Of a stretch of 64,000 bases of DNA, positions 1-64,000 are shown one piece after another; positions within the stretch are counted from its first letter, which is position 1, and each line of letters begins with the position of its first letter. Below the pieces are notes generated by a model that was not told where the DNA came from, did not search any database, and saw only the letters and a list, made by a program, of their open reading frames with translations. The position numbers and the translations under genes were made by a program. The DNA comes from Gemmatimonadales bacterium (lineage in GTDB: Bacteria; Gemmatimonadota; Gemmatimonadetes; Gemmatimonadales; GWC2-71-9): positions 13,085 through 77,084 of the forward strand of contig DASYCE010000016.1 of the NCBI GenBank assembly GCA_036500345.1, written 5' to 3'.

Positions 1-179
1 GCCGCCACGATATCGGCGATCCGCGGGTCGAGCGGCTCGCCCAGGTCGATGGTGCGCAGCAGCGATTTGTAGACCGCCTTGGGGAGCCGCTTCTGCATGA
101 CATGCTTGGAGAACGTGTCGACGCCGAAGAGGGCATCGACACGGGAGGTCGGCGAAGTGGGGACGGACGGATCGGTCAC
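1..179 (-). CDS. glutamine synthetase type III, N-terminal part (runs off window)
   Basis: Manual translation from GTG at 179: MTDPSVPTSPTSRVDALFGVDTFSKHVMQKRLPKAVYKSLLRTIDLGEPLDPRIADIVAA, matching the GSIII N-terminal FG..F...M..RLPK.VYKSL..TI..G..LD..IAD.VA pattern. Confidence 0.85.
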   Translation of the reverse strand, partial: MTDPSVPTSPTSRVDALFGVDTFSKHVMQKRLPKAVYKSLLRTIDLGEPLDPRIADIVA

Positions 180-477
180 GCGCGAGGTCCTCGGGCTGGG
201 GTCGGCAAGCGGAAGGCGAAGAACATAGCGAGTGGGGCGCTGTGCGCAATCTTGATTAGGCGGCTAACATAATGGGAATTCCAGCGATAGAATGCGGCTT
301 TGGCGATACTCAATCTTCATGGCATCAATAAATAGCCGACTATCTTGATTCGATGTTTCGCGCCGTTCTCCGGCCCCGGCCGGCCGCGCCGCGGCCTGAA
401 TCGCCCGATCCCTTGCGGCCTCCTGCGGTCAACACGATCTTGGTCGGTCGGCATCAAACCCGTTCCCCGGAATCGTC

Positions 478-1296
478 GTGAGCAAGCTCCCATCCCTGAG
501 CCTGGTCGTCCTGACGCTTGCCGCCTGCGCCGGCAACGCCGGCAACGCGCCGCCTCCCGGATCGGCGAGCGAGCCGTTGTCGACGTGGGATGTCGTGGAA
601 GCCGATACGGGCTCGCGGATGATCTACGCGCGCAACAACACGTCGCAGCCGATCACCATCGAATCGATCACCATCACCCGCTGCGAGAATCTCCGCCAGA
701 ACTGCGGTGATCATCCGGCACACCTGGTCGTGCCGCCCGGGAAATCGCTGCCGGTGTTCCACGTCGACCGGCTCTCATCGCGACTTGCCTGGTCATGGGG
801 ATACCGGATTCACACCGCGCCGCGACCGGTCACCATGTCCACCGGCCCGACGCGAACGGTGGTCACCGGCCCGACCGGGGCGCAGACCACAGCGCAGCCG
901 ATCGCAGTCGACTCATTCCGTGCGGCGGTTCCACCGATCACCACCGACGCATCGTGCGGCCACATCACCGTCCCCGATCTGCCGGAGGGTCATCGCGCAT
1001 TGCTGATGGTCTTTGGCACGCCGTCGCAACCCGCGGCGCGCCGCATCATCGTGCGGTACGACGCCAACGGGAACGCGTACGATTACAACGAGACACGGAC
1101 TGGTCCACCCGAGGACGGCACGGCAACCTGGATCACCATCGACCTGGTGCGGCAACGCGGGCTGGTGCGGAACGCGCGGGCAGGCGGCACGTCAGAGTGG
1201 TACACTGTGACCGGCGGCACGCTGACAACTGCGCAATCGCTCGATCGTCCCGCCGAGATGATCGCCCGGATCAAGCGAGAGTGCAGCAACAGCTGA
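478..1296 (+). CDS. hypothetical lipoprotein
   Basis: 272-aa ORF with lipobox-like LAAC after a hydrophobic stretch. Confidence 0.7.
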   Translation: MSKLPSLSLVVLTLAACAGNAGNAPPPGSASEPLSTWDVVEADTGSRMIYARNNTSQPITIESITITRCENLRQNCGDHPAHLVVPPGKSLPVFHVDRLSSRLAWSWGYRIHTAPRPVTMSTGPTRTVVTGPTGAQTTAQPIAVDSFRAAVPPITTDASCGHITVPDLPEGHRALLMVFGTPSQPAARRIIVRYDANGNAYDYNETRTGPPEDGTATWITIDLVRQRGLVRNARAGGTSEWYTVTGGTLTTAQSLDRPAEMIARIKRECSNS

Positions 1297-1326
1297 ACCT
1301 TCCCGGGGAGTTTCCCGGGAATTTGG

Positions 1327-2745
1327 CTACGAAGTCTCCAGCGCCCACCGCGCCAGGTGCACCGCGAGTCCTCCCCCGCGGATCGCCTTCAGCAGGAAGA
1401 CCACCGGATCGCCGCCGACCTCGGCATACCACGATTGCCACGCCTCGTGCGCCAGTCCCGCAGCGAGCGCGCCGAGCGGCTGGCACGCGACGTTCCCGAC
1501 GATACGAATCGGTGCGTCTTCATCGGCACCGCCAAGCAACTCCGCCGTCCGTTCCACCAGTTCATCGGCGCTGCTCATCCCGGCGTGCAGCATGAGGTCA
1601 TTCTCGGCAGCGACATTCTCCTCGAGCGCGACATACGACATCATCACCCGTCGCTCGGGGAGGCCGAAGACATCGGTGCCCCGCAGGAGCGCCGCGACCG
1701 TCCGTCCCCACCCTGCGAGCAGTCCGGGTGCCAGCAACGCGCGCCGCACCGACCGCGACATCTCCGCTCGCTCGGCGAGGAGCATCCGCACAGCGTGGTC
1801 GCGCACAGCGTACGCTGCCATCGACCAGCCGTCCTGCGCAGTGACCGGCGGCTCGGGTGGTTCGGTATCGACGACCGGGAGGCCAAGGGCGTGCATCTCT
1901 TCCCAGACGCGGCGCCATTCATCCTGCCAGAAATCAGTCATCAGGTCGGCGGCCGGACTGACCGCCGCCAGTCGCGCCGCGCACGCCAGCGGCTCCTCGT
2001 CGCCAAGTTCGGCCGCAGCCGCCACGAGCGAACGTTCGACACCGCCGCGCCGCAGCTCGAGGAGTCGAAAGGTCCCCTTGATGCCGAGCGGCTCGCTCAC
2101 GAGGTGTGACAGGCACGCCTCGAGGGGCCCCGTTCCCCAGCCATAGGCGCCGCCTTCGCGCTCCGCGCCGTGCAGCCAGGCGCGATGCTCGCCGATCGCC
2201 ACCAGCGCCGGTTGCACAGCCGCATCGTCGAGCCGCTCGGTCGCGGCATCGAGCGGGCCATCCGCGTCGAGCGCCGTCTCGCGCCGCGCCTGCGCCACGA
2301 TCATCGGTGGCGCGGGCCGGGCGTCTTCCCTGAGCGACGCGAGAAAGCCGGGCACCGCGGCCACCCGATCGCGCAACGCCGCTTCGCATCGCGCATCGAA
2401 GTCCTCGCCCATCAGCGCAGTGAGCGCCGCATCGAGGTGCGCCAGCGGCAAGGCGGGATTGGATGTCTCGCAGCAGAGTGCGGCTTCGGCAAGGGAGATA
2501 TCGCTGCGAATGGTATCGAGGAGCATCGTGCGATCGATTTCGTCGTCGATCATTTCGACCGTCTCGAGATCCTCGATCGCATTGGCTACGCTCTTGAGCG
2601 CGGCGACGTGCGCCTTCTGCGCCAGCGCGTCGAAGCGACCGAGCCGGTGACGGCACTCCGGCGGCGCATTCTCCGGATAGCGGAACGGGTCGATGTGGCG
2701 CGCCAGATCGAGATACGATGCAAGCAGCGGTTCGAGCTCGCTCAC
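1327..2745 (-). CDS. hypothetical protein, distantly DUF885-like
   Basis: 472-aa helical acidic protein coupled to the upstream gene; family assignment is weak. Confidence 0.55.
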   Translation of the reverse strand: MSELEPLLASYLDLARHIDPFRYPENAPPECRHRLGRFDALAQKAHVAALKSVANAIEDLETVEMIDDEIDRTMLLDTIRSDISLAEAALCCETSNPALPLAHLDAALTALMGEDFDARCEAALRDRVAAVPGFLASLREDARPAPPMIVAQARRETALDADGPLDAATERLDDAAVQPALVAIGEHRAWLHGAEREGGAYGWGTGPLEACLSHLVSEPLGIKGTFRLLELRRGGVERSLVAAAAELGDEEPLACAARLAAVSPAADLMTDFWQDEWRRVWEEMHALGLPVVDTEPPEPPVTAQDGWSMAAYAVRDHAVRMLLAERAEMSRSVRRALLAPGLLAGWGRTVAALLRGTDVFGLPERRVMMSYVALEENVAAENDLMLHAGMSSADELVERTAELLGGADEDAPIRIVGNVACQPLGALAAGLAHEAWQSWYAEVGGDPVVFLLKAIRGGGLAVHLARWALETS

Positions 2746-3725
2746 GCGCGCCCCGCAATCTCGCTGTGCGCACCGATCGTCCCCGACCCGGTGAAGTCGG
2801 CGATCTTCACCTTATCGCCGAGCATCGCGTGCGTCAGCGTCGAACGCTCGATGGTGCATCCCGGGCCGACGATCGCGTGCGCTACCGCGGCGTCGCGGAC
2901 AGTGGTACCGGTTTCGAGTGTCACGTTCGGTCCGATGGTGCAGCGCTCCAGGGTGCAGCCAGCCTCGATCAGCACCGGCTCGACCAGCCGTACATCGGCG
3001 CCGACCGCCGGGTGCTTCGCAGCACCCTGCTCGAGGAGGATCCCGTTGGTCTCGATCGTCGTCTCGAGCTGTCCACAGTCGTACCAGCCGCCGACCTCCG
3101 CCGTCCTGATCTTGCAGCCGCTGTCGATCATCTGCTGGAAGGCATCGGTGAGGTAGTACTCTCCCTTGTTCGGCGCGCTCGCGAGGACGTGATCGATCCC
3201 CTTCCAGAGCGCGTCGACGTTGCGGATGAAGTAGAGGCCGATGTTCGCCAGCTTCGAGATCGGCTCGCTCGGCTTCTCGACGATCTTCGTCATGTGGCCG
3301 TGCGAATCGGTCACCACCACGCCGAAGCGCTGGTAATCCTCGACCTCCTTCGCCCAGATGATTCCGTCGTCATCGGTCCGCTCGGCGAGCGAGAGATCGG
3401 CCTCGAAGACGGTGTCAACGAAGATGATCATCACCGGTCCGTGCACGAACGGCCGCGCCAGATTCACGGCACCTGCAGTGCCGTCCTGGACCGTCTGCTC
3501 GACGAATCGCGACGGGATCGTGTAGTGCTCTCGGGCGTACTGCTCCACCTGTCCCTTGAGATGTCCCGTGATGAAGATCAGTTCCTCGACGTGCAGCCCT
3601 TCGAGGCGATCCATCACCCAGTCGATCACCGGACGGCCGGCAACCTTGAGCATCGGCTTCGGCACGAGATGCGTGTGCGGGCGGAGCCGGGTTCCCTTCC
3701 CCGCGAGCGGAATGATCACCTGCAT
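2742..3725 (-). CDS. sugar-phosphate nucleotidyltransferase (glucose-1-phosphate thymidylyltransferase-like)
   Basis: IIPLAGKGTRLRPHT..PKPM motif, VEKP, C-terminal hexapeptide repeats. Confidence 0.9.
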   Translation of the reverse strand: MQVIIPLAGKGTRLRPHTHLVPKPMLKVAGRPVIDWVMDRLEGLHVEELIFITGHLKGQVEQYAREHYTIPSRFVEQTVQDGTAGAVNLARPFVHGPVMIIFVDTVFEADLSLAERTDDDGIIWAKEVEDYQRFGVVVTDSHGHMTKIVEKPSEPISKLANIGLYFIRNVDALWKGIDHVLASAPNKGEYYLTDAFQQMIDSGCKIRTAEVGGWYDCGQLETTIETNGILLEQGAAKHPAVGADVRLVEPVLIEAGCTLERCTIGPNVTLETGTTVRDAAVAHAIVGPGCTIERSTLTHAMLGDKVKIADFTGSGTIGAHSEIAGRA

Positions 3726-3729
3726 GCGT

Positions 3730-4086
3730 TCAGCTTCTCCCGTATCGGTCGGTGATGCGAACCAGGTCGTCGAGTTCCGGCGTCGAGGCTTCGAGGACGT
3801 CGCTGTCGAGGACCGCTTCGATCTGATGGATCGTGGGCGCCGGAATATGAACCGATTCGCCGGCGCGAAAAGCGCGCTCCACCGGCTTCCCGTCGCGCTC
3901 CGGCCAGGTGCGGAGGATCAGCTCACCGGAGAGGACGTGCATCGTTTCGTCTTTCCTGTGATGGAACTGGATCGAGAGGAGGTGCCCGGCGTTGACGTGC
4001 AGGATCTTGCCGACATAGCGATCGGTGTGGGCCCAGATCAGTTCGTATCCCCACGGCTTGTCGACCCGGCGTGGCACCTGCTGCAT
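3730..4086 (-). CDS. cupin domain protein (mannose-6-phosphate isomerase-like)
   Basis: KPWGYE...LSIQFHHRKDET...IHQIEA motifs; ATG at 4086 overlaps the upstream stop. Confidence 0.85.
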   Translation of the reverse strand: MQQVPRRVDKPWGYELIWAHTDRYVGKILHVNAGHLLSIQFHHRKDETMHVLSGELILRTWPERDGKPVERAFRAGESVHIPAPTIHQIEAVLDSDVLEASTPELDDLVRITDRYGRS

Positions 4087-4658
4087 CAGCGCTCCAGCGG
4101 AATCAGGGTGAACGACGACGGAAACGTGGGACAGGCGCGCACGCACACGCCGCACCCCACGCACCCTTCCCAACGGAGCACCGGCCGCCCCTGATCGTCG
4201 GCCACCAGCGCGCTTTCACCGATCGGACAGGCGTCGACGCAAATCCGGCACTCCTCGCCCCGGAACGTAACGCATCGGTCGGGATGGAAGACCGCCCGCC
4301 CCAGCCGCTCCTCCGCCCACCCATCCGGCGGCACCAGGAGCGCGCCGGTGGGGCACTTCGTGGCGCACGGCATGTCGGGGCAGGCGGTGCAGGCGACCTG
4401 GTCTGGCTCGAGAAACGGCGTCCCCGAGGCGAGCCCGCCCTCGGGCCCGGCGTAGCGGATCGCCTTCGGCGGGCAGACATCGGCGCAGATTCCGCAGCGG
4501 GAACACGCCGCCAGAAACGCGACCTCGGGGAGCGCGCCAGGTGGCCTGATATACCGGCGCTGCACGATCCGCTCCTCGGTGACGCGGGCGACCTGCTTGA
4601 CCGCACCACCGAACGCCCGTCGCAGGAAGCCGCGCCGATCGCTGAGAAAATCCTTCAT
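4086..4658 (-). CDS. NapG/MauM-family 4Fe-4S ferredoxin-type protein
   Basis: RRGFL Tat-like motif, IRPPGA, four Cys clusters (CSRCGICADVCP, CTAC..PCATKCP, CRICVDACP, CVGCGVCVRACP). Confidence 0.85.
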   Translation of the reverse strand: MKDFLSDRRGFLRRAFGGAVKQVARVTEERIVQRRYIRPPGALPEVAFLAACSRCGICADVCPPKAIRYAGPEGGLASGTPFLEPDQVACTACPDMPCATKCPTGALLVPPDGWAEERLGRAVFHPDRCVTFRGEECRICVDACPIGESALVADDQGRPVLRWEGCVGCGVCVRACPTFPSSFTLIPLER

Positions 4659-4700
4659 CGCCCCAATCTAGGGAGTCACCGTTCCCCCGGCTCGCGCCAC

Positions 4701-4742
4701 AAAACGACGACGCCCCGTCGCGAGCGATCGCGACGGAGCGTC
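4701..4742 (-). terminator. probable intrinsic terminator after atpH
   Basis: GC stem GACGCTCCGTCGCGA/TCGCGACGGGGCGTC followed by GTCGTTTT on the minus strand. Confidence 0.55.
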
Positions 4743-4762
4743 TGACCACAGAGTTCCCGCAG

Positions 4763-5296
4763 CTACGGAGTCAGCAACTGCTGCCGGAGGGCGCCGAGGC
4801 GCTTCCGGAGCGATCCGTCATAGATCCGATCGCCGATCCGCACGATGGTGCCGCCGAGAATGGCGGGATCGACGGTGAAGCCGGCGATGACACTCTTGCC
4901 GATCGACTTGGAGAGCCGCTCGATGATCAGGTTGCGAGCCAGCGCATCGACGTCGCGCGCCACCGTGATTCCGGCGCGGACGCGGCCGAGCTTGAGATCA
5001 ACCAGCGCATGATACTCGTCGGCGATCTGCCCGAGGAGCGTCTGGCGCCCGCGGCGGATCACCGCCACGATGAAGAGCGAAAACGGCCGCGGATGATCCT
5101 GCAGCGCATCGCGCACCAGCTCGAGCTTTTTCTCGCGCGGCACCCGCGGCGACATCAGCACCACCTCGATCGCCGGGGTGCTGAACGCTGCCGCCGTGAC
5201 GTCGAGCTTCGTGCCCCACTTCTCCAGCGCGTCGTGTTCCTGCGCCAGCTGCACCAGCGTTTCGGCGTAGTTCCGCGCGATGGTGACGTCTCTCAC
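4763..5296 (-). CDS. atpH: ATP synthase F1 subunit delta
   Basis: IARNYAETL start, VDPAILGG..VRIGDRIYDGSL C-terminus. Confidence 0.95.
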   Translation of the reverse strand: MRDVTIARNYAETLVQLAQEHDALEKWGTKLDVTAAAFSTPAIEVVLMSPRVPREKKLELVRDALQDHPRPFSLFIVAVIRRGRQTLLGQIADEYHALVDLKLGRVRAGITVARDVDALARNLIIERLSKSIGKSVIAGFTVDPAILGGTIVRIGDRIYDGSLRKRLGALRQQLLTP

Positions 5297-5808
5297 CCTT
5301 TGGCTCCGCTCTTCCCGATCGACGCGATGTAGTCATCGACGATCTGGCGGTCAGCGGCGGAGTCGAGCCGCGAACCGACCACCTTCCCCGCCGCCGAAAT
5401 CGCCAGGTCGACGGCGTCGCGACGGATTTCCGCGATCGCGCGCTCGCGCTCGGCATCGATTTCACGCCGGGCACGATGGAGCAGCTCTTCCTGTTCCTGC
5501 CGGGTCTTCTCGACCCCGGTCGCGCGCTCGCGATCGGCCGCCTGGCGCGCTTCGGTGATGATCGCCTGCGCCTCGCCGCGCGCACTGGCGAGCAGCTCGC
5601 GCTGTTCCTCCAGCGCCGCGGCGGATTCCGTCCGCAGCCGCTCCGCTTCGGCGAGATCCTTGCGGATCTGCGCTTCGCGGTCGGCCACCGACTTCATGAT
5701 CGGCGGATAGACCAGCTTCGCCAGGATCACCATCAGCAGCAGGAAGACAATCCAGGTCCAGATCGCGACACCGATCGTCGGCTGGAATGGCGCCGGCAGG
5801 TTGTTCAT
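5293..5808 (-). CDS. atpF: ATP synthase F0 subunit b
   Basis: N-terminal TM helix plus long charged coiled coil, lying between atpE and atpH. Confidence 0.93.
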   Translation of the reverse strand: MNNLPAPFQPTIGVAIWTWIVFLLLMVILAKLVYPPIMKSVADREAQIRKDLAEAERLRTESAAALEEQRELLASARGEAQAIITEARQAADRERATGVEKTRQEQEELLHRARREIDAERERAIAEIRRDAVDLAISAAGKVVGSRLDSAADRQIVDDYIASIGKSGAKG

Positions 5809-5826
5809 GCTCGCGTCCTCGGTCCG

Positions 5827-6105
5827 TTACATCAACTTGAAGAGAAGTCCGAACACCAGCGCGATGATCGTCGTTCCTTCGAGCAGCGCGGCGAAGAGAA
5901 TGCCGGCGGCGCGAATCGCGTTGGTCGCTTCGGGCTGGCGCGCAATCGCCTCGGCGCACTGTCCGCCGATGCGGCCGAGACCGATGCCGGCACCGACGAT
6001 GGCGAGACCGATGCCGATACCGGCGCCGAGCTGGCCGTAACCGGAGGCCGTGGCCTTGGCGAGGTCGAGCGGCGTCTGGGCCTGGAGCAGGATGGGAAGC
6101 AGCAT
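5827..6105 (-). CDS. atpE: ATP synthase F0 subunit c
   Basis: GxGxGxG motif, ARQPE loop, conserved Glu in LLEG. Confidence 0.95.
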   Translation of the reverse strand: MLLPILLQAQTPLDLAKATASGYGQLGAGIGIGLAIVGAGIGLGRIGGQCAEAIARQPEATNAIRAAGILFAALLEGTTIIALVFGLLFKLM

Positions 6106-6294
6106 GTCAGTTCAATCCCTGTGTGTTGGAAGAACAGTATCTGTCGCATCGCTCGTCGGACCACCGGTCTCTTCCGGAACCGGCGCCCTTCGGTGGAGAC
6201 CCGCGGGATCACTCCCAGTCTCCGATGACGGCATCATGCGCCGCCTGTCGCCGTCACCGCGGGATGCGCGAGGTGACGGCCTCCTGCTCAACCG

Positions 6295-7164
6295 CTAGTG
6301 CTCGTGCTGCATCAACCCGATGAAGACCGCGGTCAGCACCGCGAACACGTATGCCTGGATCGTCGCGACGACGAGCTCGAGGATCATCACGCCGAGGACC
6401 ACGAGTGCCGTGACCCCGCCGATGCCGTAGCTCGCCAGCCCGAAATGCCCGAACATGAACACGATCCCGAACATCGCCAGGATCACGAAATGTCCCGCGG
6501 TCATGTTGCCGAAGAGACGGACCGTCAGCGCGAACGGCTTGACCAGCTTCGACATGAATTCGATCGGCGCCATGAAGATCGACATCGCGATATTCCCGGC
6601 CGGCGGCAACCCCTCGATCGGCGGGAAGATCGTCCCCATGTATCCCTTGAAGCCGAGCTTGACCATCCCGCCGATCTCGATCACGACGAACGCGATCAAT
6701 GCCAGTGCGCCGGTGAAGGCGAGATTCCCGGACGGCGTGTTGCTCCACGGCACCAGGCCGATGAGGTTCGCGACCCAGATGAAGAAGAAGAGGGTGAGGA
6801 TCAGCGGCGCATAGAAATCCGCGGCCTCGTGCCCGATGTTGTCGATGACGAGTTCCTGCCGTGCCCAGAGGATCAGCGCTTCCATCATCCCCGAAAAGCC
6901 GCCGGGGGCGCGCCCTTCACGGCGAGCGCGCTGCACGCCGAGCGAGGTGATCTGCAGCAGCGCATAGGTGATGATCCCGGTGATGACGATCAGCACCACG
7001 TACTTGGTGGGCGAGACGTCGATGCTCCACGAGCCGATGTGAATCGGCTTCCACTGCGGCAGGTGGACCGTCCCGAACGGCGCAAAGTCGAACTCGTGCG
7101 AGTCGCCGGTGTGGTGGAAGATCATCTCGCCGATGTTGAGCGGCTGTTGCGGTTCTTGCATCAT
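6295..7164 (-). CDS. atpB: ATP synthase F0 subunit a
   Basis: KPFALTVRLFGNMTAGH and IQAYVF motifs. Confidence 0.95.
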   Translation of the reverse strand: MMQEPQQPLNIGEMIFHHTGDSHEFDFAPFGTVHLPQWKPIHIGSWSIDVSPTKYVVLIVITGIITYALLQITSLGVQRARREGRAPGGFSGMMEALILWARQELVIDNIGHEAADFYAPLILTLFFFIWVANLIGLVPWSNTPSGNLAFTGALALIAFVVIEIGGMVKLGFKGYMGTIFPPIEGLPPAGNIAMSIFMAPIEFMSKLVKPFALTVRLFGNMTAGHFVILAMFGIVFMFGHFGLASYGIGGVTALVVLGVMILELVVATIQAYVFAVLTAVFIGLMQHEH

Positions 7165-7523
7165 CGGGCCAGTCGCGTCTCCAGATACAACAGTGGCAAC
7201 ACCGTGCCGACGTAGCCGAGCGCGCTCGGCAGCGGCTGAAACACCGTGCGATCGAAGTGCACCGCGAGAAAGAGCACGATCACGCCGCTCAACCGCAGGA
7301 TCACGCCGATCCCGTACACCTTGAGATGCTCCGGCGTCGGCGATTCACCGGTCTTCGCCATCGCCCGTGCGGCGAGGAGCTGCATCGCCAGCGCCACTCC
7401 ACCCATCAGCACCGCGGCGCGGCATCCCGGCTCCCCCCATACCACCGCGGCGATGGCACCGATCAATCCGGCGCACACCACACCCCAGATCGCGCGCTGG
7501 CCCTGGGCGCCGATTCCGGTCAA
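7161..7523 (-). CDS. ATP synthase protein I-like membrane protein
   Basis: Four hydrophobic helices just before atpB; TTG start overlaps the upstream stop. Confidence 0.65.
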   Translation of the reverse strand: MTGIGAQGQRAIWGVVCAGLIGAIAAVVWGEPGCRAAVLMGGVALAMQLLAARAMAKTGESPTPEHLKVYGIGVILRLSGVIVLFLAVHFDRTVFQPLPSALGYVGTVLPLLYLETRLAR

Positions 7524-7756
7524 CGATCGCTCCGGCTCTCCCGGCGCAACCGCTGGAACATCCAGAATCCGCCGATCGCCATCCCGCCCAGCGTCCCCGC
7601 GACCGTGAAGAGCGGCACCGTGTGCAGCCGCCGATCGGCCCAGACCCCGAGGAGGACGCAACCGGTCAGCGTCAGCGCGAAGGTGATTCCGATCGTGAGC
7701 AGTGCGTACCCCTCGCCGATCTCCTTCGAATCGTCACCGGATCCGGGGCGCTTCAC
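7520..7756 (-). CDS. AtpZ/AtpI family protein
   Basis: LGVWADRRLHTVPLFTVAG..GG motif; first gene of the atp operon. Confidence 0.8.
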   Translation of the reverse strand: MKRPGSGDDSKEIGEGYALLTIGITFALTLTGCVLLGVWADRRLHTVPLFTVAGTLGGMAIGGFWMFQRLRRESRSDR

Positions 7757-7823
7757 GGCGGCAAAATTAGGACTTTGTGAAATATTTCGCAAGCAAAAAG
7801 TGGCGCCCTTATCTTTGGGGCCG

Positions 7824-8834
7824 ATGACCCTCGCACCCCCCTCCGACGACGTCGCCCAGCTCGCCTTCCTGGCGGACTCGGTGGCCACCCTCCGCAAGGA
7901 AGTGGCATCGAGAATCGTCGGTCAGCAAGGGGCGGTCGACGGGGTCCTGACCGCGATCCTCGGCGGCGGACATGCCCTCCTCGTGGGGGTGCCCGGGCTC
8001 GCCAAGACGCTGCTGGTCTCGACCGTGGCCGAGGCGCTCGCCCTCTCCTTTAATAGGGTGCAATTCACCCCGGATCTCATGCCCGGCGACATCACCGGGA
8101 CCGAGCTGGTCGAGGAGGACCCGGCGACCGGGAAGCGTGCCTTCCGGTTTGTCCGCGGGCCGATCTTCGCCCAGGTCGTCCTCGCCGACGAGATCAACCG
8201 GACTCCTCCCAAGACCCAGGCGGCGCTCCTCCAGGCGATGCAGGAGCGGGATGTCACCGTTGCCGGGCAGACCTACCCGCTGCCGGCGCCGTTCTTCGTG
8301 CTGGCGACGCAGAATCCGATCGAGCAGGAGGGGACGTATCCGCTCCCCGAGGCACAGCTCGACCGCTTCATGCTCGAGTTGCGGCTGGGATATCCATCGC
8401 GCGGCGACGAAGAAGCGATTGTGACGCAGACGACGGGGATGCATACCTCGACAGTGCGGCCCGTCATGGATGGGCCGACGCTCGTCGCGATGCAGGCGTT
8501 GGTTCGTCGGATTCCGGTGTCGCCGTCGCTGATCGCGTCGGCGGTGATGCTGGCGCGGATGACGCGGCCGAACGAAGCCGATGCGGCAGCGATCAGCCGC
8601 GCCTATGTCGAGTGGGGCGCCGGCCCGCGCGCGTCACAGTATCTCGTCCTCGGCGCCAAGGCGCGCGCCGCGATGGATGGGCGACCGCAGGCCGATCTCG
8701 ATGACATTCGCAATGTCGCGGTGGATGTGCTGCGGCATCGGGTGATGACGAACTTTGCAGCCGAAGCGGAAGACCGGCAGAGCGAAGATGTAGTTCGCGA
8801 ATTAGTGGAAGGAGGTAACTGGGAGCAACGGTGA
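7824..8834 (+). CDS. MoxR family AAA+ ATPase
   Basis: GVPGLAKT, RVQFTPDLMPGDITG, LADEINR, ATQNPIEQEGTYPLPEAQLDRF. Confidence 0.95.
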   Translation: MTLAPPSDDVAQLAFLADSVATLRKEVASRIVGQQGAVDGVLTAILGGGHALLVGVPGLAKTLLVSTVAEALALSFNRVQFTPDLMPGDITGTELVEEDPATGKRAFRFVRGPIFAQVVLADEINRTPPKTQAALLQAMQERDVTVAGQTYPLPAPFFVLATQNPIEQEGTYPLPEAQLDRFMLELRLGYPSRGDEEAIVTQTTGMHTSTVRPVMDGPTLVAMQALVRRIPVSPSLIASAVMLARMTRPNEADAAAISRAYVEWGAGPRASQYLVLGAKARAAMDGRPQADLDDIRNVAVDVLRHRVMTNFAAEAEDRQSEDVVRELVEGGNWEQR

Positions 8835-9047
8835 ACGCATGATCGTTACCGTAACTCACCGGATTGGCGCATCGAATCCGGTTCGGGCTGTAACAGTATC
8901 CCACCAGAATTGATCAGTTGTCGAAGATGTGCTAACGGTTGCCCCCCTTCATTCGTCATATAGCGCATCCTCCGGCACGCGTGCGAACTTCGACGCGCGT
9001 GTGGTCATCCTGACCTTTCGCGCGGAGGGCTGACCAGGAGAACTGCA

Positions 9048-10088
9048 ATGGATGCAACGAACCTCAAGCGAGGCACGCGGCGCGCAGCGTCGCGGCTCGC
9101 TCTTTCTGCGGTACTTGGCATCGCCGTGATCGCAGCGGCATGCTCATCGAACAACAACGACAACACCACCCCGACCCCCACGGCGATCGGCATCACCGGC
9201 GGCAACGCCCAGACGGCCACGACCAGTGCCGCCGGTCTCGCGGCACCGTTCAAGGTGAAGGTCACCGATCAGAGCGGCAATCCGATCAGCAACATCACCG
9301 TCACCTTCACGGCGAGCGGCGGCGCCACGCTGAAGTCGCCGACCGCGGTGACCGGCACCGATGGAAGCGCCACCGATTCACTGACGCTGGTTCCCGGCAC
9401 CGCCGGTACTGATACGGTCACCGCGTCGGTCTCCGGCGTGACCACCAGCGCGGTCTTCACCTACACCGTGACCGCGCAGACCTCGGTCGCGACGACGATC
9501 GCCGTGACCAGTGGAAATACCCAGACGGCCGTGGCAGGCGCCGCGGGATTGACGACGCCAATGGTCGTCACCGTCACTGACCAGAGCGGCAATCCGGTCA
9601 GCGGCGCAACGGTGACGTTCACGGCGAATGGCGGGGCGACGCTGACCACTCCCACCGCGACGACTGGTGCAGGCGGGACCGCAACTGATTCGATCACGCT
9701 GGTCGGCAACACGGCGGGGGTCGACACGGTGACCGCGTCAGTCTCCGGTGTCGCGACGCCGGCGACCTTCACCTACACGGTGAACGCTGGTGCGGCGGCG
9801 ACGGTCTCGGTGGTGAGCGGGAACAACCAGACCGCCACGCATGGAACGCTCCTCGCGGCGCCGATGATCGTGAAGGTGGTCGACGCACACGGCAACGCGG
9901 TTGCCGGCGCGACGATCAACTGGACCACCACCGGGGGCGTCCTGGGTGGACTTGCGGCGACGATGACCGACGTCACCGGGACGACGCAGAATACGCTGAC
10001 GTTGCCCGGCACGGCGGGACCGGTCACGGTGACCGGAGCGCTGGCCGGGACCGCGTCGACGGCGGTGTTCACCGAAACGGGCAGCTGA
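9048..10088 (+). CDS. lipoprotein with three tandem Ig-like (Big_1/invasin-type) domains
   Basis: Lipobox AAAC; three repeats of GN.QTA...L..P..V.V.D..GNP..G..V.F. Confidence 0.85.
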   Translation: MDATNLKRGTRRAASRLALSAVLGIAVIAAACSSNNNDNTTPTPTAIGITGGNAQTATTSAAGLAAPFKVKVTDQSGNPISNITVTFTASGGATLKSPTAVTGTDGSATDSLTLVPGTAGTDTVTASVSGVTTSAVFTYTVTAQTSVATTIAVTSGNTQTAVAGAAGLTTPMVVTVTDQSGNPVSGATVTFTANGGATLTTPTATTGAGGTATDSITLVGNTAGVDTVTASVSGVATPATFTYTVNAGAAATVSVVSGNNQTATHGTLLAAPMIVKVVDAHGNAVAGATINWTTTGGVLGGLAATMTDVTGTTQNTLTLPGTAGPVTVTGALAGTASTAVFTETGS

Positions 10089-10142
10089 ACATCCGAGGCT
10101 GAAGACGGCGATGTAGCGCCGCTTCTGACAGGAAGTCGGCAA

Positions 10143-10177
10143 CGAGCGCCGGTCCCCGATGCGGGGGCCGGCGCTCG
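10143..10177. terminator. GC-rich hairpin between convergent genes
   Basis: CGAGCGCCGGTCCCCG ... CGGGGGCCGGCGCTCG inverted repeat. Confidence 0.5.
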
Positions 10178-10227
10178 ATCGTTGGACAACGTCCTCCATT
10201 GAACCGATCGCGCTAGCGCGATGACTA

Positions 10228-11340
10228 TTACTTGTGCGCCCCGAGTGGGGTAGGCAGGAGATATTCGACTATCCCGGGCGACGGATCGATGCGGACGATG
10301 AACAGCATGCGATCGTCGGGATCGACCGTGAGATCAAATGCTTCCGCCCCCAACCCCAGCACACGTTCGAGCTTCCCTGTGGGGCTATATACCTCGACAT
10401 GGGACCCGGCCGCAGGCGAGGCCACGGTGGAGTCATCGTTTCGGTGCCCGGAGAACAGCGCGTAGATGTGTGACGCGGTCGTCTTGACACTCCGGACGCC
10501 GTTGTACGATTGGTTCGTCACCGTTGCCACCCGGCCGGCCTTGCCGACTTCCTTGAGCACCGGATCAAACGCGAAGGGCCGATCGACGCCGCCGGTCCGC
10601 TGGCCCTGGAGATTGAAGAAGTCGATTCGATCGCTGTAATGACTGAACAGCAAGAGACGGTTGCCGCCGTGATCGACCGCCATCTGGAATGCATATCCAT
10701 TCTGCCGGCCTTCGATCGAGAGCTTCGGATCGCCGTAGTCAAAGGTGCCGAGCACTCCTTCGTTCTTCCCGTTCTTGTTGAACACGATCAAGAGGCCGCC
10801 GGGGATGTCTCCCGTGCTCACCAAACGCCCGTCGGCGACCCATTGCGGCCGCTCCAGGTTGGTCGCTCCACCCTGGAGTTGGAAGAGGAGCGACGGCTTG
10901 AACGCATTGGTCGCGAAGTCCTGCGATAACACCACTCTTGTCATGCGGAGCAGCTGGGTATCGAAGATCCAGAACGCGCCGCCTCGCGGATCGGGAACCA
11001 GCGTCTTCCACGGCCCGGTGAATTCACCCGGGCCGCTGCCGCGCCGGCCGAAGGTCCGCACCACGCCACCGCGCACCGCGTCAAACACCGCGATCATGTT
11101 GTCTGACTTGCGATCGATGACGACGAGCTTTCCGCTGACCCAATCAATGGCGGTCGGAATAGCCAACTCCGCCGACTGCATGAGCTCCTTCCCCACCAGC
11201 GTGGTCACCGGGACCGGAAAGCGGTTGAGTACCGGGGGTGGCTTATACGCCTGTGCATGGACGGTGCATACGGGCGCGGCGGCCGTGAGCCCGGCCACCA
11301 GACGCGCAACATCGAAGCGGGGGAGCTTCACCTGCAACAT
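10228..11340 (-). CDS. secreted 6-bladed beta-propeller protein (BF3164/TolB-like)
   Basis: Signal peptide, FGRRGSGPGEF motif, repeated blade patterns. Confidence 0.75.
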   Translation of the reverse strand: MLQVKLPRFDVARLVAGLTAAAPVCTVHAQAYKPPPVLNRFPVPVTTLVGKELMQSAELAIPTAIDWVSGKLVVIDRKSDNMIAVFDAVRGGVVRTFGRRGSGPGEFTGPWKTLVPDPRGGAFWIFDTQLLRMTRVVLSQDFATNAFKPSLLFQLQGGATNLERPQWVADGRLVSTGDIPGGLLIVFNKNGKNEGVLGTFDYGDPKLSIEGRQNGYAFQMAVDHGGNRLLLFSHYSDRIDFFNLQGQRTGGVDRPFAFDPVLKEVGKAGRVATVTNQSYNGVRSVKTTASHIYALFSGHRNDDSTVASPAAGSHVEVYSPTGKLERVLGLGAEAFDLTVDPDDRMLFIVRIDPSPGIVEYLLPTPLGAHK

Positions 11341-11496
11341 GGCGACTCGATTGTCTGGAGTGATTACCGCCTAAGCGTAGCACCAGCTGGCAATGCACGG
11401 AACCAGGAAAACCCCTGGTCGAGGTCTCTTGGTTTGTCCGGATCCGTGGCAGGCGGTGAGCCCTTAGATTTCTCCCTGTCTCGTACCGGAGTCGTT

Positions 11497-12231
11497 GTGG
11501 CGAATCCCGTTCTTTCCCGCGCTGGTTTTGCCGATGCGCACGCGGCGGCAAACGAAACCCCGATGACGCTCGCGGGGACGATCAGCAAGACGGCAATGCT
11601 GATGGTCCTCTGCGCCTTTGCCGCGGGCGGCGTCTGGGCCACGTCAAGCACCATCGGTCCGTCGATCGGCACCGCGCTCACGATTGCGGCTGTCGCCGGG
11701 TTCGCGCTGGCGATCGGAACGACGTTCATGCCGCGCTGGGCTCCGATCACCGCCCCGCTCTACGCTCTGGTCGAAGGGGTGCTCTTGGGCGGCGTGACGC
11801 TGCTGATCAACGCGCGCTACGCCGGCCTGCCGCTGATGGCGCTGGGACTCACCATCCTCGCCGGCGGCACGATGCTCGGCCTCTACGCCACGCGCGTGGT
11901 GCGGGTGACGCAGCGGATGCGGGCGATCGTGACCGGCGCGATCGTCGCGATCGTGCTCTACTATGTGGTGGCGATGGTGCTGGGATTCTTCCACGTCCAG
12001 ATGCCGCTGCTGCAGGGGAGCGGCTGGCTGAGCATCGGCTTCTCGCTGCTGGTCTGCGGTGTGGCGACGATGTCGTTCCTCCTCGATTTCGACATGGTCG
12101 AGCGGGCGGTGAACAATCGCGCGCCGCACTACTTCGAGTGGTACGGTGCGTTCGGGATCCTGGTGACGTTCATCTGGTTGTATTTCGAGGTGCTGCGGCT
12201 GCTGATGGAGTTGAGCGGGCGGAGGCGGTAG
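11497..12231 (+). CDS. Bax inhibitor-1/YccA family membrane protein
   Basis: NPVL start, MTLAGTISKT, LLDFDMVE, EWYGAFGILVTFIWLYFEVLRLL. Confidence 0.9.
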   Translation: MANPVLSRAGFADAHAAANETPMTLAGTISKTAMLMVLCAFAAGGVWATSSTIGPSIGTALTIAAVAGFALAIGTTFMPRWAPITAPLYALVEGVLLGGVTLLINARYAGLPLMALGLTILAGGTMLGLYATRVVRVTQRMRAIVTGAIVAIVLYYVVAMVLGFFHVQMPLLQGSGWLSIGFSLLVCGVATMSFLLDFDMVERAVNNRAPHYFEWYGAFGILVTFIWLYFEVLRLLMELSGRRR

Positions 12232-12287
12232 GGGGGGAAAGCTGATAGAGGTCCGGTCGCCGCCCGCGTGGGCGGTCTGGACCTAGG

Positions 12288-12659
12288 TTAGGCCAAATCA
12301 CGGCCCGATCGCTTTCGTCTCAGCGGACGTTCAGGCAATACGGCGACTCCGACAATAATTGCACCATCGATGAATGTCCCGGTCGAGTGATGATCTTGGG
12401 CGAACTGAATGGCGCTTAGTCCGAACCAAAGAACGGCAGTCATCGCCACGAGCCCTCGCGCATTCGTTTTGCACCTCCCGGTCAGTAAAAGGTCGTCCAG
12501 GTTTCGAATTGCCGACACAGAGCCGGCGAACAACCCGATCGCGATGATCGAAACGAGTGACGCAAACCGGGCCGATGCTGGGGAAAACAGGTCGACTGCC
12601 CAAGCAATCACGCAAAAGACTGCCGCGCGTGCGACGACTGACACAAGGAACAACGACAT
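12288..12659 (-). CDS. hypothetical 4-TM membrane protein
   Basis: 123-aa hydrophobic ORF with basic tail. Confidence 0.55.
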   Translation of the reverse strand: MSLFLVSVVARAAVFCVIAWAVDLFSPASARFASLVSIIAIGLFAGSVSAIRNLDDLLLTGRCKTNARGLVAMTAVLWFGLSAIQFAQDHHSTGTFIDGAIIVGVAVLPERPLRRKRSGRDLA

Positions 12660-12726
12660 AGTGAGTCCGCGGTTGGGGCGGGGCCCCCGCCGCGCCGGAT
12701 GCGCGGCGAGGGCGCTAGACTTAATA

Positions 12727-13377
12727 CTAGTCGTGCCGGATGGCAGCTTTCCCAGTATGGGTGTGGCCTGAATTCAAAAGCAGTCCCGCTACGGAATCGA
12801 CCAGGATATCGTAGATGACCTCCTGTGACGCTTCGATCCCCATGCTTAGTAGCGTTTGCTGCTCCTCGCCGGCGAAGGACCATAGGTCTTGCTCCGCAGC
12901 GTTCATCCATTTCTGGACTGTCTTGTTGACTATCGCGACGATCGCCCCGTGAATGATATGTGCACACCAGCCGCACGCGAGCATGTTCCCCGTTGCGCCT
13001 TGAGAGAAAACGCAAGTACCCATTGTCGCGACGAAATCGAATTCGGGGGATCCGCCGGAGGCATATAGATTCCAGACGGTAGTTTGAACGTACGGCCGCA
13101 GCGCATCATCAATCGACGTAAGATTGGGAATCGCGGCGGCAACCGTGGTATCTTGGGTGAAATTCGCCATGTCGGCATACGTTGCTGTCCATCCATCGGA
13201 TATTGCCGTGGAGACGTCTACGTTGGTGTCGGCGACTTGTTCAGCCACGTCGAGCAGTGTGGCAATTGTCGCAGTAGTGTCGTTCGAACTGTGCGGCGGT
13301 TGTTGCGCCGACGACGTCTCGACAGTGGTGATCAGCAGCGCGAGGCCACATGTCGCACGGAGCATGAGTCGTTTCAT
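12727..13377 (-). CDS. hypothetical secreted protein
   Basis: RBS GGAG, signal peptide MKRLMLRATCGLALL...SSA; visibly lower GC. Confidence 0.65.
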   Translation of the reverse strand: MKRLMLRATCGLALLITTVETSSAQQPPHSSNDTTATIATLLDVAEQVADTNVDVSTAISDGWTATYADMANFTQDTTVAAAIPNLTSIDDALRPYVQTTVWNLYASGGSPEFDFVATMGTCVFSQGATGNMLACGWCAHIIHGAIVAIVNKTVQKWMNAAEQDLWSFAGEEQQTLLSMGIEASQEVIYDILVDSVAGLLLNSGHTHTGKAAIRHD

Positions 13378-13424
13378 CGAAGAATCTCCAAGTCTGCGCC
13401 CCGGAATGCAGTGGCGCGCCAAGA

Positions 13425-13766
13425 CTAACCCCGCTTCGGGATCGACGCCCCGATCAGCCCGCCGACAAGACTGAAGACGACTGCCGGTACAAAGATGAGC
13501 GCCGCCGAATCGGAGCAATTGCCCGAGTCGCAGCTGCGCTTGGCGTATTCGTCGAGAAGAAACCCACCGACAAGACCGACCGCCGCGCCGTAGAGCATTC
13601 CCTCTTTCCAGTGCGTTGGCCGGGAATCGACGACAAAGGTCGAGTGCTTCGGCGGCGGCGAGCGCTCGGCGCGAGCGGTGAGACCAACGCGTGACGGCCC
13701 CTGCGCGACGGCGGGATGTGCGCTGGCGCAGAGAAGAACGATCCCCAATAACAGAGTCGAGCGCAT
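13425..13766 (-). CDS. small secreted glycine-zipper protein (paralog of 24704 and 25059)
   Basis: RBS AGGAGA; MRSTLLLG...AQGPSRVGLTAR...HWKEGMLYGAAVG...GGLIGASI. Confidence 0.75.
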   Translation of the reverse strand: MRSTLLLGIVLLCASAHPAVAQGPSRVGLTARAERSPPPKHSTFVVDSRPTHWKEGMLYGAAVGLVGGFLLDEYAKRSCDSGNCSDSAALIFVPAVVFSLVGGLIGASIPKRG

Positions 13767-13968
13767 GTCACATCTCCTGTTTGAAGTATCCAGAGGCTGT
13801 GCCGGCCGATGCAATTGCCTTAGCGGAGGCTTCGTACTGATTCGAAACGCCGGGAGAAAGTCCCCATGGGAATAAGATGGGCGAAGTTCCGGAATTGTCG
13901 ACAGGGAGGTCAAGTGATTGGGGTTGCGGTGGTTGCGGGCTCCATGCGCGAGCCCATACGGAGCCAGA

Positions 13969-14682
13969 ATGACGTTTCGCGCTGGCGATACGAGCCCGAA
14001 TCGGGATGCAGTCGACGTGAAGCGGGACGATACGAGCTCGAATCGGGATGCAGTGAACGTGAAGACCAATGCAAAGCACGTGAAGAGCCGTGATACGAGC
14101 CCGAATCGGGATGCAGTCGACGTGAACCGGGATGATACGAACCCGAATCGAGATGCAGTCGACGCGAAGGCGATCGAAGAGGGCGCGCAGAGCCGTGATA
14201 CGAGGGCGCATCGAGATGCAATGAGCCCGAAGACGATCGAAGAGCACGTGAAGAGCCGTGATACGAGCCCGAATCGAGATGCAATGAGCACGAAGACGAT
14301 CGAAGAGCACGCGAAGCCCGATGATACGAGCCCGAATCGAGATGCAGTCGACGTGAAGGCGATCGAAGAAGACGCGAAGCCCGATGATAAGCGCCCGAAT
14401 CGAGATGCAATGGACGTGAAGACGATCGAAGAGGACGCGAAGCGCCGTGATACGAGCCCGAATCGAGATGCAATGGGCGCGAAGACGATCGAAGAAGACG
14501 CGAAGAGCCTTGATAAGGTCCCGAATCGAGATGCAGTCGACGCGAAGCCAATCGAAGAGCACGCGAAGAGCGATGATATCGGCTTAGCGGCCGATGAAGT
14601 GATCGCGAGGCGAGACGATAAGGACCCGATGAGGAATGAGAAGGTGGCGCAGAGGGATGAGAAGCTCGCGAAGAGAGTTTAG
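13969..14682 (+). CDS. possible hydrophilic repeat protein (RDTSPNRDAMDVKTIEEHAK units)
   Basis: GGAG before ATG 13969; some repeat variation is synonymous in this frame (CGG/CGA, GAG/GAA). Confidence 0.35.
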   Translation: MTFRAGDTSPNRDAVDVKRDDTSSNRDAVNVKTNAKHVKSRDTSPNRDAVDVNRDDTNPNRDAVDAKAIEEGAQSRDTRAHRDAMSPKTIEEHVKSRDTSPNRDAMSTKTIEEHAKPDDTSPNRDAVDVKAIEEDAKPDDKRPNRDAMDVKTIEEDAKRRDTSPNRDAMGAKTIEEDAKSLDKVPNRDAVDAKPIEEHAKSDDIGLAADEVIARRDDKDPMRNEKVAQRDEKLAKRV

Positions 14683-14725
14683 AAGCTCGCGAAGAGAGTT
14701 TAGAAGCTCGCGCAGAGGGATGAGA
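13987..14725. repeat. degenerate tandem repeat with 21-bp period (42/63-bp higher-order units)
   Basis: About 10 copies of GATACGAGCCCGAATCGAGATGCA spaced 42 or 63 bp apart; ends with tandem AGAAGCTCGCGAAGAGAGTTT copies. Confidence 0.95.
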
Positions 14726-14731
14726 AACCCC

Positions 14732-16153
14732 CTACCCCCCGCACCCCGGCCCCCGATAAAGCTCAATCGTCGTCCTCCGGGCGTTCGACCCCGGATTGAT
14801 CCTGATCACCAGCTGCTCCAGCAGTCCCGGCCGAAACTCGGCCACCTTCTCACCCTTTGCATTCAGTTCTGCCACGCTTGTCTTGAACGCCTGCCGCACC
14901 GCAATCGCCGTATTGCAGGTCATCGGCATTCCGGCCAGATCGCTCGCTGCGACACTCGTGTCCGCCGGTGGCCGCAGCGTGTAGGCACTCGGGTAGAGAA
15001 CCAGCGTTTCGTCGACTCCCACCACGCGGGTGATCTCTGGGTGCCGGCCAAGGTACAGAACCAGCCCGATGGTGTTGCGCTGCTCCACGGTGAACGACGT
15101 GATCACCAGAAGCACTGCGTTGATCGCCAGGAAATAGACGGTGCGCCACCGGCTCTTCTGCCAGATGTAGTGCGCCAGCGGCACGAGGCAGATGAGGAAG
15201 ACCGGGACGATCGGCACCATGAAACGGTCTTCCTTGTGCGGCACCGCCGAATGGGCGACGAGGAAGACGGCAAAGAAGAGGAGCGCCGGAAGAAGCGGGC
15301 GATACTCCTCGCGCCAGCGAAGTCCCCGGTAACGAAGCCAGAACGCCGGCGGGATGGTGATCGCGAGAAAGAGGGTGACGAACGAATAGAACGGATGCAC
15401 GCCGTACGACGACGAGTAGTGGACGTTGTAGTCGACGTAGGCGCGGAGCGAGGCGTAGAACGAGCCGCGGAGCCAGAGGTCGATCAGCCCGGGGATCATG
15501 AACGCCACGGCGCTGCTCGCCAGAAGCACCCAGCTGTCGCGCCATTGCCGCCGCAGCACGAAGACCGCGACGATCGCGGCGTAGCAGACGCCGACCTGGA
15601 AGCGGAAGGTTGCGGCAACCATCAGCGCGAAGACCGACAGCGCCAGCGACGACCGCCGTCCCCGGAGCCAGTAGTCGGTCGTGAACCAGGCGCTCGCGGC
15701 GACGAACGGCGCGGCGAGCGACTCGATCAGCGTACGCGAGAAGAAATACGGCGCCAGCCAGAAGAAGGAGATCAGACAGAGCGCCACGATCTCCTTGTTG
15801 CCGTCGCGCTCGTCGCGGAAATGGCGGCGCGCGACGGTGGAGAGCACAGCGAACGAGAAGATGGCGAGGACGATCAGGACGAAGCGGTATTGCGCGACCG
15901 GGTCGGTGAGGCCGAGGTGGAGCGCCGTTCGCGAGAGTGTGAGGAGGACGAGCGAAGGAACCGGCGAGCGGATCCCGGCTCCGGCGATGATTTGCGTGGC
16001 GCTCTGGAATTGCGCCGGAATGATTTGCGCCACGATTTCGTGATAGTCGTCGAGCGCCACGATGCCGATATTGACGCAGGCGGTGGAGACGTAGAGGACG
16101 AGTCCGCCGATCGACAGGAGGAGGATCAGGAATCGGCGGCGGTCGGCAGGCAT
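14732..16153 (-). CDS. GT-C membrane glycosyltransferase (Alg9/PIG-B-like mannosyltransferase)
   Basis: DD in first loop, SRTLIES, HSAVPHKEDRFMVP motif, many TM helices. Confidence 0.8.
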   Translation of the reverse strand: MPADRRRFLILLLSIGGLVLYVSTACVNIGIVALDDYHEIVAQIIPAQFQSATQIIAGAGIRSPVPSLVLLTLSRTALHLGLTDPVAQYRFVLIVLAIFSFAVLSTVARRHFRDERDGNKEIVALCLISFFWLAPYFFSRTLIESLAAPFVAASAWFTTDYWLRGRRSSLALSVFALMVAATFRFQVGVCYAAIVAVFVLRRQWRDSWVLLASSAVAFMIPGLIDLWLRGSFYASLRAYVDYNVHYSSSYGVHPFYSFVTLFLAITIPPAFWLRYRGLRWREEYRPLLPALLFFAVFLVAHSAVPHKEDRFMVPIVPVFLICLVPLAHYIWQKSRWRTVYFLAINAVLLVITSFTVEQRNTIGLVLYLGRHPEITRVVGVDETLVLYPSAYTLRPPADTSVAASDLAGMPMTCNTAIAVRQAFKTSVAELNAKGEKVAEFRPGLLEQLVIRINPGSNARRTTIELYRGPGCGG

Positions 16154-16170
16154 CGAACGGGAAAGGTACC

Positions 16171-16235
16171 TGCGGAGATTACCCTTGCTGTTGCGGTGAA
16201 TAACTGCCATAATCTCCGCAGGAGGTGCGGAGAAT
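16171..16235. promoter_or_regulatory. four TGCGG(A/T)GA(A/T)T boxes upstream of fic (putative operator)
   Basis: Boxes at 16171-16180, 16192-16201, 16211-16220 (inverted) and 16226-16235. Confidence 0.6.
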
Positions 16236-17346
16236 GGCCTATATCCATCAACAAGAGCGGTGGCCGGAATTCAGCTGGAGGGGCGATCTCCTCGCCCATC
16301 CGCTGGCGCAGGTGCGCCACAAGCAGGGGCGCCTCTTCGGCCGGATGGAAGCGCTGGGGTTCACTCTCCGCGGCGAGGCGGAACTCGCGACCCTGACCCA
16401 GGATGTCGTCAAGTCGAGCGAGATCGAAGGCGAAATACTCGATCAGGAGCAGGTCCGCTCGTCGATTGCCCGCCGTCTCGGCATCGATGCCGGGACGCTC
16501 ACCCCTGCCGACCGCCAGGTGGAAGGGGTGGTCGAAATGATGCTCGACGCGACCCAGCATTACGACGAGCCGCTCACTGCGGAGCGCCTGTTCGCCTGGC
16601 ACTCGGCGCTATTTCCCACTGCCCGGAGCGGGATGCGAAATATCCGGGCCGGAAAGTGGCGCGATGATCACGACGGCCCGATGCAGGTCGTCTCGGGTCC
16701 GATGGGCCGCGAACGGGTTCACTTCGAAGCCCCGCCTGCCGAACAACTCGAGTCGGCAATGTCGAAATTCCTGGAATGGTTCAACGGCGACGGGGAGATC
16801 GATCCGGTCCTGAAAGCGGCGCTCGCCCATTTCTGGTTCGTGACGGTGCATCCGTTCGATGACGGCAATGGAAGAATTGCGCGCGCGATTACCGACATGG
16901 CGCTGGCACGATCGGAGCGGAGCCCGCGGCGATTCTATAGCATGTCGGCGCAGATCGGGCTGGAGCGCGCGAGCTATTACCGCGTACTCGAATCGACGCA
17001 GAAGGGAGATCTGGACGTCACCGAGTGGATGCTCTGGTTCCTGGGATGTCTCGACCGTGCCATCGACGGCGCCGAGATCACGCTGGCGAGGGTGCTGGGC
17101 GCGGCGCGGTTCTGGGAACGGGTGGAACGGCACACGCTGAACGCGCGGCAGGTCGCCGTGCTCGACCGGTTGCTCATGGGGTTGGAAGGGAAACTGACCA
17201 CGTCGAAATGGGGAAAGCTGACGCAGACGTCGCCGGACACTGCGCTGCGTGACATTCGCGAGCTCATTGATCGCGGGATTCTGGCGCGGGACAGTAGCGG
17301 CGGGCGAAGTACGAGCTATTCGCTGGTGGTTGGCAGTCCCGATTGA
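16234..17346 (+). CDS. Fic family protein with DUF4172-type N-terminus and C-terminal HTH
   Basis: YIHQ..WP.F.W start, SSEIEGE inhibitory motif, HPFDDGNGRIAR Fic motif, GGRSTSY end. Confidence 0.93.
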   Translation: MAYIHQQERWPEFSWRGDLLAHPLAQVRHKQGRLFGRMEALGFTLRGEAELATLTQDVVKSSEIEGEILDQEQVRSSIARRLGIDAGTLTPADRQVEGVVEMMLDATQHYDEPLTAERLFAWHSALFPTARSGMRNIRAGKWRDDHDGPMQVVSGPMGRERVHFEAPPAEQLESAMSKFLEWFNGDGEIDPVLKAALAHFWFVTVHPFDDGNGRIARAITDMALARSERSPRRFYSMSAQIGLERASYYRVLESTQKGDLDVTEWMLWFLGCLDRAIDGAEITLARVLGAARFWERVERHTLNARQVAVLDRLLMGLEGKLTTSKWGKLTQTSPDTALRDIRELIDRGILARDSSGGRSTSYSLVVGSPD

Positions 17347-17362
17347 ATGTCGGTCCAGCCCG

Positions 17363-17728
17363 CTATGGCTTTTCGCGGGAAGAACGCTTCAATCGGCGCG
17401 CCGCGCGTCGCTCGCGGAGGGACTGTTGCAGTTCGCCGCTGCGGAGTGAGGCGTAGAGCCAGATTCCTCCCTGCAAGAACAAGCCGGCGACTGGTGCTAC
17501 AACAATCAGTGTGCGCGACCGGGTCCACCTGAATCCCCCAGGAAGCGAACTCAACAGTCCCCAGATGAGCGCCACCATCAGTGCCGAGCCGGCGACGACT
17601 CCCAGAATCTTGACGGCTCGCCCGATCGGGCGCCCCCGGGCAGCGGCGATCGTGTGCACCGCCAAGACCGCGATCAGCCAGAGCGGTACCAACACGATCG
17701 CCATCAGCACGAAATGATCTGGAGTCAT
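17363..17728 (-). CDS. hypothetical membrane protein
   Basis: Three hydrophobic segments. Confidence 0.5.
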   Translation of the reverse strand: MTPDHFVLMAIVLVPLWLIAVLAVHTIAAARGRPIGRAVKILGVVAGSALMVALIWGLLSSLPGGFRWTRSRTLIVVAPVAGLFLQGGIWLYASLRSGELQQSLRERRAARRLKRSSREKP

Positions 17729-17780
17729 CGGTGCTATGCCGCGCTGCAACAACAGAGCAAGGAGTCGGCTTGTCGAGTGG

Positions 17781-18197
17781 TCATGTCGGCGTCCTACCTC
17801 GCCGGTGCCACCAGTATCTCAGGATCTCAATGCCGATGAATACCGCGAGGCACGAGACGCCGTCGGTCAGCGGACGCAGTGACCCTCCATGACTCTGCGA
17901 GTATTGCGCGACCGCGATTCCCCACATTGCCAGCGCCGCCGCGAGTATCACTTCACCGATGAAGCGCGGTAGCCGCGACTTGCGGATCAGCAGTTCCATG
18001 TACCAATCCGCTGCGGCGACCGCGAAGCAGACCGCACAAAGGGTTGCAGTGGAATACCGCGCGGCGGGGTCCTCGCCGAACAGTTCGATCAGGCCGAATG
18101 CACATAACACCAGGACGGTAACGGATGCGAGGGATAGCGCCGACGCCTGCGGCGAGAGCGGCGCGTAGGGATCGACCGGGCGGCGGCGGAGGGTCAC
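17781..18197 (-). CDS. hypothetical membrane protein
   Basis: Four hydrophobic segments; overlaps the higA stop. Confidence 0.55.
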   Translation of the reverse strand: MTLRRRPVDPYAPLSPQASALSLASVTVLVLCAFGLIELFGEDPAARYSTATLCAVCFAVAAADWYMELLIRKSRLPRFIGEVILAAALAMWGIAVAQYSQSHGGSLRPLTDGVSCLAVFIGIEILRYWWHRRGRTPT

Positions 18198-18499
18198 GCC
18201 GCCGCGCGGCGATGCGGCGGGATGTAGCGTTTTACTCTGATCTTGCCTTCGAGCTTACGCGCTTCCGCAAGATCGTACGCGATCTGCATTGCCAACCACG
18301 TCTCCGCCTCCCCGCCGAACGCCTTGGTGATCCGGATCGCCATCTCAGGCGTCATCCCGGACTTGCCGGTCAGCAAGTTCGTCAACCCCTGGCGGCTTAC
18401 ACCGAGAACCTCGGCGCCTGCGGACACCGACAGATCAAGAGCCTCCAGGCACGCGCTTCGCACGAGACGGCCGGGATGGACGGGGTTCTTCATAGGCAT
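18194..18499 (-). CDS. higA: HigA family addiction module antitoxin
   Basis: MKNPVHPG...LGVSRQ.L..L..GK..MTPEMAIR..KAFG...ETWL.MQ..YDL. Confidence 0.93.
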   Translation of the reverse strand: MPMKNPVHPGRLVRSACLEALDLSVSAGAEVLGVSRQGLTNLLTGKSGMTPEMAIRITKAFGGEAETWLAMQIAYDLAEARKLEGKIRVKRYIPPHRRAAA

Positions 18500-18536
18500 C
18501 CTGCGCTCCTTCAGCGATAAATCAGCGTCCTGAAGG

Positions 18537-18565
18537 ACTGTAAAGTGTCACTTGTCACTTGTCAA
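18537..18565 (-). promoter_or_regulatory. sigma70-type promoter of higA
   Basis: TTGACA-17 bp-TACAGT on the minus strand; spacer built from TGACAAG-like direct repeats. Confidence 0.75.
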
Positions 18566-18591
18566 GTTCGGACTGCGCGTCGAGCCGCGAA

Positions 18592-19011
18592 TCACGCCGG
18601 CGCAATGAACCGCGCTCGCGATGCCACCACGCGAATCAGGACAACCGGCAGCACGTAGCAGTATCCGATGATCAGCGTGATCGGTGTGAGCCAGAGCAGC
18701 GTCGGGATGACCGAGAAGACGTTGCGAGGACCGGCGACCAACGCAATCAGCAGGAACCAGAGACCGACGAACGGGATGAGCAGCACCGGCGCGTAGTACA
18801 TCGCGCGCCGAACGGCGGCCTGAGTCTTTCCCGTCATCCAGGTCGAGAGGAGGAGCGCGAACATCAGGTACGGCAACATCAGCATCAGCGACGCGCCCAG
18901 CGTCATCGCCAGCTTGGGCGCCATGACCCGGACCGGTTCAACCCAAGCCAGTACCGGCGTGAGCATCGGCAGGAACAATGAGGCTCGGTAGTAGGTCGTT
19001 TCCGTGATCAT
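18592..19011 (-). CDS. hypothetical membrane protein
   Basis: Four TM segments; coupled to the upstream gene. Confidence 0.6.
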   Translation of the reverse strand: MITETTYYRASLFLPMLTPVLAWVEPVRVMAPKLAMTLGASLMLMLPYLMFALLLSTWMTGKTQAAVRRAMYYAPVLLIPFVGLWFLLIALVAGPRNVFSVIPTLLWLTPITLIIGYCYVLPVVLIRVVASRARFIAPA

Positions 19012-19364
19012 CGGACCAGGACGTCGCTGATCATCGCCGCTTCACGCCGCTGACGCCGCTCCTCGAGCGCACCGACGATGGTGGCAACCAGGACGTGACT
19101 GTACCAGCCGGCGATGCCGAGCTGAAAAAGGCCCCTTGCCCTTGACGACGGCCCCCAGCGCAGCGCCGCCGTCTCGCCGATTACGAGCGCGAGAATCGCC
19201 ACGATCGCAGACGCGTTGATGATCTTCTCACCGCGCTTCCCCTCGACGAGCCGGTACGCCCGAGCAGTGAGGAAACGCTTCCGGATCATGATGCCGAACG
19301 GCAGGAGAATCAGCCAGGTCAACACCCTGAAGATCTCGATGGCGGTCGGTACCGTGTGCGTCAT
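19008..19364 (-). CDS. hypothetical membrane protein
   Basis: Strong RBS GGAGG; three TM segments. Confidence 0.6.
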   Translation of the reverse strand: MTHTVPTAIEIFRVLTWLILLPFGIMIRKRFLTARAYRLVEGKRGEKIINASAIVAILALVIGETAALRWGPSSRARGLFQLGIAGWYSHVLVATIVGALEERRQRREAAMISDVLVR

Positions 19365-19560
19365 TGCCTCCCTCCTTTCACTCCCTGTCCCCCTGCGACG
19401 TTATTCTCAGCGCCGCTGTTCCGCAATGCGTCTCGCCCCCGGGCCAAGCCGGATCGGCCGGGTCAAACGCGGTCAATCCACCCTATTGTCGAAATCCGCC
19501 GCTCCCGTTCGTTGCATTGATGTACCGGTGCCTCCGGCACCCCAACCAGGGAGTCTCACC

Positions 19561-19893
19561 ATGCATTTCCTCCTCGCAGTCATCAGCGATGGCACCGAAA
19601 CCGACGCCCCGGCAGTCGGAATCGCGATCGACCGCTTCAACGACCGCCTCCGGGCCGACAAGCACTGGGTCTTTGGCGGGGGGCTGACTCCCTTGGGCGA
19701 CGCCCGCACCATCGACAACCGCGGCGCCAAGCCGATGATCACCGACGGGCCGTTCACCGAGTCGAAGGAGTTCATCGCTGGCTTCTGGGTGATCGAGGCC
19801 GCCGACCTCAAGACCGCCCTCGCCCTCGGCACGGCGGCCTCCAAGGCGTGCGACAGGAAGATCGAGGTCCGGCCATTCGGCGGGATCGCATGA
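19561..19893 (+). CDS. YciI/DGPF family protein
   Basis: TDGPFTESKEFIAGFWVIEA...IEVRPF. Confidence 0.9.
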   Translation: MHFLLAVISDGTETDAPAVGIAIDRFNDRLRADKHWVFGGGLTPLGDARTIDNRGAKPMITDGPFTESKEFIAGFWVIEAADLKTALALGTAASKACDRKIEVRPFGGIA

Positions 19894-19980
19894 CCGGTCC
19901 CTGACCGGTCAATCGTTCACCTGCTCCACCGGGACGGGGTAGTTTTCCCGGCACCGAAACAGCCGAACCAGAGGGTCGCC

Positions 19981-22440
19981 ATGTCCTTCGTCCGTGATCT
20001 CAAAATCGCCGCCCGGTCGCTCTCCCGCGTCCCCTCCCTCTGGGCCACGGTGGCGCTCACCCTCGCCCTCGGCATCGGCGCCAACGCGGCGATCTTCTCG
20101 GTGGTGCGCACGGTGCTGCTGCGCCCGCTGACCAATCGCGACGAATCGCGCCTCCTCTATATCAGGCAGAGCGCCCCCGGCCTCAACGCCGACAACATCG
20201 CCTTCTCGATCCCCGAGATCGAGGACCTCCGCGCCCGGCTCAAGTCGATCCCTGAACTCGGCGAGTTCTCCGAGATCGATTTCACCGTTCACGGACTCGG
20301 CCAGCCGCGCACCATCCCCGCCGGCGTCGTCGACGGCCGGTATTTCGACGTGATGGGTCTTCGCCCGATCATCGGCCGGCTGATCGGTACAGCGGATGAC
20401 GGCCCCAGCGCCCCCGGTGTCGCGGTCCTGACCTACAAGTTCTGGACGCAGTCGCTGCATTCCGATCCAAATGTGCTGGGCCGAGTGCTGCGGCTCGATT
20501 CGAACGAAGGATCGCGCGCGGCGACGGTGGTCGGTGTCCTCGAGCCGGCGGTGCCGTACCCGGTCGAGACGCAGATCATCGCCAACGTGGCGACGTCGCC
20601 GCATCACCTCTCGGCGACGATGGTGACGGGGCGAGCCCACCGGATGACCGAACTCTTCGGGCGTCTGGCACCGGGGGCGACGCTCGACCAGGCGCGCGCC
20701 GAACTCCACACCGATTACGCGTCGATGCTGCAGGCGCATCCGGAGAGCTACAAGCACGACGACCAGTTCGGGATCGCCGTGCGGCCGATGCGGGAGCAGA
20801 TCAACTCGACGGCGTCGACAGTGCTGTGGATCCTCTTCGCCGCGTCGGCGCTCCTCTTCGTGATCGCGGCGTCGAATGTCGCCAACCTGATCCTCGCCCG
20901 GACGATCCGCCGCGAGTCGGAACTCGCCGTGCGCGCGGCACTCGGCGCGGGAACCGGCGCGCTCCGCCGCTCGCTTCTCGCCGAGTCGCTGATCCTCTGC
21001 GGAACAGGTGTCGCGGGCGCGCTGCTGATCGCCGCACCGATGGTGGCGATCCTCGGCCGGTACGCATCGCGCTTCTCGGTGCGCGCGGATGATCTCCACC
21101 TCGACGCGACACTGGTGGTCTTCGGGATCGTCCTCGCGCTCGTGGCGGCGGTGGCGCTGGCGTTCGTGCCGCGGCTGCCGTCGTCGAAAGGGGCGACGAT
21201 GGGTGGTCTCGCCGGCGGCGGGACGCGGAGCACCACCGGCTCCAACCGGCGGCTGCGCGTCTTTGCGGTGACGCAGATCATCGCGTCGTTCCTCCTTCTC
21301 GCGGGGACCGGACTCCTGCTGCGCACGCTGTACACGCTCGAATCGACCAAGCCGCCGTTCGACACCACGCGCGTCCTGGCGATCAACCTCCCGCCCGATA
21401 CCTACGACCGGACGCCGGAGCAGGTGCAGCAGATGACTCGCGACATCAACAGCCGCGTCGCGGCGATTCCCGGCGTGCAGAGTGTCGCGACCGGCTTTGC
21501 GGTGCCGTGGCGCGACGCGCAGGGACTCAGCATCCGCTTCGCCTTTGCGGTCGACGGCGGGAAGAAGGTGACCGAGGACGATCCGCACGCCGCCTTCCGC
21601 TCGATCTCGCCGGGGTATTTCTCGACGCTCGGCGTGCCGCTGCTCGAGGGGCGCGACTTCAGGGATGACGACAAGACCGGGACCGATCGCGTGGTGATCG
21701 TGAGCAAGAGTGTGGTCGACAAGCTCTTTCCGGGTGAGCCGGCGATCGGCCGGATGCTGCGGTGGACCGATCCGGTGATGAAGTTCATCGGGATCGCCGA
21801 GGAGAACCGGAAGATTGTCGGAGTAGTGCCGGATCTTGACGACCAGAACATCATCCCGAATCCGGCGATGACGGTGTACCAGCCGGTCGATCAGGAGGGG
21901 TGGGGTGGCCGGCTCTTCGTGCGGGCGGCGGGGAATCCGATGCCGTTGCTTCCGTCGATCGTGAAGACGATCCAGGGGGTCGACGCCGACCAGCCGATCG
22001 AGCAGGCGGCGACGCTGGAGGATGTGCGTGCGGCGGTGCTGGCGCCGCAGAAGCTCAACGCGGTGGTTTTTGGTGGCTTCGCGGCGGTGGCGCTGCTGAT
22101 CTCGGTGATCGGGATCGCCGGTGTTCTCGGCTTCTCGGTAAGCGGGCGGACTCGTGAGTTCGGGATTCGCCTGGCGCTTGGCGCCGACCGGCGCGATGTG
22201 CTGGCGAGTGTGTTGCGTGAGGGAGTGGTGATCGCGGCGGTGGGAGTGTTGGCGGCGGTGCTGGTGGGTGAAGCGGGAGTGCGGGTGGTGGCGGCGAAGG
22301 TGGGGGCGGTGCAATTGCCGGGGATCGTGGTGCTGATCGGTAGTGCGGCGGTGATCGTGGTGGCGGCGGCGATCGCGTCAGCTGTGCCGGCGGCGCGTGC
22401 CGCGCGGGTTGACGTGGTCGAAGCGCTGAGGCGGGAGTAG
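19981..22440 (+). CDS. ADOP family duplicated ABC permease (MacB/FtsX-like)
   Basis: TLALGIGANAAIFSVV, NVANLILAR..RRESELAVRAALGA, RTREFGIRLALGA, PAARAARVD..EALR. Confidence 0.92.
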   Translation: MSFVRDLKIAARSLSRVPSLWATVALTLALGIGANAAIFSVVRTVLLRPLTNRDESRLLYIRQSAPGLNADNIAFSIPEIEDLRARLKSIPELGEFSEIDFTVHGLGQPRTIPAGVVDGRYFDVMGLRPIIGRLIGTADDGPSAPGVAVLTYKFWTQSLHSDPNVLGRVLRLDSNEGSRAATVVGVLEPAVPYPVETQIIANVATSPHHLSATMVTGRAHRMTELFGRLAPGATLDQARAELHTDYASMLQAHPESYKHDDQFGIAVRPMREQINSTASTVLWILFAASALLFVIAASNVANLILARTIRRESELAVRAALGAGTGALRRSLLAESLILCGTGVAGALLIAAPMVAILGRYASRFSVRADDLHLDATLVVFGIVLALVAAVALAFVPRLPSSKGATMGGLAGGGTRSTTGSNRRLRVFAVTQIIASFLLLAGTGLLLRTLYTLESTKPPFDTTRVLAINLPPDTYDRTPEQVQQMTRDINSRVAAIPGVQSVATGFAVPWRDAQGLSIRFAFAVDGGKKVTEDDPHAAFRSISPGYFSTLGVPLLEGRDFRDDDKTGTDRVVIVSKSVVDKLFPGEPAIGRMLRWTDPVMKFIGIAEENRKIVGVVPDLDDQNIIPNPAMTVYQPVDQEGWGGRLFVRAAGNPMPLLPSIVKTIQGVDADQPIEQAATLEDVRAAVLAPQKLNAVVFGGFAAVALLISVIGIAGVLGFSVSGRTREFGIRLALGADRRDVLASVLREGVVIAAVGVLAAVLVGEAGVRVVAAKVGAVQLPGIVVLIGSAAVIVVAAAIASAVPAARAARVDVVEALRRE

Positions 22441-22637
22441 CATCGCGGGTGTACGGTGTCACTTGGTTCTTGTGACTCCGTGTCGGCGGTAGGCCTCTTC
22501 GAGCTCGAGATAGGCGCGCTCGATGCGGTCGACACTGTCAGAGAATCGTCGCATGAGTTCCTCGCGCCGCCTGATCCTTGCCTGGGTGGCGTATTCGTGG
22601 AGCCGTTCGGGACACTCATGTACGGTCTTTTCGATGG

Positions 22638-22994
22638 TCACGGTTCCCTCCTGATCGCATTGAGTTCACTGCGGAGCTGGCTGAGTTCGCATTCCAGGTC
22701 TGCGATATCGACGCATGCTTTCATCGTCAACTGCTCTGCCTCTCGCCATCCTGCGGCGAGGGAGTTCTCGAAGTTCAACTGTGAATTCGCCACGGTAATG
22801 CTGGTACTTCGTGGGATCTCGCGGCCAACAAACTCGGACCTGTTCCCGAAAAGCCTGGTGATCCAGAGAACCGCGAACCCGATTCCCAATATTGCGCACG
22901 CCCCGATGAACGCCAACAGCAGCGCAAGTGCGCCGGCCGCGATGCCGCCGAGGATGCCGTGAAGCGGCAGCACGTTGAAGAAATCAATCATCAC
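22638..22994 (-). CDS. hypothetical membrane-anchored coiled-coil protein
   Basis: N-terminal hydrophobic segment, C-terminal heptads; a 60-aa ORF (22459-22641) is coupled to it. Confidence 0.4.
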   Translation of the reverse strand: MMIDFFNVLPLHGILGGIAAGALALLLAFIGACAILGIGFAVLWITRLFGNRSEFVGREIPRSTSITVANSQLNFENSLAAGWREAEQLTMKACVDIADLECELSQLRSELNAIRREP

Positions 22995-23036
22995 TGTGGC
23001 AAAATTGCAGGGTCGGCGAGCTGCGGGGGCACTTGA

Positions 23037-24044
23037 TTACGCGAGCGAGTCCGCAATCGATGCCAACTCATCCGCTTCCCGCCACTGCCGTTCGAGCGAT
23101 CGCAGTTCGCCGAGGAACGCCTGCTGTTCGTCGGCTTCGTTGAGCCACATTTCCATCGCGAGCCGGTCAGCGGGCAGCATCCCGGCGAAGCGGAATCCGC
23201 CGGCACCAAATCCCTCCCATCGTTCCCGCGCAATCGAAGGCCTGCGGGAACCGTGCTCCGCCGCTTCGACGCCGGGCTGACGGATCCACTCGGCGAAGGC
23301 AGCAGAGTCGAGGCGCATCAGGGCAGCATGGATATGAGCTCGGCTACCGACGAAATCGTTGACGCTGGCGGCGATCCGCTTGGCGAGGGTGTGCGCCTCC
23401 GCTCCCGTGATCGTGAGGAGATGCTTGCTCCCGACATTGGGGCGAAGGGTGACCTCGACCTCGGCCCCTGAAAACGCGAAGTGCGCCGTTCGCAACTGCG
23501 CTTCACCGAGGAGTTGCGAGTCGACTCGATCGGATGGGGCGAGGCACACGCGCCGGTGTCGGTCGAGGGCCAGTGCCCAGCCGTGTGCGGGGAGTTCGAG
23601 GAAGGCGCCTTCAAAGACGCCGAACTCGTGAATCGAGGCGCCGATCATTCCAGCCGAGATTACTGATCCGACGGCCGCTCCAGTCGCGGCGCGAAGGAAG
23701 GTATGCAGTCGGCGTGCGCGGAATTGATAGGCGTATCGCCACGACGCCAGTTCGAGGCGATCTGATCCGCCGATGTGAATCAGCGCCGAGCCGTCGTGCA
23801 TTCTTGCGATCCCGATGGTCGCGGTCGAGTAGCGCCTCCTGGCCGCAGCGAAGAGGGTGGCGCATTCATCGATTGCTTCGAGGCGGTGGTCGAAGGGGAC
23901 GAGGTTCCAGCGGGAGCAGCGGGTACAGACCACCCAGAGGCGGCCGCGAAGTGGATCGAATGCGATGCGGCGGCCGATCGCGAGGTGCTCGATGATCGTA
24001 TTGCTACCGAATCGGTGGGTGCATGCGATGCAGGTGGAATACAT
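23037..24044 (-). CDS. hypothetical protein with N-terminal CxxC...CxxC zinc-ribbon-like motif
   Basis: MYSTCIAC...LWVVCTRCSRWNL; C-terminal LERQWREADELASIADSL. Confidence 0.75.
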   Translation of the reverse strand: MYSTCIACTHRFGSNTIIEHLAIGRRIAFDPLRGRLWVVCTRCSRWNLVPFDHRLEAIDECATLFAAARRRYSTATIGIARMHDGSALIHIGGSDRLELASWRYAYQFRARRLHTFLRAATGAAVGSVISAGMIGASIHEFGVFEGAFLELPAHGWALALDRHRRVCLAPSDRVDSQLLGEAQLRTAHFAFSGAEVEVTLRPNVGSKHLLTITGAEAHTLAKRIAASVNDFVGSRAHIHAALMRLDSAAFAEWIRQPGVEAAEHGSRRPSIARERWEGFGAGGFRFAGMLPADRLAMEMWLNEADEQQAFLGELRSLERQWREADELASIADSLA

Positions 24045-24067
24045 CTCAGCCGTTCAGGCGAATGGCG

Positions 24068-24547
24068 TCACTTCACCAGCACCCCGAAATGATAGTTCAT
24101 CTCGAAGGTGACCGACTGCACGTTGCTGTCCGCCGATAGCTCGTTCAACTGGTTGAACGGAATATCAGCGAGCAGCCCGGTCGCCCCGATATCCGAGACC
24201 TGTGTCGCGGACAACGACGCGACCAGCGCCCGGTCGCTCGACGACGGACTCGCGGCCAGCTCGATGTCGACAAACTGCAGCGATGCGGCAGACTGACTGG
24301 TGAAGAGGGTGACTTCACCTGAGAGCCGTGCAAATGCGGCAGTCGATGACGAGGTGGTAATCGCGAGCGCCCGGGCGACGGGGATCACGCCGACGCTGTC
24401 TGTGCCGAGGCGGATCGCGGCGAGGGAGTCCGCGGAAGTCGGCGTGTGATCGAGACGGACCACGATAAAGGTCGTGGTGGGATTCGACATCGGCGCGGCA
24501 CACGCGGCGGTGAGGAGAAGGGAGACCAACCAACCGCGTCCAGTCAT
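24068..24547 (-). CDS. lipoprotein with two subtilase propeptide (I9)-like repeats
   Basis: Lipobox TAAC; DRALVASL...IPFNQLNELSADSNVQSV pattern. Confidence 0.6.
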   Translation of the reverse strand: MTGRGWLVSLLLTAACAAPMSNPTTTFIVVRLDHTPTSADSLAAIRLGTDSVGVIPVARALAITTSSSTAAFARLSGEVTLFTSQSAASLQFVDIELAASPSSSDRALVASLSATQVSDIGATGLLADIPFNQLNELSADSNVQSVTFEMNYHFGVLVK

Positions 24548-24703
24548 GATTCCCGCCTGCTGAGATCCGGGCACCGGTGTCTCCCTTGTTGCCCGGTCAT
24601 ACGTCGCGCAACGACCGGAGCGGCTGTAGAATGGTGAATCTCCGTCAGATGCTATGGCGAGCGTGATGCCCAGTCAAGTTGATACTGTTGCGGAGGTACT
24701 TCC

Positions 24704-25045
24704 ATGAAATGGGTCCTCGCCATCGCCGCCCTGGTTACACTAGCTGCACCCGTTCAATCCCAGGGACCGACCCGCCTCGGCCTATCAGCTCGCGCCGCAC
24801 CGATCGCAACCGCTTCGCGTCAACCATTCCATGACAATGTTGGCCAGACAGAATGGAAGAAAGGCGCCATCATCGGCGGGGTGATCGGAGTGGCGCTGGG
24901 GCTGGTATTCGCCCAGGCGCATCACAGCCTGTGTGACGAGTCGCACAACTGTTCCGATCACGACATCGTGGTCTTTTTCGGCACAACGGCGATCTGCGCC
25001 CTCCTCGGCGGCTTCATCGGATCGGGAATTCACAAGAAGGAATGA
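24704..25045 (+). CDS. small secreted glycine-zipper protein
   Basis: RBS GGAGG; MKWVLAIAA...SQGPTRLGLSAR...WKKGAIIGGVIG...GGFIGSG. Confidence 0.8.
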   Translation: MKWVLAIAALVTLAAPVQSQGPTRLGLSARAAPIATASRQPFHDNVGQTEWKKGAIIGGVIGVALGLVFAQAHHSLCDESHNCSDHDIVVFFGTTAICALLGGFIGSGIHKKE

Positions 25046-25058
25046 CAGGGAGGGACCA

Positions 25059-25388
25059 ATGAAATGGATCCTCACGATCGCAGCCATCGTCACGCTGGCC
25101 ACCCCGGCGCATTCCCAGGGACCGACTCGGCTCGGTCTTCAGGCTCGGAATCAGTCGACGTCAATCCGGACGACGCGAATCAAGGTCGATTCGGTTGCAT
25201 CGTCGCACTGGGCGCAGGGGATGGTGATCGGCGGGCTCATCGGTGCCGCGCTTGGCGCGCTCCTGAATCATCTCGGGTCGGGGATCAGCGACGTCTCCCA
25301 CAGCAGTTCGGCGCTGATCCTCGGATCGGCCGCCCTTGGCGCGATCATTGGCGGACTGATTGGATCGGGGTCGCATTCCAAGTCGTAG
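25059..25388 (+). CDS. small secreted glycine-zipper protein (tandem paralog)
   Basis: RBS GGAGG; MKWILTIAA...SQGPTRLGLQAR...HWAQGMVIGGLIG...GGLIGSG. Confidence 0.8.
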   Translation: MKWILTIAAIVTLATPAHSQGPTRLGLQARNQSTSIRTTRIKVDSVASSHWAQGMVIGGLIGAALGALLNHLGSGISDVSHSSSALILGSAALGAIIGGLIGSGSHSKS

Positions 25389-25474
25389 CCCTGCGGCCAT
25401 CTGCAGGACAAAGTGAACGTCGACCCCGCGTGAACGCTCGCACAGGTCGGCGTTCGGAACGGTGCACACGCTGA

Positions 25475-25975
25475 CTAGTCCAGGAAATACGGACAGACCA
25501 CCACGTACACGTAGCTGAGTATGGGATAGTCATCGAGCCTGTGCAGCTGATTCGCCGCGATGACTCCGTCGACGATCTGGATCGAGGTATCGACCTGGTG
25601 CACCCGGCCAAGTGCCGTGAGCAGCGCGACCGCGGAATCAATCGGTTGCGGGCCGACGCCGAGCTCGACTTCAATCTCCGTTGAGACTGAAGTGCCGAGC
25701 GGCTGGCATATGCCGACCACGCCGGGCAACGTGACCACGGCCTGAGTGTTTGCCGTTGGCAACAGCAGCACCATCGTCGAATCAGAGCGCACCACGCTGA
25801 CGATCCGGCCGTATCGTGCCACCGTGGCGCTGTCGGTTGCGGTGAGTTGTCGGCCAAAGACGATGCCGCGAAGTGGCGGCGCCGGTTCCGTCGGGCGGGT
25901 CGGGACGCCGTCGTTGCATGCGATAAGCAACGTTGACAGCAGGATGATCGAGCTGCGGAGCAATCGAGTACTCAT
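25475..25975 (-). CDS. lipoprotein with two subtilase propeptide (I9)-like repeats
   Basis: Lipobox LIAC; LLTALGRVHQV...IAANQLHRLDDYPILSYV pattern. Confidence 0.65.
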   Translation of the reverse strand: MSTRLLRSSIILLSTLLIACNDGVPTRPTEPAPPLRGIVFGRQLTATDSATVARYGRIVSVVRSDSTMVLLLPTANTQAVVTLPGVVGICQPLGTSVSTEIEVELGVGPQPIDSAVALLTALGRVHQVDTSIQIVDGVIAANQLHRLDDYPILSYVYVVVCPYFLD

Positions 25976-26454
25976 GGATTCCTCACCACCGTCAACCTCG
26001 TCTTTCCGGTTACCGACTTCACCCCATCGCCCACAGCCACCACCATCCGGTACGCTCCCGGATCGAGATTCTTCAACCCCATCGTCCTGGCGACTTCGAT
26101 CCGCGACTGCCGCGCCACGTCGTTGAAGGTCAGCTGGAGCCGCGGCTTCTTCCCCGCCGCGTCACTCGCCCCAAAGAAGGTGATCGTGGTCCGGTACGAC
26201 TTCCCCGCCTCGAGTTCGGCGAGTTGATAGTACACTGCCGCGTCATCGCCCGACGGAAAGGTCCCCAGCGGATTGAGGTCGACTGCCGTGGTCCCGGAGT
26301 TCCAGACGACGTGCCCCGCACCCCCTGCCCTTCCCATCACCACGTCGCTGATCGAGAAGCGGCTCGAATCGGGGAGGACGGCGTCGGTGAGCGCGGCCAC
26401 CGCGCCGCGGCCGTCGCCCGCGTGAAGGTGAATGGTTTCGTCGGCCCGATCCAC
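25972..26454 (-). pseudogene. probable 3' remnant of a gene homologous to the C-terminus of 57337-59169
   Basis: SISDVVMG...W.SG...V.LNPLGTF versus ALSDIVVG...W.SG...V.LAPLGSI; no signal peptide; abuts the island edge. Confidence 0.55.
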
Positions 26455-26478
26455 TCTTTTCTCACCTAGTGCGAGCGT

Positions 26479-27321
26479 TCAGGGCCATCGTTGCTTCGCA
26501 AGGACGTCCCGTCGCTCTCCCCAGAGCCAGATTAGGAACTCGGTCATTTCCGGCACGCTTGACTTCCCGGTGCTCGCAGCAATCTGATGGTCAACGATGC
26601 TAACGCGCTCAAATGCCTTTAGCATCGCCGTCTTCATCGGGTTCAAGATTCTGTATATCGACCAGATGGCTCGCGGCGCTGCCCAGCGCTGCAACTGCGG
26701 CAATCGAACCAATTCCTCTAGTGATAGTTGCTGTTGATCGAGGCCGTGAACGATGCCTCCCATAAAGGTGCCAGCAACGCCAGCAAATTCAGCGGCTCTT
26801 TCCTGGATAAGCGCGATCTTGCCTGGCTCCATCTCGTCGTCAACGATGCTGCTCAGCAATCGATTCCACACCGAAAGCGGGTCAGTAACATTCTGCTGCA
26901 ACGTGAGTGCATCCAGATTGTAGTACCGAGTCGTCTTTGCGTATTGACTCAAGAACTCCAAGATCTTACGCTCGCGGGACGCGGTTTGAAGGGGTGCCAA
27001 TGTTGCTGAGATGTCAAGATGATCCTTCGCGGCGAGAGCGTCTATCAAAGTCACAAGGTCGTGGCCCAAGCCGCGGAGGTCTTCGCGGCTGGGCGCGTTG
27101 AGCTGATGATCCGCCATGTAATCGAAAATGAAAGCAAGTTTCAGCAACCGTTCCATTCCCACACTTACAAGGAGAAAGCCAGAGTAATATTTCCCCTTCT
27201 CGCCTATGCTTGCATTCCGCAGGGATGTGAGCCCCGTTGCCAAAGTCGACTCGATTAGAAAGGCTTCCTGTTGTATTAGGTGCCACGTTGGCGTGAACCA
27301 ATCACCTCTCAGCATATTCAT
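26479..27321 (-). CDS. hypothetical protein, HEPN-like
   Basis: GMERLLKL...LGHDL..L helical pattern typical of HEPN-fold proteins; follows the RM gene. Confidence 0.55.
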   Translation of the reverse strand: MNMLRGDWFTPTWHLIQQEAFLIESTLATGLTSLRNASIGEKGKYYSGFLLVSVGMERLLKLAFIFDYMADHQLNAPSREDLRGLGHDLVTLIDALAAKDHLDISATLAPLQTASRERKILEFLSQYAKTTRYYNLDALTLQQNVTDPLSVWNRLLSSIVDDEMEPGKIALIQERAAEFAGVAGTFMGGIVHGLDQQQLSLEELVRLPQLQRWAAPRAIWSIYRILNPMKTAMLKAFERVSIVDHQIAASTGKSSVPEMTEFLIWLWGERRDVLAKQRWP

Positions 27322-27414
27322 GACGGGATGGCGAACTGAGCAAGAATTGTTTCCATTCGCCGATCTCGACTTGCAACTTGGGATCTGATCGTGGAGGCTA
27401 GCGGCCTAGGACAT

Positions 27415-29988
27415 TCAGATCTGAACACTGGAGTCGCGCTCATTGTCATCGGTACGACCCTCAAGTTTCCGCGCAATATCCTGTACCCGATTGCGAAGCT
27501 TCACCCGCATTGAGATTGTCTCGCGGGTCTCGTCACCAATTTGCTTCCGCACAGCCAAGGAGCGCGGCAGTGGCAGCACGATCTCATGCACTCGACGGCC
27601 CAATGTGTCGATGATGTCCTGGGTGAATTGCTTCGCGCGAATCTGACGCATGACAATCGATGTGTTCAGGCACGCAAGCAGGAGCCAGGGGTCGAGGTCC
27701 TTTGGCTTCAGGACTCGCAATCGATAGATGTGACTTTGGTAGAGCATTGGAAGATCACTATCAGTTACAATGGCCGTCGTACCAATCAAGTACGTGCCAT
27801 CACGTACCAATAGGATGTCTCCGGCCGCTACCTCTGCCTTGCGCTTCTCTGACTCGTAGATCGAGCGGCTCACACCATGCTTGAAGTCTGCCTTGATTTC
27901 CCAGTTTGATAGATCTGATGTTCGAATGAACGGAATGCGCCCAGTTCCGTAGGCCATCTTGCCAATCTCGGTGCCTGTCTCGACGGCAAGAATTCTCGCA
28001 TCGACCAAATTCCCCACCGTCACTAGGTCATGAGTCTTGGACAGCTGTTGCAGTGCCGCCTCGATCTCCGGATCATAGTATTGCGGCACGAGGATGCGGT
28101 TGCGTACATCGGTGGATGGCATCTTGAAGCTGAGGTGATCCACCGCACCCATCTTACCCTTTAAGAACGCCTGATACCGAGCCGCGACCGTTGGCACTTC
28201 GTCAAGTAGCACCATTCTTCCGGATGGATCCCGCCGATATGTCGGATTGCCGCGCGAGTCGTGACCGCACCACTTCACCGCGCCAAAGAACATCGAGTGA
28301 GTCTTCCGAGGCTCGGTCTTCTCGAGTACCATGACAGCGACCTTCGTATGCGTGCCGCTCTTGCCGCTCGTCTTGAAGAGTGACTCCGGCATAGTGACGA
28401 TTGCTCGGATCGTCGTCCGCTCCATTAGATAGTTGATCACGTACTCATACGACGGATTTCCGAGAATGCTTTCAGGCATGACAATACCAAGGCGGCCACC
28501 CACTACCAGGAGCTGAAGACAGCGCTCCAAGAATAGGATGTGCGGCGCTTGCTCGTCACGCAACTTGTCTGACTTCGAGATCGTTTGTGACTTCTTATCC
28601 TTCGACCACTTATACCCGAGTTCGTACTGAGCGAGCACCTGTGCACCCTTCACTGGAATCTTCGACCCGAACGGCGGATTGGTCATTACAACATTGAAGC
28701 GGCCCAGCCTGACCCGGTCCCGCGCATCGACTCTCCACTCGTCCGGTCGCATAAGCGCATTTTCGCAAAACACACCACCGCGGCCGTCACCGATGATCGC
28801 CATGTAGGCTTTGGTCACCTTCGCTAGAAACGAGTCCTTGTCTAGTCCGCGAAAACACCTCGACGCCAGTTCTCGCTTCTTCCGGTCAAGGATGACCTCG
28901 GACCATTCCTTTTTCTTGCCCTCACGTTCGAGCTTACCCCACACATGTTCCAGCGCAGCAATTAGGAACCCGCCTGAACCACAGGCCGGGTCAATCAGCA
29001 GATCGCCTGGTTCTGGATCGATCATATCTACGATGAGCTTGATGACGTTGCGAGGTGTGAAAAATTGTCCCTCAGCTCCTCGCAGCGCTGGGCCGATGAA
29101 GACCTCGAATGCGTCTCCCACGGCATCTCGATCCGCATCGATGATGCAGTAAGTCTGAAGTTCCCCTACGACGTACATCAGACTGGCAGCATCCAGCGTC
29201 ACCGCATCCTTCGAGGTGAAGACATCGCTGTACTCACGCTTAACCTTGAACTCAAAAGTCTCGACTATGCGCTTGCGCACATCCTTCGCAGTTTCGTCCA
29301 CGCCACAGCGAAAGGATACCATTTCGTCCGGTGCGGTGTTGATCTCATCGTAGATCTTGCAAAAGAGGAGGTTGATGATCTCCTGTGCCAGCGATTCATC
29401 CCGGGTGATGCCGGTCGTATTGCCTGCGAGATGGTTCCTGATGTCACGAAACACGGCCTTTAGATTGGAAGGCTTCTTGAGCTCGCGACGGCAGTAGAGT
29501 CCGATGTCCTCGACACGTTGACCGTACCGCGGAATGTTCGGCAACTCTTGATAAGTCCGGCGCCCGCTGGCGTGGTGTACCTTTCGGATGTAGGCGTGCT
29601 CGCTACCGTTGAACCAGACGCCAATCTCCGCGGTGCTCATATCAAGGTACAATTTCAGCTGAGCCAGGCCCTCCTTGCGCCGTGGTCGCTTGCACTCGAC
29701 CACCATTTGAAGTTCGTCCTCTAGTCGGTTGTTGCTCGAGAAGACAGCAATGTCGATGGGGAATGTCTTCTTGTCGTCAGAAGGACTCTTCCGCACGCGA
29801 TACTGTGGCCTAGTCTGGATATGCGCCTTGGGATACCCGTAGTCGGCCACGAGGCGCTTCGCGAACACCTGCACAGCATTGATCTCTTCGGGAGTTGGGC
29901 TAACGGCGACACCGCTAATGTAGTCCTCAACAGCATCGGTGTCCGTAGGCGCAAGAACATGCGCAGCATTCGCACCGCGTCGAGCCAC
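27415..29988 (-). CDS. fused restriction endonuclease/N6-adenine methyltransferase/TRD (type IIG-like)
   Basis: N-terminal PIDIAVF...VVECK PD-(D/E)xK; GQFFTP, DPACGSGGFL, NPPF; C-terminal IPFIRTSD..GDILL TRD-like segment. Confidence 0.9.
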   Translation of the reverse strand: MARRGANAAHVLAPTDTDAVEDYISGVAVSPTPEEINAVQVFAKRLVADYGYPKAHIQTRPQYRVRKSPSDDKKTFPIDIAVFSSNNRLEDELQMVVECKRPRRKEGLAQLKLYLDMSTAEIGVWFNGSEHAYIRKVHHASGRRTYQELPNIPRYGQRVEDIGLYCRRELKKPSNLKAVFRDIRNHLAGNTTGITRDESLAQEIINLLFCKIYDEINTAPDEMVSFRCGVDETAKDVRKRIVETFEFKVKREYSDVFTSKDAVTLDAASLMYVVGELQTYCIIDADRDAVGDAFEVFIGPALRGAEGQFFTPRNVIKLIVDMIDPEPGDLLIDPACGSGGFLIAALEHVWGKLEREGKKKEWSEVILDRKKRELASRCFRGLDKDSFLAKVTKAYMAIIGDGRGGVFCENALMRPDEWRVDARDRVRLGRFNVVMTNPPFGSKIPVKGAQVLAQYELGYKWSKDKKSQTISKSDKLRDEQAPHILFLERCLQLLVVGGRLGIVMPESILGNPSYEYVINYLMERTTIRAIVTMPESLFKTSGKSGTHTKVAVMVLEKTEPRKTHSMFFGAVKWCGHDSRGNPTYRRDPSGRMVLLDEVPTVAARYQAFLKGKMGAVDHLSFKMPSTDVRNRILVPQYYDPEIEAALQQLSKTHDLVTVGNLVDARILAVETGTEIGKMAYGTGRIPFIRTSDLSNWEIKADFKHGVSRSIYESEKRKAEVAAGDILLVRDGTYLIGTTAIVTDSDLPMLYQSHIYRLRVLKPKDLDPWLLLACLNTSIVMRQIRAKQFTQDIIDTLGRRVHEIVLPLPRSLAVRKQIGDETRETISMRVKLRNRVQDIARKLEGRTDDNERDSSVQI

Positions 29989-30205
29989 TGTTCCCTCGTG
30001 TCTTGGCGAAGTGATTGGCAGGCTTGAAGATAGATCGGAATTTCTAATGGAATGTAAGCGGGGACTACTGCCAGCGCATCCCCCTCCAGCGCCGCTTCAA
30101 GAGTGGACAGAGAAGCCGGCTAATCGAGCGCCGCGCGATTCGCGGGTCCCAGCCGCAATCTTGCAGTAGCAGCAACGTCGGGCACGCGGCGAGTTCGAAA
30201 CTCGG

Positions 30206-30646
30206 TCACCTGGCCAGTGGCAATGTCCTTTGTTTGGCCAAAGCGTAAACGCCAATAGCGGCTGCCACCAACATCAGCCCCGCAAATAGCTGCGGACTCG
30301 AACGCTGACCGTTCGCCATGAAGTTCGCGAAGTGCTCGCAGTTATTCCCAAAGAGATCATAAAGCGGGTTGCACTCAGCCTCGCGAAGCCGCGCACGCGC
30401 GCCAACCTCGTCAACGATTTTGCCAATGATCTTCCAGTTGGCCCGGGACTCGTCGAGCCACTGCGACCTGAGCTGCGGCGGCGCCTGATCGACCACGACT
30501 GGACGCCAAGGTTCAGCCTCAGCGAGCGACAGCACGTTGCCAATGTCGAGCACACCGAAATGCTTCACGACCTTCTGCGGATTTTCTTGTTCAACCAGGT
30601 ACAAGCCGTTAGGAACTATCTGTCCGCTGAGTGCGCAATAGGGCAT
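30206..30646 (-). CDS. LRAT/NlpC-P60-like acyltransferase family protein
   Basis: KHFGV, YDLFGNNCEHFAN, C-terminal TM helix. Confidence 0.75.
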   Translation of the reverse strand: MPYCALSGQIVPNGLYLVEQENPQKVVKHFGVLDIGNVLSLAEAEPWRPVVVDQAPPQLRSQWLDESRANWKIIGKIVDEVGARARLREAECNPLYDLFGNNCEHFANFMANGQRSSPQLFAGLMLVAAAIGVYALAKQRTLPLAR

Positions 30647-30959
30647 TGTTTAGCGTCCTGCTTATGACATATGACCAGTGACCGGAAGCGCCCCGGCCGG
30701 GCTACAGAATCAAACCTTGGTTCAGAAGCCTGACAAGCTCGGGCATCGGCGAGATCCCGGGGCCGGCTAGGTCCCGCGTTGAGGCCTAGGGAGTCCGTGT
30801 CGAAAATTGAATCGGGGCTGAAAGACGAGCCTGAACAGCGCATTCTAATGCGTGTCTGGACCCGGCAACTCATGATCAAGGCCTGGTAGCGACGAATTAT
30901 ACCGCGGGCTTTCGCCGGGGCTTGCGTTGTTCGATTAGTTAAAGAATCGATGGACGATG

Positions 30960-32441
30960 CTACGCTGGTCTATCAGCGGCCCGCCGCACGGTCCCCAACC
31001 CAGATAGCGCAGCGCCAGCTTTTCGGCGAGCTTCCACCGCGCGGTCCCGGATCTTCGGAGAGGGCAGATACTCAGGGATTAGCGACGGATCGGAAATCAA
31101 TCGGCGCACAGTAACTGAGTTCACCGTCACGTCCACCAACGAGGTATCGAACTGGGACCCTCGACCTTTGTTGAGTTCGGCCAAGACGACATCGAGCGAT
31201 AGAGCGTTGCGGTAAGGACGGTTCGTCGTCATCGCGTCGATAGTGTCCGCGATCGTGATAATCCTAGCGCCGAGCGGAATCGCCTCACCGGAAACTTGGT
31301 CCGGGTAACCTCGGCCGTCCCATCGCTCATGGTGATGCCGGACGCAGGAGACAACGTACCCTTGGAACCGCGAGAACAGGCCGACTAGGTCCGCACTCTT
31401 TGCAGAGTGGGTCTTCATGATGGCCCACTCCTCTTCAGTCAGCTTACCCTCCTTTTGAAGGAGGGGAGCAAACTCTGCGTGGATCTTTCCGACGTCATGC
31501 AGCAGCGCTGCGTTTTCGATCTCTTCGACTTGTTCGGGCGTCAATCCAAGATCAGTTGCGATCGCGCGCGATAGGCCGCATACGCGCCTTGAATGACCTG
31601 ACGTGTATGGATCACGGGCTTCGATTGCTTTCACCATCATTGCAAGCTGTTCTCGAACATTCAACTCGAGTTGGTCGTACGCCCCATCGAGCTCTCCGTA
31701 TAGATCTTGGAGGTTGTTGAGCTTCCCATAGATGTGCCTGAACCCAAGCAGCGGCAATGCCAAGGCTAGAAAGGCAAATCGCTCCAGTCCGCTTGCGCTG
31801 TTAGTCCGGACAAACACGCCTGCCACGAGCAGCGCAAGCATGCTTGCGGCGATATCGTACCCCAACACCCACATCGTATTGGACCGCCATGTGCGCAAAA
31901 CCGGCCTGTCGTTCGCAAGCGCGACGACCGTGCTGACGAGAAGGGAGTTCGCAACAAAATAGATCAGCGCCGCCACCAAGAAGGCGCCGATCTGGACAAG
32001 CGCAGCGTTGAAAACAGCCGGATGACCGGGCACCGCAGGCAACAGGAATTGCGGCGGATGCTGACCACCGAGCAGGTAGTACACCGTGAACGTGAGACCT
32101 ACTGAGATGCTACGTTCGGCAACGTTGAACGCAAGCCGCAAGGGAGAGTCTCGCTCCACAATCTTGGCGATTGCCTTTGCCAATGCCGCGATGAGGGCGC
32201 CCAAGAATGCACCCAGAACTAGGCCAACGGCGAGATGGAACACAAACACCAACGAGCCGGTCAGACCGCCAGCCTTATTGTGTGTACGAGACAATTCAAG
32301 GAGACATCCGACAAACAGGAAGCTGAAGACTGCCCACGCGTCGAAACCTGGTCGTGGCAGAACGCTGGTAACTCCAAGCACCAGCGCTGCAGCGACAACG
32401 ACACTGAACACGTAAATCCGAACAGCCTTCGGGAACGTCAT
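30960..32441 (-). CDS. multi-pass membrane HD-GYP c-di-GMP phosphodiesterase
   Basis: About 7-8 N-terminal TM helices; GHSRRV, LLHDVGK, HHERWDGRGYP, DAMTTNRPYR; start taken at ATG 32441. Confidence 0.92.
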   Translation of the reverse strand: MTFPKAVRIYVFSVVVAAALVLGVTSVLPRPGFDAWAVFSFLFVGCLLELSRTHNKAGGLTGSLVFVFHLAVGLVLGAFLGALIAALAKAIAKIVERDSPLRLAFNVAERSISVGLTFTVYYLLGGQHPPQFLLPAVPGHPAVFNAALVQIGAFLVAALIYFVANSLLVSTVVALANDRPVLRTWRSNTMWVLGYDIAASMLALLVAGVFVRTNSASGLERFAFLALALPLLGFRHIYGKLNNLQDLYGELDGAYDQLELNVREQLAMMVKAIEARDPYTSGHSRRVCGLSRAIATDLGLTPEQVEEIENAALLHDVGKIHAEFAPLLQKEGKLTEEEWAIMKTHSAKSADLVGLFSRFQGYVVSCVRHHHERWDGRGYPDQVSGEAIPLGARIITIADTIDAMTTNRPYRNALSLDVVLAELNKGRGSQFDTSLVDVTVNSVTVRRLISDPSLIPEYLPSPKIRDRAVEARRKAGAALSGLGTVRRAADRPA

Positions 32442-32473
32442 ATAAAGTGGGAGGGAAAACCCACGATCAATCA

Positions 32474-32548
32474 TCAGCCCCAGCCCTGCGTCTCCGCGTT
32501 GAACAAGCCCTCGACAAAATCGAGAGCAGCGGCCAGCCACTCTAGCAT
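32474..32548 (-). CDS. small 24-aa peptide MLEWLAAALDFVEGLFNAETQGWG (not in ORF track)
   Basis: Strong RBS GGAGGTGA just before the ATG, double TGA stop, 32 bp upstream of the HD-GYP start. Confidence 0.7.
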   Translation of the reverse strand: MLEWLAAALDFVEGLFNAETQGWG

Positions 32549-32759
32549 TTGCGTCACCTCCCGTCCTACTGCCAATGTCCTTCGACGAGTGGCAAACCCC
32601 GCTATGGTTCACCGGACGCTCCGCTGTATACAGCCGCTCACTTCGCTCAAAGACAGATCTCTGGGATCTCCCCCCCGTTATTCCTTTCGCGCTAATCGTT
32701 GACCTGCATCAACCACATGACCTTGTGCTTCTACTCTATCTCGCTGCGCCGAGCACCGC

Positions 32760-33497
32760 TCAACGCTTGTGCTGCATCGCCCAGCGGTTCGTCGCGTCAA
32801 GCACCGCATACACCGCCGCGTGCTCCGGACTCTCCCGCATTTCCGCCGTCCCCATCAGCAGCCGCGAATCACGCGACCCGCTCGCCAGCACGCCCACCAT
32901 CGCGAACGACCGGTCGAACAACTCCACCGCCTGCGCCCCCTCCAGCGCCAGCGACTGCGCATCGAACAACTTCCCCAGCGCAATCACCGCCGCCCGCGCC
33001 GCCGTCTCCATCCGGTTCCGCTGCGTGTCGGGCCCTTCCTCGATCACCGTCTCAGCATGATCACCAACCGCCAGCGTCACCGTCGCCGTCACCCGCCGCG
33101 ACCGCGGCACCGTGGCAATCGACAGATCCTCGAACAGCACCACTCGCTGTGCCGCGCGCTCGCGCACCGCGCCGAGATCGAGGGCCTGCAACGGCTTCAC
33201 ATCCGCCGTCGGCGCCACCGAGATCTTGCGGTGATCGACCTTGAGTCCCAGGTGCGCCAGCAACGCACTCTCGACGTTGCGGACCACCTGCTTCGGATTC
33301 TGTCCGGCGTGCGCGAGGATGTGGATCTCGCTCACCTCGCCCAGGGGTGTCGTCACCACCCGGGCCGAGAGAATCCCCTCGAGTGAAGTGAGAAGGTTCT
33401 CCGCCTTGCGGACCCCCCACGGGTCGGCGCTGGCATCGACAGGCGCGCCACCCGGCCGCGAGGCCGAACCATCATAGAAATGCGGTGATGCAGTCAC
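32760..33497 (-). CDS. conserved-looking hypothetical two-domain protein
   Basis: SARVV...EIHIL...PKQVVRNVESAL...DHRKISVA N-domain; C-domain ends AVLDATNR; host-like codon usage. Confidence 0.8.
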   Translation of the reverse strand: MTASPHFYDGSASRPGGAPVDASADPWGVRKAENLLTSLEGILSARVVTTPLGEVSEIHILAHAGQNPKQVVRNVESALLAHLGLKVDHRKISVAPTADVKPLQALDLGAVRERAAQRVVLFEDLSIATVPRSRRVTATVTLAVGDHAETVIEEGPDTQRNRMETAARAAVIALGKLFDAQSLALEGAQAVELFDRSFAMVGVLASGSRDSRLLMGTAEMRESPEHAAVYAVLDATNRWAMQHKR

Positions 33498-33529
33498 GGC
33501 GTGTCCCTTCCAGAGAACGTCGTCAATCC

Positions 33530-35218
33530 CTAGGCGATGTTGTTGCGACCGGCGGCCTTGGCCAGGTACAGCGCCCTATCCGCCTGTTCCAACAACGCTC
33601 CTTCATTCGGCAGCGACGGGTCGAACTCGGCGACCCCGATACTCACGGTGATCTGCCCCGAGAGGAAACCCAGCCGCCGCCCCGACTCTTCCACCCCTTC
33701 CCGCACCGCGTCGGCCACCCGCAACGCACCGGCCCGGTCGGTCCTCGTCAACAACGCCACGAATTCGTCGCCGCCATATCGCGCCGCCATGTCGGTGGCG
33801 CGGATCGTCCGGCGCATCTCGTCGGCCACCACCCGCAACACCAGGTTGCCGCGCTCGTGCCCGTAGCGGTCGTTCAGCTCCTTCAACCGGTCGAGATCGA
33901 GGAAGAGCACCGCGAACGAATCGCCGCTGCGCTTGCTCCGCTCCATCTCGTGCGACAACCGCTGCTGCAGCGAGCGATAACTCGCCAACCCCGTCAGCGC
34001 ATCGGTGCTCGCGTCGCGCGACGCGTCGTCGGCCCGCTTGCTGAGCCACGGCACGCACTGCTTGAGCGATGCGCGCCCGAGTGCAGCAGCCTGCGCGAAG
34101 CGATGACAGGTCGGATAGCCGCACGCCCGGCAATCCCACGGCTTCCCGTTCGGCCCCGTCCCGATCGCCTCGAGGATCGCCCGCACCGCCACCGCGTCGG
34201 CGACAGTGCGATTGGTGTTGAACGGGAAGACCGCCGTGACCGATACTCCATCACCGTCTTCATTCACCACCGGAACGCGACTCCTCGCCGGTTCGTACTG
34301 CTGCACCAGCATCCGCCGCCGGAAGAGATCGTCGGCCGGCCCCGCCGCCGGATGCGCCAGCGCGCCGGCGTGGGACTGCAAGTCGACGAAGCCGAGATCG
34401 ATGTGATCGTGACCCACCGCGCGCGCCAGTGCCGGCAGCGTGTCGAGGCCACGAACCGCGAGGAGCCTCCGCCCCTTCGACGATCCAGACACCACCATTT
34501 CGAGCGCCAGACCGCCGGCAACCGAGAGATGGCGCCGCGTTTCGGGCGGCAACCGGGAGAAGGTCCGCGGCATCGCTTCGGGCCGCACTTCCCTCAATGC
34601 AAAGAGCTGCTCCAGATCGACGAAAGTCAGCGTAGCGTCAAGTTCTTTGACAGTTCCGGCCGTGCTGACCCCCGCATAGACCACCGGGAGCGATTCACCG
34701 TGACGGCTTCGCAGGAATCGAGCCTCGGCGACGCTCGGCGTCGTGACAGGTGCCAGATAGGGAACGAGCTCGGGATAATTGGCGGTAATGGTGGCCACGA
34801 CGACCGGATCGGTCGAGCGGACGAGGGTCCCCCAGTCGGGATCTTCCCACAACCTGAGGTATTCCTGCGCCACAAGTTCTTCGCCAATGACCCCCCGGGA
34901 GACGTGGCGGAAGCCGGCATCGTAGCAGGCGTTGACCAGCTGTTCGGGAGTCGCCGGATGAAAATGCGCCACCGCCTCCGGTGCCAGGATCAGGGCACCA
35001 TTTCCCGCCTCGGCGATGGCGATCGCGCGCTCGACCGCACCGGTGGCGGTGATCGCCCCGTGCGGACATGCGGGGATGCACTCGCCACACTTGATGCAGT
35101 TCTCCTCCACCACCTCGACGACGTGCGCCTCCGGCGGGAGGGCGATCGCGTCGGTGGGACAGACACGGACGCACGCCAGGCAAGCGACGCATCGAGTTTC
35201 GTCAACGGCGAGACGCAC
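33530..35218 (-). CDS. diguanylate cyclase with 2[4Fe-4S] ferredoxin, degenerate [FeFe]-hydrogenase-like and FeS domains
   Basis: CVACLACVRVCP, CIKCGECIPACP, DCRACGYPTC, RATD I-site, RYGGDEF. Confidence 0.9.
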   Translation of the reverse strand: MRLAVDETRCVACLACVRVCPTDAIALPPEAHVVEVVEENCIKCGECIPACPHGAITATGAVERAIAIAEAGNGALILAPEAVAHFHPATPEQLVNACYDAGFRHVSRGVIGEELVAQEYLRLWEDPDWGTLVRSTDPVVVATITANYPELVPYLAPVTTPSVAEARFLRSRHGESLPVVYAGVSTAGTVKELDATLTFVDLEQLFALREVRPEAMPRTFSRLPPETRRHLSVAGGLALEMVVSGSSKGRRLLAVRGLDTLPALARAVGHDHIDLGFVDLQSHAGALAHPAAGPADDLFRRRMLVQQYEPARSRVPVVNEDGDGVSVTAVFPFNTNRTVADAVAVRAILEAIGTGPNGKPWDCRACGYPTCHRFAQAAALGRASLKQCVPWLSKRADDASRDASTDALTGLASYRSLQQRLSHEMERSKRSGDSFAVLFLDLDRLKELNDRYGHERGNLVLRVVADEMRRTIRATDMAARYGGDEFVALLTRTDRAGALRVADAVREGVEESGRRLGFLSGQITVSIGVAEFDPSLPNEGALLEQADRALYLAKAAGRNNIA

Positions 35219-35397
35219 GCAGCCCTTTTGTTACAGAGGTTGTTGCTTTGGAGCCACTGTCAACATGGCGATCGAGTTGAGAACTGTCAATAGGTGTAGC
35301 AGTTCAAAGGCTTGTGAGAAAGCGACTTAGACGAACGGCGCATGGTGCGAGAAATCGGTGGCAAACGACGGTTCCGAGAGCGAATTACCTTTGATTC

Positions 35398-35604
35398 ATG
35401 AATCGCGCCACGGCAGTGCAGCTGGAAGTTCAGCGACGCCTTACCGCCGCGGAGCGGCTGGAAATCACCGCCCAGATGTGCGATGCGATGCGGACCCTCG
35501 TCGCTGCCGGGATCCGGATGAGGAACCCGGGGTGGGGTGAGGACGAGGTGCGGCACGAACTGCTGCGGATCTACGAGGCGCTGGCACCGGAAACTGCGGG
35601 TTAG
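35398..35604 (+). CDS. small helical hypothetical protein (type often paired with nucleotidyltransferases)
   Basis: Q....RRLT..ERL.....M.......AGIR.RNP pattern. Confidence 0.6.
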   Translation: MNRATAVQLEVQRRLTAAERLEITAQMCDAMRTLVAAGIRMRNPGWGEDEVRHELLRIYEALAPETAG

Positions 35605-36428
35605 GCCTCGTCCTTTGGCAAACGTCCTTCGCAGGCTTCGAGGAACAGGCGTCGCACCTCCTGCTTCTCAGCAGACAGCAGCTCTCGTTTCAGTACCGCT
35701 CTGCTACCGGCGAGGAGCCGCGCATCTCGATCGCGAGGGATGCCGCCGCCGCCGCGAATCGCTTCGATGAGGCCCCGCAACTCTCCCTCAGGCACCTCAA
35801 AAGCCGCCCTGCGGGCCATGGAAGCGAGGGTGGTATCGCTGGCAGTGACCAGTGGATCAGCTATCAGGGGCCGGTTTGGTGTTAGTGCATCCCTGGGCTT
35901 GCAACTGAGAAACGACGAAACGTCATCAGCGTGCCACTCGTGGCAAGTATCTGCCTCCTGGAGCAGGAAGAGCGACTGACTGCCGCGAGAGGGCTTGATC
36001 CCAACCAAGTGAACGCGAACTCCAAACTCCTGTGCTTGTTGGACCCCTACACGCAAATCCTCGTCTCCCGACAACAACACCGCATCGGACATGGCTCGAT
36101 TACGCGCAAGATTGATCATGTCGGTCACGATCAGCGAATCGACTCCCTTTTGTTCGCCGACACTGTTGACGAAGCCAAGGCGTACCTTGACGCCGTGTAG
36201 GTGGGCCAGAGCTATATGCTGTGAAGTTGGTCCTGTTGACGTCCCATCGTACCAGTACACCCGAAGAATTGGGACGCCGGAAATCTTCTCGGCGAATTCC
36301 TGAAACGCCGCGACGACTCGTTCATGATCGAGGCCAACCTCGCCCCGCTGAAGCTTTTTCCCATGCAGGAGCACCGATCCTTGCGCGAACAAATATCCGG
36401 CATCCACAAATACAGCTACGCGATCCAT
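35601..36428 (-). CDS. NYN domain (PIN-like) ribonuclease
   Basis: VFVDAGY, RVYWYDG, EQKGVDSLIVTDM, LLSGDEDL, LLQEAD. Confidence 0.92.
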   Translation of the reverse strand: MDRVAVFVDAGYLFAQGSVLLHGKKLQRGEVGLDHERVVAAFQEFAEKISGVPILRVYWYDGTSTGPTSQHIALAHLHGVKVRLGFVNSVGEQKGVDSLIVTDMINLARNRAMSDAVLLSGDEDLRVGVQQAQEFGVRVHLVGIKPSRGSQSLFLLQEADTCHEWHADDVSSFLSCKPRDALTPNRPLIADPLVTASDTTLASMARRAAFEVPEGELRGLIEAIRGGGGIPRDRDARLLAGSRAVLKRELLSAEKQEVRRLFLEACEGRLPKDEA

Positions 36429-36450
36429 GTAAACCTCTGGGACTAGACAT

Positions 36451-36479
36451 AAAGTGAAAAGGGCCCCCGAAGGGACCCT
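36451..36479 (-). terminator. intrinsic terminator 5' of the NYN gene
   Basis: AGGGTCCC-TTCG-GGGGCCCT followed by TTTCACTTT. Confidence 0.75.
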
Positions 36480-36532
36480 GTAGTACGCCGCCCCATTAAT
36501 TCGCGCAGAGCGCGTAGTCGGAGCAGCGTGCC
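36451..36532 (-). ncRNA. candidate ~80-nt structured RNA upstream of the NYN gene
   Basis: 10-bp stem ACGCUGCUCC/GGGGCGGCGU enclosing a CGCGC-UCU-GCGCG hairpin; TTGACT -35 at 36559-36564. Confidence 0.55.
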
Positions 36533-36609
36533 AAAACTATCGGCCAATTGGCCCCAAAAGTCAAGGCTAAGGCGGCCTAACTCGATCTCGGTGCGCAGCG
36601 CGCAAACAG

Positions 36610-38151
36610 TCAGCCGAGCTCATACTCCTTGAGCTTCCGATAGAGGGTCCGCTCCCCGATGCCGAGGACCTGGGCCGCCTTCCTACGGTTCCCCCGATGC
36701 TCGGTCAGGACCGCTTCGATCGCCGCCCGCTCGATCTCGGCCATCGTCATTCCCGGCCGGTAGATCACGGTCGTTGGCGGCGGCTCCTCCTCCGCTGCCG
36801 AAACCGGGCCAACCGCCGCGATCGGCAGCGCCACGGGAATCGTCGGGTCGGTGACCTCGATCAGCTGCACTTCGTGATGGCGCTCGTCGATCCGCCGCCG
36901 CAACTCCTCCAGTTGTGACCGCAGCTCCATCAGCGACCTGAGGATGAACTCGAACTCGGCGCCGCCCAGCGGCCGCTCGCCGAGTTGCGTGTGTGTGCCG
37001 ATCCGCATCGGGAGGAGCGACGGTGTCCCTTCGAGGACATCGGGCGGGATGTCGCCGGCCTGAATCTCGTGCACCGGCGCCAGCACCACCATCGATTCGA
37101 TCAGGTTGCGCAGCTGGCGCACATTCCCCGGCCACGGCGCCTGCACCAGCCGCTGCATCGCGTCGGCGGCGATCCCGGGGAAGGTGCGCTCGTGCTGCGC
37201 GGTGAATTCGCGGACGAAGCGCTTGACGAGGAGCGGAATGTCGTCGCGCCGCTCGCGCAGCGGCGGGAGATAGATCGAGAGGACGTTGAGGCGATAGAAG
37301 AGATCGTCGCGGAACTCGCCGCTCGCGACGCGATCCTTGAGCGGACGGTTGGTCGCTGCAACAACGCGCACATCGACCTTGATTGGTTGCACGCCGCCGA
37401 CGCGGAAGAACGAACGGGTCTCGAGAACCCGCAGCAGCTTGACCTGCACGCTGGCGGGGATCTCGCCGATCTCGTCGAGGAAAATCGTCCCTGTGTCGGC
37501 GAGCTCGAAGCGGCCGAGGCGGCGTTCGGCGGCACCGGTGAAGGCACCCTTCTCATGACCGAAGAGTTCGCTTTCGAGGAGCGTCTCGGGGAGTGCCGCG
37601 CAGTTGACCGCGATGAACGGGCGGCCGCGGCGCGGCGAGAGATCGTGAATTCCCTTCGCGACGAGTTCCTTGCCGGTGCCCGATTCGCCCTGGATCAGCA
37701 CCGTGCTCGACACCGGCGCCATCTGCTCGATCTTGACGAGGACTTCCTGGATCGCGGCGCTTTCGCCGAAGATTCCGGTGTGGCGCTGGAGATCGCGGCG
37801 ATCGACCATCCGGTGCACCGTTGCGGCGAGTTCGTCGATCGCGACCGGCTTGACGAGGATCTCGGTTGCGGCGAGGTGGACGGCGCGACTGGTGTTCTCG
37901 GAGTCGGTCGATTCGAGCAGTGCGAGGACGGCGACTTCGTGATCGCGCGCGTAGGTGGCGAGTCCCGCGGTCGACGATTCGTGGACGCCGCCGGTGATCA
38001 CCAGGAGTGATGGGTGATCGCGGCGAATGGCGGCGCGCGCTTCGTCGAGCGACGCGGCGACGGCAGAGGCGATGCCGGAGGCGCCGAGGGCGCGGTCGAG
38101 CGGGACCGCGGTTTCGAGATCGGCGAGGGTGATGACGACTTTGGCAGTCAT
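36610..38151 (-). CDS. sigma-54-dependent transcriptional activator (NtrC-like) with atypical receiver
   Basis: GESGTGKE, ESELFGHEKGAFTGA, FLDEIGE, WPGNVRQL, C-terminal Fis HTH. Confidence 0.93.
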   Translation of the reverse strand: MTAKVVITLADLETAVPLDRALGASGIASAVAASLDEARAAIRRDHPSLLVITGGVHESSTAGLATYARDHEVAVLALLESTDSENTSRAVHLAATEILVKPVAIDELAATVHRMVDRRDLQRHTGIFGESAAIQEVLVKIEQMAPVSSTVLIQGESGTGKELVAKGIHDLSPRRGRPFIAVNCAALPETLLESELFGHEKGAFTGAAERRLGRFELADTGTIFLDEIGEIPASVQVKLLRVLETRSFFRVGGVQPIKVDVRVVAATNRPLKDRVASGEFRDDLFYRLNVLSIYLPPLRERRDDIPLLVKRFVREFTAQHERTFPGIAADAMQRLVQAPWPGNVRQLRNLIESMVVLAPVHEIQAGDIPPDVLEGTPSLLPMRIGTHTQLGERPLGGAEFEFILRSLMELRSQLEELRRRIDERHHEVQLIEVTDPTIPVALPIAAVGPVSAAEEEPPPTTVIYRPGMTMAEIERAAIEAVLTEHRGNRRKAAQVLGIGERTLYRKLKEYELG

Positions 38152-38639
38152 TGATGTGCCGTATCGCCGTGCAGGATGGCGGCGAGGTGATCGACAAGCG
38201 GTGCGAGGGTGGTGAGACCGTCGCGAACGGCGGAGGTCGACCCGGGAAGATTGACGATCAGGGTGCGGCCGCGGATCCCGGCGATCCCGCGCGACAGTGC
38301 GGCGCGCGGCGTTTCGCGGAGTCCGGTGGCGCGGATCGCTTCGGCGATCCCGGGAGCTTCGCGGTCGATCACGGCGCGGGTCGCCTCGGGGGTGTGGTCG
38401 CGCGGAGCGAGCCCGGTGCCGCCGGTGGTGATGATCAGGTCGGCGATGTCGCTGTCGGCCCACTGCATTAAGTGGTTGCTGATCTCGAGCGATTCATCAG
38501 GAACGAGGGCGCGGGCGGTCAATTCGTGATGCTGCTCGGCGATCCAGTCCACGATCGCGTGGCCAGAGCGGTCTTCGCGTTCGCCGCGGGCGCCGGCGTC
38601 GGAGATGGTGAGGACGGCGATCCTGGTTGGTGCTCCCAT
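38148..38639 (-). CDS. mog: molybdopterin adenylyltransferase MogA/MoaB family
   Basis: VLTISD, DRSG, TTGGTGLAPRD.TPEAT, NLPGS. Confidence 0.9.
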   Translation of the reverse strand: MGAPTRIAVLTISDAGARGEREDRSGHAIVDWIAEQHHELTARALVPDESLEISNHLMQWADSDIADLIITTGGTGLAPRDHTPEATRAVIDREAPGIAEAIRATGLRETPRAALSRGIAGIRGRTLIVNLPGSTSAVRDGLTTLAPLVDHLAAILHGDTAHQ

Positions 38640-38727
38640 CGTCGGTCCTCCTTCCGCTCGCCGTGGTCGGCCAGAATGGCAGCAGGAGGATAGGGTCTGT
38701 TGGGAGCGGCGGCAAGATTAGAGCGCG

Positions 38728-38882
38728 GCTGGCGTCGTGGGGCGGCCCTTCGCCGCGCCAGTCGGTCGGCTGTCGAATTCCCAAGGATCATCAACGCGTC
38801 CGTCCCGACCGAAGCCGCGCTACGGGCCCCCCACGACGCCAGCGGACGACTCGCCGCGCTACGGGCCCCCCACGACGCCAGC
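38728..38882. repeat. palindromic ~115-bp element, copy 1 (38728-38843), plus duplicated right end (38853-38882)
   Basis: Terminal IR GCTGGCGTCGTGGGG/CCCCACGACGCCAGC; internal TCGGTCGG/CCGACCGA. Confidence 0.9.
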
Positions 38883-38900
38883 CACCACTGTCATGCCCTA

Positions 38901-40373
38901 TCACGCATACCGGAACAACCGCATGAAGCCGAAATCCATGTGCAGCGTCTGGTGGCAATGGAAGAGTGTTGCGCCGGGGTCGTTTGCCACGAAGTCGACA
39001 TCCATTGCGCCGAACCCGGGGACCACGATGGTGTCCTTCATGATGCCGGAGGTGGGACGGCCGTTGATGTTCACGAGCTCGAACGAATGCCGATGCAGGT
39101 GCACCGAATGCGGGTCGTCTGCCTCGTTGCGGAACGACAACCGATAGTGGCGCCCCTGATGCAGCACGATCGGCTCGCTCTGCTCGAAGAGCGTCCCGTT
39201 GATCGGCCATCGATTGAAGCCGTGCGGGCCGCCGTTGATCTTGCCGAAGGTGAGGGCGATCGTCTCGTCCGGCGGCGGCACCGCGCCTCCCGCAGCACCG
39301 AACCTGGTGTAGTCCCACGCCTCTTCTTGCGGAGCGATCCATCGCGGTGCGCCGGTTGCGCCGGCGTATTCGACGACGATCCCCATCCCGTCGCGCCGGT
39401 CGTCGTCCTTCGGCGTGCCGAGGATCCACACTCCCGGCCGGTTCATTTCGACGACGGCATCGATCCGCTCGGCGACGCCGAGTGCGAGGACGTTCACCTT
39501 GGTCGGAGTGGGAACAGGATTGCCATCGAGTGCCACGACTTCGAACTGATGTCCCGGCAGCGCGAGCTGGATGTTCTCGGTGGCACTCGCATTGATGATC
39601 CGGAAGATGACGCGCTCGCCTTGCCGAACGCGCACCGGCTCGCCGTGGCCGAGGGACTTGCCGTTGATCGAAAAGGAGCGGTAGCCGATTTCGTAACCGT
39701 TCGGCTTGCTGTCGGTAGAGGGGGGCCGCACCGTTCCCTGCGGCCAGATCTCCGCGTCGGTCCCCATCTCCTGGGCGCCGAAGAACGGTTCCCATTCGTG
39801 CGTCACCAGAAAGACTTCGCGATCGTAGCGCCCCGGTTCGCTCGCGGGCTCGACATAGACGCCGGCGAACTGGCCAGTGTAGGTGCCGCGATTCAAGTCG
39901 GATCCGGCGAAGGTGTGGGTGTGTACCCAGCGCGTTCCCGAAGGACGGGGCGTCAACTGGTAGCGCCGCCGACCGTGCGCTGCGACGGGAGGGGTCCCTT
40001 CCTCTGCGGCGCCGTCGATCGTGGTCGGCACGAACTGGCCGTGCCAGTGCACCAGCTCGGCGGTGTCGGTTTCGTTGATCAGCTCGATGGAGACTGTGCG
40101 ACCTTCCTTGAGCCGGATGAGTGGACCGGGGACGCTGCCGTTGTATCCGATGGTGCTGATGATGTGATCGGGTGCCAGCTCCAGCAACACCGGGGCAATC
40201 CGGATCGTCACGTCAGCTGCGGACTGCGGTTGACTGGTGGTGTCTTCAGATGGAGCGTGGTCGGTGCGCTGTGATTGACGAGCGCAGCCGGCGGCGATCG
40301 CGGCGCTACTGGCGAGTCCGGTGAACATGAACTGGCGGCGCGAAAGTGATCGAGCGTAGTGGCCTGGTGTCAC
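38901..40373 (-). CDS. Tat-exported multicopper oxidase
   Basis: SRRQFM; VHWHG, WVHTH, HSVHLHRH, HCHQTLHM. Confidence 0.92.
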   Translation of the reverse strand: MTPGHYARSLSRRQFMFTGLASSAAIAAGCARQSQRTDHAPSEDTTSQPQSAADVTIRIAPVLLELAPDHIISTIGYNGSVPGPLIRLKEGRTVSIELINETDTAELVHWHGQFVPTTIDGAAEEGTPPVAAHGRRRYQLTPRPSGTRWVHTHTFAGSDLNRGTYTGQFAGVYVEPASEPGRYDREVFLVTHEWEPFFGAQEMGTDAEIWPQGTVRPPSTDSKPNGYEIGYRSFSINGKSLGHGEPVRVRQGERVIFRIINASATENIQLALPGHQFEVVALDGNPVPTPTKVNVLALGVAERIDAVVEMNRPGVWILGTPKDDDRRDGMGIVVEYAGATGAPRWIAPQEEAWDYTRFGAAGGAVPPPDETIALTFGKINGGPHGFNRWPINGTLFEQSEPIVLHQGRHYRLSFRNEADDPHSVHLHRHSFELVNINGRPTSGIMKDTIVVPGFGAMDVDFVANDPGATLFHCHQTLHMDFGFMRLFRYA

Positions 40374-40471
40374 GGTCTCTCTCCTGTGATCGGATCGTGC
40401 GCTCAGGGTCGTGCTGCGCGGGAGAGGAGACGACGAGCGGATCCATTCTCGTCACGACTGGCGGCTGGTCG

Positions 40472-41251
40472 TCAGCCACCGCGCCGCAGAAACTCCGCGA
40501 ACGCAGCGGGGAGCGACGTCGCCAGGATCGAGGTGGCGGCACGCTCCACGTCGTAGTCAATCCGGCGGAACTCAACCGTCGCTGGAAGACCGGGCGACAT
40601 CGTCATCACCACATATCCTGCGCGAGGATCGCCGTCCTTGGGACGGCCGACCGACCCGGCATTGACGAAGTCGATCCCGTCGATCGTCCGGTGCCACGAC
40701 AGATGGGTGTGACCGAAAGCAATCACGTCGCCGGCTTTCGCCCTGATTCGTTCGGCCATTTCCCGGCAGAAGGTGTCCGTGCGATCGGCGGTCCAGTAGA
40801 GGGTGTTGAGCGTTGCCGCTCCGTGGATCAGCGTCACCATCGGGCCGCTGAGATGCCCTCCGAACGGCCGCACGTCAACGCGAAACGGGAGTTGCGCGAG
40901 ACGGCGCTTCGTTTCCGGTGTGACGTTCGCCCTGGTCCATTCGAAGCTCTCGTGCGCCTGCGCTTCCTGCAACGGATTCTCGTACCTGCAGCCGCAGTGG
41001 ATGTAATCGAGCGCGACAGTCGAGTCGTAGTTGCCCGCGACTCCCGCGATGCCGCGGTCGTGCAGCAGTGCGACGACCTCGTTCGGTGACGCGCCGTATC
41101 CGACGAGATCGCCGATGTGATAGATCAAATCGACGCCACCGCGCGAGTCGATATCGGCGAGGACCCCTTCGAGCGCCGGGAGGTTGCCGTGGATGTCGGA
41201 GATCAGCGCGAGGCGCCGTGAGCCACCGGACGGTCTACTGTCGATGGTCAT
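40472..41251 (-). CDS. metallophosphoesterase (ars-cluster associated)
   Basis: SDIHGN, GDLVGYG, GNYD, FGHTH, NAGSVGRPKDGD. Confidence 0.92.
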   Translation of the reverse strand: MTIDSRPSGGSRRLALISDIHGNLPALEGVLADIDSRGGVDLIYHIGDLVGYGASPNEVVALLHDRGIAGVAGNYDSTVALDYIHCGCRYENPLQEAQAHESFEWTRANVTPETKRRLAQLPFRVDVRPFGGHLSGPMVTLIHGAATLNTLYWTADRTDTFCREMAERIRAKAGDVIAFGHTHLSWHRTIDGIDFVNAGSVGRPKDGDPRAGYVVMTMSPGLPATVEFRRIDYDVERAATSILATSLPAAFAEFLRRGG

Positions 41252-41903
41252 GCGCCGTCCCCTGGCGGATGTAGTCGTACAGGAGCACGGCGAGCGCCGC
41301 ACCGGCGATCGGTCCCGCCCAGTAGATCCAGTGGCCTTCCCACTGTCCGGTTGCGAGCGCGGGGCCGAAGGAGCGCGCCGGATTCATGCTCGCCCCGGTG
41401 AGCGCCCCGCCCATGAGCGCATCGCCACAGACGGCGAGACCGACCGCCACTCCTGCCACCGGACCGGCAACACGATCGTCAGTTGCGACTGCCATGATGA
41501 CGAGCATCAGGAAGACGGTGAGGACGATCTCCAATGCCAGCGCCGGGATCGCCGGAATGCTCGGCACCGTTGCGCTGGCGTTCGCCGCCGCGCCAATGAC
41601 GAACCGCAACAGGAACGCGGCCGCTGTGGCCCCGATGAGCTGCGACGCGATGTATGGGGCAACCTCGCGGGGCGGCATTCGGCGCGCGACGAGAAATCCG
41701 AGTGTTACCGCAGGGTTGAAATGTGCCCCGGAGATGTGACCGAGGGCGTAGATCCCCGCGACGAGGACGCATCCGAACGCGAGCGCGATGCCGACGCCAC
41801 CAACGTTGCCATGCGTGAAGGCGTTCACGCCGGCGGCGCCCGGCCCGATCAGCACGAGAAAGAAGGTGCCGACCGCCTCGGCGGCGAGCCGCGGACGAAT
41901 CAC
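41235..41903 (-). CDS. aquaporin/aquaglyceroporin (MIP), likely arsenite channel
   Basis: ISGAHFNPAVT and GASMNPARSFGP; GTG overlaps the arsM stop. Confidence 0.92.
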   Translation of the reverse strand: MIRPRLAAEAVGTFFLVLIGPGAAGVNAFTHGNVGGVGIALAFGCVLVAGIYALGHISGAHFNPAVTLGFLVARRMPPREVAPYIASQLIGATAAAFLLRFVIGAAANASATVPSIPAIPALALEIVLTVFLMLVIMAVATDDRVAGPVAGVAVGLAVCGDALMGGALTGASMNPARSFGPALATGQWEGHWIYWAGPIAGAALAVLLYDYIRQGTAHDHRQ

Positions 41904-42757
41904 GCCGCGGGCGGGCAGCAATCCGGCCCGCAGCAACTCTTCGCGAGAGGTTTCGTCGCGCGAACGAATGCGCCCATCACCCGGCCGCTCACTTCGCGCG
42001 CCAGCACTTCCGTGTTCACCCCTGATTCCTGCAGGAACGCGCGGGCATCCTCGAAGGCGTAGACGCGGGTCGGTTCGATGCTCGCGTCGACGAATCCCGC
42101 GTGGCCGAGAAAGCTGAGGAAGTCTTCTTCCGAGAGCGCACCGGCGACGCAGCCGACCCACAGTTCCATGCTGCGGCGAACTTCCGCCGGCAACTCACCG
42201 CGAACCACGACATCGGACACGGCGAAGCGCCCGCCGGGCTTGAGGACGCGGAAGGCTTCGGCGATCACGGTCTTCTTGTCGCCGGAGAGGTTGATGACGC
42301 AGTTGGAGATGATGACGTCGATGGAGTTGTCGGGGAGTGGAATGTGTTCGATGTCGCCCTTGAGGAACTCGGCGTTCATGACGCCGGCCTTCGCCTGGTT
42401 GGCTCGCGCCAGCGCCAGCATCTCGTCGGTCATGTCGAGGCCGTACGCCTTGCCGGTCGGTCCGACGCGCCTGGCCGAGAGGAGGACGTCGATCCCGCCG
42501 CCCGAGCCCAGGTCGAGGACTGTTTCGCCGGGTTCGAGTGCCGCGAGCGCGGTCGGGTTGCCGCAGCCGAGGGACGCGAGGACGGCGTCCTGTGGGAGGC
42601 AGGCGGTTTCGGAGTCGCTGTAGAGGTTGGAGGTGATTGGATCGTCGCACCCGGACGATGCGCTGCCGCCGCAGCAGCCATTCGATTCGCCGGCGGCGAC
42701 GCGGAGTGCTGCGGCGGCGTAGCGGTCGCGAACGACTTCCTTGATTTCATCGGGCAT
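41900..42757 (-). CDS. arsM: arsenite S-adenosylmethionine methyltransferase
   Basis: SLGCGNP, LDLGSGGGID, ISNCVINL, WVGCVAGAL, terminal CC pairs. Confidence 0.93.
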   Translation of the reverse strand: MPDEIKEVVRDRYAAAALRVAAGESNGCCGGSASSGCDDPITSNLYSDSETACLPQDAVLASLGCGNPTALAALEPGETVLDLGSGGGIDVLLSARRVGPTGKAYGLDMTDEMLALARANQAKAGVMNAEFLKGDIEHIPLPDNSIDVIISNCVINLSGDKKTVIAEAFRVLKPGGRFAVSDVVVRGELPAEVRRSMELWVGCVAGALSEEDFLSFLGHAGFVDASIEPTRVYAFEDARAFLQESGVNTEVLAREVSGRVMGAFVRATKPLAKSCCGPDCCPPAA

Positions 42758-42769
42758 TGGTCGACTCGC

Positions 42770-42787
42770 TATCAAGAAATGTTGATA
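42770..42787. promoter_or_regulatory. putative ArsR operator before arsM
   Basis: Palindrome TATCAA-N6-TTGATA. Confidence 0.7.
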
Positions 42788-42805
42788 TACCGATCAGAAA
42801 AAAGG

Positions 42806-43120
42806 TCAGCAGCACTTGGCAGCCGCGCGTTTCCATGCGGGAGGCGACATCGTCAGCACATCGATTATCTCCGCGATTCCTTCGGCGCGCAGCGTGTAGT
42901 ACATCCACTGCGCCTCACGCCGTGCGGTGACGAGACCGGCTTCGCGGAGGACGCGGAGATGGAACGAGAGACGCGACTGGGCCGCGTCGAGTTCGCTCAT
43001 CAGTTCGCAGACGCAGCGTTCGCCGTGCATGAGCATGCCGACGATCTGGAGACGGGTCGGATCGGAGAGCGCGTGGAATCGCTGGGCAGCGATATCGAGA
43101 TCGGCAGTGACGGCTGGCAT
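42806..43120 (-). CDS. arsR: ArsR/SmtB family repressor
   Basis: FHALSDPTRL, ERCVCEL, SRLSFHL..LREAGLV, C-terminal CC. Confidence 0.92.
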   Translation of the reverse strand: MPAVTADLDIAAQRFHALSDPTRLQIVGMLMHGERCVCELMSELDAAQSRLSFHLRVLREAGLVTARREAQWMYYTLRAEGIAEIIDVLTMSPPAWKRAAAKCC

Positions 43121-43134
43121 CAGGGGTGAATGTA

Positions 43135-43152
43135 TATCAACTAATCTTGATA
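43135..43152. promoter_or_regulatory. putative ArsR operator before arsR
   Basis: Second copy of TATCAA-N6-TTGATA. Confidence 0.7.
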
Positions 43153-43168
43153 CGTCAAGGCGTGCGTG

Positions 43169-43282
43169 GCTGGCGTCGTGGGGGCCGCTTCGCCGCGCCA
43201 GTCGGTCGGCTGTCGAATTTCCAAAGATCATCAACGCGTCCGTCCCGACCGAAGCCGCGCTACGGGCCCCCACGACGCCAGC
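43169..43282. repeat. palindromic ~115-bp element, copy 2
   Basis: Near-identical direct repeat of 38728-38843. Confidence 0.9.
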
Positions 43283-43337
43283 GCGACCGGAGCAGTACAC
43301 GAGCACGACACGGACGCGACGCGAAGTAGATTCAGGA

Positions 43338-43730
43338 ATGCATCGCCGCCCACGCCGCGGGATCACGCTGCTGCTCCTGGCAGCGACTCTGCTCAACGCC
43401 TGTGGCGCGCACTGGACGCCGGTGACGATGCCGCAGCAGAAGCCGCTCGACGAGCGCGTCGTGCTGGAGTTCCATGCGCGAGATCAGCTGATACGGCTTC
43501 ATGGCGTGAGATTCGAAGGTGACTCGCTGAGCGGGATCCCGTGGCTCGAGCACCTCTCGTGTGATACCTGCCGCGTCCACTACGCAGTGGCCGAGATCTC
43601 AGGTGCGCGGACTGGCGCGCCGGGAAATGCTGCGTGGGGACCGATCGTGCCGCTCGCGGTGCTTCTCTCACTGGCGGGGCTCGCCATCGCCGGGTGTGAA
43701 CTCAGCAGTCACTGCGGGTGGGGTGACTGA
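43338..43730 (+). CDS. hypothetical lipoprotein
   Basis: Lipobox LNAC, CDTC motif, C-terminal TM helix. Confidence 0.6.
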   Translation: MHRRPRRGITLLLLAATLLNACGAHWTPVTMPQQKPLDERVVLEFHARDQLIRLHGVRFEGDSLSGIPWLEHLSCDTCRVHYAVAEISGARTGAPGNAAWGPIVPLAVLLSLAGLAIAGCELSSHCGWGD

Positions 43731-43762
43731 GCGCAACCGCGTGCGCGTCGCAGGCGAAGCGG

Positions 43763-44833
43763 TCATTTCGCCGGCACAAAGATGCGTAGAAGCGGTTTGC
43801 CGCCGACGTTTTCGAGCGGGAGATAGACGCGGTGCGTTTTCGGGTCGACCGAGACGGTGTGTGCGTGCGGAAGCCGGAGCTCGCCCACTGCATGAAGGTC
43901 TGCGCCATCCGCCTCGAACTCGCTCACCACACCCGACTCTGACGCCACGTAGAGCCGCTGCCACTCAGGGTCCCAGGCCAGGACATCGGGGTCGCCGCCG
44001 ATACGATGCGTGCCGACGACTCGCATCGACCGCAGGTCGACGACCTGGAGCGTCGCATTCCCCTCGCCGCTCACGAAGGCGAGCCGCCCCGGCTCGTCGA
44101 GCGTGAAGCCGTGCGGATGATTGGAGGCGGGGAGATCGTAGCGCTGGACGATCCGTTCAGTCGCCGGATCGATCGCGACGAGCTGGTTGCGGGTCTGCAC
44201 CGCAACGAGGATGCAGTGCGACACCGAGTCGTAGTGGGTGTTCCCCGCCTCGCCGCCGAGCGGGATGGTGGAGCGCCTGGTGTTGGTGCGGGCGTCGATC
44301 ATCATGTCGGCGCCGCCTGACTCGTCGGAGACGAAGAGCTTCTCCTCGACTGGCGCGTAGGCGATTCCATCGGGGAAGGAGATACCGCCGACATGCGCAA
44401 CGATCTTGAGCGAACGGTCGTCGATCACGACGACCTCATGCGCGCCGGCCGCGGAGACGTAGACCGCGTGGTGCGCCGGGACCGCAAGGATGCCGGTCGC
44501 GCGCGGCGTTCCGGGAACTGTGGCGATGACGCGTGACGATTCGAGGTCGAAGACGACGACGTCGCCGGCGTTCATGTGGCTGATGTAGAGCCGCCGCGAG
44601 GCGGCGTCGATCGTCTGGTAGTCGAATCGGTTGGCCGGCCCGAGGAGCGGCCGATCAGCGACGGGGAGCAGTGGGCCGCGTGGTACGCCGGGCTTCGCGG
44701 GGGTAGCGGGCGCTGGCCATCGCCCGGGGGTCATCGAAGTCGGCGTGGCGACGCATGAGTTGCTTTGCGCCGTGAGCGTGTGCGCTGCAATCACCACTAC
44801 TGCCAGTGACGCGAACCGGAGTGACTGTGTCAC
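43763..44833 (-). CDS. YncE family beta-propeller protein
   Basis: Signal peptide; RFDYQ..D...RRLYISH, PDGIAY, AHTVSVDP.THRVY. Confidence 0.85.
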   Translation of the reverse strand: MTQSLRFASLAVVVIAAHTLTAQSNSCVATPTSMTPGRWPAPATPAKPGVPRGPLLPVADRPLLGPANRFDYQTIDAASRRLYISHMNAGDVVVFDLESSRVIATVPGTPRATGILAVPAHHAVYVSAAGAHEVVVIDDRSLKIVAHVGGISFPDGIAYAPVEEKLFVSDESGGADMMIDARTNTRRSTIPLGGEAGNTHYDSVSHCILVAVQTRNQLVAIDPATERIVQRYDLPASNHPHGFTLDEPGRLAFVSGEGNATLQVVDLRSMRVVGTHRIGGDPDVLAWDPEWQRLYVASESGVVSEFEADGADLHAVGELRLPHAHTVSVDPKTHRVYLPLENVGGKPLLRIFVPAK

Positions 44834-45020
44834 GGGCCCCTCACGGGGTGGGGATAGCCCATAGTACCACGCCGCACCGATACGAGCAACGAAGAATCGT
44901 GGTTCGCGTTGCGCGGTTCACGGCGGCGTTGAGATGACCCTTGGGCTTCAGTGGGCTGCGTCAGAATGTGTGCATGCTCACGGGGCCCTCTTGTTTCTCC
45001 CAACTCGCCGAGATGATACT

Positions 45021-45572
45021 ATGTCCATGCCGTCCCGTCTCAGGTACTCCGCAGCGATGGTACAAGCACTCCCCGACGACGGGAACCGTTACGAGACGGT
45101 TCACGGAGAGCTGCTAGTGTCGCCGACTCCAAGGCTGGCGCACCAGGTCGTGCTCCAACGGTTGGCGCTTGCCGTGCAGGAGTATCTCAAGGGAGCCGGA
45201 CTGGAAGGGATGTTCAATGTGGACGCCGACATCTCGTGGGGTCCGGAGATCCTGGTCCAGCCCGATCTCTTCGTGGCAGATCCGATGGAATTGCGACGCG
45301 CGCAGTCGTGGTCCGATGTGAAGACTTTGCATCTTGTCGTCGAGATCCTCAGTCCGTCGTCGATGCGCGCCGATCGTGTGCTCAAGCGGCGGCTCTATCA
45401 GGAGCAGCGGATTCCGACGTACTGGGTCGTCGATGTCGACAACGCGCACGTCGAGATCTGGACTCCTGACGAGCTCTTCCCGCGGACCGAACGTGAGCGT
45501 CTCGTCTGGAAGCACCCAGCGATGAGCAGCGACTGCGTTGTGTCGCTGGCGGAGCTTTTCAGGGCGTGGTGA
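45021..45572 (+). CDS. Uma2 family endonuclease
   Basis: RYETVHGEL.VSP.P...HQ, QPDL, LVVEILSPS, KRRLY...IPTYWVVD. Confidence 0.9.
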   Translation: MSMPSRLRYSAAMVQALPDDGNRYETVHGELLVSPTPRLAHQVVLQRLALAVQEYLKGAGLEGMFNVDADISWGPEILVQPDLFVADPMELRRAQSWSDVKTLHLVVEILSPSSMRADRVLKRRLYQEQRIPTYWVVDVDNAHVEIWTPDELFPRTERERLVWKHPAMSSDCVVSLAELFRAW

Positions 45573-45739
45573 GGCCCCTTGCCGGGCATCTATTGGTAGC
45601 GTGATCGATCGCGGGACGCCGTATCCCGAGCGGCATCCGTGGCCGTGATCGCCACGCCCGTCACGGCCTTTCCACCAAACGGTCCCCGGCTCGCGGCAGC
45701 AGCGCGGCGATCCCTACACTGTCAGCGTGGCTGCCGGCG

Positions 45740-45889
45740 TCAGAGGGCTGGTCGCCCGCGGACCAGTCGGAGGATGAGGACGATCAGCGCCACGATCAGG
45801 AGGATGTGGATCAATCCCCCCATGGTGTACCCGCCGATCATGCCGAGGGCCCACAGGATCACGAGAATGATGATGATGGTTTCCAGCAC
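45740..45889 (-). CDS. lmo0937-family small membrane protein
   Basis: LETIIIILVILWALGMIGGYTMGGLIHILLIVALIV. Confidence 0.85.
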   Translation of the reverse strand: MLETIIIILVILWALGMIGGYTMGGLIHILLIVALIVLILRLVRGRPAL

Positions 45890-46232
45890 GGGAACCTCGC
45901 TTCCGGAAAGCTTCGGCGCACTTGCACGTGCGCCGCAGGCGGCAGTCGGCTGCCTGGACGGTCGAGTCGCCTGATGCAGACTCGACCGGGGAGACGACGA
46001 GGAGGGTCCGCACAACACCGTATCCCGCCTGCGGGGAGCACCCTGCTCAACACATCCCGGGTCAGGGAAGGTGGTGGACGTCCATGTTGAGGGCGCCCCA
46101 TCTGCCGAACAGCCGGGATTGCGGCTGCGCCGAGCACGTGGCGAGAAGAGCAGGGACGGCTGCCAGGATTCTATCAATGATTCGACAGCAGCAGATCGTA
46201 GAATCGTTCCGGTAGGATGCGGTGCAACGTTT

Positions 46233-46646
46233 CTACTCCAGGCAAATAAGCCCGGTTCGATCCGGGGGTTGGTTCCTGGTCAGCGTATGATGCGCCGGCG
46301 GGCCTTCTCCTTCCAATCGAGTCAGCGCGAGGTACACGTCAAGTGTCGAACCTCTGACGGTGCCGGTCATGTGCACTGAATCGCCAACGTCAAAGACATT
46401 TGTCGACTGGAACCGCACGCCATGCACGTCAAACTCCCCGGCGCTGTCGACGTTCGCGACCGGATATAGGTCTACGTTACAGAACGTGCTCACGATAATT
46501 GCGTGCGCAGCTGCGGAATCGGTGATCTGAATCCTGTCTCCACCCCATTCACCGGTGAGCTGCGTCGGCGGCGGGCTCGGCAGCTGCGATGAGCAGGCGG
46601 CGATGAGCAAAGTCACAAGCAGAGTGAGTATACCTGCAGGTTTCAT
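46233..46646 (-). CDS. hypothetical lipoprotein
   Basis: RBS AGGAG, lipobox IAAC, LTGEWGG. Confidence 0.7.
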   Translation of the reverse strand: MKPAGILTLLVTLLIAACSSQLPSPPPTQLTGEWGGDRIQITDSAAAHAIIVSTFCNVDLYPVANVDSAGEFDVHGVRFQSTNVFDVGDSVHMTGTVRGSTLDVYLALTRLEGEGPPAHHTLTRNQPPDRTGLICLE

Positions 46647-46688
46647 CTATTCTCCTGCGTCGCTTCATCTGACATTCAGGCTGCCGCG

Positions 46689-47693
46689 TTACCCCACCGT
46701 CCTCCGCACGAACGGCCGATTCACCACCGTCGCCTGCCAGGTGCGATCACCCGACAACACCATCAGCGCCGTCCCCGGTGTCGCGGCGGTCGTCGGCAGC
46801 GCCGTCATCCCGATGATTCCAGCTCGGGGCGAATAACCGATCGACCGCACCCGATCGACCATCACTCCCGCCACGCGCACTCGCGATGAAATCGGGGGGA
46901 CCGACACCCCCGCCACGTGCAATCCGACGAGTCGCTTCATCGCCCCCGCCGTGCGCCGCGCCGCAAGCGCCGTCTCGCCGGGAAATGGCGCTCCCTTCCG
47001 CTCCGCCACCAATTCCTCGAGCCCCGCTTCGACCGGCGTGTCGCCAGGATCGATCTCGACGCCGACGTTGGCGATCCCCCACTCGAGCCGATGGAGCCGC
47101 CACGCCTCATCGTTGACCGGCACCACACCGGCGCGATCAAGCGTGGCCACCAGCGTCGCGCGGTCACGACTCCTGCAGTAGAAGTCGATCCCTTCGGCGG
47201 TATCGGCGGTGGCACGTGCGGCGAAGACGTCGATGTCGCCGAAGCGCGCGGTGGTGAGATCGCCCGGCTCCATCGGAATCGGCGTGAGCCACGACGTCAT
47301 CCGCGCGACTGTCGCGGGCCCGCGCACCGCGATCACTCCCATGTCGTCGGAGATGTCACGCAGCCGGACGTTGCCACGCTTTCGCTCGAGGATGTGATCC
47401 CACGCGGCAGTCCGCTGCGCCGCGTCGACCAGGAGCATCACCCGCTCCGGGAAGCGATAGACGGTGACTCGATCGAGAATCGACGCGTCGTCGCGCAGGA
47501 TCAGCGAATGAACGAAGTGCCCCGGCGGGAGGATCGAGAGATCGGCGGTCACGACGCGATTGACGAAGGCGTGCGAGTCGGCGCCGGCGACTTCGATCAG
47601 GCCGAGTCCGTTGGCAACCCAGCTCGCCGCGCCAGAGACCAGCGCGCGATAGCCGTCAGTGAGATACTCGCTCGATTCGATCGCCTGACTCAT
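46689..47693 (-). CDS. GcvT/YgfZ-like folate-binding aminomethyltransferase family protein
   Basis: IEVAGADS..FVN, AVRGP, RLEWG, TPVEAGL, KRLVGL. Confidence 0.8.
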   Translation of the reverse strand: MSQAIESSEYLTDGYRALVSGAASWVANGLGLIEVAGADSHAFVNRVVTADLSILPPGHFVHSLILRDDASILDRVTVYRFPERVMLLVDAAQRTAAWDHILERKRGNVRLRDISDDMGVIAVRGPATVARMTSWLTPIPMEPGDLTTARFGDIDVFAARATADTAEGIDFYCRSRDRATLVATLDRAGVVPVNDEAWRLHRLEWGIANVGVEIDPGDTPVEAGLEELVAERKGAPFPGETALAARRTAGAMKRLVGLHVAGVSVPPISSRVRVAGVMVDRVRSIGYSPRAGIIGMTALPTTAATPGTALMVLSGDRTWQATVVNRPFVRRTVG

Positions 47694-48592
47694 TGCACGC
47701 CGCCCATCAGCATCGCCATCAACGCCTTCTGCGCGTGCATCCGGTTCTCCGCTTCGTCCCACACCCGCGACTGCGCCCCTTCGAGCACGCCTTCACTGAT
47801 CTCCTCGCCACGATGCGCCGGGAGACAGTGCAGCACGATCGCATCCGGCGCGGCCGCGCGCATCAGCGCCTCGTCGACGCAATAGCCAGCGAACGCCTGC
47901 TGCCGCACCGCCGTTTCGCCCTCCTGGCCCATCGACGCCCAGACATCGGTGTTGACGACATGCGCGCCGGCAATTGCCTCCTCCGGATCTTCGGTCACGA
48001 GGAGCCGCGCGCGGGACGAATTCGCCTCGAAGATGGTGCGGTCGGGTTCATATCCCGCCGGGCAGGCGAGGCGCACGTCGAATCCGAAGAGGCCGGCCGC
48101 TTCGATCCACGAGTTGGCCATGTTGTTGCCGTCGCCGATCCATGCGACGACGCGGTCGGCGATCGAACCGAACTCTTCCTGCACCGTGAGGAGATCGGCA
48201 AGAAGCTGGCACGGGTGGAGCAGGTCGGTGAGGCCGTTGATCACCGGCACATCGGCGAATTGCGCCAGCTCCTCGACGTCGCGCTGCGCAAAGGTGCGGA
48301 TCATGATCCCGTCGACGTAGCGCGACAGGACGCGTGCGGTATCGCGAATCGGTTCACCACGTCCCAGTTGAATATCTCGCGACGAGAGGAAGAGCGGATC
48401 GGCGCCGAGCTGGCGGGCGCCAACTTCAAACGAGACGCGAGTGCGGGTCGAACTCTTGGCGAAGATCAGGGCAATCGATTGGCCCTGGAGCGGGCGATCG
48501 CGGTACTCGCCGGACTTCATGCTGAGCGCCAGGTCGAGGAGCGCCTGGCAGTCGCTGCGAGTGATATCGCTGAAGGAGAGAAGGTCCTGCAT
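47690..48592 (-). CDS. argF: ornithine carbamoyltransferase
   Basis: KSSTRTRVSFE, HPCQLLAD, TDVWASMGQE, HCLPAHRGEE. Confidence 0.96.
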   Translation of the reverse strand: MQDLLSFSDITRSDCQALLDLALSMKSGEYRDRPLQGQSIALIFAKSSTRTRVSFEVGARQLGADPLFLSSRDIQLGRGEPIRDTARVLSRYVDGIMIRTFAQRDVEELAQFADVPVINGLTDLLHPCQLLADLLTVQEEFGSIADRVVAWIGDGNNMANSWIEAAGLFGFDVRLACPAGYEPDRTIFEANSSRARLLVTEDPEEAIAGAHVVNTDVWASMGQEGETAVRQQAFAGYCVDEALMRAAAPDAIVLHCLPAHRGEEISEGVLEGAQSRVWDEAENRMHAQKALMAMLMGGVQ

Positions 48593-48734
48593 GCCTCGTC
48601 CGGATGGCGTGGGTCCGATGACCGGTGGAGGATAGGGGACGATCGGGAGCGGAACAAGGCGCGGTGTGCCCCCGCGACGCCTCGCCATCGTCCCAATCGC
48701 GATAGCGGCGTGCTCAGGATCGAGGCGGCAACTC

Positions 48735-49106
48735 ATGGCGGCAGCAGGACAACGGCGATGGGTCGTTCCCGACGGATACATCCCGCCGTCGAGTACCGGC
48801 ACGTCGCGGCCGCTCATCAGCCACGACGCGCTCTGCATCCTCAATGCCGGTGACGACGAGGCGCAGGTCACGCTGCAGATCTTCTTTGCCGACCGCGAAC
48901 CGGTGGGACCGTACTGCCTCACCGTCGCAGCGCGCCGCACGCTGCATCTTCGCTTCAACGAACTCTCCGATCCGGAGCCGGTGCCGACCGGGACTGACTA
49001 CGCCACGGTCATCGAGTCGGATCAGCCGATCGTGGTGCAGCATACCCGGCTCGATTCGCGCCAGCCGGCCCTCGCACTGATGACCACCATCGCCTGCCCC
49101 ATCTAG
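48735..49106 (+). CDS. Anabaena sensory rhodopsin transducer (ASRT) family protein
   Basis: W..PDGYIP, SHD.LCILN, V.ARRTLHLRFN.L.DPEP.P, VVQHTRLDSRQ. Confidence 0.88.
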   Translation: MAAAGQRRWVVPDGYIPPSSTGTSRPLISHDALCILNAGDDEAQVTLQIFFADREPVGPYCLTVAARRTLHLRFNELSDPEPVPTGTDYATVIESDQPIVVQHTRLDSRQPALALMTTIACPI

Positions 49107-49151
49107 CGAGTCCACACCCACGCGCCGCCGGCGCAATTCAAGGAGCGCCCG

Positions 49152-50906
49152 ATGGCCAAAACTGTCGCCGATCTGCTGGTCGAACGCCTGATCGCATGGA
49201 AGGTCAACACGATTTTCGGATTTCCCGGCGATGGCATCAACGGGATCTTCGAAGCGCTGCGCACCCGGCAGGACAAGATCCGATTCATCCAGGTCCGCCA
49301 CGAAGAAGCCGCTGCATTCGCCGCCTGCGGCTATGCCAAGTACACCGGCCGACTCGGCGTCTGCCTCGCCACATCGGGGCCGGGCGGGATCCATCTTCTC
49401 AACGGACTCTACGACGCCAAGTGCGACGGCCAGCCGGTCCTCGCGATCACCGGTCACACCTTCCACGACCTGATCGGCACCAACTATCAGCAGGATGTCG
49501 ATCTCGACAAGCTGTACATCGACGTCGCGGCCTACAATCAGCGGATCATGGGGGCGGCGCATGTGGAGAGTGTTGTCGACCTGGCGATCAAGACCGCGCT
49601 CGGCCGGCGCACGGTGAGTCACATCACCATCCCCAAGGACATCCAGGAGTGGAAGGCGTCGGATGCCAAACGCTCCGAGGCCAACGTCGCCGATCACAGC
49701 GCCGATTTCTACGCCGCCGCGCATCCGATTCCGCCGCACGCCACACTGGCGCGCGCGGCCGACCTGATCAACGCCGGGTCGAAGGTGGCGATCCTCGCCG
49801 GCCGCGGCGCGCTCGGCGCCCGCGCGGCAGTGCTCCGTCTTGCTGAACTGGTTGGTGGCCCGATCGTCAAGCCGCTGCTCGGCAAGGGAGTGGTTCCCGA
49901 CGACAGTCCGTACACCACCGGTGGAATCGGCCTGTTGGGCACCGCGCCGTCACAGGACGCACTCGCCGAGTGCGACACGCTGATCATCGCCGGCAGCGGC
50001 TTCCCGTACATGGAGTTCTACCCCGAACCGGGTAATGCGCGCGCGGTGCAGATCGATGTCGACTCAAGCCGCATCGGACTCCGCTATCCGGTCGAGGTGG
50101 GACTGGTGGGCGATTGCCGCACGGTGCTGGGGGCGCTCCTGCCGCTGATTCAGCAGAAGAGCGACCGGAGCTTCCTGGAGAGTGCGCAGGAACGGATGAC
50201 CGACTGGCGCAAGGTGATGACGGTGCGCGGCACGGTAACCGAGATGCCGATGAAGCCGCAGGTGCCGGCGTATGAACTCAACAAGCTCCTCGACCGCGAC
50301 GCGATCGTGTCGGCCGACAGCGGGACGATCGCGACCTGGGCGGCACGATACATCGACATGCGCGACGAGATGCAGTTCTCGCTGTCGGGATCGCTTGCCA
50401 CGATGGCGAATGGATTGCCGTACAGCATCGGCGCAGCGGTCGCCTACCCCGGGCGGCAGGTGGTCTGCATCGTGGGAGACGGTGGCTTCACGATGCTGAT
50501 GGGAGAAGTGGCGACGCTGGTGAAATACAAGCTCCCGGTCAAGGTGCTGATCATCAAGAACAACGTGCTCGGCGAGATCAAGTGGGAGCAGATGGTCCTC
50601 GACGGCAATCCGGAATTCGGAGTCGAGCTGCAGCCGATCGACTTCGCGGCGTACGCCCGCGCGTGCGGCGCCGGGGGCTACATGATCGACAAGCCCGGCG
50701 ACGCGGCCGCGATCCTGGCCGAGGCGCTGGCGCATCCGGGACCGGCGGTGATCGAAGCGGTGGTCGATCCCAACGAGCCGCCGATGCCGGGGAAGATCAG
50801 CACGAAACAGGCGGTGCACTTCATGGAGGCGCTGGTGCGCGGCGAGCGCGATCGCTGGGAGATCCTCAAGACGGTACTCAAGGACAAGGTGCGGGAGGTC
50901 GTGTAA
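49152..50906 (+). CDS. TPP-dependent pyruvate oxidase/dehydrogenase (PoxB-like)
   Basis: FGFPGDGING, VRHEE, TSGPGGIHLLNGLYDA, GDGG...NN. Confidence 0.9.
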   Translation: MAKTVADLLVERLIAWKVNTIFGFPGDGINGIFEALRTRQDKIRFIQVRHEEAAAFAACGYAKYTGRLGVCLATSGPGGIHLLNGLYDAKCDGQPVLAITGHTFHDLIGTNYQQDVDLDKLYIDVAAYNQRIMGAAHVESVVDLAIKTALGRRTVSHITIPKDIQEWKASDAKRSEANVADHSADFYAAAHPIPPHATLARAADLINAGSKVAILAGRGALGARAAVLRLAELVGGPIVKPLLGKGVVPDDSPYTTGGIGLLGTAPSQDALAECDTLIIAGSGFPYMEFYPEPGNARAVQIDVDSSRIGLRYPVEVGLVGDCRTVLGALLPLIQQKSDRSFLESAQERMTDWRKVMTVRGTVTEMPMKPQVPAYELNKLLDRDAIVSADSGTIATWAARYIDMRDEMQFSLSGSLATMANGLPYSIGAAVAYPGRQVVCIVGDGGFTMLMGEVATLVKYKLPVKVLIIKNNVLGEIKWEQMVLDGNPEFGVELQPIDFAAYARACGAGGYMIDKPGDAAAILAEALAHPGPAVIEAVVDPNEPPMPGKISTKQAVHFMEALVRGERDRWEILKTVLKDKVREVV

Positions 50907-52010
50907 GTGGACAGCGGGGATGCAGTGCCGGTCACCGCCGTCGCGGTGTCGGTGTATCGGGTGCCGACCGACACGCCGAACGAATCCGACGGCACGCTGG
51001 TCTGGAATGCTACGACGATGGTGCTGGTGGAAATCACGGCAGGCGGGATTACTGGACTCGGGTACACCTACGCCGACACTGCGACAGCGCAACTGATCCG
51101 CGACCTGCTCGCCGATCTGGTGGTGGGGAAGAACTCGATGGCGCCGGGCGATATCTGGCGGGTGCTCGGCGCCGCGGTGCGCAACCTCGGGCGGTCGGGG
51201 ATCGCGTCGATGGCGATCGCGGCTGTGGATGTGGCGCTCTGGGATCTCAAGGGGCGACTCCTCGCTCTCCCGCTCGCGACCCTTCTCGGCGCAGTTCGGC
51301 GGTCCGTGCCGGTCTACGGCAGCGGCGGATTCACGTCGTACTCCATCACACAACTGCAGGAGCAATTGACCGGCTGGGTTGGCGCGGGGATTCCGCGCGT
51401 CAAGATGAAGGTCGGGCGCGACGCGAGCGCCGACGTACAGCGCGTGGCTGCGGCGCGCGCGGCGATCGGCGATGCAGAGCTCTTTGTTGACGCCAATGGC
51501 GCGTACGATCGGAAGGAAGCGTTGCGACAGGCGGAGCGCTTTCGCGATTCGGGCGTGACCTGGTTCGAGGAACCGGTGTATCACGGCGATCTCGAAGGGC
51601 TTCGCCTCTGCCGTGATCGCGCGCCGGTGCAGATGGAGATCTCGGTCGGCGAGTACGGCTACGTGACGTCGGACTTCGCGCACATCCTCAATGCCGGCGC
51701 CGTCGACGTCCTGCAGGCCGACGCCACGCGGTGCGAAGGGATCACCGGGTTGCTCCTCGTCGATGCACTCTGTGAGGCGCGCAACATGCCGTTATCGACG
51801 CACTGCGCACCGGCTCTCCACCTGCACGTGGATTGCGCGTTGAAGCGGCTGCGGCACGCCGAGTATTTCCATGATCATGTCCGGATCGAGCGGCTCTTCT
51901 TCGACGGCGTCAGTGCACCAGTCGATGGCGAGCTGTTTCCCGATCTCACGCGTCCGGGGATGGGACTCGACTTCAAGCGCAACGATGCCTCGCAGTGGCT
52001 GGTGGGATAG
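50907..52010 (+). CDS. mandelate racemase/muconate lactonizing enzyme family protein
   Basis: DVALWDLKG, KMKVG, VDANG, WFEEP, GEY. Confidence 0.9.
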   Translation: MDSGDAVPVTAVAVSVYRVPTDTPNESDGTLVWNATTMVLVEITAGGITGLGYTYADTATAQLIRDLLADLVVGKNSMAPGDIWRVLGAAVRNLGRSGIASMAIAAVDVALWDLKGRLLALPLATLLGAVRRSVPVYGSGGFTSYSITQLQEQLTGWVGAGIPRVKMKVGRDASADVQRVAAARAAIGDAELFVDANGAYDRKEALRQAERFRDSGVTWFEEPVYHGDLEGLRLCRDRAPVQMEISVGEYGYVTSDFAHILNAGAVDVLQADATRCEGITGLLLVDALCEARNMPLSTHCAPALHLHVDCALKRLRHAEYFHDHVRIERLFFDGVSAPVDGELFPDLTRPGMGLDFKRNDASQWLVG

Positions 52011-52012
52011 CG

Positions 52013-55006
52013 ATGACGCGACGCGACGAACTGGTGCCGCTCACGCGACGAGCTCCAGAGGCGCCGCCGGCGACGAAGCCGCGCCCCGACGCGGTTCACG
52101 CATTAGCGGAGATCGACGTCAGCGCGCTCGCCGATGCGCTGTCGCGCGAGGTCGAGGGTGAAGTCCGCTTCAACGACGGCGATCGTGCCCTCTATTCAAC
52201 CGACGCCTCCAACTACCGGCAGATACCTGTCGGCGTCGTCGTGCCGAAGACGATCGACGACGTGGTGCGCACCGTCGCGACGTGCCGCGCGTTCAACGTG
52301 CCGATCACGGCGCGCGGCGGCGCCACCGATCTCGCGGGGTCGACCTGCAACGCCGCGGTGGTGATCGACATGAGCAAGTATCTCAATCATGTGACCTCGA
52401 TCGATTGGGACGCTCGCGTTGCCACGGTCGAGCCGGGCACCGTGCTCGACGACCTCCGGCATCAGGCGGAGACGCATCACCTCACCTTCGGTCCCGACCC
52501 CGCCACGCATGATCGGAACACGCTTGGCGGGATGATCGGCAACAACTCGTGCGGGATGCATGCGCAGATGGCGGGGAAGGTCGAGGAGAATACATCGGCG
52601 CTGGAGATCCTGACGTACGACGGCCTGCGGATGTGGGTCGGGCCGACGAGCGAGGAGGAGGTGGCGTCGATCATCGCGGAGGGCGGACGGCGCGGCGAGA
52701 TCTACGCGAGGCTCAAGGCGATTCGCGACGAATACGGCGAAGAGATCCGCGCGCGCTTTCCGAAGATACCGCGCCTCGTCTCCGGCTATCCGCTGCACCA
52801 GCTGCTGCCGGAGAACGGTTTCAACGTCGCGCGTGCGCTGGTCGGGACCGAGAACACGTGCGTTACAGTGCTGCAGGCGCGGCTGCGACTGGTGCCAAGT
52901 CCGCCCTGCCGCACGCTGGTGGTCTTCGCCTTCGACGACATCTTCACCGCGGGGGACCAGGTCGCCTTCTGCAATGCGCACAAGCCGATCGCCCTAGAGG
53001 GGATCGACGGCAGCATGTTCACGTACATGCACGACAAGGGGATGTCGACGTCGGGACGCGACATGCTTCCCAAGGGGAACGCGTGGCTGGTGGTGGAGTT
53101 TGGCGGCGACACGACCGACGACGCCGATGCGCAGGCGCGCGAGCTGATGAAGGCGTTCGCGGAGACGCCGCTCAATCCGCCCGGAAAGCTCTTCGACAAC
53201 CCGGCGGAGGAGAAGCTGCTCTGGAAGATCCGCGAATCGGGACTTGGCTCGACCTCCAAGATTCCGAACGATCCCGACTTCTACCCCGGCTGGGAAGACT
53301 CCGCCGTCGGACCCGAGGATGTCGGCAAGTATCTGCGCGGATTGCAGGCGCTCTTCGACAAGTACGGATATACCGCGTCGCTGTACGGGCATTTCGGGCA
53401 GGGATGCATCCACTGCAGCATCGATTTCGACCTCTACAGCGCCGAAGGGATCGCGAAGTGGAAGGAGTTCCTCACCGAGGCCGCCCATCTCGTCGTCTCG
53501 TTCGGCGGATCGCTGTCGGGGGAACATGGCGACGGCCAGGCGCGCGGCACATTGCTGCCGATCATGTTCGGCGACCGGCTGATGGAGGCGTTTCGCGAGT
53601 TCAAGGCGATCTGGGATCCCCTCGGCCGGATGAACCCCGGGAAGGTGATCGACGCCTATCCGGTCGATGAGAATCTCCGCTGGGGAACGCATTACCACCC
53701 ATGGGAACCGGAAACGCATTTCTCCTTCGCCGACGATCGCGGCTCCTTTGCGTATGCCGCCAATCGCTGTGTCGGCACCGGGAAGTGCCGCAAGCACGAC
53801 AGCGGCACGATGTGTCCGAGCTACATGGCGACGCGCGAAGAGAAGCATTCGACTCGCGGGCGATCGCGCCTCCTCTTCGAAATGCTCGAAGGGAATCCGC
53901 TCCGCAACGGCTGGCGCGACGAGGCGGTGAAGGATGCGCTCGATCTCTGCCTGTCATGCAAGGGGTGCCGCGGCGAGTGCCCGGTCAATGTCGACATGGC
54001 GACGTACAAGTCCGAATTCCTGTCGCACTACTACGCGGGGCGCTGGCGCCCAATGGCTGCGTACGCCTTCGGATTGATGCCCTGGTGGGCGCGCGCGGCG
54101 GGACATATGCCGAGCGTCGTGAATTTCTTCACGCAGACGCCGGGGCTCCGCACCATCGCGAAGGCGATTGCGACGATGGCGCCGGAGCGCAGTATCCCGG
54201 TCTTTGCACCGCAGACGTTTGTCTCGTGGTTCCGGAAGCGCGCGGTCCGCAACGCCGACAGGCCGGCGGTGCTCCTCTGGCCCGACACCTGGAACAATCA
54301 TTTCCATCCGACGACCGCGCAGGCCGCCGTCGAGGTGCTCGAAGCGGCCGGCTTTCGGGTCACGCTCCCTGCGGTTTCGCTCTGTTGCGGCCGCCCGCTG
54401 TACGACTACGGGATGCTGCCGCTGGCGCGGAAGTTCCTGCTCAAGACGCTCGACGCGCTGCGTCCGCAGATTCGCGATGGCATCCCCGTCGTGGGACTCG
54501 AGCCGAGTTGCGTCTCGGTCTTTCGCGACGAACTCGGCAACATGCTTCCGCATGACGAGGATGCGAAGCGCCTTGGTCGCCAGACACTCATGCTGAGCGA
54601 ATTCCTCCAGGACGAGGCACCGGACTTCAACATCCCGGCGCTGCAGCGGAAGGCGATCGTTCAGGGACATTGCCACCATAAGGCGGTTCTCCGGTTCGAC
54701 GCCGAAGAGGCGCTGCTCAAGAGAAGCGGACTCGATCACACCGTCCTCGACTCGGGTTGCTGCGGCATGGCTGGGGCATTCGGCTTCGAACGCGGCGCGC
54801 ATCATGACGTCTCGATCGCCTGTGGCGAGCGCGTCCTGCTCCCGGCGGTCCGCGCCGCCGGGGCCGACACGCTGATTGTGGCGGACGGTTTCAGCTGTCG
54901 CGAGCAGATCTCGCAGACGACAGGACGCAGAGCGCTGCACATCGCCGAGCTGCTCAAGATGGCGCTCGACGGCGCCGCCACATCCGCGCAGGCGCACCGG
55001 CAATGA
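52013..55006 (+). CDS. FAD- and Fe-S-binding oxidoreductase (GlcD/GlcF-type fusion)
   Basis: YSTDASNY, GGMIGNNSCG, SGEHGDG, CLSCKGC..ECP, CCG domains. Confidence 0.92.
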   Translation: MTRRDELVPLTRRAPEAPPATKPRPDAVHALAEIDVSALADALSREVEGEVRFNDGDRALYSTDASNYRQIPVGVVVPKTIDDVVRTVATCRAFNVPITARGGATDLAGSTCNAAVVIDMSKYLNHVTSIDWDARVATVEPGTVLDDLRHQAETHHLTFGPDPATHDRNTLGGMIGNNSCGMHAQMAGKVEENTSALEILTYDGLRMWVGPTSEEEVASIIAEGGRRGEIYARLKAIRDEYGEEIRARFPKIPRLVSGYPLHQLLPENGFNVARALVGTENTCVTVLQARLRLVPSPPCRTLVVFAFDDIFTAGDQVAFCNAHKPIALEGIDGSMFTYMHDKGMSTSGRDMLPKGNAWLVVEFGGDTTDDADAQARELMKAFAETPLNPPGKLFDNPAEEKLLWKIRESGLGSTSKIPNDPDFYPGWEDSAVGPEDVGKYLRGLQALFDKYGYTASLYGHFGQGCIHCSIDFDLYSAEGIAKWKEFLTEAAHLVVSFGGSLSGEHGDGQARGTLLPIMFGDRLMEAFREFKAIWDPLGRMNPGKVIDAYPVDENLRWGTHYHPWEPETHFSFADDRGSFAYAANRCVGTGKCRKHDSGTMCPSYMATREEKHSTRGRSRLLFEMLEGNPLRNGWRDEAVKDALDLCLSCKGCRGECPVNVDMATYKSEFLSHYYAGRWRPMAAYAFGLMPWWARAAGHMPSVVNFFTQTPGLRTIAKAIATMAPERSIPVFAPQTFVSWFRKRAVRNADRPAVLLWPDTWNNHFHPTTAQAAVEVLEAAGFRVTLPAVSLCCGRPLYDYGMLPLARKFLLKTLDALRPQIRDGIPVVGLEPSCVSVFRDELGNMLPHDEDAKRLGRQTLMLSEFLQDEAPDFNIPALQRKAIVQGHCHHKAVLRFDAEEALLKRSGLDHTVLDSGCCGMAGAFGFERGAHHDVSIACGERVLLPAVRAAGADTLIVADGFSCREQISQTTGRRALHIAELLKMALDGAATSAQAHRQ

Positions 55007-55019
55007 GGGGAACGACTCG

Positions 55020-56144
55020 ATGAAGGCGATTGCAATCACGCCCGGCAAAGCCGGCGCACGGATGATCGAACGGCCGGAACCGTCGATCACGGCGGGGGAC
55101 GAGATCAAGGTGCGCGTGCTGCAGGTCGGAATCTGCGGCACGGATCGCGAAGAAGTGTCCGGCGGCCGCGCAGCCGCTCCACCGGGTGCATCCGATCTCG
55201 TCATCGGGCATGAGATGCTCGGCCAGGTTGTCGCAGTTGGCGATGCCGTGAAGCGGGTCACCGCAGGCGATCATCTCGTCTTCACGGTGCGCCGCGGATG
55301 CAACCAGTGCGCGTCATGCGCCATGGGCCGGTCGGACATGTGTCAGAGTGGTCAGTATCGTGAGCGCGGGATCAAGGGGATCGATGGCTATCACGCGGAG
55401 TTTGTCGTCGACAAGGAAGTGTACGCCATCAAGGTGCCGGCGACGCTGGTCAACGTAGCCGTGCTCACCGAACCACTCTCGGTCGTGGAGAAGGCGATCG
55501 ACGAGGCCGGACATCTGCAGCGGGCACGCTGTCCCGATGTCGCGATCGCGGCTGACTGGCTGTTCGGGCGGCGCTGTCTCGTCGCAGGGCTCGGCCCGGT
55601 CGGGCTGCTCGCCGCGATGGTCCTGTCGCTGCGCGGCGCCGAGGTGTATGGGCTCGATGTGCTCGATGCGAACAGCGCGCGGCCGCAGTGGCTCGAGAAG
55701 ATCGGCGGCAAGTACATCGACGGTCGCGCGGTCCCGGCGGAGCGCGTCGCCGAGAAGGTCGCGCCGATGGACGTGGTGATCGAAGCGGCGGGGATCGCCA
55801 AGCTGGAGTTCAATCTGCTCGACGCACTGGCGTTGAACGGCGTCTGCGTCCTCACCGGCATTCCCGGCGGCGACCGGCCGCTGCAGATCCCCGGCGCCGA
55901 GATGGCGCGGCGTCTGGTGCTGGGGAATCAACTACTTGTGGGGAGCGTGAACGCGTCGGCCGGTCATTTCCGGATGGCAATCCAGGACCTCTCGCAAGCA
56001 GTGCTTCGGTGGCCGGGGCATGTCGAGAAGCTGCTGCAGCACTACCCGGTCGGAGATTTCGCCAAGCCGATGCAGCAGGCTCAGTCCGGCGCGATCAAGG
56101 AAGTCGTCGACTGGGCGACGGGCGCGTCAACGGAATCTCATTGA
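55020..56144 (+). CDS. zinc-dependent glucose 1-dehydrogenase (MDR family)
   Basis: GICGTD, GHE, TVRRGC..C..C, ERGI, GLGPVG, GSVNA. Confidence 0.85.
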   Translation: MKAIAITPGKAGARMIERPEPSITAGDEIKVRVLQVGICGTDREEVSGGRAAAPPGASDLVIGHEMLGQVVAVGDAVKRVTAGDHLVFTVRRGCNQCASCAMGRSDMCQSGQYRERGIKGIDGYHAEFVVDKEVYAIKVPATLVNVAVLTEPLSVVEKAIDEAGHLQRARCPDVAIAADWLFGRRCLVAGLGPVGLLAAMVLSLRGAEVYGLDVLDANSARPQWLEKIGGKYIDGRAVPAERVAEKVAPMDVVIEAAGIAKLEFNLLDALALNGVCVLTGIPGGDRPLQIPGAEMARRLVLGNQLLVGSVNASAGHFRMAIQDLSQAVLRWPGHVEKLLQHYPVGDFAKPMQQAQSGAIKEVVDWATGASTESH

Positions 56145-57283
56145 TCCGTTGATCGGCGCTCGACGCGAAAGCGGACGACTGCGGGGATGTCGTCGGCATC
56201 GCGCACCACCGCCCAGAGATATTCGCCGCGCACCAGAATATTCGGGCCGGATGCGATCGCGACGGGTGCGTCGATCGTCGCGATCTCCTTCCCCTTTTGA
56301 TTGAACACGTCGTAGCGAGTGTGACCACTGACTGCCGGGGTGAGCCGCACCCAGAGATTGTGGTCGTCATCGGACGCAAGACCGATGATGACCGGCTTGG
56401 TGCGGGGTACGTCACCGGCCGAAATGATCGATGCGTCGAGTTGGGCCTGGGTGAATGCCTTTCGCGCATTGGTGACGGCGCTGTCGCGTTCGGCCGCGCT
56501 CACAGCAACCGGCGCTGACGACCCACGAATGACCTGTTGCGTGTCGCCATGTTCGAGGCCAATGCGGTAGATGGCGTACGTCGCTCCCCAGGCACACCAG
56601 ACAAAGCCCATGGGATCGTACAGCGCCGGCATTGACGGGATGAACGGCACCGGCATCATCATCCCTCCGTGGCTCGATCGCCCTGACCATTGCGGGTACC
56701 TGGTATTCGCCGGCGCGCAGTTCGGAGTCGGAAGAGTGTCGGCGTGCTGGGTCTTCATGTTGCGCCGCTCGAGTCGCGATTGCGCCGAGACACCGGGTCG
56801 CGCTGGCACGTAGACCGGACTCAGGAGGCGGCCGGTCGCGTCGAAGGTGGCATCCCAGATGTAACCGAAGCTGGTCATCGCGGAGGGGACATCGCGGATG
56901 TACTCGCCGTCGTCGCGCCGTACGGAGTAGCGATGGTTGGCAGGATCGTTGACCCAGATCGTCCCGTCCGGGGCCCGCAGGAAGCCGTTGGGCTGCTCGA
57001 ATTCGCCGGGCCCTCCGCCGTTGCGGCCGATGGTCTTGAGGAACGCGCCCGAAGGCGAGAAGACCTTGATATTCTGCGCCTTGAAGTCGAGCACCAGGAC
57101 GTTGCCGTTCTTCGAGACTTCGAATCCGCGGATGTCGGCGAGTTCCGCCGCCGGATTCGGATCGGTCGACGATCCGAAGGTCGCCTCGGGGATGAGGCGC
57201 CAGCGGGCAACTCCCTGCGCAGAGAGCGGCGCCGCAACCAGGGCGGCCGCGGCAAGGGCGGAGACGAAGCGGTTGGGGTGCAT
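56138..57283 (-). CDS. secreted 6-bladed beta-propeller protein
   Basis: Signal peptide, IGRNGGGPGEF, DDDHNLWV, D.DDIP.VVRF. Confidence 0.8.
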   Translation of the reverse strand: MHPNRFVSALAAAALVAAPLSAQGVARWRLIPEATFGSSTDPNPAAELADIRGFEVSKNGNVLVLDFKAQNIKVFSPSGAFLKTIGRNGGGPGEFEQPNGFLRAPDGTIWVNDPANHRYSVRRDDGEYIRDVPSAMTSFGYIWDATFDATGRLLSPVYVPARPGVSAQSRLERRNMKTQHADTLPTPNCAPANTRYPQWSGRSSHGGMMMPVPFIPSMPALYDPMGFVWCAWGATYAIYRIGLEHGDTQQVIRGSSAPVAVSAAERDSAVTNARKAFTQAQLDASIISAGDVPRTKPVIIGLASDDDHNLWVRLTPAVSGHTRYDVFNQKGKEIATIDAPVAIASGPNILVRGEYLWAVVRDADDIPAVVRFRVERRSTDQ

Positions 57284-57336
57284 GAGTTGAGGATACGGCT
57301 CGATCGCGGGAATGCCAATGGTGGCGGGCTGAGCGG

Positions 57337-59169
57337 CTATCGGACGAGGATTTCCGTACCTTGAACTCGTTCCAATCCTGCGCTCTTCACACTGAATTCC
57401 AGCAGGTAGCGCCCCGAATGGATATGAGAAAGATCCAGTCCCTTATGGACCCCGGCGAGCCCAGTGGGGAGCGTCATCGGGAAGACGATCTGAATGGCCG
57501 CGTGGTCGGCCCGCTTGCCGTGGTCGACCCGGTAAGCTCGAAAGGTGGCCGTCGCGGAGCCGAGCTGTTGCTCCGTTCGCACCTGCACGAAGAGGTCGAC
57601 CGCCTCCTTACGGTCGATCGACCCCAGAGGGGCGAGCACGACCGAGTCGTCACCGGATGTCCACGCAAGATGTTGCGAAGCCTGGCCGACCACGATATCG
57701 GAGAGTGCCAAAGGACCCTCGCGAATCGGCGGATCCGCGTGATCGAGAATTCCCCGTCGCGCTGCAGACTGCGTCACCGCCACCGCCCAGTCGCTCGCGT
57801 TCTCACGACGCGGAAGTACCACCACTTCCTCCAGGGCACCTTCCCGTTTTTCCGGGACGGGGCGACGACGAATAAACGTAGTGTCAGTCCACGCACCACT
57901 CGCTCCGTCCCGCTCCCGAAAGTGCAGCACAAGCTGCACGAACTGGTCGGAGAAACCTGAGGGCGCCAACCCGCTCACCGCGACCGCGTCCGTCAAGACC
58001 GAAATCGGAAGACCCTGCGAGTCCCACAACCGGAAACGGGACGCTGCGATCGGGATCTCGTGGATTTCGGGATCGAGAACTGGCGCGCATGGCGGGCGGG
58101 GCATCGGGCGAGCCGAGGACCCCGCCTGGTTCGGCGGAACGAACAATGGCCCCCAGTTGGCGTACGACTGGGTGCAGGACCGGAAGGCACCGCGTGCATA
58201 CGTCACAACGAAGAAGTGATGGCCAAGGACAGCAGCGATCGGTTCGTGCGCGATTTGCGCCGCGTTCTGCAGTCTCCTGTCCACCCATCGCAGGCGCCGA
58301 ACGCTATCCGACTGCGACATCCAGTCGGCTGTGAGGCCGGAGTCCATTGCCGCCAGAACAAATGGTGGACCCCGTCCGCGGCCAATGTCGACCGTCCGGC
58401 TCCGGAAATCGAGGTGCCAGGCAACCTCTCGTCGTGATTGTTTGTCGTGCGCGGCAGCGACGGCTCCCCGAAAATCCTCGCTACCGCCAATTGAATCGGC
58501 GAGATGGAACGCAATGTAGGCGAGCCGGAGGAGGTGCCACGTTGAATCGGCGCCATTTGCGAGTGCCCGACTGCTGCATTCCCGCGCGCCGAGAAAGTCC
58601 CCGGCTTGGAGCAACATGCTGCTGCAGGCTCGATATGCTCCGGAATCGGCGACGCCGGCTACGACCGACTGAAAGAGCTGGTTGCCGATCGGCCCCGGTT
58701 GCTGACCAGTGAGATACCGGGCCCCGTCTGGAAACACCGCGTTGGTGTCGGCCCGGACCGCAACGGGAGCGAGTTCCGCAAGAAGCTTGACCGCGGCGAG
58801 GTAACGCGGTTGGCTTCGGATGGCGGTCATCAGGAGCGTGATCGCACCGTCGATGCTCCGCGTGCCGAGAGGCATGAGGAACCCCTGCTGCGCGACGACA
58901 TTGCGCGTCGCCTCCGTCGCCCGCACGCAAGCGAGATGGACGGCGGCAGAATCCCAAGACGCATCCCGCTGTGAGCGTTCGAGCCGGGATGACAGGGAGA
59001 GTTCCACCTCCTGCAGCTTCGACGCTGGCAACTGCTCGGCGGGGCAGAGCCGCGCAACGTCTGCCGCCAACGCCGCCAAGCTGTCGCGGATTGGCGCGAG
59101 AACCGGCGGCGTGGAGGGGTGTGCTGCGAGCAGATTGATCAGCGACAGAAACGTGAGCATTCGCAACAA
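57337..59169 (-). CDS. large secreted hypothetical protein (helical N-part, beta-sandwich C-domain; GWxTD-family-like architecture)
   Basis: Signal-like N-terminus; C-domain homologous to the 25972-26454 fragment. Confidence 0.65.
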   Translation of the reverse strand: MLRMLTFLSLINLLAAHPSTPPVLAPIRDSLAALAADVARLCPAEQLPASKLQEVELSLSSRLERSQRDASWDSAAVHLACVRATEATRNVVAQQGFLMPLGTRSIDGAITLLMTAIRSQPRYLAAVKLLAELAPVAVRADTNAVFPDGARYLTGQQPGPIGNQLFQSVVAGVADSGAYRACSSMLLQAGDFLGARECSSRALANGADSTWHLLRLAYIAFHLADSIGGSEDFRGAVAAAHDKQSRREVAWHLDFRSRTVDIGRGRGPPFVLAAMDSGLTADWMSQSDSVRRLRWVDRRLQNAAQIAHEPIAAVLGHHFFVVTYARGAFRSCTQSYANWGPLFVPPNQAGSSARPMPRPPCAPVLDPEIHEIPIAASRFRLWDSQGLPISVLTDAVAVSGLAPSGFSDQFVQLVLHFRERDGASGAWTDTTFIRRRPVPEKREGALEEVVVLPRRENASDWAVAVTQSAARRGILDHADPPIREGPLALSDIVVGQASQHLAWTSGDDSVVLAPLGSIDRKEAVDLFVQVRTEQQLGSATATFRAYRVDHGKRADHAAIQIVFPMTLPTGLAGVHKGLDLSHIHSGRYLLEFSVKSAGLERVQGTEILVR

Positions 59170-59338
59170 CTCAACCGTTCAAGACAATACACCTTCGCCA
59201 ACGGGCACCGCGCGCTGCCGATGTGAGCCAGCAACAGATGATAGCACTTATTCGACCAATTTCGCTGGCGTTGTCGCACTCGACCAATTCATAGTACAGG
59301 AAATTGCATTCGGTGCCGCGGTGTCCGTTGCTCGACGT

Positions 59339-59623
59339 TCACTGAACTGGTTCCGAGGTAAAATGGCAGAACACCTCGGCGTTTGGACAATCATCGGATT
59401 CGCCGCAGAACGAGTCGTCAATGCCCGGAAAGTTGCGGCAGCTGGAGAAAGCACGTTGTGTGCAAATCCGCCACGAATCCTGCTGTCCATCGCATTCATC
59501 AGCACAGGCGAAGTACCAACCGTCCGGGCAGTTCGCAAGTTCAGCATGGGCGGCGCGCGAGCCAGCAAGCGCCATCGTTGTCACGGCACACGCTATTGCA
59601 ATTATCCGCTGTTTCCTGGTCAT
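59339..59623 (-). CDS. secreted cysteine-rich miniprotein (8 Cys in 67-aa mature part)
   Basis: RBS AAGGAGG; signal peptide ending AHA. Confidence 0.75.
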   Translation of the reverse strand: MTRKQRIIAIACAVTTMALAGSRAAHAELANCPDGWYFACADECDGQQDSWRICTQRAFSSCRNFPGIDDSFCGESDDCPNAEVFCHFTSEPVQ

Positions 59624-59662
59624 GTACGTCCTCCTTGTTGTGAGGAATTGGGTGCAACCCTG

Positions 59663-60334
59663 TTATCGAGCCAGATGAAGCGCATCTTTGACCATTCGTT
59701 CAAGCGTCGCGCTGTCTGGAACCCCGGTTAGGCGGAGCTGATTGACCAAGATTGTCGGGGTTCCACGCCCGCCTAACGCTCTCGCGGCAATGGAATCCCG
59801 CGCAACCGCTGCGATAGGTGAGGCAGCTCGATTGCAAAGGTTGAACGCAGCGGTATCTGCCACACCTGCGTCTGTGGCATAGCTGGAAAACGGCTTGATA
59901 CCGAGCGAGTCCTGCTTGGCATAGAGCAAATCGTGCATGGCCTCGAACCGACCTTGCGCGCTCGCACACTCAGCGGCGCGGGCACTTGGTATAGCGAAGC
60001 GGTGGTACGGAAGGGGCCAGTGACGAAATACCAGCGAAACGGACGTCGGAAACTCCGCTCGAATCGCTCGAATCACTGGTTCGAAGTGGCGGCACGCAGG
60101 GCACTCAAAATCGCCGAACTCGACAATCGTTACGGGTGCGCTAGAAGGACCAAATCGATGACCGACTGCGCTGAATGAAGCCCAATTGGACACCGCAACG
60201 GGAGCTCCAGATTGGGGAAGCTGACCAGATGCCTGCTGAGCGTGATCGCGAATTGTGTAACCAGATGCGATGATCGCAGAAAGTACACACAGGGCTACGA
60301 CTACGTTTGAAACCACTTCTCGGACGCGCGCCAT
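59663..60334 (-). CDS. DsbA family thiol-disulfide oxidoreductase
   Basis: N-terminal TM, VEFGDFECPAC, cis-Pro GTPT. Confidence 0.9.
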   Translation of the reverse strand: MARVREVVSNVVVALCVLSAIIASGYTIRDHAQQASGQLPQSGAPVAVSNWASFSAVGHRFGPSSAPVTIVEFGDFECPACRHFEPVIRAIRAEFPTSVSLVFRHWPLPYHRFAIPSARAAECASAQGRFEAMHDLLYAKQDSLGIKPFSSYATDAGVADTAAFNLCNRAASPIAAVARDSIAARALGGRGTPTILVNQLRLTGVPDSATLERMVKDALHLAR

Positions 60335-60343
60335 GGGCTCCTC

Positions 60344-61018
60344 CTACGGATCCGGCAAATAGGGCTCAATACTGACCGTTGAACTGTCATCCGTTACCGC
60401 GCAACGAATTGAAATGTCCGCTCGTTTGAAGATGGCCTTCACCCGATCCTTGGCCCGCTTTACGGCTCGCCGTTGCTCGCCGATTCCCAAGCTCAGGATG
60501 CCTAACACGGCAGCGAACATTGTTGTATTGCGTATACCACGTGCAATCATGGCCGCAATGGCACGATCCATCTCGCTGAGTTCTAGGTGCCGCGTATCGC
60601 GGTAAATCGAGCCGGGATTGATTGATGAATTGTCTCTCTCAACCTTCCCCGCCGCCCCACAAAGTTCGACAACTCTTCTTTCGGACGCCCGGTTCCTGGT
60701 AAGCGTGTCTTGCGCAAACACGGCTTCGCGGCGCGCCCGCCGCCTTTCAGCTCGCTCAAGATTCTTCAGGTTTCGCCACGCTGCAAGCTGCAAGTGTGCG
60801 AAGACTTCGCGCCCCGTCGTGGCGCGCGCGGCGCTGGGGCGCGCAAGGTAAGCGATCACCGCGTCGTCGACAGCATCGACTATCGCCTGAGCATCCGCTC
60901 TCGGGTTCCGCGATTTCATGTACACGAGGAGACGATCGAGGGTAAGGGCAGCGATTGCCTCCGCGGCCTCCGTCAAGTCGCCCCCCAGCAAGCGCGCATG
61001 CTGCGCCCCTAGATCCAT
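60344..61018 (-). CDS. divergent sigma70/ECF-like protein
   Basis: Region-2-like DAVDDA..AYL...HLQLAAWRNL; region-4-like FAAVLGI...VKRAKDRVK. Confidence 0.55.
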   Translation of the reverse strand: MDLGAQHARLLGGDLTEAAEAIAALTLDRLLVYMKSRNPRADAQAIVDAVDDAVIAYLARPSAARATTGREVFAHLQLAAWRNLKNLERAERRRARREAVFAQDTLTRNRASERRVVELCGAAGKVERDNSSINPGSIYRDTRHLELSEMDRAIAAMIARGIRNTTMFAAVLGILSLGIGEQRRAVKRAKDRVKAIFKRADISIRCAVTDDSSTVSIEPYLPDP

Positions 61019-61494
61019 CAAGAATGAGGACCGAATACGGCGCCCCGATTTCTGGTCAGCGGAGAGCACTTATGCAATTGACTTACCGCCCGCTGCGAAA
61101 CCTGTCAAGCCGGTGGGCAGTCGAGAACAAGCCAGTCGCCGGAACAATCGTGCACGAGGGCGCCGGGCATCGTCCCGCAGCCAGCAAAGCGAAGCGCTGG
61201 CGACATTCACAGGCTAGAGGCGTGCAGCGCACCATCGGTCACAGCCGATACGTTGATTCTCTCCGGGAAACCAATCGTGCTAAGGACCAACACGCGGAAT
61301 AGGCTCTCCTGAACGAAGTCAGGAATTCTCCTCGCACAATGTCGCGCGCGACCGACATCTTGGCTGCCAGTCGACCCGTTGCTTCGCTTCGCCAAGGATG
61401 CGCCTGGGCCCGGAGTACCGACGCCGCCCTCGCGCCGGGCGCCACGCCGGGTTTCATTTCGTCCCGACACGCCCACCCGATCCCCGACGGAGCC

Positions 61495-62496
61495 GTGCCC
61501 GAGATACGCGCCGCGCTGCAGCAGGCCCTGGAACCGACGCATACGCTGGAGCGCGAGCTCACCGGCGGCGGGATGGCGACGGTCTTTGTCGCGCGCGAGA
61601 ACGCCCTCAACCGGCAAGTCGTGATCAAGGTGCTTCCGCCGGAACTCGCCGCCGAGGTGTCGGTGGAGCGGTTCCGGCGCGAGATCCTCATGTCGGCGGC
61701 GCTGCAGCATCCGCACATCGTTCCCGTCATCTCGGCCGGCGAAGTCGGCGGGCTGCCGTACTTCATCATGCCGTTCATCGACGGCGAATCGCTGCGCACC
61801 CGCCTCACCCGCGGGCCGCTGGCGGTGCGGGAGACGGTCGGTGTCCTCAAGGATGTGTCGCGCGCGCTGATCTACGCACATGGCCGCGACGTGGTCCACC
61901 GCGACATCAAGCCGGACAATATCCTGATCACGGGCGGCTCGGCGGTGGTGACCGACTTCGGGGTCGCAAAGGCGATCAGCGCGTCATCGCGCTCGGCGCG
62001 TGGCGGCCGGCAGATCACGCCTGGAGGATCGCCGGCGGCGATCACCGCGCACGGGATCGCGATCGGCACACCGGCATACATGGCGCCCGAACAAGCCGCC
62101 GGCGATCCGGCGACAGATCATCGCGCCGATCTCTATGCCCTGGGAATCGTTGCGTGGGAGATGCTGGCCGGGACGGCGCCGTTCCACGGGATCTCGCCGC
62201 AGCAGGTGATGGCATCGCAGCTCACCGCGCGTCCGGCGCCGATCGGATCGCGCCGCTACGACGTGCCGAAGGCGCTCGCCGCGATCGTCGATCAATTGCT
62301 CGCCAAGGAACCGAAGGACCGGCCGAAGAGCGCTGCCGATGTCGTGCGGATGCTCGACAACCCCGCGGTGGTGAGCGGGAACTTCGCCGCGGCACCAAGG
62401 AACCGGGTGCAGCAGGCGAAGCGCGCGGGAGTCGTGGCGATGCTCATCGCCGCGATCGCCGCGGTGCTGTATTTCGTGTTGCGGGGGAAGCGGTAG
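61495..62496 (+). CDS. serine/threonine protein kinase with C-terminal TM helix
   Basis: GGGMATV, VIK, HRDIKPDN, DFG, GTPAYMAPEQ. Confidence 0.95.
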   Translation: MPEIRAALQQALEPTHTLERELTGGGMATVFVARENALNRQVVIKVLPPELAAEVSVERFRREILMSAALQHPHIVPVISAGEVGGLPYFIMPFIDGESLRTRLTRGPLAVRETVGVLKDVSRALIYAHGRDVVHRDIKPDNILITGGSAVVTDFGVAKAISASSRSARGGRQITPGGSPAAITAHGIAIGTPAYMAPEQAAGDPATDHRADLYALGIVAWEMLAGTAPFHGISPQQVMASQLTARPAPIGSRRYDVPKALAAIVDQLLAKEPKDRPKSAADVVRMLDNPAVVSGNFAAAPRNRVQQAKRAGVVAMLIAAIAAVLYFVLRGKR

Positions 62497-63873
62497 CTAG
62501 AGGATGTACTTCCGCAGGTCGTCGTTCTGCACCACCGACGCAAGCTTCTCCCTCACTGCCGCCGCATCGATCACGATCTTTCGCTCCGACCCATCGGGCA
62601 AGCTGAAGAGCAGCTCCTCGACCAGGGTCGACATCACCGTGTGCAGCCGCCGAGCGCCGATGTTCTCCATCCGGTCGTTGGCGATCCACGCCGTTCGCGC
62701 GATCTCGTCGATTGCGTCGTCCGTGAAGGCGAGCTCGCATTTCTCCGCCGCGACGAGCGCACTGTATTGACGCGTCAATGCATTCTCGGGCTCGGTGAGG
62801 ATGCGGATGAAATCCTTCTCGGTGAGCGGCTCCAGCTCGACGCGGATCGGGAAGCGCCCCTGCAACTCGGGGATCAGGTCCGACGGCTTCGACACATGGA
62901 ATGCACCGGCGGCGACGAAGAGGACGTGGTCGGTGCGGACGTAGCCGTAGCGGGTCTGCACCGTCGATCCCTCGACGATCGGCAGCAGGTCGCGCTGCAC
63001 TCCTTCGCGTGAGACATCGGGCCCGCTCGGATTCCGCTCGCCGGCGATCTTGTCGATCTCGTCGATGAAGATGATACCGTGGTTCTCGACGCGGTCGAGC
63101 GCCTCGTTCACCGTCTCGTCCATGTCGACGAGCTTGCGGAGTTCCTCGTCCTCGAGGATCCGACGGGCCTCCGGGATGCGGGCGCTGCGCCGCTTCTTCT
63201 TGCGCGGCAGCATCTCCATCAGCCATTCGCTGAAGGCCGAATCGACCTCCATCATCCCCGGCGGCTGCGAGCTCTCGGGCGACGGATAATTCATCGGCGT
63301 CACCTCGATCTCGACCTCGCGCTCGTCGAGTTTCCCTTCGAGGAGCTGCTCGCGAAGTTTCTCGCGCGATTCCTTGCGGCGCTGGCGCAGCGCGGGATCG
63401 TTCTCCTCCGCCTCGACCTTGGGCAGGAGCAGATCGAGAATGCGTTCGATCGCCTGCGCCTCGGCCTTCGGCCAGACCTCATCTTCGCGCTCGGCACGCA
63501 CCAGCGAGATCGCGGCGTCGACCAGGTCGCGCACCATCGACTCGACATCGCGCCCGACGTACCCGACCTCGGTGAACTTCGACGCCTCGACCTTGACGAA
63601 TGGTGCGCCGGCAAGGCGCGCGAGCCGACGCGCGATCTCGGTCTTCCCTACCCCGGTCGGTCCGATCAGGATGATGTTGCTCGGCGTGATCTCATCGCGG
63701 ATGTTCTCCGGCGCCTGCGAGCGCCGCCAGCGATTGCGGATCGCGATCGCGATCGCCTTCTTCGCCGCCCCCTGGCCGACGATGTAGCGATCGAGCTCGG
63801 CGACGATCTGGCGCGGCGGGAGCTCCTCGAGCCAGGGGAGTGCCGGCGGTTGTGCCTCGGTAGGTGCGGTCAT
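62497..63873 (-). CDS. hslU: ATP-dependent protease ATPase subunit HslU
   Basis: GPTGVGKTE, KFTEVGYVGRD, DVSREGVQRDLLP, NIGARRL, DLRKYIL. Confidence 0.97.
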   Translation of the reverse strand: MTAPTEAQPPALPWLEELPPRQIVAELDRYIVGQGAAKKAIAIAIRNRWRRSQAPENIRDEITPSNIILIGPTGVGKTEIARRLARLAGAPFVKVEASKFTEVGYVGRDVESMVRDLVDAAISLVRAEREDEVWPKAEAQAIERILDLLLPKVEAEENDPALRQRRKESREKLREQLLEGKLDEREVEIEVTPMNYPSPESSQPPGMMEVDSAFSEWLMEMLPRKKKRRSARIPEARRILEDEELRKLVDMDETVNEALDRVENHGIIFIDEIDKIAGERNPSGPDVSREGVQRDLLPIVEGSTVQTRYGYVRTDHVLFVAAGAFHVSKPSDLIPELQGRFPIRVELEPLTEKDFIRILTEPENALTRQYSALVAAEKCELAFTDDAIDEIARTAWIANDRMENIGARRLHTVMSTLVEELLFSLPDGSERKIVIDAAAVREKLASVVQNDDLRKYIL

Positions 63874-64000
63874 GCCGAGGCAGGCAGTTCGAGGACGGTG
63901 ATGTTGGCGTTGGTGAAGACGCAGATCTCAGCGGCGATCGCGAGCGACCGCTCGACGATGGCACGCGCGCTGAGACGATCGTCGGGATAGAGCGCGCGCG
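63870..64000 (-). CDS. hslV: ATP-dependent protease subunit HslV, C-terminal end
   Basis: SLAIAAEICVFTNANITVLEL, overlapping the hslU start. Confidence 0.9.
   Translation of the reverse strand, partial: RALYPDDRLSARAIVERSLAIAAEICVFTNANITVLELPASA

Follow-up and report, generated by a model that had tools for sequence, protein, structure and literature searches.

The window, a 64,000-nucleotide stretch of a Gemmatimonadales genome, contains on its minus strand a genuine 24-codon micro-gene, MLEWLAAALDFVEGLFNAETQGWG (32474..32548), which is under purifying selection and lies immediately in front of a gene for a predicted membrane cyclic di-GMP (c-di-GMP) phosphodiesterase that combines an MASE9 sensor with an HD-GYP output domain. 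Since the tail residues of the encoded peptide change along with the sensor domain among close relatives, the peptide may well be the matched signal of the MASE9 sensor.

The micro-gene and its genomic context

The micro-gene encodes an amphipathic head (codons 1-18/20) and a short variable tail of the form E-T-x-x-W-x. Its Shine-Dalgarno sequence, GGAGGTGA (32554..32561, minus strand), is situated 5 nt upstream of the ATG and is predicted to be paired within an RNA junction (see below), while 32 nt separate the end of the micro-gene from the HD-GYP ATG (32441). Among 90 loci collected through the upstream 32760 gene, one of which (L001) is the window itself, 87 possess a Shine-Dalgarno sequence and start codon at this position, the other three being contigs that stop within 150 nt. 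The micro-ORF is complete in 82 of the 90, and 77 of these 82 peptides (after correction of the reading for L002) have a Trp among their final six residues; the few alleles without the terminal Trp include L069, L071 and L089. The 33 distinct 24-codon alleles give a pN/pS of 0.26, with variation greatest at third positions. The first-pass annotation had proposed exactly such an unannotated gene, with a ribosome-binding site and a Trp near the peptide C-terminus, and had suggested looking for it at homologous loci; these observations bear it out. It had also considered that the HD-GYP protein might start upstream at 32612, but this start is not kept in relatives, since the extended reading frame is interrupted in two of them, L002 (90 aa) and L003 (10 aa).

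A MASE9-HD-GYP gene follows the micro-gene in all 80 Gemmatimonadota loci with sufficient downstream DNA, and the module is present also in Bacillota, Armatimonadota, Actinomycetota and Chloroflexota. The Bacillota peptides conform to the pattern MK-hydrophobic-GGA-xxxW and have signal-peptide-like heads, whereas the head of the window peptide is acidic, unlike a Sec signal. Searches of 43 peptides with NCBIfam models recovered no known precursor family; the best match (E 0.027) was a sub-threshold one to the lactococcin G-beta bacteriocin model, which picked up 3 of the 43. No paper on the module was found in a literature search.

The adjacent gene (30960..32441, minus strand) codes for a 493-aa membrane protein in which Pfam detects MASE9 (PF20972, aa 39-202; 29 bits against a cut-off of 24.3) and HD_5. 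Its catalytic motifs, LLHDVGK, HHERWDGRGYP, ADTIDA and RPYR, which represent HD, HHExxDGxGYP, the metal Asp and RxY[K/R] respectively, are intact here and in relatives, and c-di-GMP hydrolysis is the activity expected of a protein of this class; the sensor part is hypervariable. Known MASE9-HD-GYP phosphodiesterases, which share this domain pair and the catalytic motifs, are Thermotoga maritima TM1467 and Streptomyces venezuelae HdgA (10.1101/2021.11.05.467447). In the accessible part of that account, MASE9 is predicted to have 8 transmembrane helices and its ligand is described as unidentified and thought to bind within the membrane; the same part makes no mention of an upstream micro-gene, an RNA leader or a 32760-type protein. 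The GC content of the peptide/HD-GYP segment (0.56-0.58) is lower than that of the upstream genes (0.65-0.70), as noted in the first-pass annotation, and across the genus mean GC3 is 0.63-0.65 for the HD-GYP gene versus 0.87 for the 32760 gene. The low-GC zone of the window runs on downstream to ~26400.

Two further genes lie upstream in the same orientation. The Fe-S/hydrogenase-like GGDEF protein (33530..35218, minus strand; Pfam Fer4, Fe_hyd_lg_C, FeS and GGDEF), previously implied to belong to a c-di-GMP unit, is absent from all 20 loci of other families and present in 1 of 82 loci of a wider set, and is thus a lineage-specific neighbor rather than a core part of the module. The intervening gene (32760..33497, minus strand) encodes a conserved unnamed 245-aa protein whose family numbers 2112 representatives at 50% identity. 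It has no match in Pfam, its Atlas matches are unnamed clusters only, and its single-sequence structure model is uninformative (pLDDT 58). Its N-terminal domain shows fold matches to adenylation C-domains, CDF CTDs and BolA (Z 7-9), while the C-terminal, LeuA-regulatory-like domain matches the LiCMS regulatory domain (Z 10.1, rmsd 3.0, 110 aa), a fold match that does not imply function. As the fold matches listed include no protease, the processing half of the processing or adaptor role once suggested for this protein is not sustained; a candidate regulator acting on the leader, perhaps an RNA-binding protein of KH/BolA type, appears more likely.

A structured RNA enclosing the micro-gene

The micro-gene is embedded in a covarying leader RNA that earlier annotation overlooked. 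The leader core (32546..32650, minus strand) comprises AGCG repeats, a three-way junction predicted to bury the peptide's ribosome site, and a covarying hairpin (32591-32613) whose loop contains AGCG. A long-range closing helix, with a 5' arm at 32656..32677 and a 3' arm at 32448..32468 in the gap that separates the peptide stop from the HD-GYP start (both minus strand), encloses the complete micro-gene. The leader core displays two-sided change at 8 of 18 pairs, with 95.9% of cells paired versus 38-54% when slid; it is this covariation that indicates structure, because the folding energy of the whole 261-nt domain is by itself not unusual (z -1.4). The abundance of G-U pairs points to the helix-flanked unit being RNA, and its single copy in the genome (second covariance-model match at E 0.25) rules out a multi-copy or MITE reading.

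In 76 of 78 loci the best duplex has a 3' arm that starts within 7 nt of the peptide stop. The helix is specific to its cognate arms (-36.3 vs -25.3 kcal/mol), which are re-matched following swaps, and the polarity of the arms flips between families. Some families have a G-rich, Shine-Dalgarno-like run inside the 3' arm; the HD-GYP Shine-Dalgarno sequence does not lie within the arm in genus g1, and in Bacillota, for example at L181 and L210, the corresponding Shine-Dalgarno-like site is outside the helix. Rfam covariance models identified no family and no riboswitch, the sole match (mir-5345, E 3.5) being a chance one elsewhere. The f1-trained RNA model recovered no more than 23 of 68 distant loci, two of which are from Bacillota, with weak E-values. 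A promoter scan gave nothing above chance, and the 3' arm coincides in part with a weak terminator-like hairpin (6 such hairpins found; 4.3 +/- 2.0 in shuffles).

Co-variation of the peptide tail and the sensor

We examined co-variation, which the first-pass annotation had suggested as a check, in 31 loci of a single genus. The last four residues of the peptide correlate with the sensor (rho 0.54, or 0.53 with 32760-gene distance removed), as against 0.14 with the 32760 gene and 0.05 with the HD domain; the first 18 residues correlate with the 32760 gene at 0.35 and with the leader at 0.59. The Mantel p values of such comparisons are inflated by kin. The ten loci with VTW tails group together in the sensor tree with 100/100 support, a clade that the 32760-gene data reject (AU p 6e-66). 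The match is imperfect, with one sensor clade mixing QSWV and QTWV tails and the tail requiring 12 changes on the sensor tree versus 17 on the 32760 tree. Genome pairs that differ little in RpoB (G010/G271, 0.3%; G029/G030, 1.7%; G015/G271, 2.0%; G010/G015, 2.1%) have sensors that are 43-50% different and also differ in their tails. In the 15 of 31 genomes with a usable rpoB, including one odd long-branch RpoB (G002), the sensor correlates with RpoB at rho 0.02 and the 32760 gene at 0.42.

The DNA of close relatives is near-identical up to peptide codon 19-20, and identity breaks at codon 20-21. Such exchange of tail and sensor with a DNA break inside the peptide gene resembles the pherotype swapping of peptide signaling systems. 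Within receptor types the tail is itself conserved (pN/pS of 0.17 and 0.0). Sensor distance correlates with amino-acid changes in the tail (0.48), versus 0.07 for the intervening spacer and 0.10 for synonymous tail changes, a control weakened by possible saturation of both. Tail and sensor are separated by ~45 nt, and their correlation peaks at sensor aa 1-100 (0.53-0.55) and stands at 0.25-0.34 at aa 81-260, a fall that is the pattern expected from linkage alone. Taken together, tail and sensor in this genus change jointly between close relatives and against the species tree, though linkage can produce a similar match.

Co-folding, another suggested check, was carried out with a relative's natural uncut 35-aa peptide and its sensor, and gave a score of 0.41 against 0.00 for the best of 3 controls; the runs share at least 91% of contacts, with a partner pLDDT of at least 57. 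The mark used is reached by 116 of 157 solved pairs and 2 of 215 mismatched pairs, and at scores of 0.60 or below by only 18 solved pairs plus both mismatches. The predicted complex therefore lends weak support to the peptide-MASE9 pairing.

Functional interpretation

We give about an even chance to the proposal that the tail is a variant-specific ligand of the adjacent MASE9 domain, and that tail and sensor constitute an exchangeable pair controlling c-di-GMP breakdown. The micro-gene product would be a precursor bearing the Trp-containing tail. Its head might carry the peptide into the membrane, as the signal-peptide-like appearance of the Bacillota heads suggests, and the tail would dock in MASE9 inside the membrane and switch the phosphodiesterase, perhaps on, lowering c-di-GMP. 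Matched alleles could then make the response specific to kin or dependent on density. The 32760 protein might bind the AGCG repeats and open the buried ribosome site, while the closing helix could turn the peptide message into a stable RNA with a dosage of its own, and possibly couple HD-GYP translation to that of the peptide. The swappable peptide-receptor pair of the earlier annotation is thus retained on the strength of the conserved micro-ORF, the tail/sensor co-variation and, weakly, the co-fold, with its side claims about the GGDEF and 32760 proteins set aside. The full scheme, namely a multi-phylum peptide signaling system wired to c-di-GMP, with an RNA-enclosed micro-gene, a 5-6-residue Trp-ended signal, strain-specific MASE9 readers and a leader-opening two-domain protein, is advanced more tentatively, at somewhat less than even likelihood.

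Small membrane proteins such as MgrB and SafA tune sensors like PhoQ, and resemble the present case in pairing a tiny hydrophobic protein with a membrane sensor; their partners are kinases, and exchangeable matched alleles are, to our knowledge, not known for them. By analogy, an intact membrane micro-protein could tune the MASE9-HD-GYP protein in the same cell, tail and sensor co-evolving as an interface with no intercellular message. The amphipathic, often acidic head would suit such a role, as would the use of the uncut peptide in the co-fold (weakly) and ligand binding within the membrane, as proposed for MASE9 in the accessible part of its description (10.1101/2021.11.05.467447). It is also consistent with the failure to find a dedicated exporter or protease, which tells against the signal reading: no AgrB, ComQ or ABC exporter was found beside the module, and DUF5317, which follows the HD-GYP gene in two Bacillota loci examined, occurs in 0 of 151 Gemmatimonadota genomes. 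We nevertheless regard this reading as rather unlikely, as it leaves unexplained both the deeply divergent tail/sensor types among genomes 0.3-2% apart in RpoB and the signal-peptide-like Bacillota heads.

Alternatively, the micro-gene might be a cis-acting leader whose translation to the stop codon opens up the long-range helix, so making the HD-GYP start accessible, the tail merely hitchhiking with the sensor. The position of the 3' arm just after the stop, the cognate-specific and re-matched helix, the Shine-Dalgarno-like run in some arms and the decay of the tail-sensor correlation along the HD-GYP gene are all in line with this. A pure leader would, however, need neither the near-invariant Trp nor tail conservation specific to the receptor type, the flipping polarity of the arms means that they are no fixed Shine-Dalgarno mask, and the Bacillota sites outside the helix are at odds with it; we consider it improbable as the sole explanation, while translational coupling and a ligand role can coexist. 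Messages of type I toxins likewise combine a hydrophobic micro-ORF, a buried Shine-Dalgarno sequence and paired ends, raising the idea of a toxin-like or contact-acting membrane peptide with the MASE9 protein as cognate immunity or damage sensor, to which the sub-threshold lactococcin G-beta matches might be added. The failure to find an antisense RNA family, the single copy per genome, the intact signaling output domain of the partner and the fixed context conserved across phyla make this highly improbable.

The ligand reading finds its closest parallels in the agr, comQXP and comCDE pherotypes, in which the precursor is encoded next to the receptor, its C-terminal residues co-evolve with the receptor and variants are decoupled from the species tree. 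From the part of the source available, Rap-Phr and NprR-NprX are similarly marked by a short precursor beside the receptor gene, a few C-terminal residues co-evolving with the receptor and variants decoupled from the species tree (PMC5199041). The module differs from agr, comQXP and Rap-Phr in that its receptor is a MASE9-HD-GYP protein instead of an RRNPP protein or histidine kinase, its predicted output is c-di-GMP hydrolysis, it has no adjacent AgrB, ComQ or ABC exporter, its peptide gene lies inside a structured RNA and it occurs in a diderm phylum. The distinct receptor class, together with the lack of any NCBIfam precursor match better than E 0.027, argues against membership in the agr, comQXP or RRNPP families. 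In Clostridioides difficile a class I riboswitch controls small membrane-associated proteins downstream of c-di-GMP; as far as the accessible part of that work goes, this system is similar in joining such proteins, a structured leader and the c-di-GMP network, and differs in that here there is no Rfam riboswitch and the peptide gene is upstream of the enzyme (PMC13724677).

MASE9 is an orphan sensor, and few inputs of membrane c-di-GMP enzymes have been identified. The tail represents a synthesizable candidate MASE9 ligand for which cognate and non-cognate pairs exist in nature, and the peptide-sensor question can thus be put to a direct test using purified protein and 6-mer peptides. If the proposal is correct, the leader would represent a new cis-regulatory RNA family and the unnamed 32760 family would gain a likely function. 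Peptide pherotype signaling would gain a new class of receptor and a new output, and would reach into abundant, little-studied soil bacteria, with kin-specific peptide signaling in the diderm Gemmatimonadota and a ligand for the orphan MASE9 domain.

The micro-gene, its neighbours and their range

The 24-codon ORF at 32474-32548 on the minus strand of the window, the ribosome-binding site (SD) preceding it, the 32-nt gap to the downstream gene (30960..32441, minus strand) and the neighbouring genes all match their first-pass annotation. Pfam searches likewise recover MASE9 and HD_5 in the downstream protein, and Fe-S/hydrogenase-like and GGDEF domains in the far-upstream one (33530-35218, minus strand), a GGDEF cyclase fused to a ferredoxin, an [FeFe]-hydrogenase-like domain and an FeS module; the peptide and the 245-aa product of the gene between them (32760..33497, minus strand; the 32760 protein) have no Pfam match. 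The lower GC bias of the peptide/HD-GYP segment relative to the upstream genes is also confirmed, and at third positions it is general across the genus.

The 32760 gene is present in 56 of 61 relatives and, phylum-wide, in 211 of 301 Gemmatimonadota genomes (a tally that takes in one unpublished genome, G197); the sources of its protein's close homologues label them Gemmatimonadales. Downstream of this gene we read 90 loci, a non-random selection of better matches and longer contigs. An HD-GYP gene is found in all 80 loci having more than 600 nt downstream. The small ORF expected at the homologous position is conserved: SD and start codon are present in 87 of the 90 loci, and a complete ORF, of 14–35 aa in nearly all, in 82 (among which L002 is mis-called by the search pattern and L031 reads through to 79 aa). 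Tryptophan lies within the final six residues of 76 of the 82 complete peptides, and pN/pS across 33 distinct 24-codon alleles is 0.26 (0.20 in the head, 0.69 in the tail). The alternative that the HD-GYP gene really starts upstream at 32612 was rejected, as the nearest relatives do not keep the extension intact. In L069 and L071, whose tails have no Trp, ~870 nt separate the 32760 gene from the leader (the structured RNA ahead of the micro-gene) and small ORF; in L086 and L088 the Trp is internal and the tail short or extended.

The same gene order recurs in Bacillota, Armatimonadota, Actinomycetota and Chloroflexota (two plasmid matches and at least 80 genome-scan loci; taxon labels as deposited, with two assembled genomes for Actinomycetota and one for Chloroflexota). 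Among the matches listed, 73 loci extend far enough to be judged. Of these, 67 have an HD-GYP gene no more than 3.5 kb away, and strict filtering retains a hydrophobic small ORF with an SD in 45 of the 67, two being doubtful; HD-GYP is absent from six of the 73, and therefore the 32760 gene can occur apart from the module. Bacillota peptides resemble a signal peptide with a Trp-ended five-residue tail, and Armatimonadota include small ORFs that are longer or have a weak SD. In seven Armatimonadota loci (L227, L238, L242, L246, L247, L260, L196) a signal-like head precedes longer, proline-rich tails (38-47 aa). DUF5317 follows HD-GYP in both Bacillota loci checked and was not found among 151 Gemmatimonadota genomes.

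Upstream of the cyclase, lower-GC DNA encodes an NYN-domain protein (PF01936, putative RNase; 35601-36428). A sigma-54 activator that carries a receiver-like domain (36610-38463) is found a few kb upstream in the window, and one of this kind immediately precedes the 32760 homologue in L049 (342-1931); such activators are a possible transcriptional input to the module. Downstream of HD-GYP, a low-GC island (26479-30646) encodes an 857-aa methyltransferase-like protein that carries an NPPF motif, a 280-aa protein without assignment and an LRAT-like NlpC/P60 protein of 146 aa (PF04970, E 5e-5, slightly below the cut-off). The island occupies the place of a convergent gene following HD-GYP in all three relatives read (L058:3087-4412, L068:3102-4595, L049:4367-7201), which encodes helical-repeat sequence, plus P-loop-like sequence in L049.

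The enclosing RNA and the 32760 protein

Folding of 45 leaders (RNAalifold) yields a three-way junction in which the SD is paired, with 95.9% of cells paired versus 38-54% when slid. Two-sided change occurs in 8 of its 18 pairs, mostly within an AGCG-loop hairpin, and the SD-proximal helices are less proven because variation there is little or one-sided. A second, long-range helix pairs a stretch ~110-150 nt before the ATG with one just past the stop. In 78 of 87 loci (nine were left out as cut, too short or frameshifted) its energy is -36.3 kcal/mol for cognate versus -25.3 kcal/mol for non-cognate arms; z is below -2 in 73, cognate pairing is best in 15, and G/C polarity flips from family to family. 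The helix is kept outside the phylum (-26.6 vs -16.5; z < -2 in 31 of 43), and AGCG is retained even in AT-rich genomes. The RNA is single-copy in the genome and has no match in Rfam. In three near-identical genomes (L126, L146 and L131 of G271, G010 and G015) the 5' arms differ, each fitting its own 3' arm, although leader core and peptide head, which lie between them, hardly differ; the arm differences suggest that arms are quickly re-matched following each swap, or that a second crossover took place.

In a structure model of the 32760 protein (52-row alignment, pLDDT 83) the N domain resembles adenylation-enzyme C-domains, CDF C-terminal domains and BolA (Z 7-9), and the C domain resembles LeuA/citramalate-synthase regulatory domains (Z 10.1; Foldseek E 2e-6); Pfam LeuA_dimer matches a Bacillota homologue. 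No protease is among the fold matches listed for the model, which argues against the processing role once suggested. From position and fold, the protein may bind the AGCG repeats.

Co-variation of tail and sensor

The anticipated peptide/receptor co-variation is found in the tail. The same-genus set comprises 38 loci, with the small ORF in view in 34 and all three genes sufficient in 31; mean distances are 0.44 for the sensor (the MASE9-containing part), 0.15 for the HD domain and 0.27 for the 32760 protein. Across the 31 loci the tail (the last four peptide residues) tracks the sensor (rho 0.54; partial 0.53; one genus, with kinship inflating p), most strongly in the sensor's nearest 100 residues, and the head (the first 18) tracks the leader and the 32760 gene; in alignments the break falls at peptide codon 20-21. 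Tails are conserved within receptor types. Hitchhiking controls correlate with the sensor at 0.07 (spacer) and 0.10 (synonymous tail), both possibly blunted by saturation, versus 0.48 for the non-synonymous tail. In the sensor tree the VTW-tail group forms a single clade with 100/100 support; the 32760 data reject that clade (AU p 6e-66) in a test set up after both trees had been viewed. Against RpoB in 15 genomes, retaining the odd long branch G002, the 32760 gene correlates (0.42), but neither the sensor (0.02) nor the tail (-0.17) does. The rpoB of the G002 bin, which holds L149, is distant from its genus, possibly on a contaminating contig. Four pairs within ~2% in RpoB have sensors 43-50% different and different tails; G010 and G025 are 8% apart in RpoB, yet have a common tail, with a sensor difference of 25%.

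Fifteen contigs end within the micro-gene (L010, L020, L034, L040, L046, L092-L094, L097-L102, L104), L091-L104 having been chosen because their contigs end 240-435 nt beyond the 32760 gene. Contig depth in run X2 piles up over window positions 32518-32618, and a relative's contig matches leader and peptide, after which ~96 letters differ. Contig ends and pile-up fit an assembly fork at the point where conserved sequence gives way to variable sequence, a fork that may conceal the module in MAGs. Two locus versions occur in G029 (L142, L123; tails QSWV and VTWI) and in G060 (contigs C51 and C127), representing either two strains per bin or genuine duplication.

Possible mechanism and known systems

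The most likely reading, with roughly an even chance of being correct, is that the tail is a variant-specific ligand of MASE9 and that tail and sensor would work as a peptide pherotype cassette with c-di-GMP as output. Co-folding of the natural 35-aa peptide and the sensor of one relative is consistent with the proposed binding in exceeding its controls (0.41; best control 0.00), with contacts agreeing to at least 91% and partner pLDDT of at least 57; the tool's own rating is weak. In the calibration, which excludes own alignments, 116 of 157 solved pairs attained the co-fold mark, as did 2 of 215 mismatched ones; among those attaining it, 18 solved pairs and both mismatches scored at or below 0.60. 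This binding step would be common to a rather doubtful alternative, in which the peptide is a micro-protein partner of MASE9-HD-GYP inside the same cell. A pure cis leader fits less well and is unlikely. A toxin/immunity pair of peptide and MASE9 also fits less well, and we consider it improbable.

The receptor belongs to the MASE9-HD-GYP family, whose ligand is given as unknown in 10.1101/2021.11.05.467447. Tail/sensor co-evolution resembles that of Rap-Phr (PMC5199041), and the arrangement differs from the system in PMC13724677; membership in agr/comQXP/RRNPP fails on receptor type. Our literature search, with most subscription journals outside its coverage, found no paper on the module, which is real, conserved and apparently undescribed in print. 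It would represent a form of peptide-receptor signalling whose parts are unrelated to those of known cassettes.

Follow-up and report, generated by a model that had tools for sequence, protein, structure and literature searches.

Comparative analysis of the window, the whole 64,000-nt stretch of Gemmatimonadales bacterium DNA considered here, indicates that it carries a mobile two-part cassette consisting of a conserved structured RNA and a gene for a predicted NYN/PIN-fold ribonuclease. The RNA-NYN cassette appears to be real and widespread and is apparently undescribed. We judge the balance to tilt slightly in favour of the cassette working as a toxin-antitoxin system of type III and the AbiF kind, equipped with a nuclease of PIN/NYN fold.

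Results

The elements read on the minus strand by a first-pass annotation of this DNA, from a promoter through a stem, inner hairpin and terminator to the start of an NYN gene, are all present. A sigma70-type -35 box, TTGACT (36559-36564), recognised by sequence and by its spacing in homologues, is followed by a predicted -10 box (36534-36541), GATAGT or TAGTTT as judged from the distance to the -35. GATAGT (36541-36536) is separated from TTGACT (36564-36559) by a 17-nt spacer, and promoter-like sites number 2 at the locus compared with 0.4 ± 0.6 in shuffled sequence. The stem, P1, which with its loop occupies 36485-36529 and is defined by folding, covariation and conservation, pairs 36529-36519 with 36495-36485. 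The annotated 10-bp stem with two G-U pairs (36529-36520 with 36494-36485) is confirmed, while an eleventh, closing G-U pair (36519/36495), strongly conserved, had been overlooked. The loop is composed of a conserved ACUA (36518-36515), the inner hairpin (36514-36502) and a conserved UNAA (36499-36496). The inner hairpin is not a family-wide feature, being found only in the window and in an 81%-identical homologue (L002), and on comparison of the sequences it is a local expansion of a variable 4-6-nt apex. A conserved unpaired linker, UACUA(C) (36480-36485), leads to a predicted intrinsic terminator (36451-36479) with an 8-bp stem, cUUCGg loop and U-tract, its hairpin spanning 36479-36460 and being followed by TTTTCACTTT. 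Terminator-like sites as such occur in the region at chance level (2 against 2.1 ± 1.5 in shuffles). For the 91-nt region the folding energy is -42.8 kcal/mol (z -5.5), a value equalled by 0/200 shuffles, and the stem region minus the terminator still gives a z of -5.2.

The NYN gene (35601-36428, minus strand), a predicted PIN-like RNase gene of 275 aa assigned by Pfam PF01936 and a structure model, begins with an ATG at 36428, 5 nt downstream of a Shine-Dalgarno-like AGAGG. A convergent 68-codon ORF within the insert (35398-35604, plus strand) has a tblastn match in the window's genome alone among all fetched loci and is therefore not a conserved partner. The Rfam scan of the window detected nothing at gathering score, sub-threshold E-value matches being at the level of chance, and the RNA model described below matches the window in a single copy.

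Promoter, stem, terminator and NYN gene together form an insert of ∼1.3 kb (approximately 35331-36609) between a sigma54-activator gene and an FeS-GGDEF gene, and the same site is empty in 10/10 informative congeners, one further locus having ended too early to be informative. At the empty sites the activator gene is followed after ∼110-190 nt by the FeS-GGDEF gene, with neither an NYN gene nor an RNA-model match in between. The NYN gene is present in 2/61 related genomes, the window's genome counted, and the one relative carrying it (81% identity) has different flanking genes, a near-identical leader and its own TTGACT. GC3 is 0.62 for the NYN insert but 0.85 and 0.81 for the flanking genes. 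Combined, the absence of the insert in congeners, its travelling with the NYN gene and the differing GC3 show that the RNA element is to be counted with the NYN gene rather than with the activator. The more ordinary possibility is that a promoter, a 5'-stabilising hairpin and a leaky terminator damp an accessory gene or, as the first-pass annotation had itself raised, that the hairpin is the terminator of the sigma54-activator gene. Terminator-like hairpins are indeed common; however, this one is absent behind the activator in 10/10 informative congeners, accompanies the NYN gene to sites that are unrelated and has unpaired nucleotides retained in 11 phyla, and we regard such an explanation as very improbable.

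Several features of these surroundings were also observed. The 3' end of the activator gene is an insertion spot, the empty-site sequence recurring at the far end of the insert (35322-35330, 36610-36618), and the closest relative (L256) has another insert of ∼80 nt at the same site. The gene at 33530-35218 (minus strand) fuses iron-only hydrogenase-like Fe-S domains to a GGDEF diguanylate cyclase; it stands behind the sigma54 activator across the genus and is possibly a gas or redox sensor. A low-GC island at 26479-30646 (minus strand) contains an uncharacterised 280-aa gene, and the gene at 27415-29988 is, we assume, an N6-methyltransferase/specificity-subunit-like fusion, which would make the island look like a restriction-modification system. 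Elsewhere some insertions lie in what we take to be housekeeping operons, the cassette standing between dnaK-like and dnaJ-like genes at L043, L065 and L140, a placement which puts the terminator inside a chaperone operon.

Conservation of the RNA was analysed at homologous loci. From 357 genome loci and 366 metagenome loci the 80 best of each were taken, together with all 16 of viral origin; 175 loci, redundancy included, were kept after removal of the locus of the window itself, a duplicate and a locus lacking a start. A covariance model was seeded with 66 sequences. In this seed, whose pairing counts lean toward structure because its members were picked for a clean stem, 93.2% of cells are paired compared with 37-57% in slid controls, 16/17 pairs changed on both sides compared with 9.9 ± 1.4 in shuffles (0/500), and compensatory changes occur at 8/9 pairs of P1 and 8/8 of the terminator. 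RNAalifold recovers the same P1 unprompted. The model matches within 250 nt upstream of the NYN gene at 164/175 loci (E ≤ 1), including 99 that were not seed members, and the named hosts of homologous cassettes represent 11 phyla, in addition to viral contigs. In the weakest matches (20-30 bits, mostly in the viral clade) it is the terminator that carries the score; these loci also fold into a P1-like stem with an ACUA-type loop. Thus the proposed check, conservation of the stem upstream of homologues, came out in favour of the annotation, with P1 retained and covarying.

Rows that scored low or were truncated (37) were first set aside, and individual bases were counted in 104 non-redundant ones. 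Every one of the eight highest mutual-information pairs is a helix pair, and no second covarying helix that would point to an H-type pseudoknot is seen among the top mutual-information pairs, a measure in which conserved columns cannot covary. The closing G-U pair of P1 is kept in 92/104 rows and the whole loop is 12-14 nt in 78/104. Within the loop U3 is retained in 85/104 rows, A4 in 76/104 and U at -4 in 77/104, while the final two bases are A in 91/104 and 97/104, and the linker reads UA-N(1-2)-UA in 83/104. The resulting unpaired consensus, a loop of A/C-N-U-A ... U-N-A-A and a linker of UAYUA, is what would be expected of a protein-binding surface.

TTGAC occurs within 50 nt upstream of the RNA in 95/147 distinct upstream segments compared with 4/139 control segments, and in 84 of those 95 it lies 30-35 nt from the RNA. 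A -35 box at this fixed distance suggests that transcription would start at the foot of P1, by spacing near 36530 in the window, and, together with the terminator, that the RNA would be ∼65-80 nt long, which agrees with the ∼80 nt anticipated by the annotation. At L100, L110, L130 and L141 a further short hairpin, its loop of GNRA type, lies ∼30 nt upstream of P1 in place of the usual -35 spacing, which suggests that the RNA of this subgroup extends further 5'.

Homologous NYN genes are present on 16 viral contigs. The viral clade (L163-L178) is divergent (41-59% identity in the best segment); its P1 is longer and bulged, and genes resembling those for tail assembly are nearby, a typical place for accessory phage genes. 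An RNA pattern scan of viral contigs gave 42 matches, none genuine by the covariance model.

Searching by the RNA alone, in 604 genome slots with the centre genomes included, detected 13 new full-motif matches. Twelve of the 13 precede the same NYN gene or a remnant of it, of which 7 are intact or almost intact, 1 carries a frameshift, 2 are truncated and 2 are reduced to their first codons; at least five of the intact genes overlap with results of the protein-first search. The remaining match (L179, 77 bits) is an RNA without any gene. Five weak matches (26-32 bits) are mostly terminators, and one of the five precedes a fragment of another NYN family. By this search the RNA is specific to the homologous NYN nuclease. 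The gene is broken, remnant or absent behind 6/13 matches, and genomes with the RNA but no intact NYN gene lack an intact copy elsewhere in 5/5 searched. Judged from these sequences, the RNA often outlives its NYN gene, and leftover RNAs may be recent deletions or retained terminators. In two species sharing an NYN deletion the RNA is 72/76 identical, with P1 unchanged, compared with 88-90% in the flanks, a difference which is no more than suggestive.

The RNA is single in 4/4 genomes having a model match, and both the type III-like layout and the single RNA copy described in the annotation fit these data. The rare duplicates are whole promoter-terminator units: in Azospirillum thermophilum the complete unit of promoter, RNA and terminator is present twice in tandem. 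The copy on the NGR234 plasmid of Sinorhizobium fredii has an intact RNA; its frame from the homologous start ends after 59 codons, and it adjoins a RES-Xre toxin-antitoxin pair. Extra promoter-RNA-terminator copies were also seen within 1 kb of an intact cassette at L102:3381-3463, L073:2159-2230 and L029:4307-4379, with a remnant NYN start in the L029 copy only. Locus L080 (2820-2990 and 3870-4130) has a leader with three repeated terminator-like hairpins and a fourth, a second leader with NYN start codons 3' of the gene, and an inverted RNA copy. A fragment of a different NYN family (L181:1501-1557, minus strand; G125:C1:1096484-1096828) is directly preceded by a -35/-10, a hairpin and a cUUCGg terminator of its own, suggesting that RNA leaders may be shared by several NYN clades; a viral scan for this other family found nothing.

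The RNA is nearly always directly 5' of the NYN gene, usually no more than 30 nt from its start codon, a position that would also suit a cis autoregulatory leader. In that case P1 and the UA motifs of the nascent or read-through mRNA would be bound or cut by the nuclease itself or by some other ligand, synthesis of the nuclease would thereby be limited, and the short RNA would be a by-product and no antidote. The geometry is compatible with this, as the 3' strand of P1 can pair with the 5' arm of the terminator (∼-7 kcal/mol) and an intact P1 frees that arm (median 0.16, compared with 0.64 for shuffled upstream sequence), as in an anti-antiterminator; intact NYN genes without the RNA are likewise compatible. 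The alternative helix, however, does not clearly covary: cognate arms pair at -7.08 compared with -6.86 ± 0.14 for swapped arms (17/200), the same control giving 0/200 for P1 itself, and no cross-helix Watson-Crick covariation is prominent among the top mutual-information pairs. In addition, the tandem upstream copy at L250 and the gene-less copies at L179, L102 and L073 are superfluous for cis control. We hold control in cis to be the main rival reading, tentative and on the unlikely side. It is not exclusive of an antitoxin role, by analogy with RCd22, which acts both ways (PMC12373285).

No RNA is detectable upstream of seven intact NYN genes (L071, L078, L113, L145, L151, L161 and L162) that retain the four acidic residues, although one of these offers only 94 nt of upstream sequence and one has a transposase-like gene upstream; an eighth intact gene has a degenerate RNA only. 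Their positions on the tree are dispersed, most falling in a clade rich in Myxococcota, suggesting repeated loss of the RNA (9 changes on a FastTree tree). Two of the RNA-less genomes, both incomplete, have no RNA copy anywhere, and the RNA is likewise missing at 3/3 actinobacterial homologues that were examined (38-43% identity). Such intact genes count against an obligate toxicity of the predicted nuclease.

The window's protein matches Pfam PF01936 (NYN, E 1.2e-14) as its sole Pfam family and comprises an NYN domain (residues 1-172, with D9, D97, D122 and D124), a linker and a C-terminal four-helix domain (∼193-270). Its structure model (pLDDT 86.8) matches the MARF1 NYN domain (Z 17.3, rmsd 2.8, 147 residues aligned) and VPA0982 (2qip; Z 16.7). 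The acidic residues are kept at D9 in 166/169 rows, D97 and D122 in 169/169 and D124 in 168/169; these near-invariant aspartates make an active RNase likely, as predicted from the family. The C-terminal domain is confidently modelled (pLDDT 90.3) and has no Pfam match (no OST-HTH), no Atlas match and no Foldseek match at E ≤ 0.001; a centrin/EF-hand-like assignment relied on short sequence matches, which were not trusted. NCBIfam has no match to the protein, and PADLOC and PHROGs have weak matches only. The clade contains 807 clusters at 50% identity (E ≤ 1e-30), not all of which bear the RNA. Co-variation between protein and RNA (residue 16 with the loop UA; the loop UA with the linker) amounts to only 2 independent pairs.

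Among neighbouring families of ≥100 aa, no recurrent protein partner is found across the set, the largest clusters comprising 4-5 related loci; as the small convergent ORF is likewise unique to the window's genome, this argues against a protein antitoxin. PADLOC matches 20/144 nearest ORFs at 79 loci, about half of them housekeeping-like, and convincing defence neighbours occur at ∼8/79 loci, both being raw counts without a control. The defence module proposed in the annotation thus has the viral contigs and, in this control-free count, some defence neighbours on its side, with a modest context overall that supports it weakly. HEC-09, the one stand-alone NYN defence candidate that has been assayed, reportedly gave no phage protection (bioRxiv 2024.01.29.577857), and its match to the window's NYN protein, 17 bits only, is distant. 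The CRISPR-associated NYN protein of B. fragilis is reported to be a non-specific RNA-trimming RNase (bioRxiv 2024.04.08.588522).

Discussion

A predicted, constitutively terminated small RNA with conserved loops of protein-binding-like character, standing before a likely RNase with no protein partner, points to an AbiF/RCd22-like arrangement, and a noncoding RNA with an intrinsic terminator lies between promoter and predicted toxin gene, as in type III systems. As we envisage it, the promoter would yield mostly an RNA of ∼65-80 nt ending at the terminator, and rare read-through would supply the nuclease mRNA. The RNA, in excess, would present P1, the G-U-closed loop and the UAYUA linker, bind the nuclease and hold it off. 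The RNA-inhibited RNase of the annotation is plausible. If transcription halted or the RNA were destroyed, on phage infection or cassette loss, free nuclease would degrade RNA, and the cassette could thereby act as a toxin and possibly in defence.

Inhibition is not the only role such an RNA might have, as it could instead activate or aim the nuclease or sense a phage product. The tight one-to-one linkage of RNA and gene, the conserved unpaired bases and a C-terminal helical domain without a Foldseek match at E ≤ 0.001 would suit a cofactor or sensor. The RNA-guided nuclease of the annotation, however, is not borne out, because the sole variable unpaired segment, ∼4-6 nt, is too short for a guide and no spacer or array flanks it, nor is complementarity to its own mRNA above chance; a cofactor or sensor role is in our view improbable. 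The longest antisense complement of the RNA, mostly 6-9 nt, has the same length whether its own mRNA or another is taken, and with complementarity at chance level a type I toxin-antitoxin was rejected. No conserved length of leader ORF indicative of a leader peptide was found.

Taking up the antitoxin reading again, we give roughly even chances to a widespread protein-RNA toxin-antitoxin family in which an RNase of PIN/NYN fold, shared with VapC and MARF1, is checked by a minimal single-copy RNA of ∼70 nt with a new fold and leftover RNAs immunise their hosts. If so, leftover copies would protect against incoming cassettes, an RNA antitoxin for a PIN-fold nuclease would mean that control of an RNase by RNA had arisen independently, and a large NYN clade would gain its first testable role. 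A strongly covarying RNA motif missing from Rfam is in any case added. The cassette is simple to test, being under 1 kb and present in cultured strains (Azospirillum).

No description of an NYN-linked RNA was found in the literature, within a search that covered neither the supplements of RNA-motif surveys nor subscription papers. The main text of Weinberg 2017 does not contain 'NYN', and two of the 5 NYN mentions in Fremin and Bhatt 2021 are rows for other taxa. The available text of the PIN classification (PMC5499597) contains neither 'type III' nor 'RNA antitoxin', and the RNA antitoxins described in the sources at hand target ToxN-type RNases, HEPN RNases (AbiF) and a deaminase (AvcD).

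The cassette shares the NYN fold and conserved aspartates with LabA/DUF88-type proteins (PF01936; VPA0982, MARF1, the B. fragilis CRISPR NYN and HEC-09), but differs in its unmatched C-terminal four-helix domain and in its RNA, no noncoding RNA association being described for them in the texts consulted. VapBC combines a PIN toxin with a protein antitoxin; the NYN cassette resembles it as a mobile two-part cassette with a PIN-superfamily RNase, whereas its partner is an RNA. ToxIN/AbiQ, CptIN and TenpIN, as far as described in PMC5086642, place an RNA and terminator upstream of an endoribonuclease gene, as does the NYN cassette, which in contrast has no ToxN-type fold match, tandem repeats or covarying pseudoknot. 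Membership in ToxIN, CptIN or TenpIN was rejected, there being no RNA repeats and no ToxN and the best structures being NYN domains, and membership in AbiF because neither HEPN nor RF03085 was found. As described in PMC12373285, AbiF/RCd22 of C. difficile consists of one promoter, a noncoding RNA, a terminator and a nuclease expressed by read-through, RCd22 repressing AbiF both in cis, through termination, and in trans, through binding, and AbiF-type pairs are discussed as proposed ancestors of Cas13. AbiF/AbiD systems, to the extent described there, share with the NYN cassette the promoter, short structured RNA, intrinsic terminator and nuclease gene, the dispensability of an array and the prophage or accessory sites; they differ in having a HEPN (Abi_2) nuclease rather than a PIN/NYN acidic active site, and the NYN-cassette RNA matches neither the abiF motif (RF03085) nor another Rfam family. 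By analogy of layout, AbiF is thus a closer comparison for the NYN cassette than ToxIN.
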